From positions 32,001 to 96,000 of the IMG/VR virus record IMGVR_UViG_3300011242_000002: a stretch of DNA of 64,000 nt. One strand, written 5' to 3'. Shown here piece after piece: positions 1-64,000 of the stretch (its first letter is position 1; each line of letters starts with the position of its first letter). The notes beneath the pieces were generated by a model. It had not been told where the DNA came from, ran no database searches, and saw only the letters and a list, made by a program, of their open reading frames with translations. The DNA comes from a virus (Duplodnaviria > Caudoviricetes). The position numbers and the translations under genes were made by a program.

Positions 1-1
1 T

Positions 2-1753
2 AACGCTAAGCGCTTTCAACTGACCGGTTCCCCGACCTTTAACTACAACACCTTAAACAGTGGCGTGATTAAGGGCTGGGCACCAAACAGTACGCGTATT
101 GAATACCCCAACAACCTTACCTTTAACCAGGGGGCGTTCATCAGCCGTACCTCACAGGGTGGGGCGGTAGTGTGTGATGCTTCAGTAGCCTGGGGTCCGG
201 ATACCAAAGGGGTCAGCAGCTCGGGGACATCGATCGACAGAAACCTGAAGATCAGTGGCTCGTTTAGCTGGAACCTGACGGAAGGTCAAAACGTGGCGTT
301 GACTGCGGCACGTGCGGCGCTGGGGCGCAACAACATCTACAACGTAGCTTGGACCATCTATGCGGCACAGGACACCAACATCCCGCTGATCATGCTGCTT
401 ACCGCAACCTCACCGCGTGACGATGCGTTAGGCTTCCACGGGGTGCTGGCGTTGGTTGAGTTGAACCATTCGGGTGCCCGCAGTGGGCTACTGACCGGCT
501 ACAGCTTTAACCGTGTGGTAGCAAAAGGATTGATTGATAAAGTGCCGGGTAACGTGTCGTGTCAGTACGAAGCCAACGGCGCGCTGCAGGTGTTTAAATG
601 CACCGACGGTACCTACCTGATGTCGATTGCTTCACCGCCGGTGCTGGGCGTGTACGGTAGCCAGGAAAGCATGATCTACTTTGCCGCAGTCCGGGCAGGC
701 AGCAAAACCATTGAAGACGCCACGGTGAAGATGTACAACCACTCGTACTTCCCTAACGGCGGGTTACCGAGCGGGTTTGTGCATCCAAGCTACGGGCTGT
801 GCATGCTGGATTATGCGACCAACAACGCCAACTACAACGCCATCATGGCGATCAACGTCATGGCGTCATCTTACGCGGACTTTACAACCTGGGGTGTGAA
901 GAACAAGCTGATCCTCGGAGCACAGGAGGTAGAGAAAGGCTGGATCGTGTACTTCACCTCAGACACCCCGGTGTTCCTGTCCGGGAAAGAGTATATCGTT
1001 CCGGCAGGTAATATTGATCTGCGTAACATCACGGCGGATCCGGCGAACAAGACCTTCTATTGTTACGTGCGTCTGGGAGATACCGGTATTGAGTACTTTA
1101 TCACGCTTGAGCCGCTATCCCCAACGATGACCATGATGTACATCGGCAGCATCAGCACGGGGGTATCAGCGATTACCAAAATCGATGTCAGCAAGAAGAT
1201 CCGTGTAGATACCTTTGAGCTGTCACCGGTGCACATCGGTTCCGGTATTCCGGTTGGGGTGGGATCACCGGCTCAGGTGGGTGACTTCACCGGCTGGATC
1301 ATTCCGTACCTGCGCAGCAACGTCAAGACCCTGAAGTTTGCGGCCCGTCTGGACTACGAAGGGCGGTTTAGCGTTAACCTGCGCACCGGTGTGGTGAGCA
1401 TGTCATTAACCGAAAACGGCGTCGAAAGTCTGTCACGTCCGGTGGTGTGCTACGTTACCGGCACGTCATGGGACCCGCAGATGAACAGCGGGACTTCGGG
1501 ATCGAACAGCACGATGCTCACCCGTACCGCGACCATTCAGGGTCTCGGGGTAGTTGATATTGATAAAGCCTCCAGCTGGGCGGTGAAGATCGGTAACTTT
1601 GTAGGGCGTGATGCCAGCAAGATTACCATTACCCAGCCGTCCCCGGCAAACGACTACACCGCAACGGTGTCGGTCATTGACGGACCGTCAACGGGTACCA
1701 ACGGCGAGTCGTGGGACGAATACTCCTTCGACCTGTTCGTGACCATCAAGTAA
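2..1753 (+). CDS. tail fibre / virion structural protein, 5'-truncated by the window edge
   Basis: Frame is open from nt 2 to the stop at 1753. G/S/T/N-rich beta-type sequence; WIVYFTSDTPVFLSGKEY...IDLRNITADPANKTFYCYV resembles phiKZ-like tail fibre proteins. Confidence 0.7.
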   Translation, partial: NAKRFQLTGSPTFNYNTLNSGVIKGWAPNSTRIEYPNNLTFNQGAFISRTSQGGAVVCDASVAWGPDTKGVSSSGTSIDRNLKISGSFSWNLTEGQNVALTAARAALGRNNIYNVAWTIYAAQDTNIPLIMLLTATSPRDDALGFHGVLALVELNHSGARSGLLTGYSFNRVVAKGLIDKVPGNVSCQYEANGALQVFKCTDGTYLMSIASPPVLGVYGSQESMIYFAAVRAGSKTIEDATVKMYNHSYFPNGGLPSGFVHPSYGLCMLDYATNNANYNAIMAINVMASSYADFTTWGVKNKLILGAQEVEKGWIVYFTSDTPVFLSGKEYIVPAGNIDLRNITADPANKTFYCYVRLGDTGIEYFITLEPLSPTMTMMYIGSISTGVSAITKIDVSKKIRVDTFELSPVHIGSGIPVGVGSPAQVGDFTGWIIPYLRSNVKTLKFAARLDYEGRFSVNLRTGVVSMSLTENGVESLSRPVVCYVTGTSWDPQMNSGTSGSNSTMLTRTATIQGLGVVDIDKASSWAVKIGNFVGRDASKITITQPSPANDYTATVSVIDGPSTGTNGESWDEYSFDLFVTIK

Positions 1754-1755
1754 GG

Positions 1756-1811
1756 CGGCATAAGCAAGGCCTGGCCCTTCCCTTACGGGAGAGGCCAGTG
1801 CCTTTATGCCG
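1756..1811. terminator. bidirectional hairpin flanked by CGGCATAA...TTATGCCG
   Basis: GC-rich stem (ctggcc...ggccag) between convergent genes, with inverted flanking motifs. Confidence 0.75.
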
Positions 1812-1815
1812 ATAT

Positions 1816-2814
1816 TTACTGTGGGCCGTCGGACGTTGAACCACCGCGCTGAATACCGCCGTGACGATGTGACATTACGCTGATGCCACCGGCACGCACA
1901 TCTTTTGCCGCGGTAATAGAACCTGTTGTGGTGATGTTGCCACCTGAGTGTTTGATCGGACCAATCAGCTCGATCCCACCCGGGGAGTTGATCTTGGTGG
2001 TCTGAGTTTCCACTTCCCACTTGTTGGTTTCAAAGCGAATGCTGTTGTTGGCCTGCACCAGCCAGTCCTGGCAGATCATGTGGATCTTCTTCTTGGCGGT
2101 GAGTTTGAAGGTATCCTGGGCGATGATCTCGACGTTCTTCTTGTCGATCTTGAACATGGACTTGTCGGTGTTAATCATCTGCCACAGGGCGTTGACCGAA
2201 TCCAACGCAATGCTGTTATCCAGATCGTCGGCTACCGAGAACTTGCCGTTACCGTAGTCAAACTTGGCCACGTACTGCACGACTTCCCCGTTGGCCTTGG
2301 AGTTGGACATCATCATGTGTTTCTTGTGCGACGACCACTCAATAAAGTACCAGTCGCCGTCACCGATGGTTTTGTTCTCGGTGGTTTGTGGCGTACCGGA
2401 GATAGCGATTACAATGGTCTCTAAGCGTCGCAGCTCATCGTCAAGCCCCATCTCGGTCCAGTAGTACTTGTCCTCATCGCCGACCCGCCAAACCTCAACG
2501 CGCTCACCAGGCATTACATCCGGGGCGGTAACGCGATTCGAGCCGTGGGGTAGCCAGGTGGCGGTGACGTTCTGATCGGTGACCAGCTTGTTCTGCACCT
2601 GCTCGCCGCTGGCGGTCTCGCCTTTATACTCCAGCTGCTGCGGATCCACCGCCGCTTCCCCGGACATGTAGGAAGACATTTCACGCAGGCTGACCTGAAT
2701 GTCGCGGGAGTTGGTCGACTTCGGCGCTACCACCACCCCCATGGAATGGATGTGCAGCACCGAGACGTTCTGCAGGGTTTGTTTCTGCCCACCGGCAGCG
2801 TTCGACTGTTCCAT
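1816..2814 (-). CDS. baseplate central spike protein (gpV/gp138-like)
   Basis: OB-fold-like N-terminus (WLPHGSNRVTAPDVMPGERVEV), beta-repeat stalk, C-terminal SHRHGG HxH metal-binding apex motif. Confidence 0.8.
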   Translation of the reverse strand: MEQSNAAGGQKQTLQNVSVLHIHSMGVVVAPKSTNSRDIQVSLREMSSYMSGEAAVDPQQLEYKGETASGEQVQNKLVTDQNVTATWLPHGSNRVTAPDVMPGERVEVWRVGDEDKYYWTEMGLDDELRRLETIVIAISGTPQTTENKTIGDGDWYFIEWSSHKKHMMMSNSKANGEVVQYVAKFDYGNGKFSVADDLDNSIALDSVNALWQMINTDKSMFKIDKKNVEIIAQDTFKLTAKKKIHMICQDWLVQANNSIRFETNKWEVETQTTKINSPGGIELIGPIKHSGGNITTTGSITAAKDVRAGGISVMSHRHGGIQRGGSTSDGPQ

Positions 2815-2890
2815 GGTGTTATCCTAAGTTATTTAATACTGGCGTTACTGATTGTATAAGCTAAATACATTACACGTTAAGGACGTCAGC

Positions 2891-3082
2891 ATGTTAGAAT
2901 TCATTATCGGTTATGAAGCCCAGACGTTACCCTACTGGCTTACGGCTGCGATCGACAACGGGTCGGTAGTAGTAAAGGGGAGTTCGACCAGTGAAGAGCG
3001 CTATTATCACCTCAACGGTCAGGTGGCCGGGCCAGGCAGCACCCTGGTGTTTGACGGTAGCGTCATAACCGTGAAAGGGTAA
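2891..3082 (+). CDS. hypothetical protein
   Basis: AAGGA SD before ATG 2891; ends 3 nt before the sbcC start. Confidence 0.6.
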   Translation: MLEFIIGYEAQTLPYWLTAAIDNGSVVVKGSSTSEERYYHLNGQVAGPGSTLVFDGSVITVKG

Positions 3083-3085
3083 CGT

Positions 3086-5575
3086 ATGCGAATCAAGTAC
3101 CTTGAGCTATACCATTACCAGCGCCTGAAGAATAAAGGCATCAACCGCATCAAGCTCGACTTCACCGAGGTCATCCAGGTCATCATCGGCGCCAACGGCA
3201 TGGGCAAATCCAGCCTGATGCGGGAGATCTCTCCACTCCCCCCGGACAACGGTGATTACGTCAAGGGTGGCACCAAGCATGTGATCATTGAGCACAAGGG
3301 GGCCTTTTATGAACTGATGTCGATTTGTGGCACCCCGTCCCGTCACTCCTTTAAGTGTAACGACGTAGAGCTCAACGAATCCAAGAACCTCAGCGCCCAG
3401 AAGGAACTGGTCGAGGTCCATTTTGGCTATACCGGGGAAATCCACGAGCTGCTGCTCGGCTTGGTGAACGGCGTATCCTTTACCACCATGTCACCGGCCA
3501 AGCGCAAAGAGTGGCTGATGGCGCTCTACCCCAACGACCTGACCTACATCACCGATCTGCATGACAAGTTTAAGACCATGCTGCGCGATGCCAAGGGCGG
3601 AATCCGCACCAGCTCCACGCACCTGTCCGGCTTATACGACCAGCGCGGCAACGGGACCAATCTGGAGGAGATGCAGCAGCGTATCGATCACCTTCAGCAG
3701 CGGCGTGACAAGATTGCCCGTTTGGTTTCCGAACAGCTGACCAGTGAGAACCACCAGGGAAACATTGATCGTACCTACGTGGACCTGCAGCGTCTGGTGA
3801 ATAATCACCGTAACCCGATTGCGCTACAGGGTAGCTACCGGGACCGTGAACATATCGTTGAGCTGATTAACGAAACCAACGGTAACCTGCAACAGCTGGA
3901 GTACGCCTACCAGACCCACAGCAAGGAGCTGACGGAGCTTGCGAATAACGAAGTGTTCAAGCAGGCGGCCACCGCCGAGGACAAGGAACGCCTGGAAGCC
4001 CAGCAGCGTCAGCTGAGTGAACAGCTCGAGCGTGACAAGACCGACTGGGCGATTGCGGTGTCCAACTATAGCGACTTTGCCTTATGGCCGATCATCACCG
4101 GACTCAACGAGTTTGACCAGCGTAACCTGATAAGCGTGGCGCCTGGGTTGTTAGAACTGCTGGTTGCCCTGCATCCCATGGACGATGAAGAGGTTACCCT
4201 GCGTCGCTATGATGCCGTGGTCAAGCTGAAGTACGAGCTCGGTCCCGAGCTGGAAAAGCAAACTGACATTGTTAACCGCATCAGCCACAAGCTGAACCAC
4301 CTGGAGTCGGCCGATCGCACCGAGTGTCCGAACTGCAGTCACCGTTGGTTACCCGGTGTGTCAACCCAGCAGCTGGAAGAGTTCCGCCAGCGTAAGGCTG
4401 TGGAGCAGCAGAAGCTCGATGACCTGACTGCCCGGATGGCCAAGTGTGATCACTACATTAATACCTACGCCATCTGGTATGCTGCCGCCAGTCAGTTTAC
4501 CCGCTACATGGTCGGCCACCCTAACCTGGAAGGATTACACCAGTGGTTGACCGAGCAACGCGTGCTGTACGTTGGGGGTACCAGTTTTGCCCGTGAGTTG
4601 ATGGCGATCATCAATGCTCTGCCTACCGAACACAGTATCCGCAATGTTACGGCAGAGCTGGAACAGCTGGCCAACCGGCTGAAGATGTTTGACTCCGATG
4701 CCATTGAATGGCACAAGCGTCGCTACCAGGAACACGAAGACGCGCTTAACCGGGTGATTGAACAGCGGCGTGCCGCAAATCAGGACCTGCAGCGATTGAA
4801 CCGAGACCTGCAAACTGCCGACGATGCTCAGCGCATGGTCAACGAACTGCAGCGCCAGAAAGGGTACATCGTCAGCCAGGTTGGTCAGTTCGCCCACCAA
4901 ACCTTAACCAGCATTGCCAACAACGAGCATCGCCAGCTTGGGGATGAACAGCGGGCCTTAACCACCCAGCTGTTTAACAGCCGTTCACTGGAAGGCTCCA
5001 TCACCAGTACCGAGCAGCACATCGAACTGATGCGCCAGCAGGAAGAGGTGTTGAAGCTGTTGGTGAAGGCCACCTCCCCTACCGAAGGGCTGATTGCTGA
5101 GCAGCTGTCCGAATTCATTGAATGCTTTATGGGGAACATGAATGCAGAGATTGACGAAATATGGGATGACGTGCTCCAGATTAAGCCCTGCAATTTGGAA
5201 AATGGTTCGTTGTCATACAAGTTCCCGCTGTTATCCGGTGAATACGACTGCGAAACCGCCGACATCTCCGAATCCTCCACCGGCGAATCTCAGCTGATTA
5301 ACTGGGTGTTTCGTTTAGTGGTGATGGAGTATCTGGGCTTCAACGAATATCCGCTGTACGGCGATGAGATTGGTGCCAACTTCGATGAGAAGCACCGTCC
5401 ACGGCTGATGGAGTTCTTGAAGAAGTGTGCATCATCCGGCAAGTACAGCCAGATCTTTCTTATTTCGCACTACATCGCTCAGCACGGGGTGCTAACCCAC
5501 GCCGAGGTCTGTGCCCTGTCCACGGACGGTGTGGCCCTCCCAGAGCGTTACAATGAGCATGTGGTGATGTCTTAA
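3086..5575 (+). CDS. sbcC: SbcC/Rad50-like SMC ATPase
   Basis: Walker A GANGMGKSS, long coiled coils with central CPNC zinc hook, SSTGE signature, Walker B LYGDE, H-loop LISH. Confidence 0.9.
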   Translation: MRIKYLELYHYQRLKNKGINRIKLDFTEVIQVIIGANGMGKSSLMREISPLPPDNGDYVKGGTKHVIIEHKGAFYELMSICGTPSRHSFKCNDVELNESKNLSAQKELVEVHFGYTGEIHELLLGLVNGVSFTTMSPAKRKEWLMALYPNDLTYITDLHDKFKTMLRDAKGGIRTSSTHLSGLYDQRGNGTNLEEMQQRIDHLQQRRDKIARLVSEQLTSENHQGNIDRTYVDLQRLVNNHRNPIALQGSYRDREHIVELINETNGNLQQLEYAYQTHSKELTELANNEVFKQAATAEDKERLEAQQRQLSEQLERDKTDWAIAVSNYSDFALWPIITGLNEFDQRNLISVAPGLLELLVALHPMDDEEVTLRRYDAVVKLKYELGPELEKQTDIVNRISHKLNHLESADRTECPNCSHRWLPGVSTQQLEEFRQRKAVEQQKLDDLTARMAKCDHYINTYAIWYAAASQFTRYMVGHPNLEGLHQWLTEQRVLYVGGTSFARELMAIINALPTEHSIRNVTAELEQLANRLKMFDSDAIEWHKRRYQEHEDALNRVIEQRRAANQDLQRLNRDLQTADDAQRMVNELQRQKGYIVSQVGQFAHQTLTSIANNEHRQLGDEQRALTTQLFNSRSLEGSITSTEQHIELMRQQEEVLKLLVKATSPTEGLIAEQLSEFIECFMGNMNAEIDEIWDDVLQIKPCNLENGSLSYKFPLLSGEYDCETADISESSTGESQLINWVFRLVVMEYLGFNEYPLYGDEIGANFDEKHRPRLMEFLKKCASSGKYSQIFLISHYIAQHGVLTHAEVCALSTDGVALPERYNEHVVMS

Positions 5576-5618
5576 CTATTGGGGCCTTGGCCCCTTCTGC
5601 CTTTCAAAAGGAACCGTT

Positions 5619-6680
5619 ATGTCTGAGAAGAAACAAAAGGGTAAGCAAGCCTGGTGCCTTAACACCGTCGCTACCCTAAAGCCGTACGTTGAACGTAAAG
5701 AACACATCACCCGCACCACCGCTAACCGGCTGGTTAAACCGGTGACCAACTGGCAACGTCGTGAGCTGGACACCTTGCGCAAACAGGCCAACCAGATCAT
5801 CCGCGGGGAGGACGTCAGCGCCCTGACCTACGGTATCTTTGGTATGACACTCGAGCATCCGGATCTGGTGGCCTTCACCGCCTCTTTTGATGCCGCGATC
5901 AAACAACATAATGCGCCGTTCCATTACCCGGCTGAGCTGCACATCCGTGGGTTGCAGGCTTCAGAAGAAAAGGTGTTCTATGACAATCAGTATCATCACC
6001 GTAAAGCCATTATCGGTGACGTCTGGATCATTCGTCGTGAATACTCACGAACCATGGACATGCTGATCGTGGAGAATGAACACACCTACGTGGTTATCCC
6101 TGACTGTGTTGGTAAGATGATACAGCAAAAGACCGGCTACCGCTGCCTCTATCCGGAGTGCGTGAAGGTGGCAGACGTTGAGATCATCTATCCCGAGACC
6201 CCTGACCAGCCTGTGGGTGAACCGATACTCCCGTTAACGACTTCCGTTGCTACGGAGCAGGCATTGCCTGCGGTGGGGGAGCCTGGTGTTCTGTATAACG
6301 TGCGCAAACCGGACGGTAGTATGTCGCAGATGATGTGGTTATCCGGACAGGGTTGGTGCTGCGTAGAGAATGCCAGCGCCCCGAATACCGCAAGCACCGC
6401 GTTTGTGAGCGTCACACCGGCTGTTCAGGAAGCGCCGAACCCGAGCACGCCCGAACCTGTTGTGGTGACGCCACCACATATCGTACAAGCACACCCGGCG
6501 GCGGTTAAACAGCTTAACGTACTGCATCCGCCAAAGCACGGTGAGCTGCGCGTTACGGGTGATACGGTATACATCTTTGATGAGCAGTATGGCTGGTGTC
6601 ATCGCGAAGCTTATGATGAGTCACCGGCGCCGGTGAAACCGTCGTTCTGGCAGAAGTGGTTTGGTTGGTTGCGTAAATAA
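5619..6680 (+). CDS. hypothetical protein with Pro-rich linker and amphipathic C-terminus (SFWQKWFGWLRK)
   Basis: 353-aa ORF with AAGGA SD. Confidence 0.75.
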   Translation: MSEKKQKGKQAWCLNTVATLKPYVERKEHITRTTANRLVKPVTNWQRRELDTLRKQANQIIRGEDVSALTYGIFGMTLEHPDLVAFTASFDAAIKQHNAPFHYPAELHIRGLQASEEKVFYDNQYHHRKAIIGDVWIIRREYSRTMDMLIVENEHTYVVIPDCVGKMIQQKTGYRCLYPECVKVADVEIIYPETPDQPVGEPILPLTTSVATEQALPAVGEPGVLYNVRKPDGSMSQMMWLSGQGWCCVENASAPNTASTAFVSVTPAVQEAPNPSTPEPVVVTPPHIVQAHPAAVKQLNVLHPPKHGELRVTGDTVYIFDEQYGWCHREAYDESPAPVKPSFWQKWFGWLRK

Positions 6681-6688
6681 TCTTGGGC

Positions 6689-6704
6689 CTACATTACCTC
6701 TATG
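6689..6704 (+). promoter_or_regulatory. putative phage early promoter CTACATTAC-N5-TG
   Basis: Intergenic copy of a motif seen 8 times; resembles the phiKZ early promoter core TATATTAC. Confidence 0.7.
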
Positions 6705-6735
6705 CGATGGCACGACGATCCAATGGAGGTAATGT

Positions 6736-7116
6736 ATGTACCACGTGTTGACTATCTCCCTTCCTGGGTTAGTGGCATCGGTAAACGAAACCATCAAGGC
6801 CACGAACTACGCGCACATGATCGCCCCGGCCTATTTTCTTACGGCGGCGGTAGAGCGTTTGAGCAGTGATGACCATACCACGCTGGACGTGCTGTTTGCG
6901 TACGTGCATTCGCTGGCACCGGAGCTGCGTGATTGGCCGTATGAGGCGGAAGACGACTGGCTACTGTTAGAGCATCTGACACTACTGGCTAATCAGATTC
7001 GCCCTATCATCGCCCCGCTGATGCCGATTGGTGGGAAAGCGCAATACTACAACCATACCGATGACACTTTGACTATGTTAATTAAAACACCAGTAGGATA
7101 TGATTATGGCTTTTGA
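6736..7116 (+). CDS. hypothetical protein
   Basis: GGAGG SD; first gene after the promoter motif. Confidence 0.75.
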   Translation: MYHVLTISLPGLVASVNETIKATNYAHMIAPAYFLTAAVERLSSDDHTTLDVLFAYVHSLAPELRDWPYEAEDDWLLLEHLTLLANQIRPIIAPLMPIGGKAQYYNHTDDTLTMLIKTPVGYDYGF

Positions 7117-7504
7117 CAGTTTTTTATCAGGGAATATTGCGGCCTTTTTGTTTAACATGAAAGAACAGCTGGCTAAGCGTGACACCCAGTATGACCGCTG
7201 GCTGACCCTGCACTACCCGGCAAACCGCTGCGTGGTGATGCAACAGCGCCAGCGGGTACTCGGCACCGCCATTGCGGTCTACAGCTTCGTGACCGGACGC
7301 CAACCCACCGAAGACGAAAAGCAGCGGGTGCTGGAATGGGTGCGGCGTAACCCCTTCGTGGTGGTGGACGAACACCTGGCATTGCAGCTGTTTATTCGTC
7401 TGCATTCGGACGTTCCGGTAAGCCAAACCCTGGTGACTACGCTACCGCGTCACTGCTGTCAGTTTAGCTATCCGTTAGTTTTACCGGAATTAGTTGGTAA
7501 ATAG
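7100..7504 (+). CDS. hypothetical protein
   Basis: Overlapping, operon-like ORF. Confidence 0.7.
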   Translation: MIMAFDSFLSGNIAAFLFNMKEQLAKRDTQYDRWLTLHYPANRCVVMQQRQRVLGTAIAVYSFVTGRQPTEDEKQRVLEWVRRNPFVVVDEHLALQLFIRLHSDVPVSQTLVTTLPRHCCQFSYPLVLPELVGK

Positions 7505-7523
7505 TGTAAGGAGGGAGTATACC

Positions 7524-7823
7524 ATGATTATCGCCACGTGCGTAGTCAAGGTACCGTCTTTAGTTGGGGGTTATGCCCCGTTTGATCTGTCGGCTCCGGA
7601 GCTGATCGGTCTCGCTATTGACCACATTAACCGGGGCGACGTTGCACTTATTGATCACCCCGTGTATCAACACTCAAGCGTTGCGTTCACCAACACTATC
7701 ATTGACCTTGCGGTAGAGATTCTTAATCATCTACCTGCCGAGCTCGAAACCGATTTTGATCAGATTGGGATCGTGCAGATTGATGGTACGGTTGCGCTAG
7801 TAACGCTAGAGATGAAGGACTAA
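7524..7823 (+). CDS. hypothetical protein
   Basis: AAGGAGG SD before ATG 7524. Confidence 0.7.
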   Translation: MIIATCVVKVPSLVGGYAPFDLSAPELIGLAIDHINRGDVALIDHPVYQHSSVAFTNTIIDLAVEILNHLPAELETDFDQIGIVQIDGTVALVTLEMKD

Positions 7824-7828
7824 GTGGT

Positions 7829-8224
7829 ATGGCAAACGCCCCCAATTTTCAACGTGTGATTTGTGTTATTGAATGCCCGGCTGCCGATGACCTGTTGCGT
7901 CAACACTGCGCGGTAAAGAACAAAGAGTGGCGCATTGCCTTCGAAGACCTGATGGAGGTCGTGGCGTTAGTCATGGAAGGGAATGAGAATGAAGCGTTCC
8001 GTCGTCTGGAATACTTCGTTGGTATCCCGTTGTTCCACCCCGCACATTACGGCCGCGATAGCTTTTCCCAACCCGCTACCGATCTGGTAACTGCGCTGGC
8101 ACTCGCACTCAAACATGCGTTACCTCACGCCCAACCGAATCAGGACAACCTTGTCGTGCGCTGTACGTTCTTACAGACAACCGGCAAGTGGTTCGTATTC
8201 GATGTGGTTTTACAAACTTGTTAA
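7829..8224 (+). CDS. hypothetical protein
   Basis: Operon-like spacing. Confidence 0.7.
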   Translation: MANAPNFQRVICVIECPAADDLLRQHCAVKNKEWRIAFEDLMEVVALVMEGNENEAFRRLEYFVGIPLFHPAHYGRDSFSQPATDLVTALALALKHALPHAQPNQDNLVVRCTFLQTTGKWFVFDVVLQTC

Positions 8225-8335
8225 GCAGGAGAACTTGTATACGACGTGTCCTCAGCAGGGGCACACCAAACGCCGTGGAGACGATAGGTTTCTTGTCTCC
8301 ACTCAAAATATCCACGCCGGCTTGGTGATAAACAG

Positions 8336-9070
8336 ATGACAACCACTTTTAACTTTATCCGTGTTTTACTGCTCGCTGCAGCAGTTTCCTTTACTGGCTA
8401 TGCACAAGCGTCCGCTCCCGCAAAGAAGGTCGAGTTCAACCAGGCAGGCTTTAACAAGTACAAGAAAGACTTGTTGAAGGCCAGCCAGGCGACCGGGGAA
8501 TCCGCGACTACGTTAGCCGCCTATTCATCCATTGAAACTAACCTGCGGGCTAACGTCTGCAACTCCGCTGGAAGCGGTGCGTGCGGGATGACCCAGTTCA
8601 TGCCCGGCACTTGGAAAACCATGGTGAAGAAGAACCACCGCAAGTATGGTTTGAGTAAAAACGTATCTCGTTCTAATGCTTACGCTAACCTGGTCATGAC
8701 GGCCGAGTACATTAAGGATAACCGTGACATCCTTAAGAAAGCGTTAAACCGAGATGTCAGCCCCTCGGAGGTCTACCTGGCACACGCGCTGGGCCCGGGC
8801 AACGCGCTCAAGGTTCTGCGTGCTAACCCTAACCGCAAGATCACCAGCGTGATCTCTGTCCATCGTGGCAACAACCGGTTAATGTATGCAAAAGGCAAGC
8901 CTCTTACCGTGGCGCAGTTTAAAGCCAACATGCAGCGAAAGTTTACCGCACACAGCTCAGTGTACCGCCCGGCTGTCAACAGCTACGCCCTGAACCAGCT
9001 GCCCAAGCAGCAGGCGATGGATCATCTGATCGCACAGGTTTCGACGACCCCTGGTGTGCCGTCTTTGTAA
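8336..9070 (+). CDS. SLT-family lytic transglycosylase with N-terminal signal peptide
   Basis: SIET catalytic Glu, ACGMTQFMPGTW motif, VYLAHALGPG motif (phiKZ gp144-like catalytic domain); signal peptide ending AQA. Confidence 0.85.
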   Translation: MTTTFNFIRVLLLAAAVSFTGYAQASAPAKKVEFNQAGFNKYKKDLLKASQATGESATTLAAYSSIETNLRANVCNSAGSGACGMTQFMPGTWKTMVKKNHRKYGLSKNVSRSNAYANLVMTAEYIKDNRDILKKALNRDVSPSEVYLAHALGPGNALKVLRANPNRKITSVISVHRGNNRLMYAKGKPLTVAQFKANMQRKFTAHSSVYRPAVNSYALNQLPKQQAMDHLIAQVSTTPGVPSL

Positions 9071-9107
9071 AACCTTACATAACCCGTCGATAATGTACAC
9101 CCACAAC

Positions 9108-9136
9108 GGCAGTCCTTCGGGGCTGCCTTTATGCCG
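9108..9136 (+). terminator. UUCG hairpin + TTATGCCG
   Basis: ggcagtcc-ttcg-gggctgcc followed by TTTATGCCG. Confidence 0.7.
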
Positions 9137-9153
9137 ATCTAAGGATAACCCGT

Positions 9154-10035
9154 ATGTCCGTTCGTTCGTTGATTGCTTTTACCGGTGGACTGGATTCCAC
9201 TTATTTATTGCAGGAAGAATTAAAGAAAGGTCATGATGTCGAGGTTGTTTACGCCTACGTCTCCCAGGGTGATATCCACTGCCTTGCCGAGTTAACTTGT
9301 CGACGTCGTATTCTTAATTACTTCAAACAACTTTATCCGGGTAAGATAAAGGATGAATGGGTTACCGTCGATCCCGCCCTCTGGGTGAGACAAGGTTTGG
9401 ATGCGATGCGGTCTGGGCGTGTACAACTCGTTCAACAATACAACACCATGACGTCACTGATTCAGGTTATCCTGCAGGCTGATAAAAATATTCATTATCG
9501 ACCAATGACAGGCTGGCACTGTATGGATGTCATGGAAAACAATCCGGCAGAATACCAATCGGAGGAAACTTACACGCTCTACAAAGGAATCTTTAAATCT
9601 TTAGTACGGAGTGTAGAGCCAGAACGCAATATTTTCTGTGGGTTAACAACACCGGTTTGGAACACGACTAAAAAGGAAATGTGGGATTCGCTAGACAGCT
9701 GGGTGCAATCAAACATTTCGACCGGTTACCAGTTTTCAGAAACAGAAGCGCGCAACGGCGCCCTTGTGTTGATAGATGACACCGAGTTCAAGAAAGTGCG
9801 TGAGTACCGTGAACTCGGTGTCTCAACCCCGGTTGCTGTCACTGCACACTTTGAGTTGCTGTCTAAACTCGATCGCTACTTCATTGGGAAGATGTATGGT
9901 GTGGGCTACGGGAGCTCGTCTGTATTCCGCAATTGTAAGGATTATTACAATTCGATAAATAACCACATCGGGCGTGCAGTAAACATTGAATGGGTGCAAA
10001 AGCTGCACGACACCCATCGTAAAAGTAATGATTAA
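9154..10035 (+). CDS. QueC-like PP-loop ATP pyrophosphatase
   Basis: N-terminal IAFTGGLDSTYLL PP-loop and PVWNTTKKEMW motif; no C-terminal Zn-binding Cys cluster. Confidence 0.65.
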   Translation: MSVRSLIAFTGGLDSTYLLQEELKKGHDVEVVYAYVSQGDIHCLAELTCRRRILNYFKQLYPGKIKDEWVTVDPALWVRQGLDAMRSGRVQLVQQYNTMTSLIQVILQADKNIHYRPMTGWHCMDVMENNPAEYQSEETYTLYKGIFKSLVRSVEPERNIFCGLTTPVWNTTKKEMWDSLDSWVQSNISTGYQFSETEARNGALVLIDDTEFKKVREYRELGVSTPVAVTAHFELLSKLDRYFIGKMYGVGYGSSSVFRNCKDYYNSINNHIGRAVNIEWVQKLHDTHRKSND

Positions 10036-10086
10036 CATTATTCCGTCATTCTGTAGCAAACTCAATTTACTCGTAAGGATCGTATT

Positions 10087-10527
10087 ATGTCTGGACACTT
10101 CATCGAACGGGAATTGGTGCTCATTCCCAACACCCTGATTAACGAGCGCAATATTAGCCACGCCCACCTCCTGGAGCTTACCACCCAACCGCACTGGTGT
10201 GAACTGGGGTCGCCCCCGGCGCCGGACTTTGAAGACTACAAGCCCGCCTTACTGGTCAGCCAGGCCGTCAAGGATCGTCTAGATCGTTATCGTCAGATAA
10301 ACCCTATTGATGTGGTGGGTACGATCATCAGCTCCCGTGTGGACGTCGCCGGTAACCTGGTGGGGGTGGTTCGTATTCTGGACACCCATGCTAAAGCCGC
10401 GAGCTTAAAGAAAGCCCTGATGAAGCCCAAATGCGGTTTGGTGATTCACCCCCGTATTGGTCTGCGCCAGACCTTCGGCAATAATTATGAAGCCTGCGTG
10501 TTTGGTTTTGACCTGGGGTTTAAATGA
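10087..10527 (+). CDS. degenerate prohead-protease-like protein
   Basis: CELGSP, RYRQINPIDVVGTI, GVVRILDT, IHPRI and FGFDL follow the motif order of T4 gp21/phiKZ gp175-type proteases. Confidence 0.5.
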   Translation: MSGHFIERELVLIPNTLINERNISHAHLLELTTQPHWCELGSPPAPDFEDYKPALLVSQAVKDRLDRYRQINPIDVVGTIISSRVDVAGNLVGVVRILDTHAKAASLKKALMKPKCGLVIHPRIGLRQTFGNNYEACVFGFDLGFK

Positions 10528-10901
10528 TGACTAAGATCTTAGCGCTAAATGCTGTACCGGATTCGATCACCGTTCATCCGTTTGGCACCCTTGCGGTTAC
10601 CCCAATGCTGCAGCATCCTGAGCTGGGATCGGGTGACGAACAGATGCGAGTGGTGAGGTTGGATAACGGTCACCATTATCTCTTGACCCCCAATGTTGCC
10701 ACGGCACTGCTGCGCATGCGCGCTAACGTTGGTAACGTCCACGGTGTGCGGGTGGCGAAAGACATTCTGGAAAAGGGCACGGGGATGGTCTGGCATAAAG
10801 GGTCAAACCATCCGTACTCGTATATCACCATGGGGTATAACGGCAGCTATATTGAGCAACGGGTTGCGACAGCAGACCTCGGTTTGCACGTTGATGATTA
10901 A
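10524..10901 (+). CDS. hypothetical protein
   Basis: Start overlaps the upstream stop. Confidence 0.7.
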   Translation: MMTKILALNAVPDSITVHPFGTLAVTPMLQHPELGSGDEQMRVVRLDNGHHYLLTPNVATALLRMRANVGNVHGVRVAKDILEKGTGMVWHKGSNHPYSYITMGYNGSYIEQRVATADLGLHVDD

Positions 10902-10904
10902 TCC

Positions 10905-10939
10905 GAAGGCCGGGTAACACCGGTCCTTCTTTTTTTTTT
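10905..10939 (+). terminator. intrinsic terminator
   Basis: gaagg-ccgg...ccgg-tccttc stem followed by a long T run. Confidence 0.8.
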
Positions 10940-10951
10940 GTAAGGATCACT

Positions 10952-11551
10952 ATGAATCGATTCTACGTAAGCCTGGTGGGTGAGTCGGTAACCGATTTGG
11001 GGATTACCCGCCCGCGGGCCATTGGGATCAAGGTGCGCACCCACTCGGGTGTACCGATTGCATTGCGCCTGATTCCGGGCTTTGACCCCTACATGTCGTT
11101 CTTAATCGTGCGTAATGGTTTGTTAGGCCTGTACCGTTTTGATCGTCGCATGTCCGCCATGTCCGATCGAGCGGAGGCCAACGGTTTGGATCACGATGCG
11201 GTAAAAGAGATTGCCGAAGAGCTCTGTCGTAACCTGTTTTCAAAAGAGACTGGGATTATCTTTTTAAAGCAGATGGTCGGTGAGTTCCGCTTCCCGGAGG
11301 TGGTCAGCAGTATTGGCGGTAGCGGGGTGTATGTTGAAAGCGATTTGCTCTTCACCTTAACGCGCTCGCGCGGTTCAATTCATGGCTACGACGTGGGTTT
11401 AGGTAAGATCCCGCTGATTGAGCTCGGTATCCATCAGCAAAAGATCGTCAATGTCGACCCTACCCTGACCAAGGATTTTGCTCGCAAGGTGCGGACCAAG
11501 TACGGTCATCGGGTTGCGGTCACGTTTTCTGGATGTGTCATTAAAAACTAA
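10952..11551 (+). CDS. hypothetical protein
   Basis: TAAGGA SD; 199 aa. Confidence 0.75.
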   Translation: MNRFYVSLVGESVTDLGITRPRAIGIKVRTHSGVPIALRLIPGFDPYMSFLIVRNGLLGLYRFDRRMSAMSDRAEANGLDHDAVKEIAEELCRNLFSKETGIIFLKQMVGEFRFPEVVSSIGGSGVYVESDLLFTLTRSRGSIHGYDVGLGKIPLIELGIHQQKIVNVDPTLTKDFARKVRTKYGHRVAVTFSGCVIKN

Positions 11552-11563
11552 AAGGGGTTGAAC

Positions 11564-12340
11564 ATGCTTGGAGTACTGCGCGGTTGGTGGTCAAATTTTA
11601 CGGAACGTAACAACATCTGCCATTGGGATTATGGGATTCGCTGGCGGCGGGAAGGAAAGAACGTCACGGTGAACAGCATTGAGCTGCAGTATCAGTTTGG
11701 CCTGCAGGCGAAGCGTTTAGCGTTAGGGGTAGAGATCGGTGGGGATGAGGATCACATGTATACTTTCCGCATTGCGATCCCGCTGCTGTTTGCCTTCTGG
11801 CTCCATGTCGATACCCCGCCAAACCGTTTCACCAAATGGTTTGTTGGCAAGGATTGGTTACTGGGGGGTCGCGAGACCGGTTTTAGCATTGACCGTGATT
11901 TGGTGTCGTTCCGTTTACACAGTACCACCCTGGGGTGGTCTGCGGATAAGTGGTGTGGCTGGACCTGGATTCGCAGCTGGCGTGAAATCTTTATGGGTGA
12001 TCACAACTCTCGTAAAGGTGAGCTACGTTTTGACGTGGTGCGTGGTTCGCTTGGTGCGTCAAAAGGTGCGCCAGAAGGCCACAAAGACATCCTCTTTGAC
12101 GTCAAGTATGAAGACAACATCAGCAGCTACAGCCGCTGGTATCTGTTTTGGTATCATCCAAAGTGGACGCGCATCTCATTAACGCCACGGGAGAAAATCG
12201 TGGTGCCCGGGAAAGGAGATAACGGTTGGGATCAGGACGATGAGACGATGGGCGAGATCAGTTTTGGCAACACGGTAAAAACCCTGGATGAAGCCATCAT
12301 TCAGTATAATCAAGCCCTTCATCGCTACATGGGTCGCTGA
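11564..12340 (+). CDS. hypothetical Trp-rich protein
   Basis: AGGGG SD; about 258 aa. Confidence 0.75.
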   Translation: MLGVLRGWWSNFTERNNICHWDYGIRWRREGKNVTVNSIELQYQFGLQAKRLALGVEIGGDEDHMYTFRIAIPLLFAFWLHVDTPPNRFTKWFVGKDWLLGGRETGFSIDRDLVSFRLHSTTLGWSADKWCGWTWIRSWREIFMGDHNSRKGELRFDVVRGSLGASKGAPEGHKDILFDVKYEDNISSYSRWYLFWYHPKWTRISLTPREKIVVPGKGDNGWDQDDETMGEISFGNTVKTLDEAIIQYNQALHRYMGR

Positions 12341-12347
12341 GGTTACC

Positions 12348-12977
12348 GTGGAAAATAATAAAGCTAACGTATTCATCTACTGGGACTTCGATGATGTCCT
12401 GGGCAAAACCCATGCGCAGTTTATTTTTCTTCTGAAGCTGCTGTTTGACCATGATGCGGCAACGGACGTGTATTTGACCCCCGCTAATACCGACGGCCAC
12501 TTAGCGGTAATTTTAAACAAAGCCACGTTCATGCGCAACACCGCCTTTGACTACCAGGTGATTGCCGCCTGGAAAGCTATCCAGGAAAACTTCCCGCAGG
12601 TGGTACATGGGTTGGCCACCCACCGTGGTTACCACCCGGATGGCGAAGCCCACACGATGGCGTTACTGGACGAACACGGGTTCAAGTTTGCCAGCTACCA
12701 TTTTATCGACCCTGCTGTCCACGGGAAAGACAAGATGGTGTACCTGCGCGAGCGCCATGCGCCTGACGACATCATCATCTTAATCGATGACAATACGTTC
12801 TACGAACACGATCAGTACCCCAATGCCTCCACGGTGCTGATCGATAAACCCTGGAACAAGCACGTCGTAACGACCTCCCCTGAGCTGCGCGTTCAGACCT
12901 CTGGTATCTATGAGGCTGTGGAGGCGCTGCTGTGCTTCTACACCTTAAAGGCCATGACCAATGAAAGAGCAGCCTAA
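12348..12977 (+). CDS. HAD-superfamily 5'(3')-deoxyribonucleotidase-like phosphatase
   Basis: Motif I WDFDDVL, motif IV LIDDN, C-terminal PWN; GTG start after GAGG. Confidence 0.7.
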   Translation: MENNKANVFIYWDFDDVLGKTHAQFIFLLKLLFDHDAATDVYLTPANTDGHLAVILNKATFMRNTAFDYQVIAAWKAIQENFPQVVHGLATHRGYHPDGEAHTMALLDEHGFKFASYHFIDPAVHGKDKMVYLRERHAPDDIIILIDDNTFYEHDQYPNASTVLIDKPWNKHVVTTSPELRVQTSGIYEAVEALLCFYTLKAMTNERAA

Positions 12978-13407
12978 AGTAAAAATGTCGGTGGATATGG
13001 GTCGGGCGTTCATGCTTGCGGAATACCCCTGGTATGACACCGACATGTGCCAATCCAGCCAAGGTCTTGTCACCCCACCAAACGACTGCCCATCGACGGA
13101 AAAGATCAAATACACGCTGTGCTGTCACGCGCTGAACTGCTATGAAAAACGCAGTGCAACAGATGACCATGATAGCTTGTTAACGCTGATGTGGTACACC
13201 TACGGATTTGTTCCCTGTGCTATCACCTATCAGGGGTTTAACTACCGAGCATTGGTAGGGCTGCGCGGCATCTGCTGGGTTGAAAAACCACCGATTGATT
13301 TGATTGACCCAGAAGGCAAAGGTTACCCGGCATTGTTTGAACAGGCCGTCCGTATCTGCAAGACTCTGCGTACTGCTGTTCGTCAGGAACAGCAGCTGCT
13401 GCGTTAA
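12961..13407 (+). CDS. hypothetical protein
   Basis: Overlapping, operon-like ORF. Confidence 0.65.
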   Translation: MKEQPKVKMSVDMGRAFMLAEYPWYDTDMCQSSQGLVTPPNDCPSTEKIKYTLCCHALNCYEKRSATDDHDSLLTLMWYTYGFVPCAITYQGFNYRALVGLRGICWVEKPPIDLIDPEGKGYPALFEQAVRICKTLRTAVRQEQQLLR

Positions 13408-13440
13408 TCCTTATGTAACCCCATAACAGAGATTGAAACA

Positions 13441-14019
13441 ATGAACCATATTTTCTATGCTCGCGAGCATTTATTGGTCGTCTACACCGAAACCGAAGAT
13501 CACCCGCGTCCGGAAGGGCTGCGCGATACCGCGCTGGTTGACATCACCAACTGGCCGTGCGACATCATGTCAATTAACGAAACCCAGTGCATGGTGTTTG
13601 CTGACCCGGGCTTCATGTCCAGTATGGGTACCGGCTTTACCGCCGGCGGCGAGCTGATCACCGGTGCGCTGGTATGGCGCGACCGCTACCTGTACCGTCA
13701 CAATGCGCAGGGTGAGCTGGACCTGATCGGTGAGTTCCCGTCACCGTGGCACAACCTTTCCCGTAGCTTCTATGAAACCCGCCATGAGAACGGTGAGCTC
13801 TACGACGAGCTGATGCAGACCGCCAGTCGGGCTGACAACATCAACGAAACCAAAGAGTACCAGGATCAGTACGTGGCGCGCATGCTGCGCCTCTTTGTGA
13901 AGTACAATGTGCCGGTGCAGTACGGCTATTGCGTTAACGTGCGGACCGGTTGTATGTCACGCATTAACCGCCAGCGTATGAAAGAGCTGGAAGAACGGGC
14001 CCGTGCCAAGCGTAACTAA
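13441..14019 (+). CDS. hypothetical protein
   Basis: 192-aa ORF. Confidence 0.75.
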   Translation: MNHIFYAREHLLVVYTETEDHPRPEGLRDTALVDITNWPCDIMSINETQCMVFADPGFMSSMGTGFTAGGELITGALVWRDRYLYRHNAQGELDLIGEFPSPWHNLSRSFYETRHENGELYDELMQTASRADNINETKEYQDQYVARMLRLFVKYNVPVQYGYCVNVRTGCMSRINRQRMKELEERARAKRN

Positions 14020-14027
14020 CGTCTAAT

Positions 14028-14078
14028 GATGGATCCGCTTCCTGCTGCGGTGGGAGGTGGATCCATCTTTTTATGCTG
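14028..14078 (+). terminator. long hairpin + TTTTTATGCTG
   Basis: gatggatcc...ggatccatc stem followed by the T/TATGC tail. Confidence 0.75.
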
Positions 14079-14109
14079 CAGATAATTTTACCTCTACATT
14101 ACCGGGGTG
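14075..14109 (+). promoter_or_regulatory. putative early promoter with upstream GCTGCAGATAAT extension
   Basis: CTACATTAC at 14094-14102, then N5-TG. Confidence 0.7.
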
Positions 14110-14178
14110 AATGACACTTCCCCGTTATTCTGTACATAGCCTCCCTACCGTATGAGTTAGAGTCTTTGGAGATTGCGT

Positions 14179-14469
14179 ATGTTAGAGCGCTTCCTGCTCA
14201 TTGTGGCCCTCAAGTTTATTGTCTGTTGGACGATCATCTTCTTTGCCGAGCGCCAACAGCTCAAACCCTACTACTATTTCCATGAAGTGGTGTTGGGGTG
14301 CATTGTCGTGGCAATCACTCCGTTGGTCGGTCAGTTGGCCCTGTACGTTTACATGGGCTATCAGCTGCGGGACTACCCGTACGGGATGGTGCGCGCCTGG
14401 CTTTGGCCAGTCGAGTGCTACCGTTCGATCATTTACCGCTACACCCGTCGTTATCCGTTTCGTCATTAA
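14179..14469 (+). CDS. hypothetical membrane protein
   Basis: GGAG SD; two hydrophobic segments. Confidence 0.6.
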   Translation: MLERFLLIVALKFIVCWTIIFFAERQQLKPYYYFHEVVLGCIVVAITPLVGQLALYVYMGYQLRDYPYGMVRAWLWPVECYRSIIYRYTRRYPFRH

Positions 14470-14482
14470 ATAAGGGACCCGT

Positions 14483-15031
14483 ATGTCACTCGTTGATAAG
14501 TTTAAGAATTGGAAACCACAGAAGCAGCGTGAGCTGTTAGAGCAGCTGCTGATGATTCACGCCGGCACCCAAAGCGATAACCTGCTGTACGCACAGCCAA
14601 CGGCAATCAACGTCGCCTGGCACGACAGCCCGGAAGCCATCCACCGCGCCTACTGGGAACCGCTGTGTCAACGCGAGCAGCTGCCCTACGAGGAGCTGTT
14701 CTCCCGCATGACCATTGAAGCCGGTGACAACGGCATTGGGGATATTGTCGGGAACACCCCGGCCCAGGTCGTAGCCGGGATTCGTGAGCAGGGATGCTGG
14801 GCCTTTACCGACTACCATAACCGCATGGTGCATATCTGGGATGGTGGCACCGTGGATCAAGGGATGATCATGCAGATGATTGCTTCCGAGGTGGCGCACC
14901 TGACGCCGGACCGCTGGAGCAACGAACAGTTAGAGGAGCTGCGGGTAGAACAGTTTGGCTACGTTGCCAACATTGCCCTGCAGGCGTTTAATCAAGCCAT
15001 GGAACACCGTGCGGCAAAACTGGAGGGGTAA
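14483..15031 (+). CDS. hypothetical protein with zincin-like segment (ASEVAH in place of HExxH)
   Basis: 182-aa ORF with SD. Confidence 0.7.
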   Translation: MSLVDKFKNWKPQKQRELLEQLLMIHAGTQSDNLLYAQPTAINVAWHDSPEAIHRAYWEPLCQREQLPYEELFSRMTIEAGDNGIGDIVGNTPAQVVAGIREQGCWAFTDYHNRMVHIWDGGTVDQGMIMQMIASEVAHLTPDRWSNEQLEELRVEQFGYVANIALQAFNQAMEHRAAKLEG

Positions 15032-15032
15032 C

Positions 15033-15254
15033 ATGTGGCTACTATTCTGGCTGTCATTGGGCTGGTTCATTTCATCCGTCATGTTGCATTTCGGCGAGAG
15101 GCGGGGGATTCGTATGACCAATCCTATCGCTAAACGTCCTGGGTTCGGTGACTGGTGGCGACTGTTCTGCTGCCCGTATGTCACGGTGTACCGCACACTG
15201 CACGCCGTGGTGGGCTACCTGGTTGAACTGACCTGGCGTTTGGTAAAGGGATAA
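15033..15254 (+). CDS. small membrane protein
   Basis: GGAGG SD before ATG 15033; hydrophobic. Confidence 0.6.
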   Translation: MWLLFWLSLGWFISSVMLHFGERRGIRMTNPIAKRPGFGDWWRLFCCPYVTVYRTLHAVVGYLVELTWRLVKG

Positions 15255-15259
15255 CTACC

Positions 15260-16363
15260 ATGTCAAGCATCTATTTGCTGATCGTGTTTATCCCAACGGT
15301 GTTGTGGGTGATTGCCAGCAAGGCGATCTTCCACGCCACCATCAACCTTAAAGAGTGGTGCATTCAGATTCTGGCGGCCCTGGCAACGTCACTGATCCTT
15401 TGGGGGGTGATCGCCATGGGTAGCCTGACGATGTCGTATGACACCGAGATCCTCAACGGCTATATCACCGGCAAGGAGCGGGTGAAGGTCGGCTGCGAGC
15501 ATCAGTATCAATGCGGGGAAACCTGCACCAAGGACAGCAAAGGCAACAAAACCTGTAAACCGGTTTATTGTGATGAGCACGCCTACGATGTCGATTGGGA
15601 TGTGAAATCTTCGGTGGGTAGCTGGACGATCAGTCGAGTGGATCGTCGCGGCTTAACCGAACCGCCACGCTGGACCCAGGTGGTGATTGGTGAACCGGCG
15701 GCTTCTTGGAAGGTGGCCAGTAACTACATGCTGTTACAGGAGAACCACTTTAACACCTCTGACAGCATCATGGCGCACTACAAGGATCAGTTACCGGAAT
15801 ACCCGTCAACCTATGACTACTATCGCTTTAACCGCGTGATCAACGACACCCATACCGACTACGGCTGGATCAATGATTACCTTAATGATCAGCTGCGCAT
15901 GCTGGGCAAAGAGAAGCAGTTAAACGTGATTGTAGTGATCACCAACAAACCGTACGAGTACTACACGGCGGTGCGTCAGGCCTGGAAAGGCACGAAGCGT
16001 AACGATGTGCAGCTGTTCTACGGGTTGGATGCCGAGGGTCACATTAGCTGGTTTAAGGCCGACTCGTTTGCAGACGGGCAGTCCAATGCGGCGATGCTGG
16101 AATCGCTGCGTATTCCGACACTTAATGCCATGTTGACGCCTGAGTTGCTAAACGAGCAGCTGCTGACCATCAAAGAGAAGTTTGTGCGTCTGCCAAACGA
16201 AAAGCTCGAGTACCTGAAAGACCAGTGGTCACCGAGTATTACGTTCATTACTATCCTAACGCTGTTAAACCTGCTGGTCTCCGTAGTGATCAGTTGGTTC
16301 CTTCATAAAGAGGAGTTAGGGGAGTTTAAGTTCTTAACCAAAACCAAAAGCAGTTACTATTAA
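15260..16363 (+). CDS. membrane protein with Cys-rich loop and TPM-like domain
   Basis: Two N-terminal TM helices, CEHQYQC...C...C...YCDEH loop, LNVIVVIT...AWKGTKRNDVQLFYG, C-terminal TM helix. Confidence 0.7.
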   Translation: MSSIYLLIVFIPTVLWVIASKAIFHATINLKEWCIQILAALATSLILWGVIAMGSLTMSYDTEILNGYITGKERVKVGCEHQYQCGETCTKDSKGNKTCKPVYCDEHAYDVDWDVKSSVGSWTISRVDRRGLTEPPRWTQVVIGEPAASWKVASNYMLLQENHFNTSDSIMAHYKDQLPEYPSTYDYYRFNRVINDTHTDYGWINDYLNDQLRMLGKEKQLNVIVVITNKPYEYYTAVRQAWKGTKRNDVQLFYGLDAEGHISWFKADSFADGQSNAAMLESLRIPTLNAMLTPELLNEQLLTIKEKFVRLPNEKLEYLKDQWSPSITFITILTLLNLLVSVVISWFLHKEELGEFKFLTKTKSSYY

Positions 16364-16374
16364 CGGAGAGTAAA

Positions 16375-16983
16375 ATGAGTTACGCGGAGCAATCAATGGG
16401 TGGAAAGAAAGGCTTTGGCACGGGGGCGATTGTCGCCATTATCTTTGGTGGGATTCTGGCGCTGCTGTTGGCAGTCGGCGGGGTGGCGTTCATGGCATAC
16501 GTCAGTGCGGCCAACAACGGCAACCAGATGGAGAACACCATCGACAACCTGCGTCAGAGTTCAGCATCGAACCTGAGTAACTTGACGATGCGTATCACTG
16601 AAATGGCGCAGGTGCCAGAAATGGCCACTGATCATTTAAAGCAGATTATTGAAGCCCAGATGTCCGGTCGCTATGGTGGGGATGGGTCAAAGGCGGTGGT
16701 GCAGTTCCTGCGTGAACAGAACCTGCAGGTGGATCAGCGCATGTATCTTAACATCCAAGCCGAGATGTCAGGTGGACGTAAAGAGTTCGAAATCACCCAA
16801 AACCGTTTGTTATCCCAATGCGCAGCCTATAAGAACGATCTGGGCAACGTGTGGTCCGGTTTCTGGTTAGGCTTAGCCGGCTATCCAAAAGCCGATTTGA
16901 AAGTGGTGTGTCGTGCCGTTACGGACAGCAAAACGGATAACGCCTTTGCCACCGGTCAACAAACCAAAATCAGTTTGAAGTAA
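16375..16983 (+). CDS. LemA-like membrane-anchored protein
   Basis: N-terminal TM followed by helical domain; GGRKEFEITQNRLL...AYKN...FWLGLAGYP resembles the LemA C-terminus. Confidence 0.6.
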   Translation: MSYAEQSMGGKKGFGTGAIVAIIFGGILALLLAVGGVAFMAYVSAANNGNQMENTIDNLRQSSASNLSNLTMRITEMAQVPEMATDHLKQIIEAQMSGRYGGDGSKAVVQFLREQNLQVDQRMYLNIQAEMSGGRKEFEITQNRLLSQCAAYKNDLGNVWSGFWLGLAGYPKADLKVVCRAVTDSKTDNAFATGQQTKISLK

Positions 16984-17065
16984 TAATAACGCAGTGCGCT
17001 AAAACCAGGGGGCGGGAAACCGCCTCCTTTTATACCAAAAAATTAACCTGTTGGAGTAGTAGCTT

Positions 17066-18340
17066 ATGTCCGGATATATGTCTATCGTTGAACGTTGCTT
17101 ACGCGTGGTTAACAATTCCCCAGACGGCGTTACCTGGACACGTTTAAATGAACGTGTTGACCTCTTAGCCAAAGCCAGCAAACGCGAGAAGACGCAAGTA
17201 TTTCAGCACCTTAAAGGAAAGAAAAATCTGTGGAACAACAACGCTGACGACATGTCAGACACCATGTTTATGCTCGTCGTCGATGCACCTGCGGATGCCG
17301 TAGCCGAAACCAGTACGACTCCTGTTTCTGCTACCGCTACCGCAAAGAAAGCACGCCTGAACAAATACAGCAGTTTGCACGTCAATAAGACCATGGGTCT
17401 GGAGCCTGTGGCGTTTAGCAATCCTCAACCTAAGGTGGTCAACATGCCTGGCGTTAACCCTGCAGCAGAAGTGGTCAATCATCCCACGCTGGAACGTGAC
17501 GACATCTTTGCCTACAACTCGTTCTACACCGAAGATGAAGTGATAGCCGAAATGGCGTATCACGTGGCACAGTCGGCAGGTCACGGCCTTACCTTAACCG
17601 CCCTGCGCATGTCGGTACCGGAGTTCTCCGAGTGCGACGACGATGACCGCTTCCACCTGGTCAACAAAATGCGTAACCGTTACGGTATTCAGTTCTACAC
17701 CAAGAAGTCGGCTTCGGGCAAGACCATCAAGGTGCTGGCCCTGCGTCGTGAAGGTACTGAAATTTCACGCCCTGAGTGGTTTACCAAGCAGCATCGGGAA
17801 GTGCGTCGTCACTTCCCACAAGAGAGCTCTGGTGAGCTGATCTCCCGCATCTCCGGTTCGGTTACCAACAACGCGATGGCGGAAGCCTTTGCCAAGCTGA
17901 ACCCGGCCCAGCTGTTTGCGGCCCAGTCCGGTAGCGAACACGATGAGCACGATGAGGAAGAAGATGACAGCATGTACGAGACCGAAGGTGAACTGCCTGA
18001 AGAGAAGAAAGAACCTGAGCCGGTAGTGGTTAACGTAAAAGAGGAAGAAGAGGAAGAAATTCCTGTAGCCGAACCAGAGTCAGTAAAGCTGACCCCTGCT
18101 CAACCGCAGCCGGTATCGAAAGCCGAAGTCACCCAGGCTGCCGATACTTTACGTCTGATTGCTGCCCAGCTGGAAGCCCAGGCCACGATCAGCGAAGAGC
18201 TGCGCAAGAAAAAGGAACGTTTCGACGTGCTGATGCGCATGGCACGGGAAAGCTCGGTGCAGATTCAAACTGCGCTGGATAACCACAACGAACTGTTGGA
18301 CGATCTGCAGAAAGCGGCTAACGACCTCACTGCGCTGTAA
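17066..18340 (+). CDS. hypothetical protein with two winged-helix-like repeats, acidic tract and coiled coil
   Basis: NSPDGVTWTRL and SAGHGLTLTAL repeats; E/D-rich region. Confidence 0.75.
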   Translation: MSGYMSIVERCLRVVNNSPDGVTWTRLNERVDLLAKASKREKTQVFQHLKGKKNLWNNNADDMSDTMFMLVVDAPADAVAETSTTPVSATATAKKARLNKYSSLHVNKTMGLEPVAFSNPQPKVVNMPGVNPAAEVVNHPTLERDDIFAYNSFYTEDEVIAEMAYHVAQSAGHGLTLTALRMSVPEFSECDDDDRFHLVNKMRNRYGIQFYTKKSASGKTIKVLALRREGTEISRPEWFTKQHREVRRHFPQESSGELISRISGSVTNNAMAEAFAKLNPAQLFAAQSGSEHDEHDEEEDDSMYETEGELPEEKKEPEPVVVNVKEEEEEEIPVAEPESVKLTPAQPQPVSKAEVTQAADTLRLIAAQLEAQATISEELRKKKERFDVLMRMARESSVQIQTALDNHNELLDDLQKAANDLTAL

Positions 18341-18350
18341 GGAGTTCGTC

Positions 18351-19133
18351 ATGATTCCTGCAAACGTTGGAACACCAGACCCCGGTACGTTAAAGCTACT
18401 GGCCAGTCTGATGGAAGAACAGTTTGGTGTGAGTGAACGGGCTAAGCAAGCCACGGCGGTAGTTGAGCGTTTCAGTGGCATGCTGGAAGGCTCGCAGCAT
18501 CATCTCAATAAACTTTGGGCGGGGCATGAAGCCATCATGGCGGAACTGTTGGCTCTGGGTGAAGAGATGTCAGCGCTGCTGGCGGTAGAGAATCACACTC
18601 AAACCTTTAACGGTGCAATCGTCATTGATAACATCGTGGTTGAAGTGGAGATCCAATACCGCGTGGTTACCCGCAACGGTAACCCCGGTCCGGCGATCGA
18701 TGCCCTTACCTTCAAGCAGGGTAAGGAGCGGGTAGACATCGTCTCGCAGAACAGCACGAGCCTGGTGGTCTATGAAGACAAAGAGCTGCTGATGGATGTT
18801 GCCATCAATACCTTAGGTGGCAGCAGCATGGAAGATGCTCTGCGCTTTGTCATGACCGCGGTGGAACGCTGGACGCTAAAACACCGTCACGATAACCACT
18901 TTGATCTGGTGATCAAGCTGTTGTTAAAATGCCAGGTGATTGTTCACCCAGTGGAAAAGGAGATCAACCCTACCCCACCGGTTGTCGAACCTGAAACCAC
19001 TACCACTCTTACCCGTGCCCCACACACCCGCGAATACATTGCCCACGGCACCACGTTCTGGCGTGACGGTCATTACCGTACCAGCAGTCGTGGTAACCGC
19101 TACTGGGTAGAAGGGCACTTCGTAACTCGTTAA
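18351..19133 (+). CDS. hypothetical protein with C-terminal W-x-x-GH repeat
   Basis: TAAGGAG SD; ends FWRDGHYRTSSRGNRYWVEGHFVTR. Confidence 0.75.
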   Translation: MIPANVGTPDPGTLKLLASLMEEQFGVSERAKQATAVVERFSGMLEGSQHHLNKLWAGHEAIMAELLALGEEMSALLAVENHTQTFNGAIVIDNIVVEVEIQYRVVTRNGNPGPAIDALTFKQGKERVDIVSQNSTSLVVYEDKELLMDVAINTLGGSSMEDALRFVMTAVERWTLKHRHDNHFDLVIKLLLKCQVIVHPVEKEINPTPPVVEPETTTTLTRAPHTREYIAHGTTFWRDGHYRTSSRGNRYWVEGHFVTR

Positions 19134-19145
19134 TAAGGAAAGTAA

Positions 19146-19379
19146 ATGAGCAAGACCAATGTAAACACCGATAACATGATCAGTTTGAAAGACGCGTCTG
19201 ACGACCTGGGTATCAGCCAGAAAGCACTGCGCATTCGTATCAGCAAAGGCAAGTTTCCACAGCCCGATGCCCGTAAAGGCGATGAACTTTTTTGGAACAC
19301 GGATACGTTGTGCGGTATCGTGACCCCTAATGATCGCGTGGTACAAGCATTAGGACTGGATCAAGATATTCCGTTCTAA
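19146..19379 (+). CDS. AlpA/excisionase-like helix-turn-helix protein
   Basis: ISLKDASDDLGISQKALRIRISKGKFPQP...LFW pattern. Confidence 0.7.
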   Translation: MSKTNVNTDNMISLKDASDDLGISQKALRIRISKGKFPQPDARKGDELFWNTDTLCGIVTPNDRVVQALGLDQDIPF

Positions 19380-19380
19380 G

Positions 19381-19421
19381 CGGCATAAGGAGTAGGGGGC
19401 TTCCCCTACTCTTTTTTTTTT
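19381..19421. terminator. hairpin with T run (+) and CGGCATAA flank (-)
   Basis: gagtagggg-gctt-cccctactc followed by a T run. Confidence 0.8.
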
Positions 19422-19435
19422 ATTTGTTTTAAAGC

Positions 19436-19451
19436 CTACATTACTAAGGTG
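19436..19451 (+). promoter_or_regulatory. putative early promoter CTACATTAC-N5-TG
   Basis: Motif copy directly after the terminator. Confidence 0.7.
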
Positions 19452-19482
19452 TGTACTCACCCACTTTAATAAGGACCCCGAC

Positions 19483-21240
19483 ATGTCAGACCACGTAATT
19501 GATTTACTGAACGATGACGAAGTAGAATTAAAATCCCAGGTCATCTATTCACCGAAAATCCTGACATCGGTGATAGTATCCTGGACCAGTCATGCGTTCC
19601 AACGCATTAACCACTACACGATCGATTTTAACCGTTACATGTCGGCTATCTGGCAGACTCATCCAGACGGCTACCGTTACATCAAGGTGCGTGACATTGA
19701 AATCAAGCAACGCATCAATAAAGACGACTATCTCCATGGTCGTATCACCTTAGACATGGTGTATCGTGATGGTGCATTCACTATCAACGAAGCGTTGTTT
19801 ACGGGTGCGTATTTCTCCAATGCCGATCCGATGCTCATGGTTGATTACGAAGGTATCCGTGATGAGATCATTGAGTCTATCGTTGTGGATAATACCCACG
19901 TGCTGGCAACCGGGCTCAAATCACCCGAACCTAAGACTCCGTCTAAAGAGACACCTGACATTCTCAAGACGGTTTTGGCTTATGGTCCTGCGGGCTACAA
20001 GGATAAAGGTTCGTGCCTTCAGATCTTCCACGTTCCACCGCATCGCGGTATTGTACGTGGTGTTAACGATGGCTCGTCTGTACTGGAGTTGGAGAACGTT
20101 CGTTTAGAAACCCCTTATCCACCGGATGAAGAGTACAACCAGCGTAAACTGGAAATCGGCGTAACCGGGACGATCACCTTTGTTAACGGTGAGGCGGTGT
20201 TGCCAGAAATAAAACTGGTTAACCCATACATTCTGGTGCTTAAAGATGGTGAGTGGAAGCGTTCTGAAAAGCGTGCTGAATTCATCGGGTACGTAACGAA
20301 CCTGATCTTTGATAAAGAACGCGAAATCGTGTTAGACGCACCGGCTAACTACGAACTCCATCCGTACGTCTGGCTGGAAGGGATGAACCACCACCCTGAA
20401 CACATGGGTCACTGGGTACCATTCAATGGCTGGCGTATGAAAGACCGTTACGACCTGCAGTTGAAGAACGGGGAGATTCACAAGTACTATTACCCTAATG
20501 CGTGTGCGTGGTCCAAGTTCGGTGAACACGATGGTCCGAGTCGTGTGACTGACGACGAAGTAGCAATGATTCGTCAGGTGCCGGATGAGGAATGTACTGA
20601 AAAGTATTTCTTCAGTGGTCAGGAACGTATCAAGCGTAATCTGCAGAGCTTCGGTGATGCAGTACCTGATGTTTACGTACTGCCTGACGGGTCTGTGCAG
20701 TTCAAGATTCGTCATCGTCGTATGTTTGCGGACAGCCAGATCGTTGCCGATGTTTCACCACAGGACTTCTTCAACCACACCTCGACGATCTTAGGTCACG
20801 GTGACTTTACGTTGACTGAAGTAATGCACGTGCCGTTCCGTGTTGACGAACCGTTGTTTAAAGCAGCAATTCGCTATCTGAAAGGTCAGCTGGTAAACAA
20901 GCAGTACTCGGGCTTCAGTCTGGTCGAAGATGCACGTCATGGTTACATCGGTTCGCTCAACGGTAGCAGCTACGCCGATAGTGAAGTCGACTGGGTAATT
21001 CGCCAGCTGATTCCCATTGCGCAGGCACTGCCCGAGAAGCCGGAGGAGAAGGGTCCGTATATCGTCGATCCGTTCCGTACGGGTCAGGGTATCTCGCCCA
21101 ATCAGAAACCGAACAAGAACGGGCGTGTCTATCAGTTCCCGGGTCAGCCGAAGAAGCCGAAGAATAACAAGGCGCTGAAGAAGGCGGCGAAGAAAGAACG
21201 CACTCGTGCACTTAAGGAGGCGAAAGGTGATAAAGCTTAA
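19483..21240 (+). CDS. hypothetical protein with Lys-rich C-terminal tail
   Basis: 585-aa ORF with TAAGGA SD. Confidence 0.8.
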   Translation: MSDHVIDLLNDDEVELKSQVIYSPKILTSVIVSWTSHAFQRINHYTIDFNRYMSAIWQTHPDGYRYIKVRDIEIKQRINKDDYLHGRITLDMVYRDGAFTINEALFTGAYFSNADPMLMVDYEGIRDEIIESIVVDNTHVLATGLKSPEPKTPSKETPDILKTVLAYGPAGYKDKGSCLQIFHVPPHRGIVRGVNDGSSVLELENVRLETPYPPDEEYNQRKLEIGVTGTITFVNGEAVLPEIKLVNPYILVLKDGEWKRSEKRAEFIGYVTNLIFDKEREIVLDAPANYELHPYVWLEGMNHHPEHMGHWVPFNGWRMKDRYDLQLKNGEIHKYYYPNACAWSKFGEHDGPSRVTDDEVAMIRQVPDEECTEKYFFSGQERIKRNLQSFGDAVPDVYVLPDGSVQFKIRHRRMFADSQIVADVSPQDFFNHTSTILGHGDFTLTEVMHVPFRVDEPLFKAAIRYLKGQLVNKQYSGFSLVEDARHGYIGSLNGSSYADSEVDWVIRQLIPIAQALPEKPEEKGPYIVDPFRTGQGISPNQKPNKNGRVYQFPGQPKKPKNNKALKKAAKKERTRALKEAKGDKA

Positions 21241-21658
21241 ACCCTGTCCGCTGTGCGCGTCAAAGGCCAAAGCGGAACGACATGCGCTGGTCTTCTGGCG
21301 CGTGAAATGCACGCAGTGCATGCTGGTCTTAAAGGACATGCACACTTCAGAAGAATCCGTCAGCCAGGCTTGGAACACGCGCATGACCGAGCAGGACAAG
21401 CGTAATGAAGGGAAGCGCTGGCACCCGAAGGATTATTTCGAAATCGTCAACCTGCGTACCGGTGAAGTGTATGAGCGTTTTCGTGAGTATGAAGGGGAAG
21501 AAGACGAAATAGACGTCGACTATATTGGCACTCTCGTCAAGTACGGGTTTGGCTGGGATCACATCGACTTTGCTAAACGCACGGGCACGGACACCGCGTT
21601 CCATAAAGGGGACACGGTGGAACTCCGTTACTACGAAGAATGTTGGTGGAGGGATTAA
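21227..21658 (+). CDS. Lar-family (restriction alleviation) zinc-ribbon protein with C-terminal extension
   Basis: LKPCPLC...VKCTQC...AWNTR signature; AAGGAGG SD before GTG 21227. Confidence 0.7.
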   Translation: MIKLKPCPLCASKAKAERHALVFWRVKCTQCMLVLKDMHTSEESVSQAWNTRMTEQDKRNEGKRWHPKDYFEIVNLRTGEVYERFREYEGEEDEIDVDYIGTLVKYGFGWDHIDFAKRTGTDTAFHKGDTVELRYYEECWWRD

Positions 21659-21659
21659 C

Positions 21660-22145
21660 ATGGTTGATGTGTCAGCACCCATCCTGGAGGTGGGCAAAGC
21701 GTATCTGATTGGTGAGTCGCAGCGTGGGCTGCTGATCACCAACGATATTGTGTTTACGCCGGTGTTGGGTTTCTTTAACACCGGTCTACTCACCGAATCC
21801 GTGCTTATTCATTCGCACGAGTACAATGACCTGGGACCCTTTCTTAATCGAGTCCATGCGGCACAGGTCCACGTCGGTGACTTCTTAATGACCAGCAGCG
21901 GCGTACGCATTATGCTAGGTCCACGGGCAACAGAGTTGATGCAGAACAAAACGTGGCCAGGAACGGTTACCGGTGTAGTGATGGCCTGTGCTCAAGGCTT
22001 TGCCATGACGGCATTGGGTGGGGCGTCTGAAGTCTTTGAGACCTCCCGCTGGCGTGAGTTGCCCATGATGCACCACTACCAGCTCTGCTGGGTAGATCGT
22101 GAAGGTCATCACCGCGCCTTTACCGACATTGTCGAGGTAAGCTAG
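21660..22145 (+). CDS. hypothetical protein
   Basis: GGAGG SD before ATG 21660. Confidence 0.7.
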   Translation: MVDVSAPILEVGKAYLIGESQRGLLITNDIVFTPVLGFFNTGLLTESVLIHSHEYNDLGPFLNRVHAAQVHVGDFLMTSSGVRIMLGPRATELMQNKTWPGTVTGVVMACAQGFAMTALGGASEVFETSRWRELPMMHHYQLCWVDREGHHRAFTDIVEVS

Positions 22146-22164
22146 CCTACCTATTATTCTATAG

Positions 22165-22376
22165 TAGGTAGTACTCTGTGACAATCAATTGTGAGCGTCA
22201 CACAAAAGTGAGGTGATCAGGGCTTAGCCCGTATCTTCCACGGGGAAGGGTTAGACTCCGGCTGCGGTTGCATAACCGTATGTACAGCTACTCAAGTCGG
22301 CCGGCTTAGGTGGTTGTGCGTCACGCTGTTTTCTACATAACCTACGGCTGGGGGAAACCCCAGCCCTTTTATGCCG
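22165..22376 (+). ncRNA. candidate structured non-coding RNA
   Basis: About 250-nt gap without a credible ORF, with several stems and its own hairpin + TTATGCCG terminator. Confidence 0.4.
22346..22376 (+). terminator. GAAA hairpin + TTTTATGCCG
   Basis: ggctgggg-gaaa-ccccagcc. Confidence 0.75.
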
Positions 22377-22393
22377 CTTTAAGGACAACTTGT

Positions 22394-23032
22394 ATGAAAA
22401 TCATACCAAAAAGAACGCTTGACAAGCTCTTAGAAAAGATCGGTCAAGAGCAATATACGCTGCAGGATGACCCAATGATCGTTCCATGGAACTGGTTAGG
22501 TGATGACTTTATGCAAACCATACGCGGTTGCTACGGCCTCAATCTACCAAAGGAAAACAGAGCAGGTTACTGTCTCTCGCTGAAACAGGGTATTAAACTG
22601 GACTCTGATGGGGAACTGTTCTGGCCACACTTTGTGGGTTTTTACTCAGCGCGTTCTAATTCGGCGTGTGAGTCCGTTGGCATTACCTACGGGTTATATC
22701 TCGAGGGCGAAGAACACCACATGTGGATTGCGCTCAGTGGCTGGGAAATAGGGCGGCTGCGCGGCAGTAAACACAATGCAGGGTTAACGATGGGTACCGT
22801 TGATTATAATCGTCGTGTAGTCTATGGTCACTATCCGGCGATTAAAGAGGCTATCCTTGTGCTGGGTCGGCTGTTAATGGTACGTGAACAAAGCCGTGGT
22901 GATTCTTATCTGGCCTGCTTTGCAACGCATCATCTTTACGATGAGCTGTATGGTACACAGAACAGTGACCCGATCCGCGATATGGATCTCGATACCAACC
23001 GTCCGTTAAACCAACTTGTCTGGGGTAAATAA
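22394..23032 (+). CDS. hypothetical protein
   Basis: TAAGGA SD before ATG 22394. Confidence 0.7.
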   Translation: MKIIPKRTLDKLLEKIGQEQYTLQDDPMIVPWNWLGDDFMQTIRGCYGLNLPKENRAGYCLSLKQGIKLDSDGELFWPHFVGFYSARSNSACESVGITYGLYLEGEEHHMWIALSGWEIGRLRGSKHNAGLTMGTVDYNRRVVYGHYPAIKEAILVLGRLLMVREQSRGDSYLACFATHHLYDELYGTQNSDPIRDMDLDTNRPLNQLVWGK

Positions 23033-23034
23033 CG

Positions 23035-23445
23035 ATGCGCGCATATTCTATTTTGATCAAAGACGCTGACGAGCCAGAAATGGCGGCTATGCTGTTCCAG
23101 TCTGAACATGAAATGGATTTCGACGAAATTAAAACCATTATCGAACGCGTCGTTAACTATGACGACCTGCAAGATAAGTTCTATTACCGCATGGCTGACG
23201 AAGAGACCACCTACAGCATCATTGATGTGATGGGTGTGCCGTTGCCATTGTTCACATACCACAACGTCACCCGTCGAGACTGGCCACGGGCCGTAGCGGA
23301 TGTGATCACCAAGAATGCTATTGGGTATGTAGTGATCAACTTCACGCCAGAAGCGATGGCAATCGCGGTGAAAAACACTGCTGGTATCATGGGGCTGGGT
23401 GACGTGACAGGCCCACTACGTGGTATCCCACACCTGGAGACCTAA
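23035..23445 (+). CDS. hypothetical protein
   Basis: Operon-like spacing. Confidence 0.7.
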   Translation: MRAYSILIKDADEPEMAAMLFQSEHEMDFDEIKTIIERVVNYDDLQDKFYYRMADEETTYSIIDVMGVPLPLFTYHNVTRRDWPRAVADVITKNAIGYVVINFTPEAMAIAVKNTAGIMGLGDVTGPLRGIPHLET

Positions 23446-23548
23446 ATAACCCCGCCGGTTAAAAATGTAAAGATTTACATAATTCAACGATAGTTTGAAT
23501 AGCAGCTGTGACGATTACTTTTGATCTACTTAAGTAAGGACACAAAAT

Positions 23549-24199
23549 ATGACCCACCTTTTACTTGCAGATCTGGAAACGGGCAGCACTGAGAAAGACG
23601 CCGCGGCATTTTCAATTGCTGCAGCACTTGTTCGGCTCGACGATCCTGAGTCTGTTGTTAAGCTGCAGGAAGCCTTTATGAATAATGAAGCGCATCCTGA
23701 TAGCCTGTATTGTAAGTTACACGTTGGTGATCAGTGGTTAGACGGACGACGTCTTGATCCAGCTACGCAGGCTTGGTGGCAGCAAGAGCGTCTGCGTAAA
23801 CCACGCGATGCCCAAAGGGGCGGCACCGGTTCCTTCCGCGATGCGTTAGCGCAATACGTAAAGCTGGTTGAAGAACTGATTGTCCGTCACCAGGCGGTGC
23901 ACGGCGAGTCCAGTAAGATCGTTGTGTACTTTCGTGATCGTCAGTTTGATGACAACATTCTGCAGCATGCTGCAGAGATGTACAACATCAAGCTGCCGTA
24001 TATCCATAACCAACGGCGCGATGTAAGAACCTTTATCGATGCCAAGCTAAACACCACCATCGGGTACATCCCTGACTTCAAACCGTTTCCTGATTTACCG
24101 CGTCATCATGCCATGACTGACGTGCTTCGAGACGCAGCTTCAATGTGTGAAGCTCATCGTCGTTCTTTGGTAAGTGCACACAGCAATACGTCGCCCTAA
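23549..24199 (+). CDS. DEDDh (DnaQ-like) 3'-5' exonuclease
   Basis: ExoI LADLET, ExoII QFDDNIL, RDVRT, ExoIII HHAMTD. Confidence 0.8.
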   Translation: MTHLLLADLETGSTEKDAAAFSIAAALVRLDDPESVVKLQEAFMNNEAHPDSLYCKLHVGDQWLDGRRLDPATQAWWQQERLRKPRDAQRGGTGSFRDALAQYVKLVEELIVRHQAVHGESSKIVVYFRDRQFDDNILQHAAEMYNIKLPYIHNQRRDVRTFIDAKLNTTIGYIPDFKPFPDLPRHHAMTDVLRDAASMCEAHRRSLVSAHSNTSP

Positions 24200-24371
24200 C
24201 CGGCGGCCGTTTTATACCGATCGGACCCGTCAACCGAACGGTTTAGTACCAGCATAAGCACGTGTGTGCGGAACGGCAGGACAGTCAAGACAATGGAAAC
24301 GTCGATGGCGAATACTCGTTCGGACTAGCCACCGAATAGAGTGCAAGTAACTTTGATTCTGGAGGATCATC

Positions 24372-24818
24372 ATGACTAATCTTAACGTTGCGAACTACTG
24401 GGCTGAAGTGAATAACCATGCAGCAGTTGGATCAATGGCGAGCAGTGACGTGACCCAGGTATTCCATCCGTTTACGCTGCAGGTCATTCTGCATGGACTG
24501 CACATTAATGATATCAAACAGCCAGGTGTGACGTTTACCGGTCGCTGCTTAGAATTACCCAACATCAACACTCACCTGTCACCAATCAAGACCTTCATTT
24601 GCCGCTTCGATTTCCAGGGCACGCGGATGATCCAGTCAATGGTGGTCAGCGTCAAAATGGACCTGAGTACCAACCAGGTTTCGGGTGTGCCGCTGTTGGG
24701 CTGGGACGTTCATGGCCATTCCATTGCTGATGCACTGGATCTGCGCCAGGGAATGGAGATTTACGGTTCGTATGGTAATATCAAAGCATGTGCCGACTGG
24801 TTAATGACAGCGGCATAG
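24372..24818 (+). CDS. hypothetical protein (paralogue of the next gene)
   Basis: GGAGG SD; shares motifs with 24876..25328. Confidence 0.75.
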   Translation: MTNLNVANYWAEVNNHAAVGSMASSDVTQVFHPFTLQVILHGLHINDIKQPGVTFTGRCLELPNINTHLSPIKTFICRFDFQGTRMIQSMVVSVKMDLSTNQVSGVPLLGWDVHGHSIADALDLRQGMEIYGSYGNIKACADWLMTAA

Positions 24819-24875
24819 TTTACCAGGTGGCGCTGTGGGGTATGACCCCTAGCGCTGTACCTACCTTTACTCTAA

Positions 24876-25328
24876 ATGGGAATTACACTGATGCTTAAGA
24901 TCTTCAATGAGTGTTTAATCGCAATCAATACCTGCATTAAAAATTTACTCGAAGATGGCCTGCTGACTGTACGTCAGGACTTCGGTAAAACAATCGAACC
25001 CTGGCAGCGCAAAGTGCTGGACGGTGTGGTGGGGGGTAGCGAGGTAACCGAGATTACCGGCTGTCACTTACCGCAGGTTGATATTCACGGCATGCCAACT
25101 GACAGCATGGTCGTGGGAATTCAGTACAAGAAAGATGACCGTCTGGAGTGGGCGTCGGCGTTGGTGGTGTCCAACGCAACGACCCAATGGTCGAACGTCT
25201 CGGTCCTTGACTCGGTCGCGCAAGACGCCGGCAAAGATGAAGACGACAAAGTAATCAGTTTAACTTATGACAACATTGGTGTTGTGGGACGGATGGCCGA
25301 AGAAGCCCTGACCGCAAAAGCCGCATAA
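24876..25328 (+). CDS. hypothetical protein (paralogue of the previous gene)
   Basis: Shares motifs with 24372..24818. Confidence 0.7.
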   Translation: MGITLMLKIFNECLIAINTCIKNLLEDGLLTVRQDFGKTIEPWQRKVLDGVVGGSEVTEITGCHLPQVDIHGMPTDSMVVGIQYKKDDRLEWASALVVSNATTQWSNVSVLDSVAQDAGKDEDDKVISLTYDNIGVVGRMAEEALTAKAA

Positions 25329-25380
25329 TTACAAGACTATAGACAAGAGTTCGCCTGTTTCATTTTTACTCAAGGATTTA

Positions 25381-26535
25381 ATGATGGACAACTACTTACT
25401 GTTGGGGCATCGCCTCCTCAAAGAGGGCCGACGTCGCGGTGATCGTACTGGGACCGGAACCCGCAGCGTGCGCAGCGCCAATCTGGTGTTTGACATGCAA
25501 AAAGGTTTTCCCCTGGTAACCACCAAGAAGGTCAACCTGGAATACGTATTCCATGAGTTGAAGTGGATTCTGCTGGGTCTTTCGGACGTGCAGTTTTTGG
25601 AAGAACGCGGCTGTGGATTCATCTGGCGGGATTGGTCGCTAAGCGAGCCGGTGATCGAAGAGGTGTTGTATGCGAACTGGCAACGACTTGAGCTGCTGCA
25701 AAAAGAGTTCCCAGATGCTTACGCTATCTGGAAAGCCGAAGGTTGGGATAAAAAGCCGCTAGCGGAAGGACATGGGTTTATGACTGCCCAAGGGGTACCA
25801 ACCCATTGGCAGCGTGTGAAGATCCCAGCTGGGGAAACCAATGCCCCGTATGGACCGCGGTGGAGAAACTGGAAAGGGCGGGACGGGAAGACCTACGACC
25901 AGATTGCCTATGTGCTCGATCTCTTACGTACTAACCCGGAGAGTCGTCGCATCCTGATTTCTACCTGGGATCCAGCAGATATGCCCGATGAGTCGATCAG
26001 CCCACAGGCGAACATCCAACAGGGTAAACCTTGTCTAACGCCGTGCCACCATCTGGTTGAATTCTACACTGACCTGATGACGGTTGAAGAGCGCGTCAGC
26101 TGGCTGGCTGAGCGTAATCCGCTGCTGTGGGATAAGTGGGTCAATAATGACGAAGTGGATGCAGAAGGTGCGCTGCTTGCGTTCCTGGATAAGCACAGCG
26201 TACCTGAGCGTTACCTGGATCTGAAGTTCACTATGCGCAGTTCAGATGTCGCAATCGGTCTGCCGTATAACATCGCCAGCTACGGGATGTTGCTAATGAT
26301 GTTTGCGACTACTCTGAACATGGTGCCGCGTGAGCTGGAATACAGCGGTACGAATGTCCATTTGTACGAAAACCATATCGCGGGCTTCACGCAGCAGTTC
26401 AGCCGCGCCCCGCGTACATTACCACAGTTGGAAGTGGTTAACAAGCGTGAGCGCTTGGAAGACTACGAGTGGGAAGATTTCTGCTTAACCGGGTACCAAC
26501 CCCACCCATTCATTAAGTACGACGTCTCGGTCTAA
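25381..26535 (+). CDS. thyA: thymidylate synthase with two insertions
   Basis: DRTGTGT, FPLVTTKK, catalytic PCH, RSSDVAIGLPYNIASY, HLYENH. Confidence 0.95.
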   Translation: MMDNYLLLGHRLLKEGRRRGDRTGTGTRSVRSANLVFDMQKGFPLVTTKKVNLEYVFHELKWILLGLSDVQFLEERGCGFIWRDWSLSEPVIEEVLYANWQRLELLQKEFPDAYAIWKAEGWDKKPLAEGHGFMTAQGVPTHWQRVKIPAGETNAPYGPRWRNWKGRDGKTYDQIAYVLDLLRTNPESRRILISTWDPADMPDESISPQANIQQGKPCLTPCHHLVEFYTDLMTVEERVSWLAERNPLLWDKWVNNDEVDAEGALLAFLDKHSVPERYLDLKFTMRSSDVAIGLPYNIASYGMLLMMFATTLNMVPRELEYSGTNVHLYENHIAGFTQQFSRAPRTLPQLEVVNKRERLEDYEWEDFCLTGYQPHPFIKYDVSV

Positions 26536-26544
26536 CTAATCCAG

Positions 26545-26581
26545 CAAGGGTGTCTGTCCGGCACCCTTGTTTATTTATGCC
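26545..26581 (+). terminator. hairpin + TTATGCC
   Basis: caagggtgtc...ggcacccttg stem. Confidence 0.65.
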
Positions 26582-26601
26582 ACTTAAAAAGGAAAACCCG
26601 T

Positions 26602-27234
26602 ATGAGCGATATCTTACAACCCTCTGTATCCCATATTGTCGATAACCTGCAGGCGCTGGGGCAGGACGCGGTGGGGACGTACCCGTTTGTGTTTCTGTTG
26701 GAAAAAGAGACCACCGATAAACTGATCAAACTGAACACCAACCTTAAGGCACTGGGTCAAGGACCAGTTGACACTAACCGGGTGATGAACGACGCCCTCT
26801 CTCAGGCGCTGGACGGTTTGCTTATTACCCATGTGCACCCCGAAGACCGCGACGACTACTACATCCCGAAACATTTCTTCCACCCGGAAGTGGGTGATTG
26901 GTGGAACGAGCGCTGCAGCAGCTACCTTACCGTGCATGAAGTCTTCAACGATGACGACATGGTAATCCACCTGATGAACAAGCTCGCTGGGTTAGAAGAA
27001 GGGATGTACCGCATCAACCGTAAATGGTTGGCCCGCTTTGTCGCTTATGACGGCCGGGATGTACTGAATAAAGAGCAGGGGGAGTTGACCCGCCGTGATT
27101 TTGTCGCATGGTTGACGCGCGGCTCCAGCCGTAAACCCGAAGTAGAAGAGAAGCGTGCCAGGTGGTATGCCGGGTATAAAGACACGGTTCAAGATATTCG
27201 TCATTTTGATCCTACCTACCCTACCTACAAGTAA
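26602..27234 (+). CDS. hypothetical protein
   Basis: AAGGA SD. Confidence 0.75.
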   Translation: MSDILQPSVSHIVDNLQALGQDAVGTYPFVFLLEKETTDKLIKLNTNLKALGQGPVDTNRVMNDALSQALDGLLITHVHPEDRDDYYIPKHFFHPEVGDWWNERCSSYLTVHEVFNDDDMVIHLMNKLAGLEEGMYRINRKWLARFVAYDGRDVLNKEQGELTRRDFVAWLTRGSSRKPEVEEKRARWYAGYKDTVQDIRHFDPTYPTYK

Positions 27235-27285
27235 CTAAAAATTCTATAGCAGTACCGCAAGAGTGGGCGTCGCACCCCACTCTTT

Positions 27286-27630
27286 TTGATGATCCAATAT
27301 ACCAATACAATCATGACTCCCAGCAGCATTTACGGTGACGTATTGTCACTGATACAGTTTCTTGAAACACACACCGAACTGCCTTGTTCTGCATTGCGCA
27401 TCACCGACAAGGCCAATCGACGACATTTACCCTTAGACGTCCAGGAGGCGATTCTTGAGCTGCAGCATTTGCTCAACGAGTATTTTAATGAGCAGTCTCG
27501 TGTAGATGCATTATTAAAGTATTGCGCTGAGAACCACTGCACAATCAGCTACACCCAGGGGGGTGAAGATACCTGGGGACTGACCACCTTTTTTCTTAAC
27601 CTGAGTAAGGGGAAGATCTGGTTTGGTTGA
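27286..27630 (+). CDS. hypothetical protein
   Basis: ORF overlapping the pnuC-like start; exact start uncertain. Confidence 0.6.
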   Translation: MMIQYTNTIMTPSSIYGDVLSLIQFLETHTELPCSALRITDKANRRHLPLDVQEAILELQHLLNEYFNEQSRVDALLKYCAENHCTISYTQGGEDTWGLTTFFLNLSKGKIWFG

Positions 27631-28310
27631 CTCATGATATGTCTTTGTTACCTGAGGAATGTCTCGTGAGTCGATCTGGTGCCTGGTCTAAACTTGAAGC
27701 AGGTTGGATTCTGGTTGCGTCATTGGTGTTATCGGCCACAGCGTGCTTCTATGCGGATTGGTTCTACTATGTAGCAACCCTTTCTTTTGTATTGCACTTC
27801 ATTCTTCTAGGGCGTGGAAACACCTTGGGATTCCTGTTTGGCGGCGTCGCTGTCTGCTTTTACGGGTTCTATTGTGCACGTCTGGGAATGGCCTTTCACT
27901 TATGGGCGCAAGGACTGTATTTGGTGATCAATCTGATGGGTGCTGCGATCTGGCAGTACCAGTACGCGTTTCGTAAACCGCAACTCACCCAGGATCTGCC
28001 GTACTGGCACGACACCCTGTTAACCCTGGTGTTGGTCTTTGGCACCGGAGTAGTAGCGTATAACCTGATCACCTCGGGTGATTACCAGGAGTCTCTGCGA
28101 CCGTTCACCATTCTCGGTGCCGCGGTGGGGATGATGATGGTAATCTTTGAATTCCGTGAGCGGTGGTGGGTGCTGATCCAGGTCTGCAGCGTGGCTGCGG
28201 TACTGTGGCTGATGCACTTTGTCCAAACCGGTTACGGTATTCAGGGAATGGTGGCGTGGATAGTTTGCTTAATTAGCGTGGTGATTTGCCACTACAGCAG
28301 CAGAACGTAA
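27627..28310 (+). CDS. PnuC-like nicotinamide riboside / vitamin transporter
   Basis: Multiple TM helices; LGRGN.LGFLFG, Q.LY...N..G..IW and R.E.WW patterns typical of PnuC. Confidence 0.7.
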   Translation: MTHDMSLLPEECLVSRSGAWSKLEAGWILVASLVLSATACFYADWFYYVATLSFVLHFILLGRGNTLGFLFGGVAVCFYGFYCARLGMAFHLWAQGLYLVINLMGAAIWQYQYAFRKPQLTQDLPYWHDTLLTLVLVFGTGVVAYNLITSGDYQESLRPFTILGAAVGMMMVIFEFRERWWVLIQVCSVAAVLWLMHFVQTGYGIQGMVAWIVCLISVVICHYSSRT

Positions 28311-28321
28311 TAGTCAACGGT

Positions 28322-28360
28322 GGTTTCCTCCGTGTGGAGGAAACCCCGTCCTTTATGCCG
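28322..28360 (+). terminator. hairpin + TTTATGCCG
   Basis: ggtttcctcc-gtgt-ggaggaaacc. Confidence 0.7.
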
Positions 28361-28383
28361 ATTAATAAACAAAGGAGTATTAC

Positions 28384-28812
28384 ATGCAACAAGCGCTAGT
28401 CTTGTACCGCTGTGGATGGGAAGCCACCCCGCCCAATGAAGACATCTACAGCCATCGCCATCCGCCTATACCGAACATCATGCAGTACTGGCACACGGGT
28501 TCTGGTGGTATGGGGGTTACAGCCTTTGACACCTATGTGGGATTGGTCGTCGCACCGGCTGGAACAGACCCCATCGACATGGTGCGCCTGGAGTTCTTGA
28601 ATGTGGTCGATCGCGGCATGACCACCGTGTATAACCCTACGGCAGAAACCAGCGATCGCTTTAGCATACCCGGGATGGATTGGAACGCACAGCGTCTCGC
28701 GTACTTCCTGGCCACTGGGCAGCTGTATACCGGACCGATTGTGGGTCTGTACGAACTCATGCCCGACACGGTGTGGTGGTGCACAACAAACATCGAGCTT
28801 TTTGACCTATAA
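28384..28812 (+). CDS. hypothetical protein
   Basis: AAGGAG SD. Confidence 0.7.
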   Translation: MQQALVLYRCGWEATPPNEDIYSHRHPPIPNIMQYWHTGSGGMGVTAFDTYVGLVVAPAGTDPIDMVRLEFLNVVDRGMTTVYNPTAETSDRFSIPGMDWNAQRLAYFLATGQLYTGPIVGLYELMPDTVWWCTTNIELFDL

Positions 28813-28813
28813 C

Positions 28814-28844
28814 AAAAAGGGCTGCTTCGGCAGTCTTTTTTTTT
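28814..28844 (+). terminator. intrinsic terminator
   Basis: gggctgc-ttcg-gcagtct followed by a T run. Confidence 0.8.
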
Positions 28845-28854
28845 GTTTCTTTTG

Positions 28855-28890
28855 AGCTGCAGATAATCTCAGACCTATATTAGCCTAGTG
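28855..28890 (+). promoter_or_regulatory. putative early promoter AGCTGCAGATAAT...CTATATTAG-N5-TG
   Basis: Extended motif copy. Confidence 0.7.
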
Positions 28891-28943
28891 AGTAAGAGCA
28901 ATAAACCCTGCTCAATTAATCCTAAACCTGTGAGGAGTTCACT

Positions 28944-29183
28944 ATGTTTAATCCAATTCGTCTGGTTAAAGCCGCAATCGCTAAACGTGAAGAAGAAAAA
29001 GCCCTGCGCCAGGCTGAGCTGGATGCAGCACATGAATCTGCCGCACGCTTTGATTACGTCAGTATTGCACTGCGTCACATGAGCCAGCGTCAATTGGCAG
29101 GTGCGCTGAACAGCGGTTCATTACAGATGGCCCGCGCGCAGTTTGATATTGATCTGGCCACCATCCGTCGTCTTTCTAAATAA
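28944..29183 (+). CDS. small hypothetical early protein
   Basis: AACCTGTGAGGAG leader. Confidence 0.75.
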   Translation: MFNPIRLVKAAIAKREEEKALRQAELDAAHESAARFDYVSIALRHMSQRQLAGALNSGSLQMARAQFDIDLATIRRLSK

Positions 29184-29211
29184 CCCACACTTGACCTGTA
29201 AGGATTTTATC

Positions 29212-29394
29212 ATGGACGCTCTCGTTAAAATTGTTATTGCTCTGGGTGTAACCGCAGTGGGTCTGGCTGCATGTAAAGCTATGCGTAAGCCTGTGCAACC
29301 TGATGTCTTTGGGCAGATCAACGAACAAAGCCGAAACTTTACCAACATGCAGGCGCAGCACCAGGCTATGCATAATTCCCTGAACAATTTCTAA
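29212..29394 (+). CDS. small membrane-anchored protein
   Basis: GACCTGTAAGGA leader; N-terminal hydrophobic helix. Confidence 0.7.
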   Translation: MDALVKIVIALGVTAVGLAACKAMRKPVQPDVFGQINEQSRNFTNMQAQHQAMHNSLNNF

Positions 29395-29433
29395 GCCGCT
29401 TCACCTTTCCACCTTAACCTGTAGGAGTTTATC

Positions 29434-30063
29434 ATGAAAAACGTACTCGGTATCACTATTGCACTGGCCCTGACCACCACGGGTATGATTACCGTGGTTA
29501 AATCCCGCAATGCAGACAAAGCAGAAGCACGTCAGGTAGCTTCACGTAAAGCGTTCGGTGCTAAACTGGCTCGCTCTACCGAGGCTGCCAAAGAAGCCCG
29601 TGACGCTGCACGTCAGGCAGAACGTGAAGAAGCCAGTAAAGTGCGCGAGCGTTGGGAAGCTACCCCAGAAGGAAAGCTGACCACCGCGTTAGTCACTGCC
29701 GGTCAGTGGGTAGGTCTGCGCTATAACTTCAATAATACCAAACTGCGCAACGACGCACTGTACAACGCTGAGCAGAATGGTTATACACTGGGCCACCCGG
29801 GTCTGGTGCCGTTCCTGGTTATCGCACTGCGTGCCAAAGAGAAACACCCGGACTGGAGTGCTGAGCAGTGCATCGAAGCCGGTAAGATCGCGGCTACCGC
29901 AATGCGTTCACTGGGTGACAATTATCACCCTAACTCCGTGTTCATTGTGGTTGATGACGTCGTCAAGTTCGAAATCCTGAACCAGGACAACCGTAACTTG
30001 GTTACTGCGTTGATCGCAGTCTATGCCCGTTACAATGCTGTTGCTCGTCGTCACGCAGCCTAA
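29434..30063 (+). CDS. membrane-anchored hypothetical protein
   Basis: AACCTGTAGGAG leader; N-terminal hydrophobic helix and coiled coil. Confidence 0.8.
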   Translation: MKNVLGITIALALTTTGMITVVKSRNADKAEARQVASRKAFGAKLARSTEAAKEARDAARQAEREEASKVRERWEATPEGKLTTALVTAGQWVGLRYNFNNTKLRNDALYNAEQNGYTLGHPGLVPFLVIALRAKEKHPDWSAEQCIEAGKIAATAMRSLGDNYHPNSVFIVVDDVVKFEILNQDNRNLVTALIAVYARYNAVARRHAA

Positions 30064-30098
30064 TCCTTAATTAGCCCTTAACCTGTTGGAGTCGTAAA

Positions 30099-30338
30099 AT
30101 GAACAAAGCAATTATCGGTTGTGTAATCGTTGTGGGTGTTACTGTCGTTGCCGGTCTCAAAGCCCGCATCAAAAAGAGCAAAGCGATCCTCGCTGAGAAG
30201 CCGGTGTGCTACCGTACACCGAACGAACTGCATGAAGCCGCGATGGTCAACATCCGTGCCAAGTACCCGGCTGAGGTCGCTGAGATGTTTGACGCGGTAG
30301 GGCATGTCGTTAAAGACCATACATTGGTTGGTCGCTAA
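30099..30338 (+). CDS. small membrane-anchored protein
   Basis: AACCTGTTGGAG leader; N-terminal hydrophobic helix. Confidence 0.75.
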   Translation: MNKAIIGCVIVVGVTVVAGLKARIKKSKAILAEKPVCYRTPNELHEAAMVNIRAKYPAEVAEMFDAVGHVVKDHTLVGR

Positions 30339-30347
30339 TAAACAATC

Positions 30348-30375
30348 AGGAGGGGTTTCGACCCCTTCTTTTTTT
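30348..30375 (+). terminator. intrinsic terminator
   Basis: aggagggg...ccccttct followed by a T run. Confidence 0.8.
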
Positions 30376-30387
30376 GTTAGCTTGACG

Positions 30388-30423
30388 AGCTGCAGTTAAT
30401 TTCAGTTCTACATTACTAAGGCG
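30388..30423 (+). promoter_or_regulatory. putative early promoter AGCTGCAGTTAAT...CTACATTAC
   Basis: Extended motif copy, core at 30408-30416. Confidence 0.7.
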
Positions 30424-30470
30424 ATAAGCCGTATAAACTTTTAATCCATTAACCCGTAAGGAATTAAACC

Positions 30471-31154
30471 ATGGCGTATTATAAAGATTCAGATCAAGAA
30501 AAACCTGCATACTCGCAAGCACTGCATCAGGCCGGCCAGCATCATCGAAAAGCACCTGGGATGATTCAGTCGTATGTAAATGAAAACGCACACCCTAACT
30601 CAGCAGGCTGGCGTGAACTGAATAAACTCAACGACCGCATTACCGAGGTCCTTGACCGTGTTGCACTCACCATGCGCGGGCAACAGGTTAGCCGTCATAA
30701 AAATGAAAAGCTGAAGCCACTGGAAGGACTGTTCGATAAAGAGCACTACGAACAGTTTATGGTGAATGGTCGTGAGCTGGTCATCAGCGTCGGTTTCACC
30801 TCGTCAAAAGTTCTGCGTTTGGCGCTGACTGATATCACACCAAAACCAGAACCCGTAAAAGAAGACTCGCAAGACACCCCCATGCTTAAGACTGTCCATG
30901 ACGACTCGTTCATGGGTAGACGTGATAGATTTGAACCTGATTACATCTTCGGCATCAAAGACCCGCGCGAACTGCAGTATGGTAACAGGGACGGTTTGAT
31001 GTCCTGTGAAGGATACCGCGACACCATTGGGACAATAGGTCGCACGATTGAGACGTTTGCCGGAAAGAACGGTTTGGCGTTTTATGTGCAAGGTAAGATT
31101 GCCGAAGACAGACTGGTGTATATCTTCATCGATGATGATTCGGCAGAGCGCTGA
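30471..31154 (+). CDS. hypothetical protein
   Basis: AACCCGTAAGGA leader. Confidence 0.75.
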   Translation: MAYYKDSDQEKPAYSQALHQAGQHHRKAPGMIQSYVNENAHPNSAGWRELNKLNDRITEVLDRVALTMRGQQVSRHKNEKLKPLEGLFDKEHYEQFMVNGRELVISVGFTSSKVLRLALTDITPKPEPVKEDSQDTPMLKTVHDDSFMGRRDRFEPDYIFGIKDPRELQYGNRDGLMSCEGYRDTIGTIGRTIETFAGKNGLAFYVQGKIAEDRLVYIFIDDDSAER

Positions 31155-31236
31155 TTTCCACCCAAACCCTAAACCCGTCGGTATGGTATAAGACAACACC
31201 ATCTGCACTTATGCCGTTTTTAATAAGAGAGTCATC

Positions 31237-31998
31237 ATGAACCAAACTGGAAGGACCATTGAGATCACGCTGGATACGTCGGCGAATAACGTTTACCGTC
31301 GCCAGCGTTTCTATGAAATCCTGGAGGCATTCCTGCCGCGTGAATTCATTGATAAAGCCCTGGGTGAATACGCCAAGAATGACGCGGCGCATTTGGAAGA
31401 CCATGCTATTGCGGTGGTAACCAATGCCGAGATGATCATGGAGCGTTTCCCGGAGCTGCGGGAAGACTATCGGGTCATTTTGACCGGGGCATTGTTGCAT
31501 GACGTGAAGTGTCACGTGAACCGCGATAAACACCACATCCTGGGTGCGTTGGCGGTTTATCGTGAATACATCCGCAGTAGCCCTATTACCCGAGTCACGT
31601 TCTCCCAGGACGAGATTACCCGTATTGAGGAGTGCGTGCTCGAACACCGTGCGTCGTGGAAGTATCCCCGCAGCCACGATGCCTCCGAGTGCGTTGCTGC
31701 CGCTGACCGGGGTAAACCGGACCTGTTTGGCTATATGCGTCGGGCGGTGCGTTTCCGCTATGCGCACCTGCCAGAAGGTGCTGAAGTCACCGACCAGATC
31801 AAGCGTCAGATCATCAGCGAATCGATCGTGCACATGCGCGAGAAGTTCGGGGATAAAGGGTATGCCTGGGAAACCATGCCGAAGTATACTCTGCTGATGT
31901 ATGAAGAAGACATCGCTGAAATGAAAGCGTCCGTCATCATTCCTAACAGCGATCTCCACCACACGGCCTTTGAGCTGTTTGATGGCTGGGTCGTTTAA
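31237..31998 (+). CDS. HD-domain phosphohydrolase
   Basis: H...H, ALLHD, HH, EH and AAAD motifs. Confidence 0.8.
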   Translation: MNQTGRTIEITLDTSANNVYRRQRFYEILEAFLPREFIDKALGEYAKNDAAHLEDHAIAVVTNAEMIMERFPELREDYRVILTGALLHDVKCHVNRDKHHILGALAVYREYIRSSPITRVTFSQDEITRIEECVLEHRASWKYPRSHDASECVAAADRGKPDLFGYMRRAVRFRYAHLPEGAEVTDQIKRQIISESIVHMREKFGDKGYAWETMPKYTLLMYEEDIAEMKASVIIPNSDLHHTAFELFDGWVV

Positions 31999-32054
31999 CC
32001 GTTCGGCGGGGTAACCCGCCTTTTCTTTTCGATTACCCGTATGAGGATTTTACT

Positions 32055-32525
32055 ATGCCTACAGCAATCTATGTCTCCCCGTTCCGTGCCAAGTTCAAAC
32101 GTCCCGAGCTGTTAGTTCCTAAGCGTCCTGTGGTGCCCGTCAAGGAGTGCATGTTCGATGTCAAGCTAGAACGTCATCCGATTCGTGTAAACAGCCCTGC
32201 GTACACCCCAGAGCGTCTGGTGCGATTACTGAACGATCTGGAGCTGCAGGGGAACGTTATTAAGACGGTAGCGATTGACCAATGGACCTTAGGGTGCCGT
32301 ATGCAGGACGAGGTTATTGGGATCCTCGCCAAAGGTAATAAGCGGTTTGATCTGGCTCATTACGTTTGGTACGGACGGGCTGACGTCTGGCAGCACGCCC
32401 TGGTATTGGATGACCTGGTCAATGAACTGCAGCGCTTATACGGTACGGCGATTAAACCCGCTTACCTGTCCGAGAAGTGTCTGCAGTTGGAATTCACAGT
32501 GCGTATCACCATGCTGGATCGGTGA
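32055..32525 (+). CDS. hypothetical protein
   Basis: GAGGA SD. Confidence 0.7.
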   Translation: MPTAIYVSPFRAKFKRPELLVPKRPVVPVKECMFDVKLERHPIRVNSPAYTPERLVRLLNDLELQGNVIKTVAIDQWTLGCRMQDEVIGILAKGNKRFDLAHYVWYGRADVWQHALVLDDLVNELQRLYGTAIKPAYLSEKCLQLEFTVRITMLDR

Positions 32526-32639
32526 TATGTATTCCTGTACATAACTCCCTGTTCTTATAGAAGCCATTATTGGTTTTTAGCGAGCTAACGCTAACGAGAC
32601 AGGGTTTTATGACAATCTATATTCAAAGAGAATATACGT

Positions 32640-33185
32640 ATGTTTAGTGAATACCTACTCATTATCGTATTGACCTTATGCTTAGTGTTCGTTACCACTA
32701 TTCATATTGGCTACGTCAAGCGCGTACATGTGCGCTTTACCAACATTAACCTGGCCTACCTGCTGTCGATGTATGTGACCGCAATGCGTAGCGTTGCTGT
32801 GGCTGACCCACCGATACGTTCGATTCCAGCAGGTGCCGGTGGTGAAGACCGCATCCTGATTGGGACGGTGGAAAACGCCATAGTCGACTACCTGCGGATT
32901 TGGCAGTGGGCAGCGACCTCGATGTTTGCCGCCTCCCGCTTGCCGATGATGCAGTTCCTGCTGTCGGTCAGCCATCTGGCAACTCACGTCGATGAACAGG
33001 ATCGGGCGGTGGCCTACGCGTTTCAGGTGAGCGTGCAGGTCAATGACAACATCCAGTCGTTTCCGTTGGTGGTCTCCAATCGTGACATCAGCAAGATCGT
33101 GGGGAAACTGCAGTACCATGCGGAGCAGCTCGAGCAGCTGGTAAACCACTTTATGAACCGTGACGAGAAGGGGGTGCAGGCATGA
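32640..33185 (+). CDS. N-terminally membrane-anchored protein
   Basis: N-terminal TM helix. Confidence 0.7.
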   Translation: MFSEYLLIIVLTLCLVFVTTIHIGYVKRVHVRFTNINLAYLLSMYVTAMRSVAVADPPIRSIPAGAGGEDRILIGTVENAIVDYLRIWQWAATSMFAASRLPMMQFLLSVSHLATHVDEQDRAVAYAFQVSVQVNDNIQSFPLVVSNRDISKIVGKLQYHAEQLEQLVNHFMNRDEKGVQA

Positions 33186-33625
33186 TCGCATTAAGCTTGT
33201 GTTTAGGGGTGGTGCTTGGCGTGTTGGCCACCCTGTTGTATGTTCAGCACCGGCGCAGCAGCCTGGAGAGCTTAACGCTGCGTCGTTACAATGACGTGGT
33301 GGAGCTCTACCTGCGCACGCTTAAACGCCACGGTGCTGAAAGCATTACCCACTATAAGCCGACCTTCCATCCTACCAGCGGCCAAAAGCGGCTGCTGGAG
33401 GAGTTGCATTATGCCGGTGAATTGGTCAGTGCGGTACGGGGTCGCTTTCTGGTAGACCTTGTCAATACCGTTATTGATCGCAACGGCTGCGTCGAACTGT
33501 GGGTGTATACCCAAGACGACGTGGCCGAAGTGTTCTACCTGCCGGCCGATGCCGTACCGGTCGTCACCGGCACCTTTGCCGACATTAATCAGTTATTTAA
33601 GCATCACTTAACCCGGGGAGTATAA
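33182..33625 (+). CDS. N-terminally membrane-anchored protein
   Basis: ATGA overlap; N-terminal TM helix. Confidence 0.7.
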   Translation: MIALSLCLGVVLGVLATLLYVQHRRSSLESLTLRRYNDVVELYLRTLKRHGAESITHYKPTFHPTSGQKRLLEELHYAGELVSAVRGRFLVDLVNTVIDRNGCVELWVYTQDDVAEVFYLPADAVPVVTGTFADINQLFKHHLTRGV

Positions 33626-33628
33626 AGC

Positions 33629-34147
33629 ATGGATACGAATTTTGCATTTAACATGGGGCTGATGGCGGTGGCCATCGTATTAGGGTTGGTCTACCTGTTC
33701 TGGTTACGGGTACGAAACCAGGTTCATGGCGATCAGGAGTGTGATCCCCAGCTGATGGTAATTCACCGCTTCCTTAACGAGTCCATCATTGAGCTGTTGG
33801 AAAAGTGTACCGGTAAGCTTGCCGACCACTTTGAAACCGAATACGACGACAACTACACCTACCTGCGCGAGCAGCTGTCACGGCAGGTCAGACTGGCCAC
33901 CGATTACAATGCCTGGTGCGGCAGCGTGTCCTGTCATCCAGGCTGGTGCGTCTTCGTCTCTCAGATAAAGGACAACGAGGACTCCGACGATCTGTACGCC
34001 CCTTGGGTATTGACCTTAAAGACCGCCGTGAATGAGCAGCGTGATTTCACCATCCCGTTTAACAACGTGGCGTATCTGATTGACAGCCTGACGCTGCTGA
34101 ATGACCAGAACGAGCTGCTGGTGAGAATTGCGAAGGAGAGCCATTGA
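33629..34147 (+). CDS. N-terminally membrane-anchored protein
   Basis: GGAG SD; N-terminal TM helix. Confidence 0.7.
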   Translation: MDTNFAFNMGLMAVAIVLGLVYLFWLRVRNQVHGDQECDPQLMVIHRFLNESIIELLEKCTGKLADHFETEYDDNYTYLREQLSRQVRLATDYNAWCGSVSCHPGWCVFVSQIKDNEDSDDLYAPWVLTLKTAVNEQRDFTIPFNNVAYLIDSLTLLNDQNELLVRIAKESH

Positions 34148-34647
34148 TGGACGGACTTGGTCACATCCTGCTGGCATTAGCGGTGATCGTTACGATCTTT
34201 GGCGGGGCGTGGTTAATTGACCTGGTATTTGGTGACGGACCAAACCGGCGTTATCTCGCGCAGTACATTCTTGGGACGAACAGTGCGCTGGCGGGTTTAG
34301 GGATACCTTTGAAGAACCAACCTGAAACCCGAGAGGCGCGGACGTTAATCGAACGCCAATTGGTGTACCGGGCGCGGTCGTACAACCACTCCGTATCTTG
34401 CTATCGCAGCTTGGCAAAGCGGTTTGGTCTACACCAACCCCAGGTAATCATCATCAGTGACGTACGTTTTCTTGCTAGCAACTCGGCAATACTCACCCTG
34501 GAGGACTGGGACGGTGTACACGTGCAGTATAGTTTGATTCTCTGGCGGGATATTGAAACGACCATTGAACTGCTATCAAGCGCAATATACACCCATCTTG
34601 ACGTAATCGGCCGCCATCACTGGGGCAGTCGAATCTTTCAAAGCTGA
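34144..34647 (+). CDS. N-terminally membrane-anchored protein
   Basis: AAGGAG SD; N-terminal TM helix. Confidence 0.7.
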   Translation: MMDGLGHILLALAVIVTIFGGAWLIDLVFGDGPNRRYLAQYILGTNSALAGLGIPLKNQPETREARTLIERQLVYRARSYNHSVSCYRSLAKRFGLHQPQVIIISDVRFLASNSAILTLEDWDGVHVQYSLILWRDIETTIELLSSAIYTHLDVIGRHHWGSRIFQS

Positions 34648-34713
34648 ACCCGTAAAAGCGAACATTGTATTACCATGCTTTGAGTACCAACTCATAACTA
34701 ATAAGGACCTGTA

Positions 34714-34983
34714 ATGTCTGTAAGTAAGCGTAAAGTAGGCAACCGTATCTTAACCGTTCTGATCGCCGGTTTGGTCATTTACCTGCTGGCGATGTTTTTC
34801 TTCTTTAACGAGATGGAGGCCCCAGCCCAGATTGACCGCTTTAAGAAGACCAGCGTGGATGATACCCCTATCTTTAATCTTACCGAACCGCACACGCAGT
34901 GTCAGTACGTGTACGACTCCGTAAACAAAACGGTGGTGCAGGCCAAAGGGTCCGAGCATTGCCAGCTACCCATTTTGAACTAA
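34714..34983 (+). CDS. small membrane-anchored protein
   Basis: TAAGGA SD; TM helix and a Cys pair. Confidence 0.7.
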   Translation: MSVSKRKVGNRILTVLIAGLVIYLLAMFFFFNEMEAPAQIDRFKKTSVDDTPIFNLTEPHTQCQYVYDSVNKTVVQAKGSEHCQLPILN

Positions 34984-35058
34984 CTCAACTTGTATGAACA
35001 CAGCATAAAAACCATACCGGGGTCACACCCGGTATTATTTTTTGTTAGGGACTAGTTA

Positions 35059-35373
35059 ATGAAACAAAAACTGTTTGTTGCTCTCACGATGGGCGTTGTA
35101 CTGTATTTGGTGACGGGTGCATCCGATGCAGTGACCAAACGCACTGAGCCAGAACGCAGCACCCTTAGCTTTAACCACCCCTATGGTGGTGTGTTTGAAG
35201 ACCGCTTTGAGATCTATGAAGTATCGATTGAGCGCACACCCACCCGCTTTCTGATCGACCGTAAAACCGGGTGTGAATTCATGCTATCAGAAAACGGTGG
35301 TATTCAACCCACCACCCCGTTAGACCAGTGCCCGAAAGAAAACATCAAACCCTACAACTTGTCGGAGGAATAA
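35059..35373 (+). CDS. exported or membrane-anchored small protein
   Basis: Signal-like N-terminus; IDRKTGCEF motif. Confidence 0.7.
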   Translation: MKQKLFVALTMGVVLYLVTGASDAVTKRTEPERSTLSFNHPYGGVFEDRFEIYEVSIERTPTRFLIDRKTGCEFMLSENGGIQPTTPLDQCPKENIKPYNLSEE

Positions 35374-35375
35374 CC

Positions 35376-35942
35376 ATGACCCTGTCTACCAAACAACAGT
35401 TACGCGACGCCATTGCCACTGCGAATGATGTCACCATCCCGAAATGGGCCAGCTGCATTTATGGCTACAGCGAGTACATCTATGCTTCTAACGGCGTGCC
35501 CGGAGCAGAAACCCGTAATATCAAAATCCACCATGTGGAAGGGGCTAACTGGACGCCGGCACACACCATCATCGAAGTTATCAATGGCGAGATGGTTGAA
35601 CCCAGCCACCGCCGTCAAAAGCTGGCGATTATGATTGTCGGTGGACCTAATACCGGTAAGACCATGGTGCAGCGGATCATCACCAAGGCCCTGCAGGAGG
35701 CAGGTATCGGCTATGACCTGGGTGAGAACGCCCAACACGAGCTGGAGAGCGTCTGTTTAGATGAAGCCTTAAACAGCGTTGCCATTAGCCAGATCAATCG
35801 CAATACCAGCGTGATGGTTGAAGAGATTCACACCCACGCGTTGCGTCGTTTTGAACTGCCGGGTGAAACAATGGTCAGCTTTAAGGGTTATGATCACAGC
35901 AGCGGTTTTAAGATCCTGCCCGTGTATAAGGACAAAGACTAA
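35376..35942 (+). CDS. hypothetical protein with minimal P-loop module
   Basis: GGAGG SD before ATG 35376; IVGGPNTGKT Walker A. Confidence 0.7.
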   Translation: MTLSTKQQLRDAIATANDVTIPKWASCIYGYSEYIYASNGVPGAETRNIKIHHVEGANWTPAHTIIEVINGEMVEPSHRRQKLAIMIVGGPNTGKTMVQRIITKALQEAGIGYDLGENAQHELESVCLDEALNSVAISQINRNTSVMVEEIHTHALRRFELPGETMVSFKGYDHSSGFKILPVYKDKD

Positions 35943-36208
35943 TGGAAAAGCTAATTAACCCGGATCGTGACACAGTCACTATCAATATCGCTGGACCGGT
36001 CAACACCGGTAAGACCGTCTTGACACACCTTATCATTCAGCTATTACTGGCAAAAGGTCTGGAGGTATCAGTTACCCCCCCGACCGCGGATGAGCTCGGC
36101 TGGATGAAAGAAGTGAATGTCGATGAGGTCATTGATCAAGTTAAGGATCGTGTCCACATTGTCCTTAACCAGGAGCACGTTGTGGTGAAGCCAAAAGGCG
36201 GTGAATGA
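35942..36208 (+). CDS. 88-aa minimal P-loop protein
   Basis: IAGPVNTGKT Walker A. Confidence 0.7.
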   Translation: MEKLINPDRDTVTINIAGPVNTGKTVLTHLIIQLLLAKGLEVSVTPPTADELGWMKEVNVDEVIDQVKDRVHIVLNQEHVVVKPKGGE

Positions 36209-36558
36209 TGCCCTTTATTTGTTATCGCGCTAAACGGGCGGTGATGACACCCGACGTGATGATGCAGGCGGCAAGGCTGGTACGGATTCGCAAGCACGGT
36301 ATTGACAACCTGACGATTATGGATGTCTACCAGATTGTGGATGACGAACCTGACGTGCGGTATAACCGCAACGGAACACTGGTGGTTATTCTGCGCGCCA
36401 ATGGGAGGGTGGCTAAATTCATGCACCTGTCAGGCCGTGATATCAAACATCTGCTGGACGCTTTCCATCCGGCGTTTCATCCAGAGATGCATTCGCTGCG
36501 CATCGACGATCACCTCACCCTTGATAAAGAATACCACACCCCTTACGACCGTTATTAA
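36205..36558 (+). CDS. hypothetical protein
   Basis: ATGA overlap. Confidence 0.65.
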   Translation: MMPFICYRAKRAVMTPDVMMQAARLVRIRKHGIDNLTIMDVYQIVDDEPDVRYNRNGTLVVILRANGRVAKFMHLSGRDIKHLLDAFHPAFHPEMHSLRIDDHLTLDKEYHTPYDRY

Positions 36559-36568
36559 GGAATAGAAC

Positions 36569-37243
36569 ATGTCTGAGAAAGAACAACGTTACGCCGGCAA
36601 ACTGGTACAACATCACAAGGATGGCGATAAGGACCTAATGCTCTGGCAATATGAGGGCACAACCCGTTTTGAATTACCCGAACGTGCTGTAGCAGGGGAA
36701 AAGGCGCTGGTAGATGGTGAATTGATATACACCTTCGAAGACGACAAGTGGGTGTTTAATGTGACGGACACTTACGTCCTGTCATCCGTTCAAAAAGAAG
36801 AAACTGATGTCGAGCTAATCACCAGTGCAGCTGATCCAGTGGCCGGGATTGATTTCTCGTCTAAACCACGTAACGAATGGACCATGGGTAACTGGATTGC
36901 CCATGTGGGCGGCAGTATCCGTTCCGACCACTTCGTAGTCTTCGGCAGTGTGATGGCGGTTGACATGATGGTGCGTCAGATCATCCGTAACGTGCTGGGG
37001 GTTAAGAAGGAAGGCATTAACCTGTCTTTCTCTGGTGGCACGGAACAGCAACGCGCATTGCTTGCCACGACCATCGCCGGCATTATGCACCCGCTTCCGA
37101 TTAACCCGGGGTATAACCTGCAGAAGTACATTGATCAGCAGGCCGAATGCTCGCTGACCGAAGAGCAGTCTTTGGTCATCATGGATGCCATCGCGCGTAG
37201 TGGCGGTATCAATATCGATTTTGTTGCAGATAAGGTAGAATAA
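36569..37243 (+). CDS. hypothetical protein
   Basis: TAAGGA SD. Confidence 0.75.
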   Translation: MSEKEQRYAGKLVQHHKDGDKDLMLWQYEGTTRFELPERAVAGEKALVDGELIYTFEDDKWVFNVTDTYVLSSVQKEETDVELITSAADPVAGIDFSSKPRNEWTMGNWIAHVGGSIRSDHFVVFGSVMAVDMMVRQIIRNVLGVKKEGINLSFSGGTEQQRALLATTIAGIMHPLPINPGYNLQKYIDQQAECSLTEEQSLVIMDAIARSGGINIDFVADKVE

Positions 37244-38886
37244 TGAAACATACCTTTAACCTGAACATCCCAGCGGATTGTGAAGACCCAGTTAAATATG
37301 TTCGCGAAGCCATTGAAAGCTTCCAAGCATCACAGGGTGAGCTTACTGGCGATATTTCCGTTAAGATCAACACGGAAAACCACGCGATTCCACAAATCGT
37401 GCGGGCTGCCATTCCAGAGATCAACGTTGAAGACGCGTATCCAAAACCAGGTGAGCCCCTGCCGTTGCGCGGCTGTATGAAACACGCGATCATCGTAGAT
37501 GACGCCCCTTATATTAGCGAAGGAAAAGAAAACGTGGCAGATCTTAACAAGGCACCAAAAGTAGATATCGTGATTAAAGACGGTGATGTTGTTGCAGTAG
37601 ACATGGTGAAAGTGTACACCCCGTTTATTCGTAAGTGGGCCGAAGACCGTAACATCATTGGCGGTGGTTCTACTACGCTGGACCAGTTCATCAAAGGCCT
37701 GACTGAGGCGGGTGAGCTCTGGACCCACATCGGTAAAGGCCAGCGTGAGCTGATGAAAGACGACATCGGTGATGTTTACGTTTGCCTGGTCAATGCCGCG
37801 GGTAACCTGGACATCAATCTGGAAGAGCATTTGACGCTGCTCGCACCAGACGATCGTCAGGCGATTACTACGCTGTATCAACGCCGTGGATTAAAGCGCT
37901 TTAGTCTGCAGGTGTTATACAACCTGGCCAGCGTGGCGAGAGCAATTGAAAACATCCTGGAGGCTGATAGCGAGTACGGTAATATTGAATTCTTCAAGAC
38001 CGACTTTTGTGAAGCCTGCGACGATGTGGTGTATACGTTAGAAACTATTGCACTGGAACAGGGTTGGTCGCTGTCTGAGTGTGTGATTGAAGCGTATGAA
38101 GATATTAAGGACAGGAAATGGTTAATGGTGTCAGGAACTTTTGTCAAGGAAAGCGACTTCACGCCTGAAATGGTTAAGGCCGCTATTGCTGACGAGACTA
38201 CCAAACCAGCCACGCGTGACTACCTCAATGAGTGGCTACGCAAAAACCCTGTTGAGTTATTGAGTAAAAGCATTGCTGAGGTGCCGACCTCAGAGGTTGT
38301 GTCTGCACCCATTCCTGTAAAAGCAGAAGTCAAAAAGCCGTTCTGGCGCGTTTGGAATGAAGCGCAGGGTAATAAAGATAACATTGCCCCGTTTGCCATT
38401 TCCGGTGAAGTTGCGCACTTGCTGAGCAATCAGAAAGATGACCAGATCGTGACCACGCTGGGTGTGTTCGGTCAGGTTAACCATAACCATGAAGTTTTCC
38501 TGATGGATATCCAGGGCGTTAAAGAGTCAATGGATCGTCTGGTGGGTAAAACCGTCGGTGAAGTTGATAACCCAAAACCGGAAGCGGGTCAGGACATCGC
38601 TGCGTGGCTTGAGCGTATCGCGACCGTTGATCAACGTAACGCAGCCGGTGTATTGGTTGATTACGCTATCAACATTTTGGGTGAGGGTTCACATGGTCCG
38701 ATCATTGAAGTGGTGGGTCTGGTAGAACCGTCGCCGCTAACCAAAGATCGTGTTGCTACCGCTGGTAATGTTTACTTTGGTATTCGTGGCGTTGTTGGTG
38801 TCAAAGAGGTCGGTGCCAAACTCAATCATGTTCAAAACCTGGTTTGCTTTGATCTGTCTACCGACAATCCACGGGAGATGAAATAA
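37243..38886 (+). CDS. MazG-like nucleotide pyrophosphohydrolase fused to a prohead-protease-like domain
   Basis: WAEDRNI...EAGEL...KDDIGD and AYEDIKDRK...GTFVKESD MazG motifs; C-terminal GEVDNP...RIATVD...FGIRG...CFDL. Confidence 0.75.
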   Translation: MKHTFNLNIPADCEDPVKYVREAIESFQASQGELTGDISVKINTENHAIPQIVRAAIPEINVEDAYPKPGEPLPLRGCMKHAIIVDDAPYISEGKENVADLNKAPKVDIVIKDGDVVAVDMVKVYTPFIRKWAEDRNIIGGGSTTLDQFIKGLTEAGELWTHIGKGQRELMKDDIGDVYVCLVNAAGNLDINLEEHLTLLAPDDRQAITTLYQRRGLKRFSLQVLYNLASVARAIENILEADSEYGNIEFFKTDFCEACDDVVYTLETIALEQGWSLSECVIEAYEDIKDRKWLMVSGTFVKESDFTPEMVKAAIADETTKPATRDYLNEWLRKNPVELLSKSIAEVPTSEVVSAPIPVKAEVKKPFWRVWNEAQGNKDNIAPFAISGEVAHLLSNQKDDQIVTTLGVFGQVNHNHEVFLMDIQGVKESMDRLVGKTVGEVDNPKPEAGQDIAAWLERIATVDQRNAAGVLVDYAINILGEGSHGPIIEVVGLVEPSPLTKDRVATAGNVYFGIRGVVGVKEVGAKLNHVQNLVCFDLSTDNPREMK

Positions 38887-39254
38887 TGAATCTCAATATT
38901 GCGTCGGTTAAGTATCGTTTCACTCGCGACATGATTGAAACGTACCATCAGATGTTTAAGGACGCACAGCAGCAAGGACGCAAGACGTATATCTATGCGT
39001 CCCCTGAAGCGCGTGAGAAGATCAGAAAAACCTTCTTGTCGGTTTTCACCAACGACGAGATGGATGAGCTGATCATCAATCCGCATCCCACTAACTACGT
39101 ATCCGCCGCCAAGCTCGGCCGTGGGATGACCAACCACACTGTGATCTTTATTGATGAGAAAGGCATTTTTGCCGACACCATTAAGAAGACGCTGGCACCG
39201 CTTAAAAACATCAATGCGTTAATCGTGCACAACGAGTACAACGACGAACGTTAA
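38886..39254 (+). CDS. hypothetical protein
   Basis: TAATG overlap. Confidence 0.7.
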   Translation: MNLNIASVKYRFTRDMIETYHQMFKDAQQQGRKTYIYASPEAREKIRKTFLSVFTNDEMDELIINPHPTNYVSAAKLGRGMTNHTVIFIDEKGIFADTIKKTLAPLKNINALIVHNEYNDER

Positions 39255-39300
39255 TCACCATCGGGGAGGGTGACCCTCCCCTCTTTAAGGAGTTTTTATT

Positions 39301-39534
39301 ATGTCTAAGTTTGTTATTAATCTGAATGTTGAAATTGACACTGACCATCTCATTGCGAACCTGAAGACCCACAACATCGTCAAGGCCGATGGCAGTGTTA
39401 ACGGTGTTAATGCACACGAATACTTGAAAGGCTACATTAACGGTGCCGTTGCCGCTAAGATAGACACCACCGACGTGTTGAAAGAGGTTATTGCAGATCT
39501 CGATAAGAAACTCAACACCAAGGATCTCTTCTAA
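39301..39534 (+). CDS. small hypothetical protein
   Basis: TAAGGAG SD. Confidence 0.75.
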   Translation: MSKFVINLNVEIDTDHLIANLKTHNIVKADGSVNGVNAHEYLKGYINGAVAAKIDTTDVLKEVIADLDKKLNTKDLF

Positions 39535-39566
39535 GCATTTCTAACCCTTAACCCGTTGGAGCACCT

Positions 39567-40571
39567 ATGAAACCTTTTTATATGCCTGATGTGATTACGT
39601 CGGAGATGAATAACGTCAGCTTCATTGCCAAGAACGGCAAGTGGCTGGAGGTTCTTAACCAATACCTGGTTGATACACAAGGTAAAGGTCAGCCGTACCG
39701 TGTGATTAACGGTGACCTGTTGACCAAGGATAAAACCTTCCAGCGTCTTCATCACGACATCAAAGCGCGTTACCCCGAGCCGCTGTCCGTTGAAGTCTAC
39801 AACAGTGACATGCCGTTTAGCTGGTTATGGTACGTGAACAAGGTGGTTTACCGCATCGGTCGGGAACTGATAGACAGCATTGCGGTACCCGATGAGAAAA
39901 TCATCGACCTGCCTATCGACCCGTTGCTGAATACCCCGCAGTGGGTGACCTGTGTGGCGTTAAGCTGGGACAAAGAGGCCATCAGGGACAGAGACGGACA
40001 CATACAGCGGGCGCTGATGTATGGGCTAACCTCCATCGGCGGGAAAGAGTACATGATGATGGTGCTGCATTATGAAACGTATAATGGCCTGATTCAAATG
40101 AACATGTACATCGATACGTCTGCACCCACTATCGGTGAAGGGTTTGCGTGGGCGGTGCGGGATTTGCCGGACATCAAGGCAAGCGAGTTTGGTCGCACCA
40201 TGCGCATCACCGAGATGAGCGAGATGATTTGTGACATCATCAACACGATGCTCTTCATCAACGGGGAGTACCACAAATCGTTAGTCGGTAAATCATCCCG
40301 AGTGTGGGAAACCCCACGCAAAGATCACAACGGCGGGTTCCGTATCAGACCCCGTGTATCCACCGTGTACGCGACGGTAGGCCAGGAAATGGTGGAAGCC
40401 GTAGAAGCAGCCAAGCGGGAAACTGCTACGGGTGGTGCACGCCGCGCCCATATTCGTCGTGGTCACTGGCATTCCTACTGGACTGGCCCACGTGGTTCAA
40501 AACAAACGTACATTATGCATTGGTTACCACCAATCATTGTATCAGGCACTGAGTTAAACACCGACGATTAA
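39567..40571 (+). CDS. hypothetical protein with C-terminal RxHxRRGHWH motif
   Basis: AACCCGTTGGAG leader; RRAHIRRGHWHSYWTGP...HWLPPIIV. Confidence 0.8.
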   Translation: MKPFYMPDVITSEMNNVSFIAKNGKWLEVLNQYLVDTQGKGQPYRVINGDLLTKDKTFQRLHHDIKARYPEPLSVEVYNSDMPFSWLWYVNKVVYRIGRELIDSIAVPDEKIIDLPIDPLLNTPQWVTCVALSWDKEAIRDRDGHIQRALMYGLTSIGGKEYMMMVLHYETYNGLIQMNMYIDTSAPTIGEGFAWAVRDLPDIKASEFGRTMRITEMSEMICDIINTMLFINGEYHKSLVGKSSRVWETPRKDHNGGFRIRPRVSTVYATVGQEMVEAVEAAKRETATGGARRAHIRRGHWHSYWTGPRGSKQTYIMHWLPPIIVSGTELNTDD

Positions 40572-40603
40572 ACCTTCCTTTTAATTGATAGTAAGGAGTC
40601 ATA

Positions 40604-41065
40604 ATGAAGAAGTTAGAGAAGCTTGCACAACTCACTGATGCGCAGCTGTGTTACGGGGCGTTGAAGTATTTGGGTTACCCTATTTACGTCTGTGGTGATC
40701 ACGAAGCGTCCAGCCCGCATCAATGGCCGGGCAATCACGCGCTTACTCAAATGGCAAGCGAAGGCGCGATCGTTACTCTGAGTCTGCAGGGTGAAATCCA
40801 TGTGGAAACTGCAGGTGAGTCTTATCCAGTTACGATGCAGGGTATTGTTGCCGCACACTTGAACGATCTGGTTAACCGTGATGCGGTCCGTCAGGTTTCT
40901 GTTGATGCCGATGGTCAGTACAGCGTGTCCGTCATGATGGGGATGGATCCGGATCTTACCTGCCACGTTCACGGCAATGATTTGTATAAGGCGCTCTGCT
41001 ATGGCTTCGTGTTGTACCACTGCGGAGATTCGTTAGACGTTCCGGATGTACTGGTAACCGAGTAA
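40604..41065 (+). CDS. NinX/DUF2591-like phage protein
   Basis: LTDAQLCY...LG N-terminus and G.DLYKALC...GDSLDVPDVL C-terminus. Confidence 0.55.
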   Translation: MKKLEKLAQLTDAQLCYGALKYLGYPIYVCGDHEASSPHQWPGNHALTQMASEGAIVTLSLQGEIHVETAGESYPVTMQGIVAAHLNDLVNRDAVRQVSVDADGQYSVSVMMGMDPDLTCHVHGNDLYKALCYGFVLYHCGDSLDVPDVLVTE

Positions 41066-41647
41066 ATGAAAAGAACAAAAAATATTCGCCGTGACCGTTT
41101 TCGTAAAGTGCATCGGTTCGGCTCTTTATCTATGGCATTAATGGTAGCAACCGGTGCGTTTGTCATGACCGGCTGTGAGGAACCCGCTGACCAGGCTGTG
41201 GCAATGTACAAGAACTCAGACGATTGCGTGAAAGCCAATCCCGCTGAGACGGAACAGTGCAACAAGGCCTGGCAGCGTTCCTTGCAGGAAAGTGACAAGA
41301 CCGGACCGAAGTACAGCAACCAGGGCGAGTGCACCGATGAATTTGGTTACGGCCAGTGTTATCAGCACAGCAGTGGTGGCGGGTATGTGTACACCCCCTA
41401 TCCCGCCGGGTTTATGTACGGCAGCCACGGCTCATACGCCCAACCGCTGTATTCATCCAGCCGTCCATCAAGCGCAACCTATCGCAGCTTCTCGGATGCC
41501 AACGGACATAACTACGGCAGTGCTGTATCGGGCCGTAGCATCATGACCACCCGCAGCAACATTGCGCCCAAGCCTGCCACCACGACCACGGTCACCCGCA
41601 GCGGCTTTGGGCGTTCTTTTTCATCCCACGCCAGCTTTGGAGGGTAA
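41066..41647 (+). CDS. ygiB: YgiB/DUF1190 lipoprotein
   Basis: MKRTKNIR, MTGC lipobox-like site, DDC..ANP...C, PKY....C..EFG.GQC, QPL, APKPATTTTVTRSGFG closely match E. coli YgiB as recalled. Confidence 0.85.
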   Translation: MKRTKNIRRDRFRKVHRFGSLSMALMVATGAFVMTGCEEPADQAVAMYKNSDDCVKANPAETEQCNKAWQRSLQESDKTGPKYSNQGECTDEFGYGQCYQHSSGGGYVYTPYPAGFMYGSHGSYAQPLYSSSRPSSATYRSFSDANGHNYGSAVSGRSIMTTRSNIAPKPATTTTVTRSGFGRSFSSHASFGG

Positions 41648-41648
41648 G

Positions 41649-42323
41649 ATGACGATTGAAATTTACAGCCGCAGTTTTGTGATTAGCATTTTGAATCCCG
41701 CAGAGGAAACCTGTCTGCATATCGACTGTCTGGAAAGCAACCTCGGTGGGTTGGAGCAGTTTCTTCGCTTTGATGCTTTGGGGTTTAAAAACCTGCAGGG
41801 GTCAGACGACTTTACCCTGAACAGCCACAAGGTGATTTCTAAGGAAGGGGTGATTGAGGCAAAACAGGGCAAGATCTTTTACCAGATCGTTGACGGCAAG
41901 GTAGGCTTTAATCCGCTCAACGGCTGCCTGGGTGAGTATGGCTTCACGGTATCGCTGGACAAGCTGGCTGAACTGCTGGCGCGTGAAACCCGACAGGGGC
42001 GTTGGGATGATTACTGCATGGGTGCTATTGAGCACACCGGGAAGAAGTTCTATCTTTACACCCACCTGCTGTTTAAGGACATGATTACGGTTACCGACCG
42101 TGAAAGCTTCTATGTGGAACTCCGTAATAAAGAATCGAACTGGAGCGTAAAAGATTCCTATATTACCTCAGTGATGATCGATCGCTTACCGCCTGATCTC
42201 GCGCTTAAACCGAAAGAGTACTGGCAGGTCGCACGCGGCGCATGTAACTTAACCGTAGAGCTGCTGCAGGCGCATAAACTCAACAGCATCACTGACATCA
42301 AAGACCACTTTAACATAGCGTAA
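41649..42323 (+). CDS. hypothetical protein
   Basis: GGAGG SD before ATG 41649. Confidence 0.7.
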   Translation: MTIEIYSRSFVISILNPAEETCLHIDCLESNLGGLEQFLRFDALGFKNLQGSDDFTLNSHKVISKEGVIEAKQGKIFYQIVDGKVGFNPLNGCLGEYGFTVSLDKLAELLARETRQGRWDDYCMGAIEHTGKKFYLYTHLLFKDMITVTDRESFYVELRNKESNWSVKDSYITSVMIDRLPPDLALKPKEYWQVARGACNLTVELLQAHKLNSITDIKDHFNIA

Positions 42324-42335
42324 TGGATACACCGA

Positions 42336-42518
42336 ATGAACATCTTTAATCTGTTTGGCAAACACCGGAGCGCTTTCGCCAAATACCGCGAACAGCGCAT
42401 GCGTGAATTACGGCACTGCAGTTTCAACGGCCAGCCGATCCAGTGGTTTACCGGCCCGGAGACCACCACGTATTACGATGCTAACGGCAAGCTGATTAAA
42501 TCCGTTACCGTGCATTAA
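42336..42518 (+). CDS. small hypothetical protein
   Basis: Fills the gap between neighbouring genes. Confidence 0.55.
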   Translation: MNIFNLFGKHRSAFAKYREQRMRELRHCSFNGQPIQWFTGPETTTYYDANGKLIKSVTVH

Positions 42519-42529
42519 GAGGGAACTGC

Positions 42530-42826
42530 ATGCTTATTGCTATATTACTATGGGTTGTCATCGTGTTCTTTGGGCTCATCTTTGTTGGGTTACTCTTTGA
42601 CGGCTCGATTACCGGTATTACTGGCGCGACCATGGGTGTGTCGTTACTGATCATCTTCTTGTGTGTAAGAGGGCTTGATCGCAACGAAGCCAGTCAGGTC
42701 TGTGATGCCATCAACGGGGTTGGCGGTCAGGCGTACTTCAGCTCCGGTAAGTGTGTTATTAGAAACGACGGCGGGTTCCCTGTTAATACGGAAAGCGACC
42801 GTTATGTGTATCTCAATCAACAGTAG
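42530..42826 (+). CDS. small membrane protein
   Basis: Two TM helices; GAGG SD. Confidence 0.7.
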   Translation: MLIAILLWVVIVFFGLIFVGLLFDGSITGITGATMGVSLLIIFLCVRGLDRNEASQVCDAINGVGGQAYFSSGKCVIRNDGGFPVNTESDRYVYLNQQ

Positions 42827-42839
42827 TCGGACATTTTAA

Positions 42840-43151
42840 ATGGAACGTAAACAATACAGCAGCTTGCGCGAGATTGCCATGGATACCATGCCAGGCGATT
42901 TAATCCGTCATTCATCCTGGCCGGAGCACACGGTCTTTGCCTGCTCCACGGAATTTCTGATGGGTTTTGGTAATTACCCGTACGCCGATCGCCCGGTACA
43001 TAACGTGCGCGGGATGCCGGAAATTAAGAAAGGCGGTCACTGGACGCATGGGGGTAAATACCCACCGCGTGTCAACACGGTAAATCGCCTTGCGGTGCGC
43101 GCTTCTTCTGTCCCGCACCATGTGCCGCTGATCAAGCCGGTACGCGCTTAG
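42840..43151 (+). CDS. hypothetical protein
   Basis: Last ORF before the terminator. Confidence 0.6.
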   Translation: MERKQYSSLREIAMDTMPGDLIRHSSWPEHTVFACSTEFLMGFGNYPYADRPVHNVRGMPEIKKGGHWTHGGKYPPRVNTVNRLAVRASSVPHHVPLIKPVRA

Positions 43152-43152
43152 G

Positions 43153-43203
43153 CGCCATAAAGTCAGGTAAGCCCCGTGAAGGGCTTACCTGACACTTATG
43201 CCG
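43153..43203. terminator. bidirectional hairpin flanked by CCATAA...TTATGCCG
   Basis: 13-bp stem gtcaggtaagccc/gggcttacctgac between convergent genes. Confidence 0.8.
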
Positions 43204-43609
43204 GTTTGTTAAGCATACTCGGGTACAACACCAAATCGTCAGGCAGGGCTGAACGACTCTCAAGGTCTGGGCGACCAAACAGCTTGACGAAGGCGTACAT
43301 CGGTAACCAGTACTTCATCCCCAACCCACAGCGCTGAATGTTCAGTTTGAACAACGTGTCGGCTTCTTCCTTGGTCCCGATACCCCTTACCGCCAGCAGG
43401 TACAGATAGTCGTGTACAATGCAGGCCGGGAAGTAACGGTAGTACGGAGGAAACAGCGACCACAGTATCCGAGGGATAGTGCCGCCATCAGTGATCAGGC
43501 CTTTTGGTACGATGACTTCTGGCGTTACGTAATCTTCGGTCAACATAAAACGATCCCGCTTGTTTAAATAGCGGCACGCAACGTCTGGTAATGTAACTGT
43601 ATCGGACAT
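43196..43609 (-). CDS. DUF1353 family protein
   Basis: VPKGLITDGGTIPRILW...ACIVHDYLY...EADTLF; ATG 43609 after AGGGG. Confidence 0.85.
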   Translation of the reverse strand: MSDTVTLPDVACRYLNKRDRFMLTEDYVTPEVIVPKGLITDGGTIPRILWSLFPPYYRYFPACIVHDYLYLLAVRGIGTKEEADTLFKLNIQRCGLGMKYWLPMYAFVKLFGRPDLESRSALPDDLVLYPSMLNKPA

Positions 43610-43660
43610 GAACCACCCCTGTGTAAACATCGCTATCATACCATTTTCAGGAGACCTGCT

Positions 43661-44080
43661 ATGTCTAGAGCTAACATCATCGCCGAGCGCATTCTGGGTG
43701 CGCTGAACAATGACCCGATTTACCACAGCAACCTCTTGTGTCGCACCACCGCACCCTCGTCTTTTGGTGGCGTAATCATCGCCATGTTTATTATGCCAAT
43801 TGCCGATAACGACCTGAATGCCGAAATGATGGAGCGGCGAATCTTAGCCGAGATGCGCGAAGAGGACATCTACGTGGCGTTTCATAAAACCCGGCGTCAG
43901 GAAGGTGAGCGCTTGCTGACCGTGACCAAGCCGCTGGAGCGGAGTCACATCAACTACACCTACGGCAATCTGCAAGGGTTTACCAAGCTGTGGTTAATTG
44001 AGGCCACCGATGCTAAGCGGGCAGTGGCGGAACACAAAGCCAAAACCCAGCCCAAACAGATCACCGTGGGGAGGCACTAG
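43661..44080 (+). CDS. hypothetical protein
   Basis: AGGAG SD. Confidence 0.7.
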   Translation: MSRANIIAERILGALNNDPIYHSNLLCRTTAPSSFGGVIIAMFIMPIADNDLNAEMMERRILAEMREEDIYVAFHKTRRQEGERLLTVTKPLERSHINYTYGNLQGFTKLWLIEATDAKRAVAEHKAKTQPKQITVGRH

Positions 44081-44089
44081 GAGGAAGCC

Positions 44090-44245
44090 ATGTTTGCCGT
44101 CTTTACCGCCATTGCTGTTGGTCTGGGGTACCTAGCGTATCGCTTAAGTGCCGCCTTCACCCATCAGGCCGTCTGGTTCATTATTTTCTCTGGCCTATTG
44201 GCCTTTTCAACCGGGTTTTTATTTAAAGCCCTCTTTTTCTACTAA
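44090..44245 (+). CDS. 51-aa two-TM membrane protein (absent from the ORF track)
   Basis: AGGAGG SD; MFAVFTAIAVGLGYLAYRLSAAFTHQAVWFIIFSGLLAFSTGFLFKALFFY fills the gap exactly. Confidence 0.7.
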   Translation: MFAVFTAIAVGLGYLAYRLSAAFTHQAVWFIIFSGLLAFSTGFLFKALFFY

Positions 44246-44256
44246 GGAAACTTAAC

Positions 44257-44856
44257 ATGTCTAAATCACACAGCCTTGAAGAATTACGTTCACTCATGCG
44301 CCCAGCTATGGCAGTCGCACTTATGTCGCTGATTGGTGGCGAGTCACTTCAGCTGTACAACCCTAACTTAACACAAAATGAACGTGTCAAAAATAATGGG
44401 ATGGTTCGTGATGTGCCAGAAGGGATGGTTGGGTTCGGGTCATCCGTCGTCGTTGTCATGGCAAATGGGTATTACCGTGTGGCATACGCTTACTTTGTTG
44501 ATGAACGTTGCCGTGAGCTCTTTGGTTTTGGTCTGACCATGGAAGGCGATCATGTTGTATTAAAGCGCCCTGAATCAAAAGGTGCCAGTGCGTCTTTAGG
44601 TTACAGCTACTATAAAGACGAGCAGGGTCGTGACATGATCGTGGGTGATTATACACATGAGCTTAATAATGCCTACATGGATCTGCTCAACACACCGCAA
44701 TTTGCGCATGTTGATCCGGCCGGTCATGCTTATATCTACAGTAACTCAGCCAAGATCTATATCGCCGATTTGCTGATCACCGCCGCCTGGTGCGGTGATG
44801 AAGTTGTCGTTACAGACTGTTTTGTCAAAATCGAAGGGAAAGGGGGTAGCGTGTGA
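44257..44856 (+). CDS. hypothetical protein
   Basis: TAAGGA SD. Confidence 0.75.
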   Translation: MSKSHSLEELRSLMRPAMAVALMSLIGGESLQLYNPNLTQNERVKNNGMVRDVPEGMVGFGSSVVVVMANGYYRVAYAYFVDERCRELFGFGLTMEGDHVVLKRPESKGASASLGYSYYKDEQGRDMIVGDYTHELNNAYMDLLNTPQFAHVDPAGHAYIYSNSAKIYIADLLITAAWCGDEVVVTDCFVKIEGKGGSV

Positions 44857-45236
44857 TTGTCGGTATCTTTGCGTTAATCGCAGGTTTTGCCTGCATCATT
44901 TATTCCATCGTCCAGTTTGTGAAAGCCAGGCGACTGGTGTATCTCAACATGCTCAGTTCCGAATATAACCTGTGGGGGATATTCGGTCTGTTAGGCGTAA
45001 TAGTGTTCATGAGTATCGCCGCCTGGTCGTTCCGTAACGTGTATCTAAATAACGCGTGCATCAGCGAACGGACAGCCGAGATAGAACAGTGTAGCAAAAT
45101 GGAGAACGTCTGGCCTGGTCGGATACTGTTCACTGACCACTGCTATTTCGAAATGAACAACGGTATCTACATGCGTCATGCCAGTGATGATACCAAGCTG
45201 TACACCAAGCAAGAAGTACTCGATCGTAAACCATAA
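44853..45236 (+). CDS. membrane protein
   Basis: GTGA overlap; two TM helices. Confidence 0.7.
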   Translation: MIVGIFALIAGFACIIYSIVQFVKARRLVYLNMLSSEYNLWGIFGLLGVIVFMSIAAWSFRNVYLNNACISERTAEIEQCSKMENVWPGRILFTDHCYFEMNNGIYMRHASDDTKLYTKQEVLDRKP

Positions 45237-45253
45237 CCCGTAGGAGTTTTATC

Positions 45254-45454
45254 ATGTTTCAGCTTATTCTGGTTATTCTGCTCGGCCTGCTTAACACTGG
45301 CATTTCTGTTTACAGCTATCGTCGCGCACAGTCAGCCTATGGGGTGGACGATCGGCTTTACAATATCTGGTGGTGGTTGTCCTTATGTACGGCAATCTCC
45401 GTAATGTGCATCGCGATTAGCGCTGGCACGGTAATCAAACGCATCTATTTTTAA
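45254..45454 (+). CDS. small two-TM membrane protein
   Basis: AACCCGTAGGAG leader. Confidence 0.7.
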   Translation: MFQLILVILLGLLNTGISVYSYRRAQSAYGVDDRLYNIWWWLSLCTAISVMCIAISAGTVIKRIYF

Positions 45455-45456
45455 GT

Positions 45457-45486
45457 CTATATTACCTGAGTGTAATCCCGAACATA
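45457..45486 (+). promoter_or_regulatory. putative early promoter CTATATTAC-N5-TG with CCCGAACATA leader
   Basis: Motif copy; downstream sequence shared with the 51445 copy. Confidence 0.7.
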
Positions 45487-45541
45487 CACCGTAGTTATTA
45501 TGCTACACCACACCCCAAAACTGAAAACACAGGAACCCGTT

Positions 45542-46585
45542 ATGACTCTTAAAACTATGGCCGAACTGAACGCGAACCAACCTCACCTGCGCGACCTGGA
45601 AATCACCGTTGACGGTCTCAACGTCGTTGACATCCAATTAGCCGGCCCGGGCGTATGGGCGCCACGCTTCACGGTTCAGATTTCTGGTGACCGTGGCCTT
45701 GACGATACCACCGGTCAGCGCAGCGTTTATCTGCAAGCAGCAGAATACCTGCGCAGCGTGCTGCTGCTGAATGGCCAGGGTGACGGCACCCAGCAACACG
45801 CGTTTGTTCCGCATGCCAACCTTCATCGTGCAGACCTGGACGCTGATATTGAAGCCGCTGTTGTTGCCGCTAACGCGGCTATCGGTGGGCTGATGGCGCT
45901 TTATAAAGGCGTGAAGATTGACGAAACCGACGAAATGGCGGCAGAGGGTCACTATGAATGTCACACCCACGCCCTGCATATCCATATCCGCAGCGTCGAC
46001 TTCGACCTGGCTGAGCGCACGGTACTGCCTGCTAAAACTATTGATCGTTTAAACGTGTTGCTGGGGGGGTCGGCTAATCCGACACCTGAACTGACTGCGT
46101 TGACGAACCGTAAAGCAGATGCACCCGCAGAGCCCGAGCTTTCCGTATCCAACGTGACCAAATCTTTCGACGGTGTGCTGCATGCTAGCGTAGTGTTGGA
46201 AGGCAGTTTCGTTGCGCCGAATCAGGTATATTGGATCCCGGCCAACCGCGTTGATGAATTCCCGTCACTGGAAGCCATCCGTCGTGGTACCGTACTAACC
46301 TGTGTTGCAAACAGTAATGACTGGGTGGAGTACCTGGTGCAGTTACCTACTGATGAAGTTACCCTGCCTGAAGTTGATGTGCGTGCAACGACGGTGCTGA
46401 TTGACGGCATTCCACATAAACGTTTCGAGCGCCAGGACAACGGTCGTCAAAATGTTTTCTGGGTGCCGGAAACCATTGAGGTGGTCATTGACCAGAACCA
46501 TGAGATTCCGGATGACCTGCTGATGGTCATTATCGCCGAAGACGATAACGGTAATCTGGAATGGCGTGTCACCGGTCGTAAATAA
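45542..46585 (+). CDS. hypothetical protein with internal C-terminal repeat
   Basis: AGGA SD before ATG 45542; VYWIP...VEYLV and VFWVP...LEWRV repeats. Confidence 0.75.
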   Translation: MTLKTMAELNANQPHLRDLEITVDGLNVVDIQLAGPGVWAPRFTVQISGDRGLDDTTGQRSVYLQAAEYLRSVLLLNGQGDGTQQHAFVPHANLHRADLDADIEAAVVAANAAIGGLMALYKGVKIDETDEMAAEGHYECHTHALHIHIRSVDFDLAERTVLPAKTIDRLNVLLGGSANPTPELTALTNRKADAPAEPELSVSNVTKSFDGVLHASVVLEGSFVAPNQVYWIPANRVDEFPSLEAIRRGTVLTCVANSNDWVEYLVQLPTDEVTLPEVDVRATTVLIDGIPHKRFERQDNGRQNVFWVPETIEVVIDQNHEIPDDLLMVIIAEDDNGNLEWRVTGRK

Positions 46586-46597
46586 GTAACACCGCAC

Positions 46598-46634
46598 CGG
46601 CATAACGGCCAGGGGGCCTCCCCCTGGCTCTTTA
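46598..46634. terminator. hairpin with CGGCATAA flank
   Basis: gccaggggg-cct-ccccctggc. Confidence 0.7.
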
Positions 46635-46657
46635 TCCTTAACATGTTGGAGTATAAG

Positions 46658-47257
46658 ATGAACCCGTATTACGAAGTCGATAAGAAAGCCATTACCGATA
46701 TCCTGAATCAGAAACTCACCCATAATCGTGAACGCGTGGCGCTGATGCGTTTCTTTGAGTCTGTGGCGCAGGCGTACGGTAGCCCAGATAATGAAAAACG
46801 CCTGGTAGATTTGTTTGACATGCTGATGGACGAGCAGGCCAACCCCGCGCATGTCTGCTCATTGATGTTCTGTTTTATGGTTACCCCGGCCAAAATGGCA
46901 CGCCTGCCTAATCGTGAGCGCATCACCAGCTACATCGGGCATAAACTGGCGGGCCTTGACTATTCGGCACGACAGGGTCTGCAGCCGTCGGCGGTGACCT
47001 GCCGGACGGCTGATCCCGTTGATGACGCACCCAATATTAGTCTTGATACATTAACCAAGTTGCAGGCACTGTGTGAGGAACACAAAAGCTGGTTGCAGCG
47101 CATGACGCGCACTACGGACTTCAATCCAATGAATCACCCGACGTCAGCGGCGCTGCGTGAACGTGATGTGATTCGCTCGCAACTTACTTCACTGGCTACG
47201 CCGGACGTTATTGAAGCTCTGGTGGCCATCGCCATGAAAGCGCGGGGTGAGAAGTGA
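46658..47257 (+). CDS. hypothetical protein with Ead/Ea22-like C-terminal motif
   Basis: GGAG SD; ATPDVIEALV. Confidence 0.7.
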   Translation: MNPYYEVDKKAITDILNQKLTHNRERVALMRFFESVAQAYGSPDNEKRLVDLFDMLMDEQANPAHVCSLMFCFMVTPAKMARLPNRERITSYIGHKLAGLDYSARQGLQPSAVTCRTADPVDDAPNISLDTLTKLQALCEEHKSWLQRMTRTTDFNPMNHPTSAALRERDVIRSQLTSLATPDVIEALVAIAMKARGEK

Positions 47258-47577
47258 ATAAGGTCATGGATATGAACAGTCCTGAGAACCTGCGGCTGCG
47301 TGAAACGTTGGTTGAGCTGTCCTTGGTGCGTTCTCAGGCTATCAACGATAAGCGTCCGGTAAACACAGCCATTCGTTTACGCTGCACCCTGCTGCAGATG
47401 ACTAAGCCACCCCAGTTGATTTACGACATGCTCGAGCAGATTCGGCGTAAGCAGTTGTGCGACCATGAACTGTCTAAGTGCATCACCAGCTATAACGAAT
47501 TGGTCACCGGCCAACTCGAAATGATTCGTGACGGCGTAGTGGTGACCATTATCGGTAACCAAACACCTATCGAGTAG
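47254..47577 (+). CDS. hypothetical protein
   Basis: GTGA overlap. Confidence 0.65.
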   Translation: MNKVMDMNSPENLRLRETLVELSLVRSQAINDKRPVNTAIRLRCTLLQMTKPPQLIYDMLEQIRRKQLCDHELSKCITSYNELVTGQLEMIRDGVVVTIIGNQTPIE

Positions 47578-47631
47578 TGCAGTAAAAACCTTTAATCCAA
47601 CTACGGGCAATGCGGCCCCTAAGGAAATAAC

Positions 47632-48435
47632 ATGAAACAGAGTTATAAAGTTGAGTTTGAACTGAATGATACCGTTGTGAACCCAGGTGTTAACATGAAA
47701 CCTTACCAGGTGCTTGAGTCTGTGTACCTCGAGATCAACGGCTTTCGCGGTAAAAGCTACGGGCTTCAGGTGTTCCTGGAACCGGATTCTCTCAACGCGC
47801 TGAACGCTGGTGAATTTACCACCAAGCTGCTGGAATACTGCTATGAGCTCACCACCCTTGGCGATAAGCCATCGGTTGTGTTGGGTAGCGGGTCGGTCAG
47901 TCGCTGTCAGTCTTTTGAAACCACCCACCGTCGCCGCATTACGTCACGCTCGGTTACGCACGATGTGATTTCTGAACTGCTGCACGACGCCATTGGTTCA
48001 CTGGCATTATGCGACGTTGAGGTTTATGACAGCCAGATGTCTGAGTGTCTGACCTTCCTCAACGCCGTTCGCCAAACGACTTCGTATGCTGACGGTGTGA
48101 GTAAGGCAGGCCCTATTGTGTCGCACCGCTTCTTTATGGGGGTCGAGACCAGCGTCCCTGGCTTGACGGGTAAACGCCGGTTTATCGTTGAGCATGCGTC
48201 GATGAACGTCTTCACCATTATTGGTGTGCACACCATTTGGAAATACAGCAACCCTGATGATCTCGACGCACCTACCGTGTTATACACCGACTCGGCAAAA
48301 TGCATCAGTAAAGGCGAGAAAATCATAACCGGCGACGGTCAGATGCTGGTGCCGAATACCAGCATGATCAAGCCCATGACGGTAGATGAAGTGTTAGCGC
48401 GCATGCGCGGCACGTCATTACCGGTGCTTAACTAG
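47632..48435 (+). CDS. hypothetical protein
   Basis: TAAGGA SD. Confidence 0.75.
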   Translation: MKQSYKVEFELNDTVVNPGVNMKPYQVLESVYLEINGFRGKSYGLQVFLEPDSLNALNAGEFTTKLLEYCYELTTLGDKPSVVLGSGSVSRCQSFETTHRRRITSRSVTHDVISELLHDAIGSLALCDVEVYDSQMSECLTFLNAVRQTTSYADGVSKAGPIVSHRFFMGVETSVPGLTGKRRFIVEHASMNVFTIIGVHTIWKYSNPDDLDAPTVLYTDSAKCISKGEKIITGDGQMLVPNTSMIKPMTVDEVLARMRGTSLPVLN

Positions 48436-48446
48436 CAACCGTATTC

Positions 48447-48476
48447 AGAGGGGTTTCGGTCCCTCTTTTTTTTTTT
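48447..48476 (+). terminator. intrinsic terminator
   Basis: agaggg...ccctct followed by a long T run. Confidence 0.8.
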
Positions 48477-48523
48477 GTTACCACGATCAATTCTATACAC
48501 TTCTTTCTGGCTAAGGATACTTC

Positions 48524-49018
48524 ATGTCTGAACAAAACGTTACACAAGAACTGCTGTCGACCTACGTCGTCATTGATAACCAAGCGCACTACCCGATCGC
48601 GGTAGAATTAAAAGCTGGCGGTGACATTGCAGAGGCATTAGAGCTGTTACGTGAAGGCTATCTGGTAAAGCACAAAGATAACGTCCAGCATAAGCTTATC
48701 ATTGCGGGGATGTTTGATGCGCTGCTTGCTGAGGCACCGCACCTGAACCTCAACTATGACCGCTCGATCAAGCTCGGTACCGTCACCCTGTACTATGGGA
48801 AAACCAGCCGTTTGGCGCCGGTGACCACCAAAGATCTGTCAAAGTACTTTGAAGAACCGGTCAAAACTGACACGGTGGTGAGCGATGAGCTGGACCTCAG
48901 TGGGTTAGCTGACATTGACTTTGATGCGGTCAACCAGCGCGTTGAGCAAATGCAGGCTGGCGGCGGTGAAGTGGTCGCTGAGAGCAACGAGTGCGAAGGC
49001 GGCGGTTGCAAGATTTAA
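48524..49018 (+). CDS. hypothetical protein with NrdA-like C-terminal redox tail (ECEGGGCKI)
   Basis: TAAGGA SD; acidic linker followed by terminal CxxxxC-KI. Confidence 0.8.
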   Translation: MSEQNVTQELLSTYVVIDNQAHYPIAVELKAGGDIAEALELLREGYLVKHKDNVQHKLIIAGMFDALLAEAPHLNLNYDRSIKLGTVTLYYGKTSRLAPVTTKDLSKYFEEPVKTDTVVSDELDLSGLADIDFDAVNQRVEQMQAGGGEVVAESNECEGGGCKI

Positions 49019-49022
49019 CCTG

Positions 49023-49059
49023 AGGGTCGGGTCGCTTCGGCGGTCCGACCCTTATGCCG
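49023..49059 (+). terminator. UUCG hairpin + TTATGCCG
   Basis: agggtcgggtcgc-ttcg-gcggtccgaccct. Confidence 0.75.
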
Positions 49060-49158
49060 ATTGATGATATGTAAAACTGCACATATGTGACCTGTATATA
49101 TAACCACACATTTATTGGCTAGGGTCCGTCCCTGGCCTTTATTGCACTAGGGGGTAGT

Positions 49159-50118
49159 ATGCTAGAGCTGTTGTATGGGACCGACGCCACGAACGACGCG
49201 GATAATAAAAGTGACCTGTCAGGTTATACCAACGGACAACAGGCTAACTCAATGCAGACCCATGCATTTTTAAACAACATCTTTGCTAACGGCGGGGTGC
49301 TGGCGATCTACAATAACCGGGTATTGTATCTGAAAGGCTCGACCATGGCGCGCTACCGGTTCGCTACCCCGCCGGTGTATGAGGACACGATTGATCTGAC
49401 CGCACCCATCGCCTACGACCTTAATGGTAGTGTGTTCCAATACGGCAAGTACGTGTACTTTGGCCAGTCGCGTGGTGATCAACAGCTTATCACTCGCGTT
49501 AACCTGACCAATGGTGCAGTGGTGGTCTATCCGGTGACTCCGGTCACCAAAGGCATGTTTTGCTATTACGAAGGCTACCTGTATATCACCGGTGGGTTTA
49601 TCGGCACCGCGTTGAACGACACCAAGCTGTGGCGCTTGGACGTGAGTAACCCGAGTGCCGGGTGGGTGCAGGTGGCAACCTTTGCGACCAAGCTCCCTAC
49701 CGTCATCATTGGCAGTCAGGCGTATCTTTATAATGGACGGATGCTGTTCTGCGGAGGCGGTAAGGTGGTAGCGGGTGATGTGAACAACAACGACGGCAAC
49801 ACCTACACCGTAATCCCACAGATTGATCTTGGCAACTACTCGGTGAGTTCCATCACCTCGACCATTGCCTTGCGTAATGACTACCATAACGCCACCTTTA
49901 TTAACGGCACGTATCTATCACAATACGTTTATAACCTGAGCGGGGGCAATACCAGTTACATTGGTGTGAACCTGCTGACCGGACAGGCCCGTACGTCAAA
50001 CCTGGGCAATCAGCTACCGTCGTATCACAGCCTGTTCTTCCAACAAGGGGAACTCGGGATCATCAGCGGTGGTTATGGCGGTAAAACACTCCACACGGTA
50101 CGACTCCCTAAATCATAA
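49159..50118 (+). CDS. Kelch-like beta-propeller, probable virion protein
   Basis: YLYITGG...LWRLD...W and MLFCGGG Kelch-type blades; MLELL N-terminus. Confidence 0.65.
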   Translation: MLELLYGTDATNDADNKSDLSGYTNGQQANSMQTHAFLNNIFANGGVLAIYNNRVLYLKGSTMARYRFATPPVYEDTIDLTAPIAYDLNGSVFQYGKYVYFGQSRGDQQLITRVNLTNGAVVVYPVTPVTKGMFCYYEGYLYITGGFIGTALNDTKLWRLDVSNPSAGWVQVATFATKLPTVIIGSQAYLYNGRMLFCGGGKVVAGDVNNNDGNTYTVIPQIDLGNYSVSSITSTIALRNDYHNATFINGTYLSQYVYNLSGGNTSYIGVNLLTGQARTSNLGNQLPSYHSLFFQQGELGIISGGYGGKTLHTVRLPKS

Positions 50119-50136
50119 CAAACGAAGGATTTACTG

Positions 50137-50724
50137 ATGGCAAAACTTTTCTGGCGCTATGCTACCATGAACGCAGGGAAATCAGCTGAGCTGATGATTG
50201 CGGCGTATAACTACGAAGAACGCGGCATGCAGCGCATCATTATAAAACCGGCAATTGACACCCGCGATGAGCACGGGAAGGTCTGTAGCCGTATTGGCCT
50301 GACAACCGATGCAATTTTGTTCCAGCCCGAAGAAGACCTGTTTGAAGTCATCTGCGTGGCGCTGCGGGACCAGCCCAAGGCCATGTGCGTCTTTGTTGAT
50401 GAAGCACAGTTCTTGACGCCTAAGCAGGTCAGGGAATTGGCGAAGGTGGTGGACGTCATTAAGCTGCCGGTGATTGCCTACGGCCTGCGCTCTGACTTTC
50501 AGGGTAATCTGTTCCCCGGCTCTGCAGCGCTGTTTGCCACAGCTAACGAACTGACAGAGGTTCGAACCATCTGCCATTGTTCGCGTCGTGCCACCCACGT
50601 CTTGCGCTACGGTGCAGACGGGAACGTGGTGAAAGAAGGGCCACAGGTCGAGGTGGGCGGTAATGACATGTACGTGGCGGTGTGTCGTAAGCATCACGCC
50701 GAAGCCATGGGGTATTACGATTAA
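50137..50724 (+). CDS. tdk: thymidine kinase
   Basis: MNAGKS, SRIG, VFVDEAQFL, YGLRSDF, C-x-C and VCRKH motifs. Confidence 0.95.
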   Translation: MAKLFWRYATMNAGKSAELMIAAYNYEERGMQRIIIKPAIDTRDEHGKVCSRIGLTTDAILFQPEEDLFEVICVALRDQPKAMCVFVDEAQFLTPKQVRELAKVVDVIKLPVIAYGLRSDFQGNLFPGSAALFATANELTEVRTICHCSRRATHVLRYGADGNVVKEGPQVEVGGNDMYVAVCRKHHAEAMGYYD

Positions 50725-50726
50725 GT

Positions 50727-50764
50727 CGGCATAAGAGCCAGGGGTGACCCTGGCCTTTATGCTG
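50727..50764. terminator. bidirectional hairpin flanked by CGGCATAA...TTATGCTG
   Basis: gccaggg...ccctggc between convergent genes. Confidence 0.8.
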
Positions 50765-50765
50765 G

Positions 50766-51386
50766 TTAAAGTTCGATGATGTCAAAATAGTACAGCTTAA
50801 AGCGCGCTTCGGGCACCGCACCATTCCAGCCGTGACGGGCGATCTTTAACTCTCTCCCGGTAAACGTGGTTAGCGTTTGGATTTGGCTGTGGACCAACAC
50901 CCCGTTCATATACAGTTGAGTGCCCGAGGGTTTGATTATCAACTTAAAGGCGACCGGATAGGTAGTGATCGGCGCAGTGTTTACATACTGTTCGTTGTAG
51001 TTAACGGCAGGAACAATGACCAACGGCACGTAAGGCGCTGCCCGTTCGTTGGTGATGCCCAGCATCATGTATTGATCACCGTTCGTGCTGGCAGGGCGGG
51101 TATCCAGCAGAGCATTAGAATATATACCACTAACGTTGGGTTGAATGTCACCCACTACCATATTGATCTCAACGCTGGGTTTATCCATTTTACTGTTACC
51201 GGCATAAAGATACCCGCCGGTGAAATGGATGTAGGTACCGTTAGCATCACTACCCACCCCCACACCGTTAAAGGGCGTGACCGTAATACCAAGCGGGCCG
51301 GTGTCTTTAATGTCTGCGGGAGTGGCAAAGTTGGCAAGCTTAAACAAGGTTTTGTTTTTAGCACCGCAGTGCAGAATTTCAATCAT
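50766..51386 (-). CDS. LamG/concanavalin-like virion protein
   Basis: LLDTRP, TQLYMNGVLV and LKIAR patterns; MIEIL N-terminus. Confidence 0.6.
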   Translation of the reverse strand: MIEILHCGAKNKTLFKLANFATPADIKDTGPLGITVTPFNGVGVGSDANGTYIHFTGGYLYAGNSKMDKPSVEINMVVGDIQPNVSGIYSNALLDTRPASTNGDQYMMLGITNERAAPYVPLVIVPAVNYNEQYVNTAPITTYPVAFKLIIKPSGTQLYMNGVLVHSQIQTLTTFTGRELKIARHGWNGAVPEARFKLYYFDIIEL

Positions 51387-51444
51387 GGTTCACCCGATGG
51401 CTTGTAAGTAGTCTATACGATTTCTTCCCTATCCAATCTGAAAC

Positions 51445-51474
51445 CTACATTATCTTAATGTATCCCCGAACATA
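51445..51474 (+). promoter_or_regulatory. putative early promoter CTACATTAT-N5-TG with CCCGAACATA leader
   Basis: Motif copy. Confidence 0.7.
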
Positions 51475-51509
51475 AACGCCTTTACCTATGTCGGTAAAAG
51501 GGAGGAATC

Positions 51510-51863
51510 ATGAACCAGTCTGTCTATGACGTCACCGAAGCCATTGGAATAGCAATAAGCCCCATTCGCAGCCTGTTAACCGATGAAGCCACCGCGAACT
51601 ACTTGCGCAATCTGACGCGAGTGGTGCTAAACCACATCAGTAACCCGCAGCTGAACGTGGCAGAAGCACTGGCCAACGTTATTGAGATGCAGGGATTACC
51701 CGTGTATGACCCCATCATCTCACGGGCAACCGCGGACACGTTCGCCCGCCTGCACCGTTTCTTAAGCCCGCTTACCTTTGAACAAGGCAGCCGCCTGTTG
51801 ACCATTATAAGTGTGAACGTCACACCCGTAAGCTATCACCTGACACTAGGGTCCGTTACATGA
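51510..51863 (+). CDS. hypothetical protein
   Basis: GGAGG SD; overlaps the hslU start. Confidence 0.75.
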   Translation: MNQSVYDVTEAIGIAISPIRSLLTDEATANYLRNLTRVVLNHISNPQLNVAEALANVIEMQGLPVYDPIISRATADTFARLHRFLSPLTFEQGSRLLTIISVNVTPVSYHLTLGSVT

Positions 51864-53494
51864 AAACAACTGCTGACATCACCAAATACCTGGACCAGTT
51901 TGTAATTGGTCAAATGGCAGCCAAATGCGCCATTGCCGTGGCCTACCGCGAACGCGCCCTGAAGATCGCCAATAGCGGCGATGAATGGAAATACGTGGTA
52001 CCCAATAACATCCTGATGATTGGCGCTTCAGGCACGGGGAAAACCGAGCTCGCCCGACAGCTGGCCGAGTTAACCGATGCACCATTCGTGAAGGTGGAAA
52101 TTACCGAATTCACCCAGGTCGGGTATTTTGGTCGCGATGTGAAAACTATTCTTACCGATCTGGTAAAAGAAGCGGTGCGCATTGCGCCGGGGCTGTGGCG
52201 TCAGGAAAACAACGGCGGTGGTGATGAACTGCTGAAATTTCTGCAAAAGGTTTTTCTTGACTACAAGCCCGTGCTGGCAGAGCACTTAAAGCACGACCCG
52301 AACACGTTAACCTTTGCTGAGGTTAAAGCGGCTGTGGCGTCGGGTAAGTTTAAGAAGCTCGAACTGCCGGCCATGTTGTACCTGGACATGCTGATGGAGG
52401 ACGAGGAAGCAAACTCTCAACACAAGAGTGCCATTGATAAGGTGTTAGAAGAGTTCGGCCTAGGTGGTACGACCGCCAGCCGTAACATCAACATCTATTT
52501 GACCTTCATTACAATGTGTATCGATAACAACACGTTTAGCAGTGAGAAGCACGGGGATTACATTCAGACCGTCATTCCGGCTGAAGCCTACAAGAAGCTG
52601 CTGCAACGGGCCAAGACCAAGCTTACCCCCACCAAGGTGCGCGGGGTCTTTATGAATTACAAGGAAAACACGCTGAAGGACATTGCTGAAAAACTTAGTT
52701 TCATGGTCAAAATGCGTTTCGTGGATTTACTCAGGAATGTGAAACAGAAAGCCCCGGCCTCAAATGAGGTACCCGACTCTTTTATCATCAAGCTGGTCGA
52801 AGAGCGCGGGATCGTGTTCATTGATGAAATTGACAAGATCTTCGTCGACACCAGCGGGGGTAACGTGGGGAACATCGGGGTGGTGCGTGACCTGATGCCG
52901 TATCTGGATGGGGTAACGCTGGACGTGCCGATTGTCGGCGAGCGTGATGCCTACTACACTCGCAACCGTTCCGACAAGACCTATCGCATTAATACGGCTA
53001 ACATTCTCTGGATAGCTTCCGGGGCCTTTAACATCGCGAAGGTCTCTGACGTACCGGCAGAAATCCTGGGGCGCTTACCGGTGCACGTGAAGCTGCAGTC
53101 ACTCGATGCTGATGCCTTGTACGGTATTCTCAACAAGCCTCACGGCTCGATCATCAGTCGCTTGAAGATGATCATGGAGGCGGAAGGCATTGAGTTTGTC
53201 ATCACTGACAAAGCGGTGCGTGCCATGGCTAAGCTGGCGTTTGACTGTAACACCCGCGGTGAGGACCTGGGGGCACGTCGTCTGATTAGCATCAGCAGCC
53301 AACTCTTTGACCAGCTGCGCTATGATGCGTCCAACATGGACGAAGGGGCAGTGGTGAAGATCGACGACAAGTACATCAACGAGCGCTACCAGCAGATTTA
53401 TGAGTTGGTGCCAGAGCGGGTTGAGCGTTTCAAACCGGCGAATACCGAGCAGGTGGCCTTGGCGACCCTGGCCAGCTTGTTAAAGAACTACTAA
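51860..53494 (+). CDS. hslU: HslU-like AAA+ unfoldase
   Basis: LDQFVIGQ, PNNILMIGASGTGKTELAR, VGYFGRDV, GIVFIDEIDKI, GRLP, LGARRL. Confidence 0.9.
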   Translation: MKTTADITKYLDQFVIGQMAAKCAIAVAYRERALKIANSGDEWKYVVPNNILMIGASGTGKTELARQLAELTDAPFVKVEITEFTQVGYFGRDVKTILTDLVKEAVRIAPGLWRQENNGGGDELLKFLQKVFLDYKPVLAEHLKHDPNTLTFAEVKAAVASGKFKKLELPAMLYLDMLMEDEEANSQHKSAIDKVLEEFGLGGTTASRNINIYLTFITMCIDNNTFSSEKHGDYIQTVIPAEAYKKLLQRAKTKLTPTKVRGVFMNYKENTLKDIAEKLSFMVKMRFVDLLRNVKQKAPASNEVPDSFIIKLVEERGIVFIDEIDKIFVDTSGGNVGNIGVVRDLMPYLDGVTLDVPIVGERDAYYTRNRSDKTYRINTANILWIASGAFNIAKVSDVPAEILGRLPVHVKLQSLDADALYGILNKPHGSIISRLKMIMEAEGIEFVITDKAVRAMAKLAFDCNTRGEDLGARRLISISSQLFDQLRYDASNMDEGAVVKIDDKYINERYQQIYELVPERVERFKPANTEQVALATLASLLKNY

Positions 53495-53543
53495 CCTCTT
53501 GGCCCGTTTCGACGGGTCTTTTGTTTAACCTGTAGGAGTTATC

Positions 53544-54194
53544 ATGTCCAATCAAACACACACCACCACCCATGTAATCAAATACACCCCTTATATTCAG
53601 GGCGATGACAGCTTTATGAAAATCAACAGTCACACCTGGCACGGTATCACCATTGATACCTGGCATGTAAAAGGGAAGCGTGATTACCAGCAGATGGTGG
53701 GGTATTTCACCACCGACAACGGAAAAGAGATTACGCTTGGGCGGCGTGACATTGCGGTAATGGAAGTGGATTCACTGGACTTCCACAACGCCCGCAGCAA
53801 GTTCTACAGCGATCTGATGCGCTGGTCGTTCCACGGTTTTGTGGACAACCTGGACGGCGCATTAACGGCACAGGACCTGGAAGCTTCGCGCCGGGTAGTG
53901 GAACCGACGAGCCCCGCTAACGCCGCCCACCATGAAACCGCCTGGCTGGAAGACCACCTCGAACTGTACGGTAAGCAGGTGCACTGGAAGGTCACCTCGC
54001 TGAAGTGGACCCGACGGGAATTTGAGCAGACGTTGGACTTCTACGTCATCGAAGGCAAAAGCGGGGTAGAGCGTCACTGCCTCATTAACCTACCTAAAAC
54101 CGAGCATCCGTATATCGTCGTGGGCGATTACTTCGAACAGCATAAACCCCTGATTGCCGAAACCCTTGGCCTTGACTTGAGCAAAAAGCTATGA
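53544..54194 (+). CDS. hypothetical protein
   Basis: AACCTGTAGGAG leader. Confidence 0.75.
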   Translation: MSNQTHTTTHVIKYTPYIQGDDSFMKINSHTWHGITIDTWHVKGKRDYQQMVGYFTTDNGKEITLGRRDIAVMEVDSLDFHNARSKFYSDLMRWSFHGFVDNLDGALTAQDLEASRRVVEPTSPANAAHHETAWLEDHLELYGKQVHWKVTSLKWTRREFEQTLDFYVIEGKSGVERHCLINLPKTEHPYIVVGDYFEQHKPLIAETLGLDLSKKL

Positions 54195-54700
54195 TTAAAG
54201 AAATTCTGAACGACTTCATCCAGTGTTGGAAAGCCTTCAACAGGCAGCGGGTATTAACTAACCAGGAGGCGGCAGGGAAAATTAACCGCGGCGACTGTGG
54301 CTTAGCGGCGATTGCAGTAGCCCATGTGTTACGGGTAAAATACCAAATCCCGGCGGAGATTTACCAGAATCCCCACCACTGCTGGATTCGTATCGAGGGC
54401 AGCGGCGAATACGATACCCTGCATCCCGAAGGTTACAAAACCCCGGTTAAAGAGGTCTGGGATCGTCACGGCGGCCCCAGTGAGCAACACCTGTCGTTTG
54501 CCCAAGCCTGCAGCGAGTGGATGCCCTGTGATGCCTTCGGTGGCTATCTGTGCAAAGCCTTCTTTGAGCGTCACGGTTTAGCCATGCCGCCCGAACTGGA
54601 ACACTGCATCAGCAATGCCGCCGAATACGAATCACCGGAGGAGATACCCAATCTGGTGGCGGCGTACCAGCGAGCAGTCGCTGGGTTGCTGGCTGTGTAA
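54191..54700 (+). CDS. putative papain/transglutaminase-fold (Cys-His-Asp) enzyme
   Basis: INRGDCGLAA...HCWIRI...YD. Confidence 0.55.
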   Translation: MIKEILNDFIQCWKAFNRQRVLTNQEAAGKINRGDCGLAAIAVAHVLRVKYQIPAEIYQNPHHCWIRIEGSGEYDTLHPEGYKTPVKEVWDRHGGPSEQHLSFAQACSEWMPCDAFGGYLCKAFFERHGLAMPPELEHCISNAAEYESPEEIPNLVAAYQRAVAGLLAV

Positions 54701-54774
54701 GGCCGGACATATTTCCTCTTTTATATGTACACCCCTGTGTCCATGCAGGGGTCTTTTTGGGAGGCAAACAGAGC

Positions 54775-55146
54775 ATGGAATCGTTGAATTACCGCGTGTT
54801 GTTCCATGTCGTCTGTGATGAGCAACCCGCACTTCACCTGGTGGCGGTGTGCAACTATGATCTTTTCATTACCGAGCAGCGCGTCTCCAGCCTGCACCGG
54901 CAACTGATTAATGACCTTAACATGACGGGTGAGCGCTTTAACCAGTCGATTGTGATTCGTGGTGAGCCTGCGACGTTGAACGTCGATTTGTTTTATGCAC
55001 CGATGGACCCGAGTGAAATGGCTACGCCACCCGATCCATCATTAGGCCCGGCAGGCCGCATACCTAAAAGCACCAACACCTGCATCAATTTCAGCATGCG
55101 GGATGTACACGACGTGCTGTATCCGCTGACAAAACCCGTGGGGTGA
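54775..55146 (+). CDS. hypothetical protein
   Basis: GGAGG SD. Confidence 0.65.
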   Translation: MESLNYRVLFHVVCDEQPALHLVAVCNYDLFITEQRVSSLHRQLINDLNMTGERFNQSIVIRGEPATLNVDLFYAPMDPSEMATPPDPSLGPAGRIPKSTNTCINFSMRDVHDVLYPLTKPVG

Positions 55147-55149
55147 TAA

Positions 55150-55764
55150 ATGGTTTACGGACACACCTTTTATTTCGACCAGCCGGTCAGACGGATCTGG
55201 TATACGTACGGGAAACAACCCGCTGCGTTGTATTGGGACGAGGTGGTGAAAGCTGCTTTGACCCAACCTACCACCGTACCAAATGAGATTTACAACCTGC
55301 TGGCGGGCGAGCACAAGTTCACCCCGTCCGTGATGGTGGTGTCAGAATGTGGTTTTGCCACCGAAGAAGAAGCCCAGGCCTGGGTGGATGGCGTGACCCT
55401 CGCGGAAATCAACCAGCTGAGTGCCAGCGGTTACGACGGCAAGGTGATTCGGGAAACCATCATCAATGTCGATCATCAGGTGCGTGTCATTCGTCGTCTA
55501 CGTTCTGCTCTCACGGTCAACGCAGGACTGTATTACGATAAGAATGAAACCGCAATTCCTGACTGGCGCTGGGATGAGATGGCGTATCAACTGGTCGCAT
55601 TGCAGCAGCGGTTCTTTTATATCCTGCCGTTCGTCGACTTCTTTGATTTCGAGTTCAACGGGTTTGATGGTTCAACCGGATTTGATCTGCCATACCGCAC
55701 GGAACCTTTTATCGACCACATTGAGCGCGCGTTGGTCTATCTTGAGCAACACAGAAAACTTTAA
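55150..55764 (+). CDS. protein with stand-alone NAD+-dependent ligase domain-Ia-like module
   Basis: IRRLR.AL....GLYYDKNETAIPDWRWDEM..QLVALQ...STG. Confidence 0.65.
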   Translation: MVYGHTFYFDQPVRRIWYTYGKQPAALYWDEVVKAALTQPTTVPNEIYNLLAGEHKFTPSVMVVSECGFATEEEAQAWVDGVTLAEINQLSASGYDGKVIRETIINVDHQVRVIRRLRSALTVNAGLYYDKNETAIPDWRWDEMAYQLVALQQRFFYILPFVDFFDFEFNGFDGSTGFDLPYRTEPFIDHIERALVYLEQHRKL

Positions 55765-55766
55765 GC

Positions 55767-55782
55767 CTACATTACCGTAGTG
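55767..55782 (+). promoter_or_regulatory. putative early promoter CTACATTAC-N5-TG
   Basis: Motif copy. Confidence 0.7.
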
Positions 55783-55823
55783 TAGCAGCTACCTTAACTT
55801 AACGCAACCCGTAAGGACGTCAC

Positions 55824-57548
55824 ATGAACGATACCGTATTTGACCCAACCGATAAGAAGTTAACCCTGAAAGACGATGAGAACCATGTTAGCCTGTGGTT
55901 CGGTGACGAGCTGTTGTCGCAGTGCGACGTGGAAGGCTGTGACCAGTGGACCGACAGTCGGAAGCTGGCGTACTTCTACCTGGAAGCGCGTGTGAACGAC
56001 GGCTGTATCTTAGAGCCCAAGTACAACGAAAGTATCTTCACGCTGATCCTGAACACGCTGAAGGCACAGACCGGTCAGGACGATTTTCTGACCGCCGACT
56101 GGCAGGGTGTGAGCTACGAGTGTGTTGACCACGAGACACCGCGGCCGGTGTACAGCACCTTTACTACCGCCGACGGGTATGACCTGACGGTGCGCTACAT
56201 GTCGCCGGGCGTAGCGTGGCGTGAAACCGTGGTACGCAGTGAAGACACTATCCCAACCGCTGAAGAAATGTACAACCAGCTGTTTAACGGCGCCGAGAAA
56301 GAGTGGGTCAGCAACGGGGTGATCACCCATGACGGCATGACCTACTCCTTTGACCAGGCTGCCAGTGCGCTGTTCACGGTGAACCGTCGCCTGCAGATTC
56401 GCGATGAAACCGGTAAGCTGATCTACGACGACGAAGACGTAAAGGGCTTGGGAATCGTTGATGCCGCGGCCAGCCTGCACCGCCAGATGCAGCTTGGGAT
56501 GTGGTATGGTGCAATTGCCGAGGTGCCGAACGAACTCAAGCTCACGCTGAGCAATAACGTGGCGCATCTGCTGCAGGACATGTTCGGGATGGGGGAATAC
56601 CTGGAGCTTGAAGACGGGGCGTCGCATTCCATTCGTGGCTCGGTGGATGATCTCCAATGCCTGATCAGCCACACTTATATGGCTGAGGCCAACAAGGTGC
56701 GTGCTGACTTCCGTTTCTTTACCAATACGCAACCCTGGTCGATCGAGTTCAGCGACAGCTTCAGCTTTGATGAACCACCGATGATAGTGGTTGATGTTTA
56801 TAACCGTCACCGCGCACAGATCCGTGGCGGCTTAGGGTTGGATCTCCCGGAGGCTGAAATTCACAGCCTGGGCGATATCCCATTCGAAAACCGTGACGTT
56901 GGCTATGAGCCGGTTATGCAGCCGTTCACCCCGGTAACCCCGGAAGAGGAGGCCGCTTACTATCAGGATGAAGAGGAGGACATGGCGGGTGACCCGCTGA
57001 TGGTTACCCAGGTGGTTGCCGTGGGTCCACGCGGCGGTATTGGCATGGGTAACGACCTGCTGTTCCGCATTAAAGAAGACCTGCGCTTCTTTAAACAGGT
57101 GACCACCGACCATGTGGTGATCATGGGACGCAAGACCTTTGAATCCATCGGTCGTCCATTACCAAATCGTCAGAACATTGTTGTCACCACCGACCCGGAA
57201 TACGTGCTGAACCTGTACACGCCGGAGAACGATCAGCAGTACGATAACCTGCACTGCGTCACCAGCATCGAGGAAGCAGTAATGCTCGGTGGGCGCTTGG
57301 CCATGGCGGTGTACGGCAACAACGAGCTGATGGTTATCGGTGGGGCCGGGATCTATCAGCAGTTCATGCCAATGACCCAGCGTATCCTGATGACCTCCAT
57401 CAGTAACGGCGATGATTCTCATGCCGACGTGTTCTATCCGTTAACCGGTGAAGACATCCAGCGTGAATGGTTTGCCTCCGTCATTAACAGCGCGCTGGAA
57501 GAAGACGGTCTGCAGTACGAGCGCTACGAGCTGACGCGTAAATCTTAA
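55824..57548 (+). CDS. folA: dihydrofolate reductase fused to an unknown N-terminal region of about 390 aa
   Basis: C-terminal IG.GNDL, EDLRFFK, VIMGRKTFESIGRPLPNRQNIVVT, VIGGAGIY, ADVFYP. Confidence 0.9.
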   Translation: MNDTVFDPTDKKLTLKDDENHVSLWFGDELLSQCDVEGCDQWTDSRKLAYFYLEARVNDGCILEPKYNESIFTLILNTLKAQTGQDDFLTADWQGVSYECVDHETPRPVYSTFTTADGYDLTVRYMSPGVAWRETVVRSEDTIPTAEEMYNQLFNGAEKEWVSNGVITHDGMTYSFDQAASALFTVNRRLQIRDETGKLIYDDEDVKGLGIVDAAASLHRQMQLGMWYGAIAEVPNELKLTLSNNVAHLLQDMFGMGEYLELEDGASHSIRGSVDDLQCLISHTYMAEANKVRADFRFFTNTQPWSIEFSDSFSFDEPPMIVVDVYNRHRAQIRGGLGLDLPEAEIHSLGDIPFENRDVGYEPVMQPFTPVTPEEEAAYYQDEEEDMAGDPLMVTQVVAVGPRGGIGMGNDLLFRIKEDLRFFKQVTTDHVVIMGRKTFESIGRPLPNRQNIVVTTDPEYVLNLYTPENDQQYDNLHCVTSIEEAVMLGGRLAMAVYGNNELMVIGGAGIYQQFMPMTQRILMTSISNGDDSHADVFYPLTGEDIQREWFASVINSALEEDGLQYERYELTRKS

Positions 57549-57592
57549 TTGTAAATCAGGGGTGGTCACACCACCCCGCAAAGAGGTATCTC

Positions 57593-58207
57593 ATGACTAA
57601 ACCCGTTGAAACACCCGCTGTTGTAAAAACATTTACCGGTAACCCTTTTGAGCTGCAGGCGAAAACTAATGCGCTAATGCTGCTTGGCAACAACACCGTA
57701 CAGCTTAACGGCAACTACGTGCTGGAGAACTTCCTGCACGATGGTAACGAACGTGCCCGATTGATCGAAGCGTACAAGAGTGCCAACATGATCACGCTGG
57801 AAGCAGCGCTCGGGGAAGACGGTCGCCCGCTCACCCAGAAAGGCGCGCCCATCCTCTTAACCGAATACCCAAACGTCCCGTACGACCCGCGTAAGATGGG
57901 ACGCATGGTGGTGATTGATCGCAATCGCCTGATCATCATCGGGACACACTACCACAACTCAAAGCACGTGTTGTTCAGCTACGGCAAGTTTAAGCAGGCG
58001 CTGACCGAATACTGTCAGCTGGCAGCATTGCAGAACCGTCGTCAGGATCCGGTGATCATTCCGATGCCGGGACTTGACTGTGAATACGTGCTTGAGCCTA
58101 CCGACAGCGGCTACATGCTACGCTCGGATCACGTGGCGGCAATCACCAACATCATCGCCAACACGATGTTCCCTGAGGCCGACGTGACCCTGGTCACCCC
58201 TGCATAA
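57593..58207 (+). CDS. degenerate macro-domain-like protein
   Basis: VKTFTGNPF...ALMLLGNNTV.LNG and VIIPMPG patterns. Confidence 0.5.
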   Translation: MTKPVETPAVVKTFTGNPFELQAKTNALMLLGNNTVQLNGNYVLENFLHDGNERARLIEAYKSANMITLEAALGEDGRPLTQKGAPILLTEYPNVPYDPRKMGRMVVIDRNRLIIIGTHYHNSKHVLFSYGKFKQALTEYCQLAALQNRRQDPVIIPMPGLDCEYVLEPTDSGYMLRSDHVAAITNIIANTMFPEADVTLVTPA

Positions 58208-58220
58208 TCTGGAGGCTGGT

Positions 58221-58619
58221 ATGTTGAACCGTGTTGTGCAGGTGGCTACGCCCTACGGAAGTCGTGAAGTCGTGATCATTCCAGCCTGGGATAAATTCAT
58301 TAAGCAGGTGCTTGTACTCAATGGCGCGGCCGCTATTCCAGATAAACACGATCGCTATCTGCTGGATCAGGGGATTCGTAATCGCATCCCCAGTTCAGCT
58401 GGTCGGGCGGTAAAAACCATTGAAGCCTTTATGAGCGATTGGCTTAACCAACCCGAGCACCGTAAGACCCTCGAGGGGCGCATTAAGACCAACCCGCTGC
58501 TAAGTGATGTCCACCTCCTGGTGGGTAAACCTAAGCAAGACGGCAGCGTGAGCGTTTCGCTGGCAACCCGCAAAGGTTTTATTGTGGTAACCTTCCCCGC
58601 CGATCGTTTCAGTGCCTAA
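58221..58619 (+). CDS. hypothetical protein
   Basis: GGAGG SD. Confidence 0.7.
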   Translation: MLNRVVQVATPYGSREVVIIPAWDKFIKQVLVLNGAAAIPDKHDRYLLDQGIRNRIPSSAGRAVKTIEAFMSDWLNQPEHRKTLEGRIKTNPLLSDVHLLVGKPKQDGSVSVSLATRKGFIVVTFPADRFSA

Positions 58620-58659
58620 CCCTCTTATTAACCCGTTGTGACTTAAAAGGACCATCCTC

Positions 58660-58965
58660 ATGACCCTGAAGAAAACCGTAACCGCCGAAACCATTGAACA
58701 AGGTATCCTGGAAATGGAAGGCATCCGTGTGATCCTGCGCATCGGTGCGAAGAAAAAGGTAGCCTACCAAAGCTACGCCGGGCGCTTTGGCAAGCGTTGT
58801 CCAAAGACCAGCAATATCAGCGTGCTGCGCAAGCGCGTGGCCGAAATGGTGGGGCCGGACATCGAAGTCGAAATTGTTGACGGTACCGGCTCGACGGTAA
58901 ACGGCAATACCAAGATCGGTACCCTGCGTGAAGCCTATACCGTGGCCTTTCGCGTCGCGGCATAA
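58660..58965 (+). CDS. small basic hypothetical protein
   Basis: AAGGA SD; EGIRV...VEIVDGTG...GNTKIGTLREAY. Confidence 0.75.
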   Translation: MTLKKTVTAETIEQGILEMEGIRVILRIGAKKKVAYQSYAGRFGKRCPKTSNISVLRKRVAEMVGPDIEVEIVDGTGSTVNGNTKIGTLREAYTVAFRVAA

Positions 58966-58970
58966 TCGAA

Positions 58971-59038
58971 CAGCATAAAAGAGACCCGGCCTCCCTAAGG
59001 GGAAGCTGGGCTCTTGTTTTATGCCGATCTTTTTTTTT
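58971..59038. terminator. bidirectional hairpin flanked by CAGCATAA...TTATGCCG
   Basis: aagag-cccggc...gctggg-ctctt between convergent genes. Confidence 0.8.
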
Positions 59039-59913
59039 TAGCTGAAGTCAAGCTCGTAGATGACGTTGGCGGTCATGCTGCTTCCCAATCCCGGACTAAT
59101 GGGGTTGGACATGAGGTTATACTGCAGCGCCGCCATACCAGTTGCGCTTTGATATCCCAGCAACACGCTGCCGGTGTTAGTGGACGTTATGCTGTCATCG
59201 GCAAAACGACCGCTGCCTTTAAACCACCTGCCGTCTTCAGCCTTCACATCCCAGTTAACGTGGCACATGATCTGTGCGCACAGCTCACTCTTTAACTTGG
59301 TAGCGTCACCAGCAAGCGTAACTGTATCGCCCAGATCCAACACCGTCGAGCAACGCGGGATCCGTACTTTAAACCCGTAATTGCCCTTGTCTACCGTCAG
59401 GATGGGGCTGGCGTTATTACCAAATGCTTTCATTAACTTATAGTTAACCAGCTCGGTGGTAGAAAACACCCCGATTACCGCATTCGGAACGTAGATGATC
59501 TTCCCACCCACTATGAACTTACGCCAGACCGTCGGAGTGTCATTGCCTTTGGTGAAACCGCCAGCGGCAGCCACCTCGCTAAAGGTGGGGAGTAGCGACA
59601 TGTCAGTCGTAACCTCACCAAAATACCCGAACTCCCAATCCCCCATTCGAAGCTTCTTCGGGCCAGGCCCGCTATCGGAGAAGTGCCCGACCGGTGTCAG
59701 TGCACCATAGGTCTCTGCAGTGCCCAATACCGACGATACCTGATACCAGTACACCACGTTGCTCATCGGCATGGTGGTATCCTCGTAGCTCAACGCATCA
59801 CCCGGCAGGGTTGCAATCAGGGTTAGGCTGCCGCCCTTCGTGTTTGACCGATAAACCTTAATCGCATCCAACGGCACTGTCCCCCGGTTTACCCAGGCTA
59901 ATTTCACACCCAT
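59038..59913 (-). CDS. virion structural protein, paralogue family
   Basis: FN3-like N-terminus followed by GPGPKKLRMGDWEFGYFGEV. Confidence 0.75.
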   Translation of the reverse strand: MGVKLAWVNRGTVPLDAIKVYRSNTKGGSLTLIATLPGDALSYEDTTMPMSNVVYWYQVSSVLGTAETYGALTPVGHFSDSGPGPKKLRMGDWEFGYFGEVTTDMSLLPTFSEVAAAGGFTKGNDTPTVWRKFIVGGKIIYVPNAVIGVFSTTELVNYKLMKAFGNNASPILTVDKGNYGFKVRIPRCSTVLDLGDTVTLAGDATKLKSELCAQIMCHVNWDVKAEDGRWFKGSGRFADDSITSTNTGSVLLGYQSATGMAALQYNLMSNPISPGLGSSMTANVIYELDFS

Positions 59914-59925
59914 GTAAACCTCCGA

Positions 59926-60825
59926 TTAAAACAGCAGCTCAAGCACCAGCAGCACCTTACCGTTAGTGCCAGCTTCAGCGACTACGGTATTGCTATTAAT
60001 GGTCGCCACAAAGTACCTGCCTGCCGATGTGTATCGCCCAGTCGACCAAGGAACGTTGGTCCAGCCATTGGTGGCGAGATCATTAAGGCGGTATTTGGCG
60101 AAGCTGGTCGCGCCAGGGGTAGGTGGGACGGTGGGTAGCACTGATGCAGAGCCAAATAACGCAAACAGCATTCCTAATTCGCTTGCGTAGATGTCGTTAG
60201 GGTTGGCAAGGGCTGCGGTAACGTCCCCGGTGGTGGCATGCGCAAGACGCGCAACGTAGTCGTACCCGTTCTTATTGGCCAGAATCCCATTAATGTCATA
60301 ATCGCCAGCCGGCATAATTACTTTACTGTTAATAAGAGAGGTAGGTGCATATCCAGCCGTGCTGTACACGTTATCCGGAATAAACACAATGCGACCACCA
60401 ACGATGCACTTATGATACACGCCAATCACGGTGGAGGTGGGTGCGATCGCGTTTGCCCCTGCCGCAGTAAGCATGGCGGCGTAGATATCTTGGTTAGTCA
60501 GCAGCTCGCTCACCGCCACCTCACCAAAGTAACCGAAGGTCCAGTCGCCGCGCAGCAGCTTGGTCGGCCCCGGACCGGTATCCGGGTAGTAGCCAATTTG
60601 GATCTGGTCGGAGTACGTCACCGTGCCGTCGGCTTTAGTCGCACCCACCACGATGTAGTACACGGTGTTATTCACCGATGTCGGGTAGACGTACGATTGC
60701 TGGTCCGGGGTAAGTTCCACTTTGTCAGCCGGCAGCGCGGCAAGGTCAACCTTACTGCCAGCGTTACGGTACAGCACATACCCGGTGGCGTCTTGCACCG
60801 GCTTCCAGTTTACGGTCACTCCCAT
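59926..60825 (-). CDS. virion structural protein, paralogue family
   Basis: GPGPTKLLRGDWTFGYFGEV. Confidence 0.75.
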   Translation of the reverse strand: MGVTVNWKPVQDATGYVLYRNAGSKVDLAALPADKVELTPDQQSYVYPTSVNNTVYYIVVGATKADGTVTYSDQIQIGYYPDTGPGPTKLLRGDWTFGYFGEVAVSELLTNQDIYAAMLTAAGANAIAPTSTVIGVYHKCIVGGRIVFIPDNVYSTAGYAPTSLINSKVIMPAGDYDINGILANKNGYDYVARLAHATTGDVTAALANPNDIYASELGMLFALFGSASVLPTVPPTPGATSFAKYRLNDLATNGWTNVPWSTGRYTSAGRYFVATINSNTVVAEAGTNGKVLLVLELLF

Positions 60826-60826
60826 C

Positions 60827-61735
60827 TTACACCTCCACCAGTTCTAACACCGGCCACCATCCGTAGGTGTTGTGTGCGGCGTCAAGTGGGTTAAAAGTTG
60901 CACCGGTTAACCTGGTGCGCTCTGTTGTATTAAATGCGGCAAACCAGCGCGTAAACGCCTTGTCGCCTTCCAGCCCTTTTTCTGCCACGAGCACAGATTG
61001 CCCGTTCGTGCTGTAGGCCAGGTTGCTTACGGTCTGCTGCAGCCAGTTCGGCATACGCTGCGTAGGCGGGGTCGCGGCCACCATGGGATAGACGAAGTCA
61101 TTGAACTCACAGGTCTGGGTGTAAGCCGTGGTGTCAAAGGTGCTCAGGGCTTTTGACGGCAGTGCGATACCGCTGTCGCTCTCGCTCCAGCCGCGCATTG
61201 CCCGTACCTTCCAGTTAAATCCACCGATGTTCACCGTCACGCCGTTAATCAGCCCTTTGGCCTCAAGCAGATTGTAATACAGGTTACCGTAACCCAGGAT
61301 CTTTTCCGGCACCATATACACCTTGCCCCGACGCGCGTATTTGTACCAGTATTGGTGAGGCTGTGGGGCACTGATCGGTGAACCCACCAGGGTGTTGAGG
61401 TTAGCGGCTGAAATAAAGGAATCGGCCGGCAGTACGTCGTACAATCCAAGTTCACGATCACCGTACTGTAAAATGTTGGAGCCCGGACCACGCGTTTCTG
61501 CGGCCTGCATCTTTTGGTTGCGTGAGATAACGGTTTCCGATCCGTTGGTGGTTTTAAACACGTAGTAATAAACGGCACCCTGTACGGCGGTCAGGTCAAC
61601 GTAGCTGGTTTCCCCGTTGGATAACATTGCCAAGGGCGCAGGCAACGCCGTGCGGTCTAAAGGGCTGGTGCCGCGATAAATCGTTACCGTGACGGGCTGG
61701 GTATTGCGGTTAACCCAGTTAAGCTTAATGGACAT
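60827..61735 (-). CDS. virion structural protein, paralogue family
   Basis: GPGSNILQYGDRELGLY...GWWPVLELV. Confidence 0.75.
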   Translation of the reverse strand: MSIKLNWVNRNTQPVTVTIYRGTSPLDRTALPAPLAMLSNGETSYVDLTAVQGAVYYYVFKTTNGSETVISRNQKMQAAETRGPGSNILQYGDRELGLYDVLPADSFISAANLNTLVGSPISAPQPHQYWYKYARRGKVYMVPEKILGYGNLYYNLLEAKGLINGVTVNIGGFNWKVRAMRGWSESDSGIALPSKALSTFDTTAYTQTCEFNDFVYPMVAATPPTQRMPNWLQQTVSNLAYSTNGQSVLVAEKGLEGDKAFTRWFAAFNTTERTRLTGATFNPLDAAHNTYGWWPVLELVEV

Positions 61736-61796
61736 ACTGACTCCTGTTACTCGGTAAATTTCAAATCGGACAAAACTACGGGCGCGAACTGATGGC

Positions 61797-62843
61797 TTAG
61801 CTAACCGTTACGCGGGGTTGTTCGGCCATTAAGGTGACATAGGGGTTTATCACACCGCTGACCGGCTCAACCACTGCTGAGCGTATAACCGGCACGGCAG
61901 ATGTGTTGGCGACAGTCAGCTGGTTAACTTGTGATTTCAACAGGTCAGTTTCCGCGCTGGCGCTAAACGACGCACCGACCACACAACGCACGTCAGTAAC
62001 ATTTACAATCCCGCCCGTTGACTCGCCCATCGGGGCAGACAGGTCCACGGCGAGTGGCGGTGGCAGACTGGCAGAGACGTCAGTAACCCCCAGCACGTGA
62101 AGATCCGGGTTAACGTACTCCAGCACTGGCCACCATCCGTAATTAGCAGCCTTGGCGGTCTTACCTACCCCAGTGTACCCCACACTACCGGGTTTAGATG
62201 TTGTGCCAATCCCAACCAGGGTGTTGGTTGTCGCACCTGACTGTGAGGTTTTCATGAGGTGGTAACTTGAAGTAGCGAAGATACCTGATGAGATGGAATC
62301 CCACTTCCCGGTACCAAACCCTACCCCCTGCGCAATCACCTTAGTGAGCAGCTCTGCAATTTCACCGGCCATTGATGACTCGGCCACCGCCGGTGAGTTA
62401 GGGTCTGTTGAGCCGGCTGCAGGTAACCGCACCACAAAACCCGCTGGTTTAGATTCCAGGGTTTTTGCAATCACGGTACGTTGGTTAACTGGGCTACCCA
62501 CGGGCGAGGGAAACGACCCGTTGTCATCCGTACCGTATACAATCCCGGCCTGGTACAGATCCTCCCAGCTCAGCATCTGCGGATAGTAATGCATAGGCTG
62601 CGTGGGAATATATACCGTACTGCCCTGGTAGCTGAATTTGCACCACAGCAGGCTGGAATCGGCATTGGGTGCTGTGGCCTGAATCCCCACGTTATTGAAC
62701 ATCTCGGTGGGAGTAAACAACTCTGCCGGGGTGAGCGTGCCGTAATACCCTAACTGGCTGGTGCCGGCCTGCAGTATTTTGGGCCCCGGTCCGGAATTAG
62801 GGTACGCCGGCCTACCGCCGCCGGCAACAAGCATTTCTAACAT
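61797..62843 (-). CDS. virion structural protein, paralogue family
   Basis: GGAGG SD before ATG 62843; GPGPKILQAGTSQLGYYG...GWWPVLEYV. Confidence 0.75.
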   Translation of the reverse strand: MLEMLVAGGGRPAYPNSGPGPKILQAGTSQLGYYGTLTPAELFTPTEMFNNVGIQATAPNADSSLLWCKFSYQGSTVYIPTQPMHYYPQMLSWEDLYQAGIVYGTDDNGSFPSPVGSPVNQRTVIAKTLESKPAGFVVRLPAAGSTDPNSPAVAESSMAGEIAELLTKVIAQGVGFGTGKWDSISSGIFATSSYHLMKTSQSGATTNTLVGIGTTSKPGSVGYTGVGKTAKAANYGWWPVLEYVNPDLHVLGVTDVSASLPPPLAVDLSAPMGESTGGIVNVTDVRCVVGASFSASAETDLLKSQVNQLTVANTSAVPVIRSAVVEPVSGVINPYVTLMAEQPRVTVS

Positions 62844-62883
62844 AACACCTCCATCGGGTAAACAGACTTCCTTGTCCTTATAA

Positions 62884-63999
62884 TCACCACTCCAGGGCTT
62901 TGCTGCGCGGTGGGCTAACGCTGGTTGGTGGATCCAGAACAATCACACCCACCTCTTCCATGTGGTCGTACAACGCTTCGTTACCGGCAGACAAGAAGCC
63001 TTCCTCCACGTCAAACGGTGGTTGGTCATCCAGACCTTCGGTACCAGCAGCTATCTCCACGTCCGGGACGTTAACGGTGGAACCGTAACGGTCATAACCC
63101 ATCAGCTGATCGACCTGGTCACGTGACCAGTTCATGATGTCTTCTGAACGGGTGGAGATGTTCGGGGCGGTGCCAGTGTCCAGCACGAAGTTATTGACGT
63201 ACACCGGGCTGGTTTGTCCCAGTCGGTGCATACGCGCCATCGCCTGCTTGTAATGGTGGAAGCGGAACGGTTTGTTCAACATCATCCCGTTATTGGCTTC
63301 GGTCAACGGCACGGCTTCGGCCAGGGAACGGAAGGTGGCGATAAGCGGGTTAATGTCGTCGTTGGCGCGGTAGTCCTTGACAATGTTGACCAGCTCATTG
63401 TTGGTGTCGCCGTACACCACCACCGGGAAGTACCCGGCTGCCTTACACAGCGAACGCGTCTCTTCTAACACCGGAATGAAGTCGGTAAAGATCAGCGTTT
63501 TCTTTTCGGCGTTATCGATGTACTGCTGGAACGGGATGTGGCGCGCCATATCGACGTGACACTGGGTGCGCTCTTTGCCAAGGATACGGCCCAGACATTC
63601 ACCCTTGATCTTCAGGTCGACGTACTTGATCACCGAGCGGGCATCCTTAAACGGCGCCTTCAGCGATTCCGGTAACGACGGGATAATCACCGTCAGCTCG
63701 TAGTTGTTACAGAACTTGGATTCTTCCGCCATGGTCTGGCCGTCAAAGCCGTACTTCTGGAACATCGCCACGTTGGCCTGGTACTGCTTAAACTGCTGAT
63801 GATCAAACGGCGTGCGCAGATCACGTTTGTGACACGCCATGGCATCGTCATAGATGCGCTGGTAGGTCGGGCGGTTCTTGGTGTAGAACTCAAAGCGCTC
63901 CTTCACGAAGGCGGTCATCAGATTCCCGATGGCCTCCAGGGTATAGCGCTCGCCGCCGGGGATCTTGATCTTCACCGTCGCTTCAATTGGTTTGTCCGA
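62884..63999 (-). CDS. SF2 (SNF2/DEAD-like) helicase, C-terminal part, truncated by the window edge
   Basis: KTLIFTDF, PLIATFRSLAEAVPLTEAN, motif VI QAMARMHRLGQ; frame open to the window end. Confidence 0.85.
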   Translation of the reverse strand, partial: SDKPIEATVKIKIPGGERYTLEAIGNLMTAFVKERFEFYTKNRPTYQRIYDDAMACHKRDLRTPFDHQQFKQYQANVAMFQKYGFDGQTMAEESKFCNNYELTVIIPSLPESLKAPFKDARSVIKYVDLKIKGECLGRILGKERTQCHVDMARHIPFQQYIDNAEKKTLIFTDFIPVLEETRSLCKAAGYFPVVVYGDTNNELVNIVKDYRANDDINPLIATFRSLAEAVPLTEANNGMMLNKPFRFHHYKQAMARMHRLGQTSPVYVNNFVLDTGTAPNISTRSEDIMNWSRDQVDQLMGYDRYGSTVNVPDVEIAAGTEGLDDQPPFDVEEGFLSAGNEALYDHMEEVGVIVLDPPTSVSPPRSKALEW

Positions 64000-64000
64000 C

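What the first reader, a model, noticed from the sequence alone, without database searches (positions are those of the whole stretch)
48524..49018. Stand-alone protein ending in a ribonucleotide-reductase-like redox tail (ECEGGGCKI)
Seen: a 164-aa gene between two terminators whose only two cysteines lie in the terminal ...ESNECEGGGCKI, after an acidic, flexible-looking linker. Established: class Ia RNR alpha (E. coli NrdA) ends ...DDGCESGACKI, and that CxxxxC pair shuttles electrons from thioredoxin/glutaredoxin to the active site. The rest of this protein shows no RNR motifs. Inference: it is a detached redox swinging arm that re-reduces a phage or host NrdA in trans, or a decoy/adaptor that recruits host Trx/Grx. 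Either would fit the dTTP-synthesis genes nearby (tdk is two genes downstream).
Basis: partly seen in the sequence, partly recalled or inferred. Interest (0 to 1): 0.8.

Follow-up and report, generated by a model that had tools for sequence, protein, structure and literature searches.

The report
Phage copy of host RNR redox tail
A giant phage that has no ribonucleotide reductase of its own encodes a small protein ending in a near copy of the flexible cysteine tail of its host's reductase; the same tail module is kept in many related giant phages, so it probably acts on the host's DNA-precursor supply, though its function is untested.

Summary
ORF 48524-49018 (+) encodes 164 aa whose only two cysteines lie in the terminal ECEGGGCKI. 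It has a good RBS and a hairpin terminator on each side.

The last ~45-50 aa form a conserved module: an acidic amphipathic helix, an invariant GGGEV, an acidic linker, then C-x(3-4)-C-x-I at the C-terminus. An exhaustive profile search found 30 cluster representatives, with the module always at the very end and the Cys pair always kept. It occurs alone (44-94 aa) or fused to at least three unrelated N-domains.

Some phage copies end DGCESGACKI, identical to the last 10 residues of E. coli NrdA. The variation among phage tails falls largely inside that of gammaproteobacterial NrdA tails. pN/pS is 0-0.2 for all but one nearly identical pair.

All 15 carrier genomes tested lack NrdA, thioredoxin and glutaredoxin, so the target must be host proteins. 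One carrier, PCH45, has no alpha subunit but encodes an intact host-type NrdB.

Best reading (0.42): a trans-acting spare reducing arm, recharged by host Trx/Grx, that speeds re-reduction of host NrdA. The broader claim of a host-NrdA-tail mimic working in the RNR thiol relay gets about 0.65. A decoy/inhibitor and an adaptor remain open. No paper found describes it (PHROG 10239, unknown function). An earlier first-reader note in this scan covers the same stretch.

The parts
48447..48478 (+). Upstream intrinsic-terminator-like hairpin plus T run. It is conserved immediately upstream of the orthologues in SA002 and pEa_SNUABM_37, where it leaves no room for a separate promoter.
48512..48517 (+). 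Ribosome-binding site TAAGGA, 6 nt before the ATG
   Evidence: the words GTAAGGA and TAAGGAT are 8-11x enriched in upstream regions of this genome
48524..49018 (+). CDS, 164 aa (P0001), stop codon included
   Evidence: full-length homologues P0002, P0003, P0008, P0009, P0020
48545..48811 (+). N-terminal domain (aa ~8-96), beta-beta-alpha-alpha-beta-beta. It has no Pfam family and no convincing PDB fold match. It occurs only in the window-phage / SA002 / pEa_SNUABM_37 lineage.
48812..48904 (+). Acidic, low-confidence linker (aa 97-127). Its length varies among homologues.
48905..48958 (+). Start of the conserved module: an acidic amphipathic helix (aa 128-145, LADIDFDAVNQRVEQMQA) with hydrophobic positions spaced i, i+3, i+7, i+10
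48959..48973 (+). GGGEV (aa 146-150), unchanged in every phage copy aligned and nearly so across the 30 representatives. It sits where NrdA tails have RDGA.D.
48974..49015 (+). NrdA-tail look-alike (aa 151-164, VAESNECEGGGCKI) with C157 and C162. Exactly CEGGGCKI also ends a bacterial NrdA (L126).
49024..49059 (+). Downstream terminator: GC hairpin followed by TTATGCCG, the phage's recurrent terminator signature
49064..49071 (+). ATGATATG, conserved just after the terminator in three phages. It is a candidate late-type promoter for the downstream Kelch-like gene, which would put the module gene in a different transcription unit (inference).
45457..45465 (+). CTATATTAC, a member of the phage's early-type promoter family (AT-rich stretch + CCTA[CT]ATTAC + GTG). 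It is the nearest recognisable promoter upstream on the same strand, so the module gene may be reached by read-through (inference).
50137..50724 (+). Thymidine kinase, two genes downstream (context only)

Best explanation
The gene encodes a small phage protein made of a lineage-specific N-domain and a portable C-terminal module. The module's last ~22 residues imitate the disordered C-terminal redox tail of the host's class Ia ribonucleotide reductase alpha subunit (NrdA C754/C759).

Proposed mechanism:
1. The phage has no RNR, thioredoxin or glutaredoxin, so it depends on host NrdAB for de novo dNDPs.
2. The phage tail is kept as a dithiol by host Trx1/TrxB or Grx1/GSH, which recognise it as they recognise the NrdA tail.
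3. Acting in trans, it enters the host NrdA active site and reduces the C225-C462 disulfide left after each turnover. It is thus a spare swinging arm.
4. The conserved amphipathic helix and GGGEV would dock or position it.
5. The net effect is faster recycling of host RNR while a 273-kb genome is replicated.

Shown: steps 1 and 2 only in part, namely the sequence mimicry, its conservation, the purifying selection, and the absence of phage RNR, Trx and Grx. Inferred: recharging by host reductants, steps 3-5, and the direction of the effect.
For: Mimicry:
- Stand-alone copies in Erwinia-type jumbo phages end DGCESGACKI, equal to the last 10 aa of E. coli NrdA. BLASTP of such a copy against NrdA hits only residues 737-761, E=6e-6. 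hhalign of the family against the NrdA C-terminus aligns only the tail.
- Eighty Enterobacteriaceae/Pantoea species all have ...SIQDDGCESGACKI.
- Thirty-nine NrdAs from the wider order show C[AED][GSD]G[AG]CK[IL], including CEGGGCKI and CEGGACKI, the commonest phage forms. They start the tail with RDGA.D, where the module has (R/Q)(D/A)GGGEV.
- No phage tail uses the 'CA' form that makes up half of the wider NrdA sample. All known hosts belong to the 'CE' group.
- The Ser of CESGAC is AGC in one phage lineage and TCA in PCH45 and fHe-Yen9-02, which points to convergence on the host residue.

Real gene under selection:
- There are 30 representatives at 50% identity. The module is always C-terminal and the Cys pair is always kept.
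- pN/pS is 0-0.2 in 20 of 21 pairs.

Target must be host:
- NrdA is absent from all 15 carrier genomes, by HMM and by protein query.
- Trx and Grx are absent from all 15, although an RNR beta gene cluster is conserved in over half of jumbo phage genomes (PMC13282480).

Direction of effect:
- PCH45, a carrier with no alpha subunit, encodes an NrdB 80% identical to E. coli NrdB. Its metal ligands, Y122, W48, Y356 and the alpha-binding tail are intact. That phage therefore invests in the activity of host alpha.
- trxB knock-down makes Serratia resistant to PCH45 (PMC11797060).

Precedent:
- The tail-to-active-site relay is established (PMC11903788).
- A 25-mer NrdA tail peptide alone is a Grx1 substrate (PDB 1QFN chain B found; my recollection of Berardi and Bushweller 1999).
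- In yeast the Rnr1 tail works in trans across the dimer (Zhang et al. 2007, from memory; its reference is listed in PMC6382339).

Context:
- tdk lies two genes downstream here, and a dCMP deaminase lies about 1 kb downstream in Dickeya phage JA13.
Against: - There is no biochemical, structural or expression evidence of any kind.
- NrdA's own tethered tail has a very high local concentration, so a free arm may add little unless it docks. No docking site is known.
- The invariant GGGEV and the helix have no counterpart in NrdA, and this model does not specifically explain them.
- Several phage tails depart from the host's exact sequence: CxxxC spacing in pEa_SNUABM_37, P0023, P0028, P0031 and P0034, and last-but-one residues K/E/S/M/I/A/T.
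- Only one of 15 carriers has the orphan NrdB.
- The trxB dependence of PCH45 has many other possible causes.
- Fusion to at least three unrelated N-domains fits a tag or adaptor role at least as well.
- Expression timing is unresolved. No promoter is recognisable between the upstream terminator and the start codon.
Confidence: 0.42

Rival explanations
1. Decoy or inhibitor. The free tail competes with NrdA's own tail for Trx1/Grx1 or for the active-site channel, or it blocks entry of the beta tail. Host RNR is throttled in the way Sml1 does in yeast, for example to stop host replication or starve competing phages.
For: The sequence mimicry is the same as for the main model. It is a small, acidic, largely disordered protein, like the Sml1/Spd1 class of RNR inhibitors (PMC6382339). 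The phage carries salvage enzymes (tdk).
Against: The carriers have no RNR of their own, so inhibition would cut their only de novo dNTP source. PCH45 adds a functional-looking NrdB that can only work with host alpha, which makes no sense alongside an alpha inhibitor. A reduced dithiol tail is not a sink for Trx/Grx.
Confidence: 0.18
2. Adaptor or tag. The module is a portable handle that captures host NrdA, or Trx/Grx, through the tail and/or the helix. The variable N-domains, or the helix alone, place the captured enzyme, for example next to the phage nucleus or other nucleotide-metabolism enzymes.
For: The module is always at the extreme C-terminus and is fused to at least three unrelated N-domains or none. 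The conserved amphipathic helix and GGGEV are not explained by tail mimicry. This genome encodes chimallin, and PCH45 is a nucleus-forming phage (PMC11797060).
Against: Most copies have no N-domain at all. No partner gene is conserved next to it across lineages. Thiol-disulfide contacts are transient and make poor tethers. With one query, chimallin was found in only 1 of 5 other carriers, which is inconclusive.
Confidence: 0.14
3. The cysteine pair has another job and the likeness to NrdA is convergent. One option is a helix-mediated dimer whose four cysteines bind Zn or an Fe-S cluster. Another is a general Trx-coupled thiol buffer or peroxide scavenger for the infected cell.
For: The amphipathic helix could dimerise. 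CxxxC variants exist. One relative, P0021, has a Cys-rich N-terminus.
Against: Convergence would have to reproduce 8-10 consecutive NrdA residues, the terminal K-I carboxylate, the acidic run before the first Cys and an RDG-like start. It would also have to reach the Ser codon twice. The motif is close to unique to NrdA in host genomes.
Confidence: 0.1
4. A decaying remnant of a lost phage or captured host nrdA gene, with no present function.
For: In one lineage the last 33 nt differ from Pantoea nrdA by a single base. The N-domain has a faint local likeness to NrdA's NTNYDPS...KTLYY region, seen by eye.
Against: Purifying selection is strong (pN/pS 0-0.2 in 20 of 21 pairs). Intact ORFs with RBS occur in about eight phage lineages and 30 sequence clusters. 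No statistically supported similarity to NrdA exists beyond the tail. No RNR fold appears in structure searches.
Confidence: 0.03

Closest known systems
C-terminal redox tail of class Ia RNR alpha (E. coli NrdA residues ~735-761, C754/C759)
   Same: Both are a disordered acidic segment ending C-E-(S/G)-G-(A/G)-C-K-I at the free C-terminus. Up to 10 of 10 terminal residues are identical. The overall length (~22 aa from an RDG-like start) and the range of variation are also shared.
   Different: It is not attached to an RNR catalytic barrel. It is encoded by phages that have no RNR. It is preceded by an amphipathic helix and an invariant GGGEV that NrdA lacks. Some copies have CxxxC spacing.
Sml1 / Spd1 / Dif1 / Hug1, small disordered regulators of eukaryotic RNR large subunit
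   Same: These are small, largely disordered proteins that act on the large subunit's regeneration step. Sml1 interferes with the function of the C-terminal CX2C tail (PMC6382339 citing Zhang et al. 2007).
   Different: There is no sequence relationship. Sml1 is not a copy of the tail and has no redox cysteine pair. It is an inhibitor encoded by the cell itself, whereas here the direction of effect is unknown and the evidence leans towards activation.
Phage-encoded RNR reductants (T4 NrdC thioredoxin, NrdH-like glutaredoxins) and the Grx domain fused to NrdB in Facklamia ignava (PMC6187632)
   Same: These also rewire electron supply to RNR by adding a dedicated redox component. They are a viral or modular solution to the same re-reduction bottleneck.
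   Different: Those are thioredoxin-fold proteins that reduce the tail. This one has no Trx fold and copies the tail itself, the next link in the relay.
Competitor peptides derived from the RNR small-subunit C-terminus (E. coli NrdB tail; herpesvirus R2 YAGAVVNDL), from my own knowledge
   Same: A short free copy of a subunit's flexible tail acts in trans on the large subunit.
   Different: Those are laboratory peptides copying the beta tail, and they inhibit by blocking subunit association. This is a natural gene copying the alpha tail.
PHROG 10239 (47-position profile, unknown function)
   Same: The module matches this profile: E=0.012 for P0001 and 6.6e-9 for P0020.
   Different: The PHROG has no annotation. 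Neither the link to NrdA nor the fused forms are recorded.
Orphan host-type NrdB of Serratia phage PCH45 (QFP93096.1)
   Same: It is a second exchangeable part that services host NrdA, carried by a phage with no alpha subunit and with the tail module.
   Different: It is a full, conventional enzyme subunit acquired from a host. It is present in only one of the 15 carriers examined.

Membership tests
Class I/II ribonucleotide reductase large subunit (NrdA, Pfam PF02867) | Ten-stranded alpha/beta barrel catalytic domain with the C225/C439/C462 active site | tested here: not met
   No Pfam hit at E<=1. BLASTP and hhalign against NrdA align only the last 8-10 residues. No RNR appears among the structure-search hits for the N-domain.
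Class I/II ribonucleotide reductase large subunit (NrdA, Pfam PF02867) | C-terminal flexible tail with a redox Cys pair (CxxxxC-K-I in gammaproteobacteria) | tested here: met
   The window protein ends ECEGGGCKI. Exactly this ending occurs in a bacterial NrdA (L126), and relatives end DGCESGACKI like E. coli NrdA.
Jumbo-phage NrdA-tail module family (PHROG 10239) | C-terminal ~45 aa: acidic helix, GGGE(V/I), acidic linker, C-x(3-4)-C-x-(I/L) at the end | tested here: met
   A profile built from 9 members scores P0001 at E=5.5e-21 over residues 114-164. PHROG 10239 gives E=0.012. See alignments A1, A2 and A4.
Thioredoxin / glutaredoxin superfamily | Thioredoxin fold with a CxxC active site at the N-terminus of a helix | tested here: not met
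   No PF00085 or PF00462 match in the protein or the genome. The Cys pair lies in a low-confidence, non-helical tail with CxxxxC spacing.
Sml1-type RNR inhibitors | Binding to the RNR large subunit that blocks regeneration by the C-terminal tail | not testable with these tools
It needs binding and activity assays.
RiPP precursor peptide (leader plus Cys-containing core) | A conserved neighbouring maturase or modification enzyme | tested here: not met
   Gene neighbourhoods differ between lineages. They contain no recognisable maturase conserved with the module.

The most novel reading that the evidence does not exclude
Jumbo phages that have given up their own RNR service the host enzyme with detachable spare parts. 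One is a free copy of the alpha subunit's reducing arm, joined in PCH45 by a host-type beta subunit. In the most novel reading the module is also a portable handle: through it, different N-domains capture host NrdA or its reductants and place dNTP synthesis where the phage needs it, for example at the phage nucleus. That would be the first viral protein that works by impersonating one mobile segment of a host enzyme's internal electron relay.
Probability: 0.3. Interest if true: 0.9.

Novelty: new variant of a known kind. Interest (0 to 1): 0.78.

Why it matters
RNR is the bottleneck for DNA precursors. How large phages without RNR obtain enough dNTPs is poorly understood. This applies especially to nucleus-forming phages, which separate replication from metabolism.

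A natural, free-standing copy of the NrdA tail would be a new way for a virus to tune a host enzyme, by supplying or counterfeiting one moving part of its thiol relay. It would also be a ready-made probe for the least-resolved step of class Ia RNR catalysis: how the tail reaches the active site and how Trx/Grx recognise it. That step has been proposed as an antibiotic target (PMC11903788).

The hypothesis can be tested directly with existing E. coli RNR assays and Cys-to-Ser trapping. It also gives a function to test for an unannotated family (PHROG 10239) found in many Erwinia, Klebsiella, Serratia, Yersinia, Salmonella and Dickeya jumbo phages.

Tried and rejected
Binding to NrdA, Trx or Grx could therefore not be modelled.
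- The word-indexed homology search with the 52-aa tail found nothing. The exhaustive profile search was needed.
- PDB sequence searches with the protein and with a stand-alone tail gave nothing meaningful.
- Fold searches of the N-domain (best Z 6.4, an archaeal ribosomal protein; Foldseek E>=0.07) and of the second type of N-domain (best Z 5.5) gave no convincing match. The ESM Atlas feature search gave no usable hit. Pfam and PHROGs found no informative family for any fused N-domain: one sub-threshold DUF3987 match in Pfam, and in PHROGs only the module's own PHROG 10239 and a weak phrog_11267.
- I suspected that the N-domain is a shrunken NrdA C-terminal subdomain, because of local look-alikes GM..(11)..NxNYDxS and G.VTLYY against NrdA GIM..NTNYDPS and GVKTLYY. 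BLASTP, Pfam, hhalign and the fold searches do not support this. I rejected it as unsupported.
- A prohead-protease cleavage-site reading of GGGE|V was dropped, because most family members are stand-alone 45-aa proteins.
- I looked for a promoter directly upstream of the gene. The early-type motif family (CCTA[CT]ATTAC) is not present there, and in SA002 and pEa_SNUABM_37 the terminator abuts the RBS. Timing stays unresolved.
- I tested whether the module is restricted to chimallin-encoding phages. With this phage's chimallin as a single query, only 1 of 5 other carriers matched. The result is inconclusive because chimallins are divergent.
- Literature searches for an RNR-tail mimic, for phage RNR inhibitors and for the motif CESGACKI found no description.

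Full report
**1. Observation**

The window is bases 32001-96000 of a complete 273,301-bp phage genome with terminal repeats. The genome encodes a chimallin homologue, so it is a phiKZ-like, nucleus-forming type of jumbo phage.

ORF 48524-49018 (+) gives 164 aa ending AESNECEGGGCKI, with no other cysteine. It has a TAAGGA RBS of the type enriched in this genome. It lies between a hairpin plus T-run (48447-48478) and a hairpin followed by TTATGCCG (49024-49059). The latter is a signature that follows about 60 GC-rich hairpins across the genome.

An AF2 model shows a compact N-domain (residues ~8-96, pLDDT 80-90). The remainder is low-confidence apart from one helix at 133-145. tdk is the second gene downstream. 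E. coli K-12 NrdA ends ...RDGAEDAQDDLVPSIQDDGCESGACKI.

**2. What the conserved unit is**

tblastn against phage genomes showed full-length relatives only in Salmonella phage SA002 and Erwinia phages pEa_SNUABM_37/48. In the last two the gene is split into a 108-aa and a 61-aa ORF.

The last ~35-50 residues alone match small ORFs in about 30 further jumbo phages of Erwinia, Klebsiella, Raoultella, Serratia, Yersinia and, by a second query, Dickeya. In those phages the module is a separate 45-61-aa gene. Examples are PCH45 (MTQPKDDFDIDALANVDFDAVDKRVEEMQAGGGEVLEPSNKCESGACEI) and Miami (...GGGEVVEASDECEGGACKI).

A profile of nine members was searched against 1.84 billion representative proteins. 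It found 30 proteins (E down to 3e-24), and in every one the match runs to the last residue. All 30 keep two cysteines, mostly as C-x4-C and four times as C-x3-C, followed by one residue and then Ile (Leu once).
- Twenty-one are 44-94 aa.
- The others are fused to the window-type N-domain (P0001, P0008, P0009, P0020, plus P0002 and P0003), to a second unrelated domain of ~180-240 aa (P0010, P0012, P0014, P0028), or to a third (P0033).
- None of these N-domains has an informative Pfam or PHROG family or a convincing fold match.

The family corresponds to PHROG 10239, of unknown function. Stand-alone genes in seven related phages show pN/pS of 0-0.2 in 20 of 21 pairs. The exception is one nearly identical pair with only three differences. 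Synonymous changes occur inside the tail itself. This is therefore a real gene family under purifying selection. The unit under selection is the C-terminal module: acidic amphipathic helix, GGGE(V/I), acidic linker, Cys pair.

**3. How good the NrdA likeness is**

Several Erwinia-type phages (L012-L018) end ...MRDGGGEVVDDKDADGCESGACKI. The last ten residues are identical to E. coli NrdA. BLASTP of such a copy against the 761-aa NrdA hits only residues 737-761 (E=6e-6 for the pair). Profile-profile comparison of the fused family with NrdA C-termini aligns only the last ten residues.

On the host side:
- Eighty Enterobacteriaceae/Pantoea species have an invariant ...SIQDDGCESGACKI.
- Thirty-nine NrdAs from the wider GTDB order read C[AED][GSD]G[AG]CK[IL] after an acidic run. 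They include CEGGACKI (9) and CEGGGCKI (1), the commonest phage endings.
- These NrdA tails begin RDGA.D just after the TLYY strand, and some are only 22 residues long (for example RDGADDEKVIEDDGCAGGACKI). This closely parallels the phage RDGGGEVVDEKDADGCESGACKI. The module thus imitates the whole tail, not only its tip.
- Half of the wider NrdA sample has Ala after the first Cys. No phage copy does. All isolates with known hosts infect genera of the 'CE' type.

Two DNA-level details are worth noting. In one lineage the last 33 nt differ by a single base from Pantoea nrdA. In PCH45 and fHe-Yen9-02 the Ser of CESGAC is TCA rather than AGC, so Ser was probably reached twice.

In four host-type genomes the relaxed DNA pattern for C-x-x-G-x-C-x-I-stop occurs 1-4 times in any frame, and the nrdA end is one of them each time. 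Chance resemblance can be dismissed.

**4. What the phages lack and have**

This genome has no NrdA/NrdJ (PF02867), NrdB, NrdD, thioredoxin or glutaredoxin. Fourteen other complete carrier genomes have no NrdA by HMM or by protein query, and no Trx or Grx. A recent review reports an RNR beta gene cluster conserved in over half of jumbo phage genomes (PMC13282480). The 0 of 15 is therefore notable, although the carriers form only about eight lineages and are not independent.

The option of re-reducing a phage NrdA is excluded. Whatever the tail touches is a host protein.

One carrier, PCH45, encodes a class Ia beta subunit but no alpha. It is 80% identical to E. coli NrdB. It keeps the iron ligands, Y122, W48 and Y356, and its alpha-binding C-terminus reads ...SSYLVGQIDADVNTEDFGDFQL. 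Such a protein can only work with host NrdA. At least this carrier is therefore selected to raise, not lower, the activity of host alpha.

A Tn-seq/CRISPRi study found that trxB knock-down makes Serratia resistant to PCH45 (PMC11797060). This is compatible with a Trx-dependent phage function but is not specific to one.

**5. Context and timing**

The order [~270-300-aa protein]-[module]-[Kelch-like beta-propeller protein] is shared between the window lineage and PCH45-like contigs. In Miami-, Alexandravirus- and JA13-like phages the neighbours differ. No partner gene travels with the module.

Nucleotide-metabolism genes are nearby in two lineages: tdk here, and dCMP deaminase in JA13.

In the window, SA002 and pEa_SNUABM_37 the upstream hairpin/T-run abuts the RBS. 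A conserved ATGATATG follows the downstream terminator. The nearest recognisable promoter on this strand is an early-type CTATATTAC at 45457-45465, one of about 20 related sites in the genome. Early expression by read-through is plausible but not shown.

**6. Mechanism**

Established: after each turnover the NrdA active-site disulfide is reduced by the C-terminal Cys pair, which is then reduced by Trx or Grx (PMC11903788). A 25-residue NrdA tail peptide on its own forms the expected mixed disulfide with Grx1. In yeast the tail acts in trans across the dimer, and Sml1 blocks this step (Zhang et al. 2007, as cited in PMC6382339).

Inference: a free tail copy should be recognised by host Trx/Grx and could reach the NrdA active site.

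I favour a spare reducing arm that accelerates re-reduction (0.42). The reasons are that the carriers depend wholly on host RNR and that PCH45 adds a beta subunit for host alpha. The broader statement, that this is a host-NrdA-tail mimic acting somewhere in the Trx/Grx-NrdA thiol relay, I put at about 0.65.

Rivals:
- Competitive decoy or inhibitor: 0.18.
- Portable adaptor that captures NrdA or its reductants: 0.14.
- Unrelated thiol or metal function with convergent sequence: 0.10.
- Functionless relic: 0.03.

The invariant GGGEV and the helix are unexplained by simple mimicry. They are the main open point.

**7. Comparison and novelty**

It is not an RNR, because the barrel is absent, and it is not a Trx-fold protein. 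It works like, or against, the NrdA tail. The nearest functional analogues are Sml1-type regulators, phage-encoded RNR reductants, Grx-NrdB fusions, and synthetic subunit-tail peptides. None of these is a natural free copy of the alpha tail. Full-text searches found no description.

I class it as a new variant of a known kind: the RNR redox tail, now detached, modular and virus-encoded. Interest is high because the prediction is sharp and can be tested with standard assays. An earlier first-reader note of this scan (e1-5511264) flagged the same stretch.

Noticed in passing
Genome-wide; in the window e.g. 49024-49059, 43196 region, 46590-46630, 50737-50760: About 60 GC-rich hairpins are followed by the fixed word (T)TTATGCCG rather than a plain T run. 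This looks like a phage-specific terminator or RNA-end signature. Many are bidirectional.
   Followed up: partly
window 45457-45465, 30409, 55768, 19437, 14095, 6690 and others: A promoter-like family: an AT-rich stretch, then CCTA[CT]ATTAC(C/T), then GTG 3-4 nt later. There are about 20 copies in intergenic regions. It resembles the TATATTAC early promoters of phiKZ.
   Followed up: partly
window 49064-49071; L002 ~4520; L001 ~4585: ATGATATG is conserved just downstream of the module gene's terminator in three phages. It is a candidate late-type promoter for the Kelch-like / virion-structural genes.
   Followed up: no
window 49060-49137: A ~60-nt stretch (with TGTATATATAACCACAC) sits between two terminator-like hairpins. 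It is either a short independent transcript or a double terminator.
   Followed up: no
L146:5784-6887 (Serratia phage PCH45, MN334766.1 124783-125889): An orphan class Ia RNR beta subunit, 80% identical to E. coli NrdB and with an intact alpha-binding tail, in a phage with no alpha subunit. It implies a hybrid enzyme of phage beta and host alpha.
   Followed up: partly
window 48740-48805 (aa 62-94 of P0001): Local look-alikes of NrdA's last structured segments (GM..NLNYDRS against GIM..NTNYDPS; GTVTLYYGKT against GVKTLYYQNT, the Y730/Y731 strand). BLASTP, hhalign and fold search do not support them.
   Followed up: yes
L001:3995-4321 and 4358-4540 (Erwinia phage pEa_SNUABM_37): The orthologue is split into an N-domain ORF (108 aa) and a module ORF (61 aa). 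The tail is shortened to CVDGCKI (CxxxC). This is a natural fission form of the window gene.
   Followed up: partly
L140:2112-3389, L142:1469-2764: An AcrVA2-like protein (PF26125) lies three genes upstream of the module gene in PCH45-like metagenomic contigs.
   Followed up: no
window 51860-53494: A 544-aa AAA+ protein with HslU/ClpX-like N-terminal matches (phrog_4339; ATP-dependent protease PHROGs), three genes after tdk.
   Followed up: no
window 49159-50118: A Kelch-like beta-propeller protein (phrog_9022). It is homologous to the gene that follows the module in PCH45-like phages. Paralogues in SA002 are annotated as virion structural proteins.
   Followed up: partly
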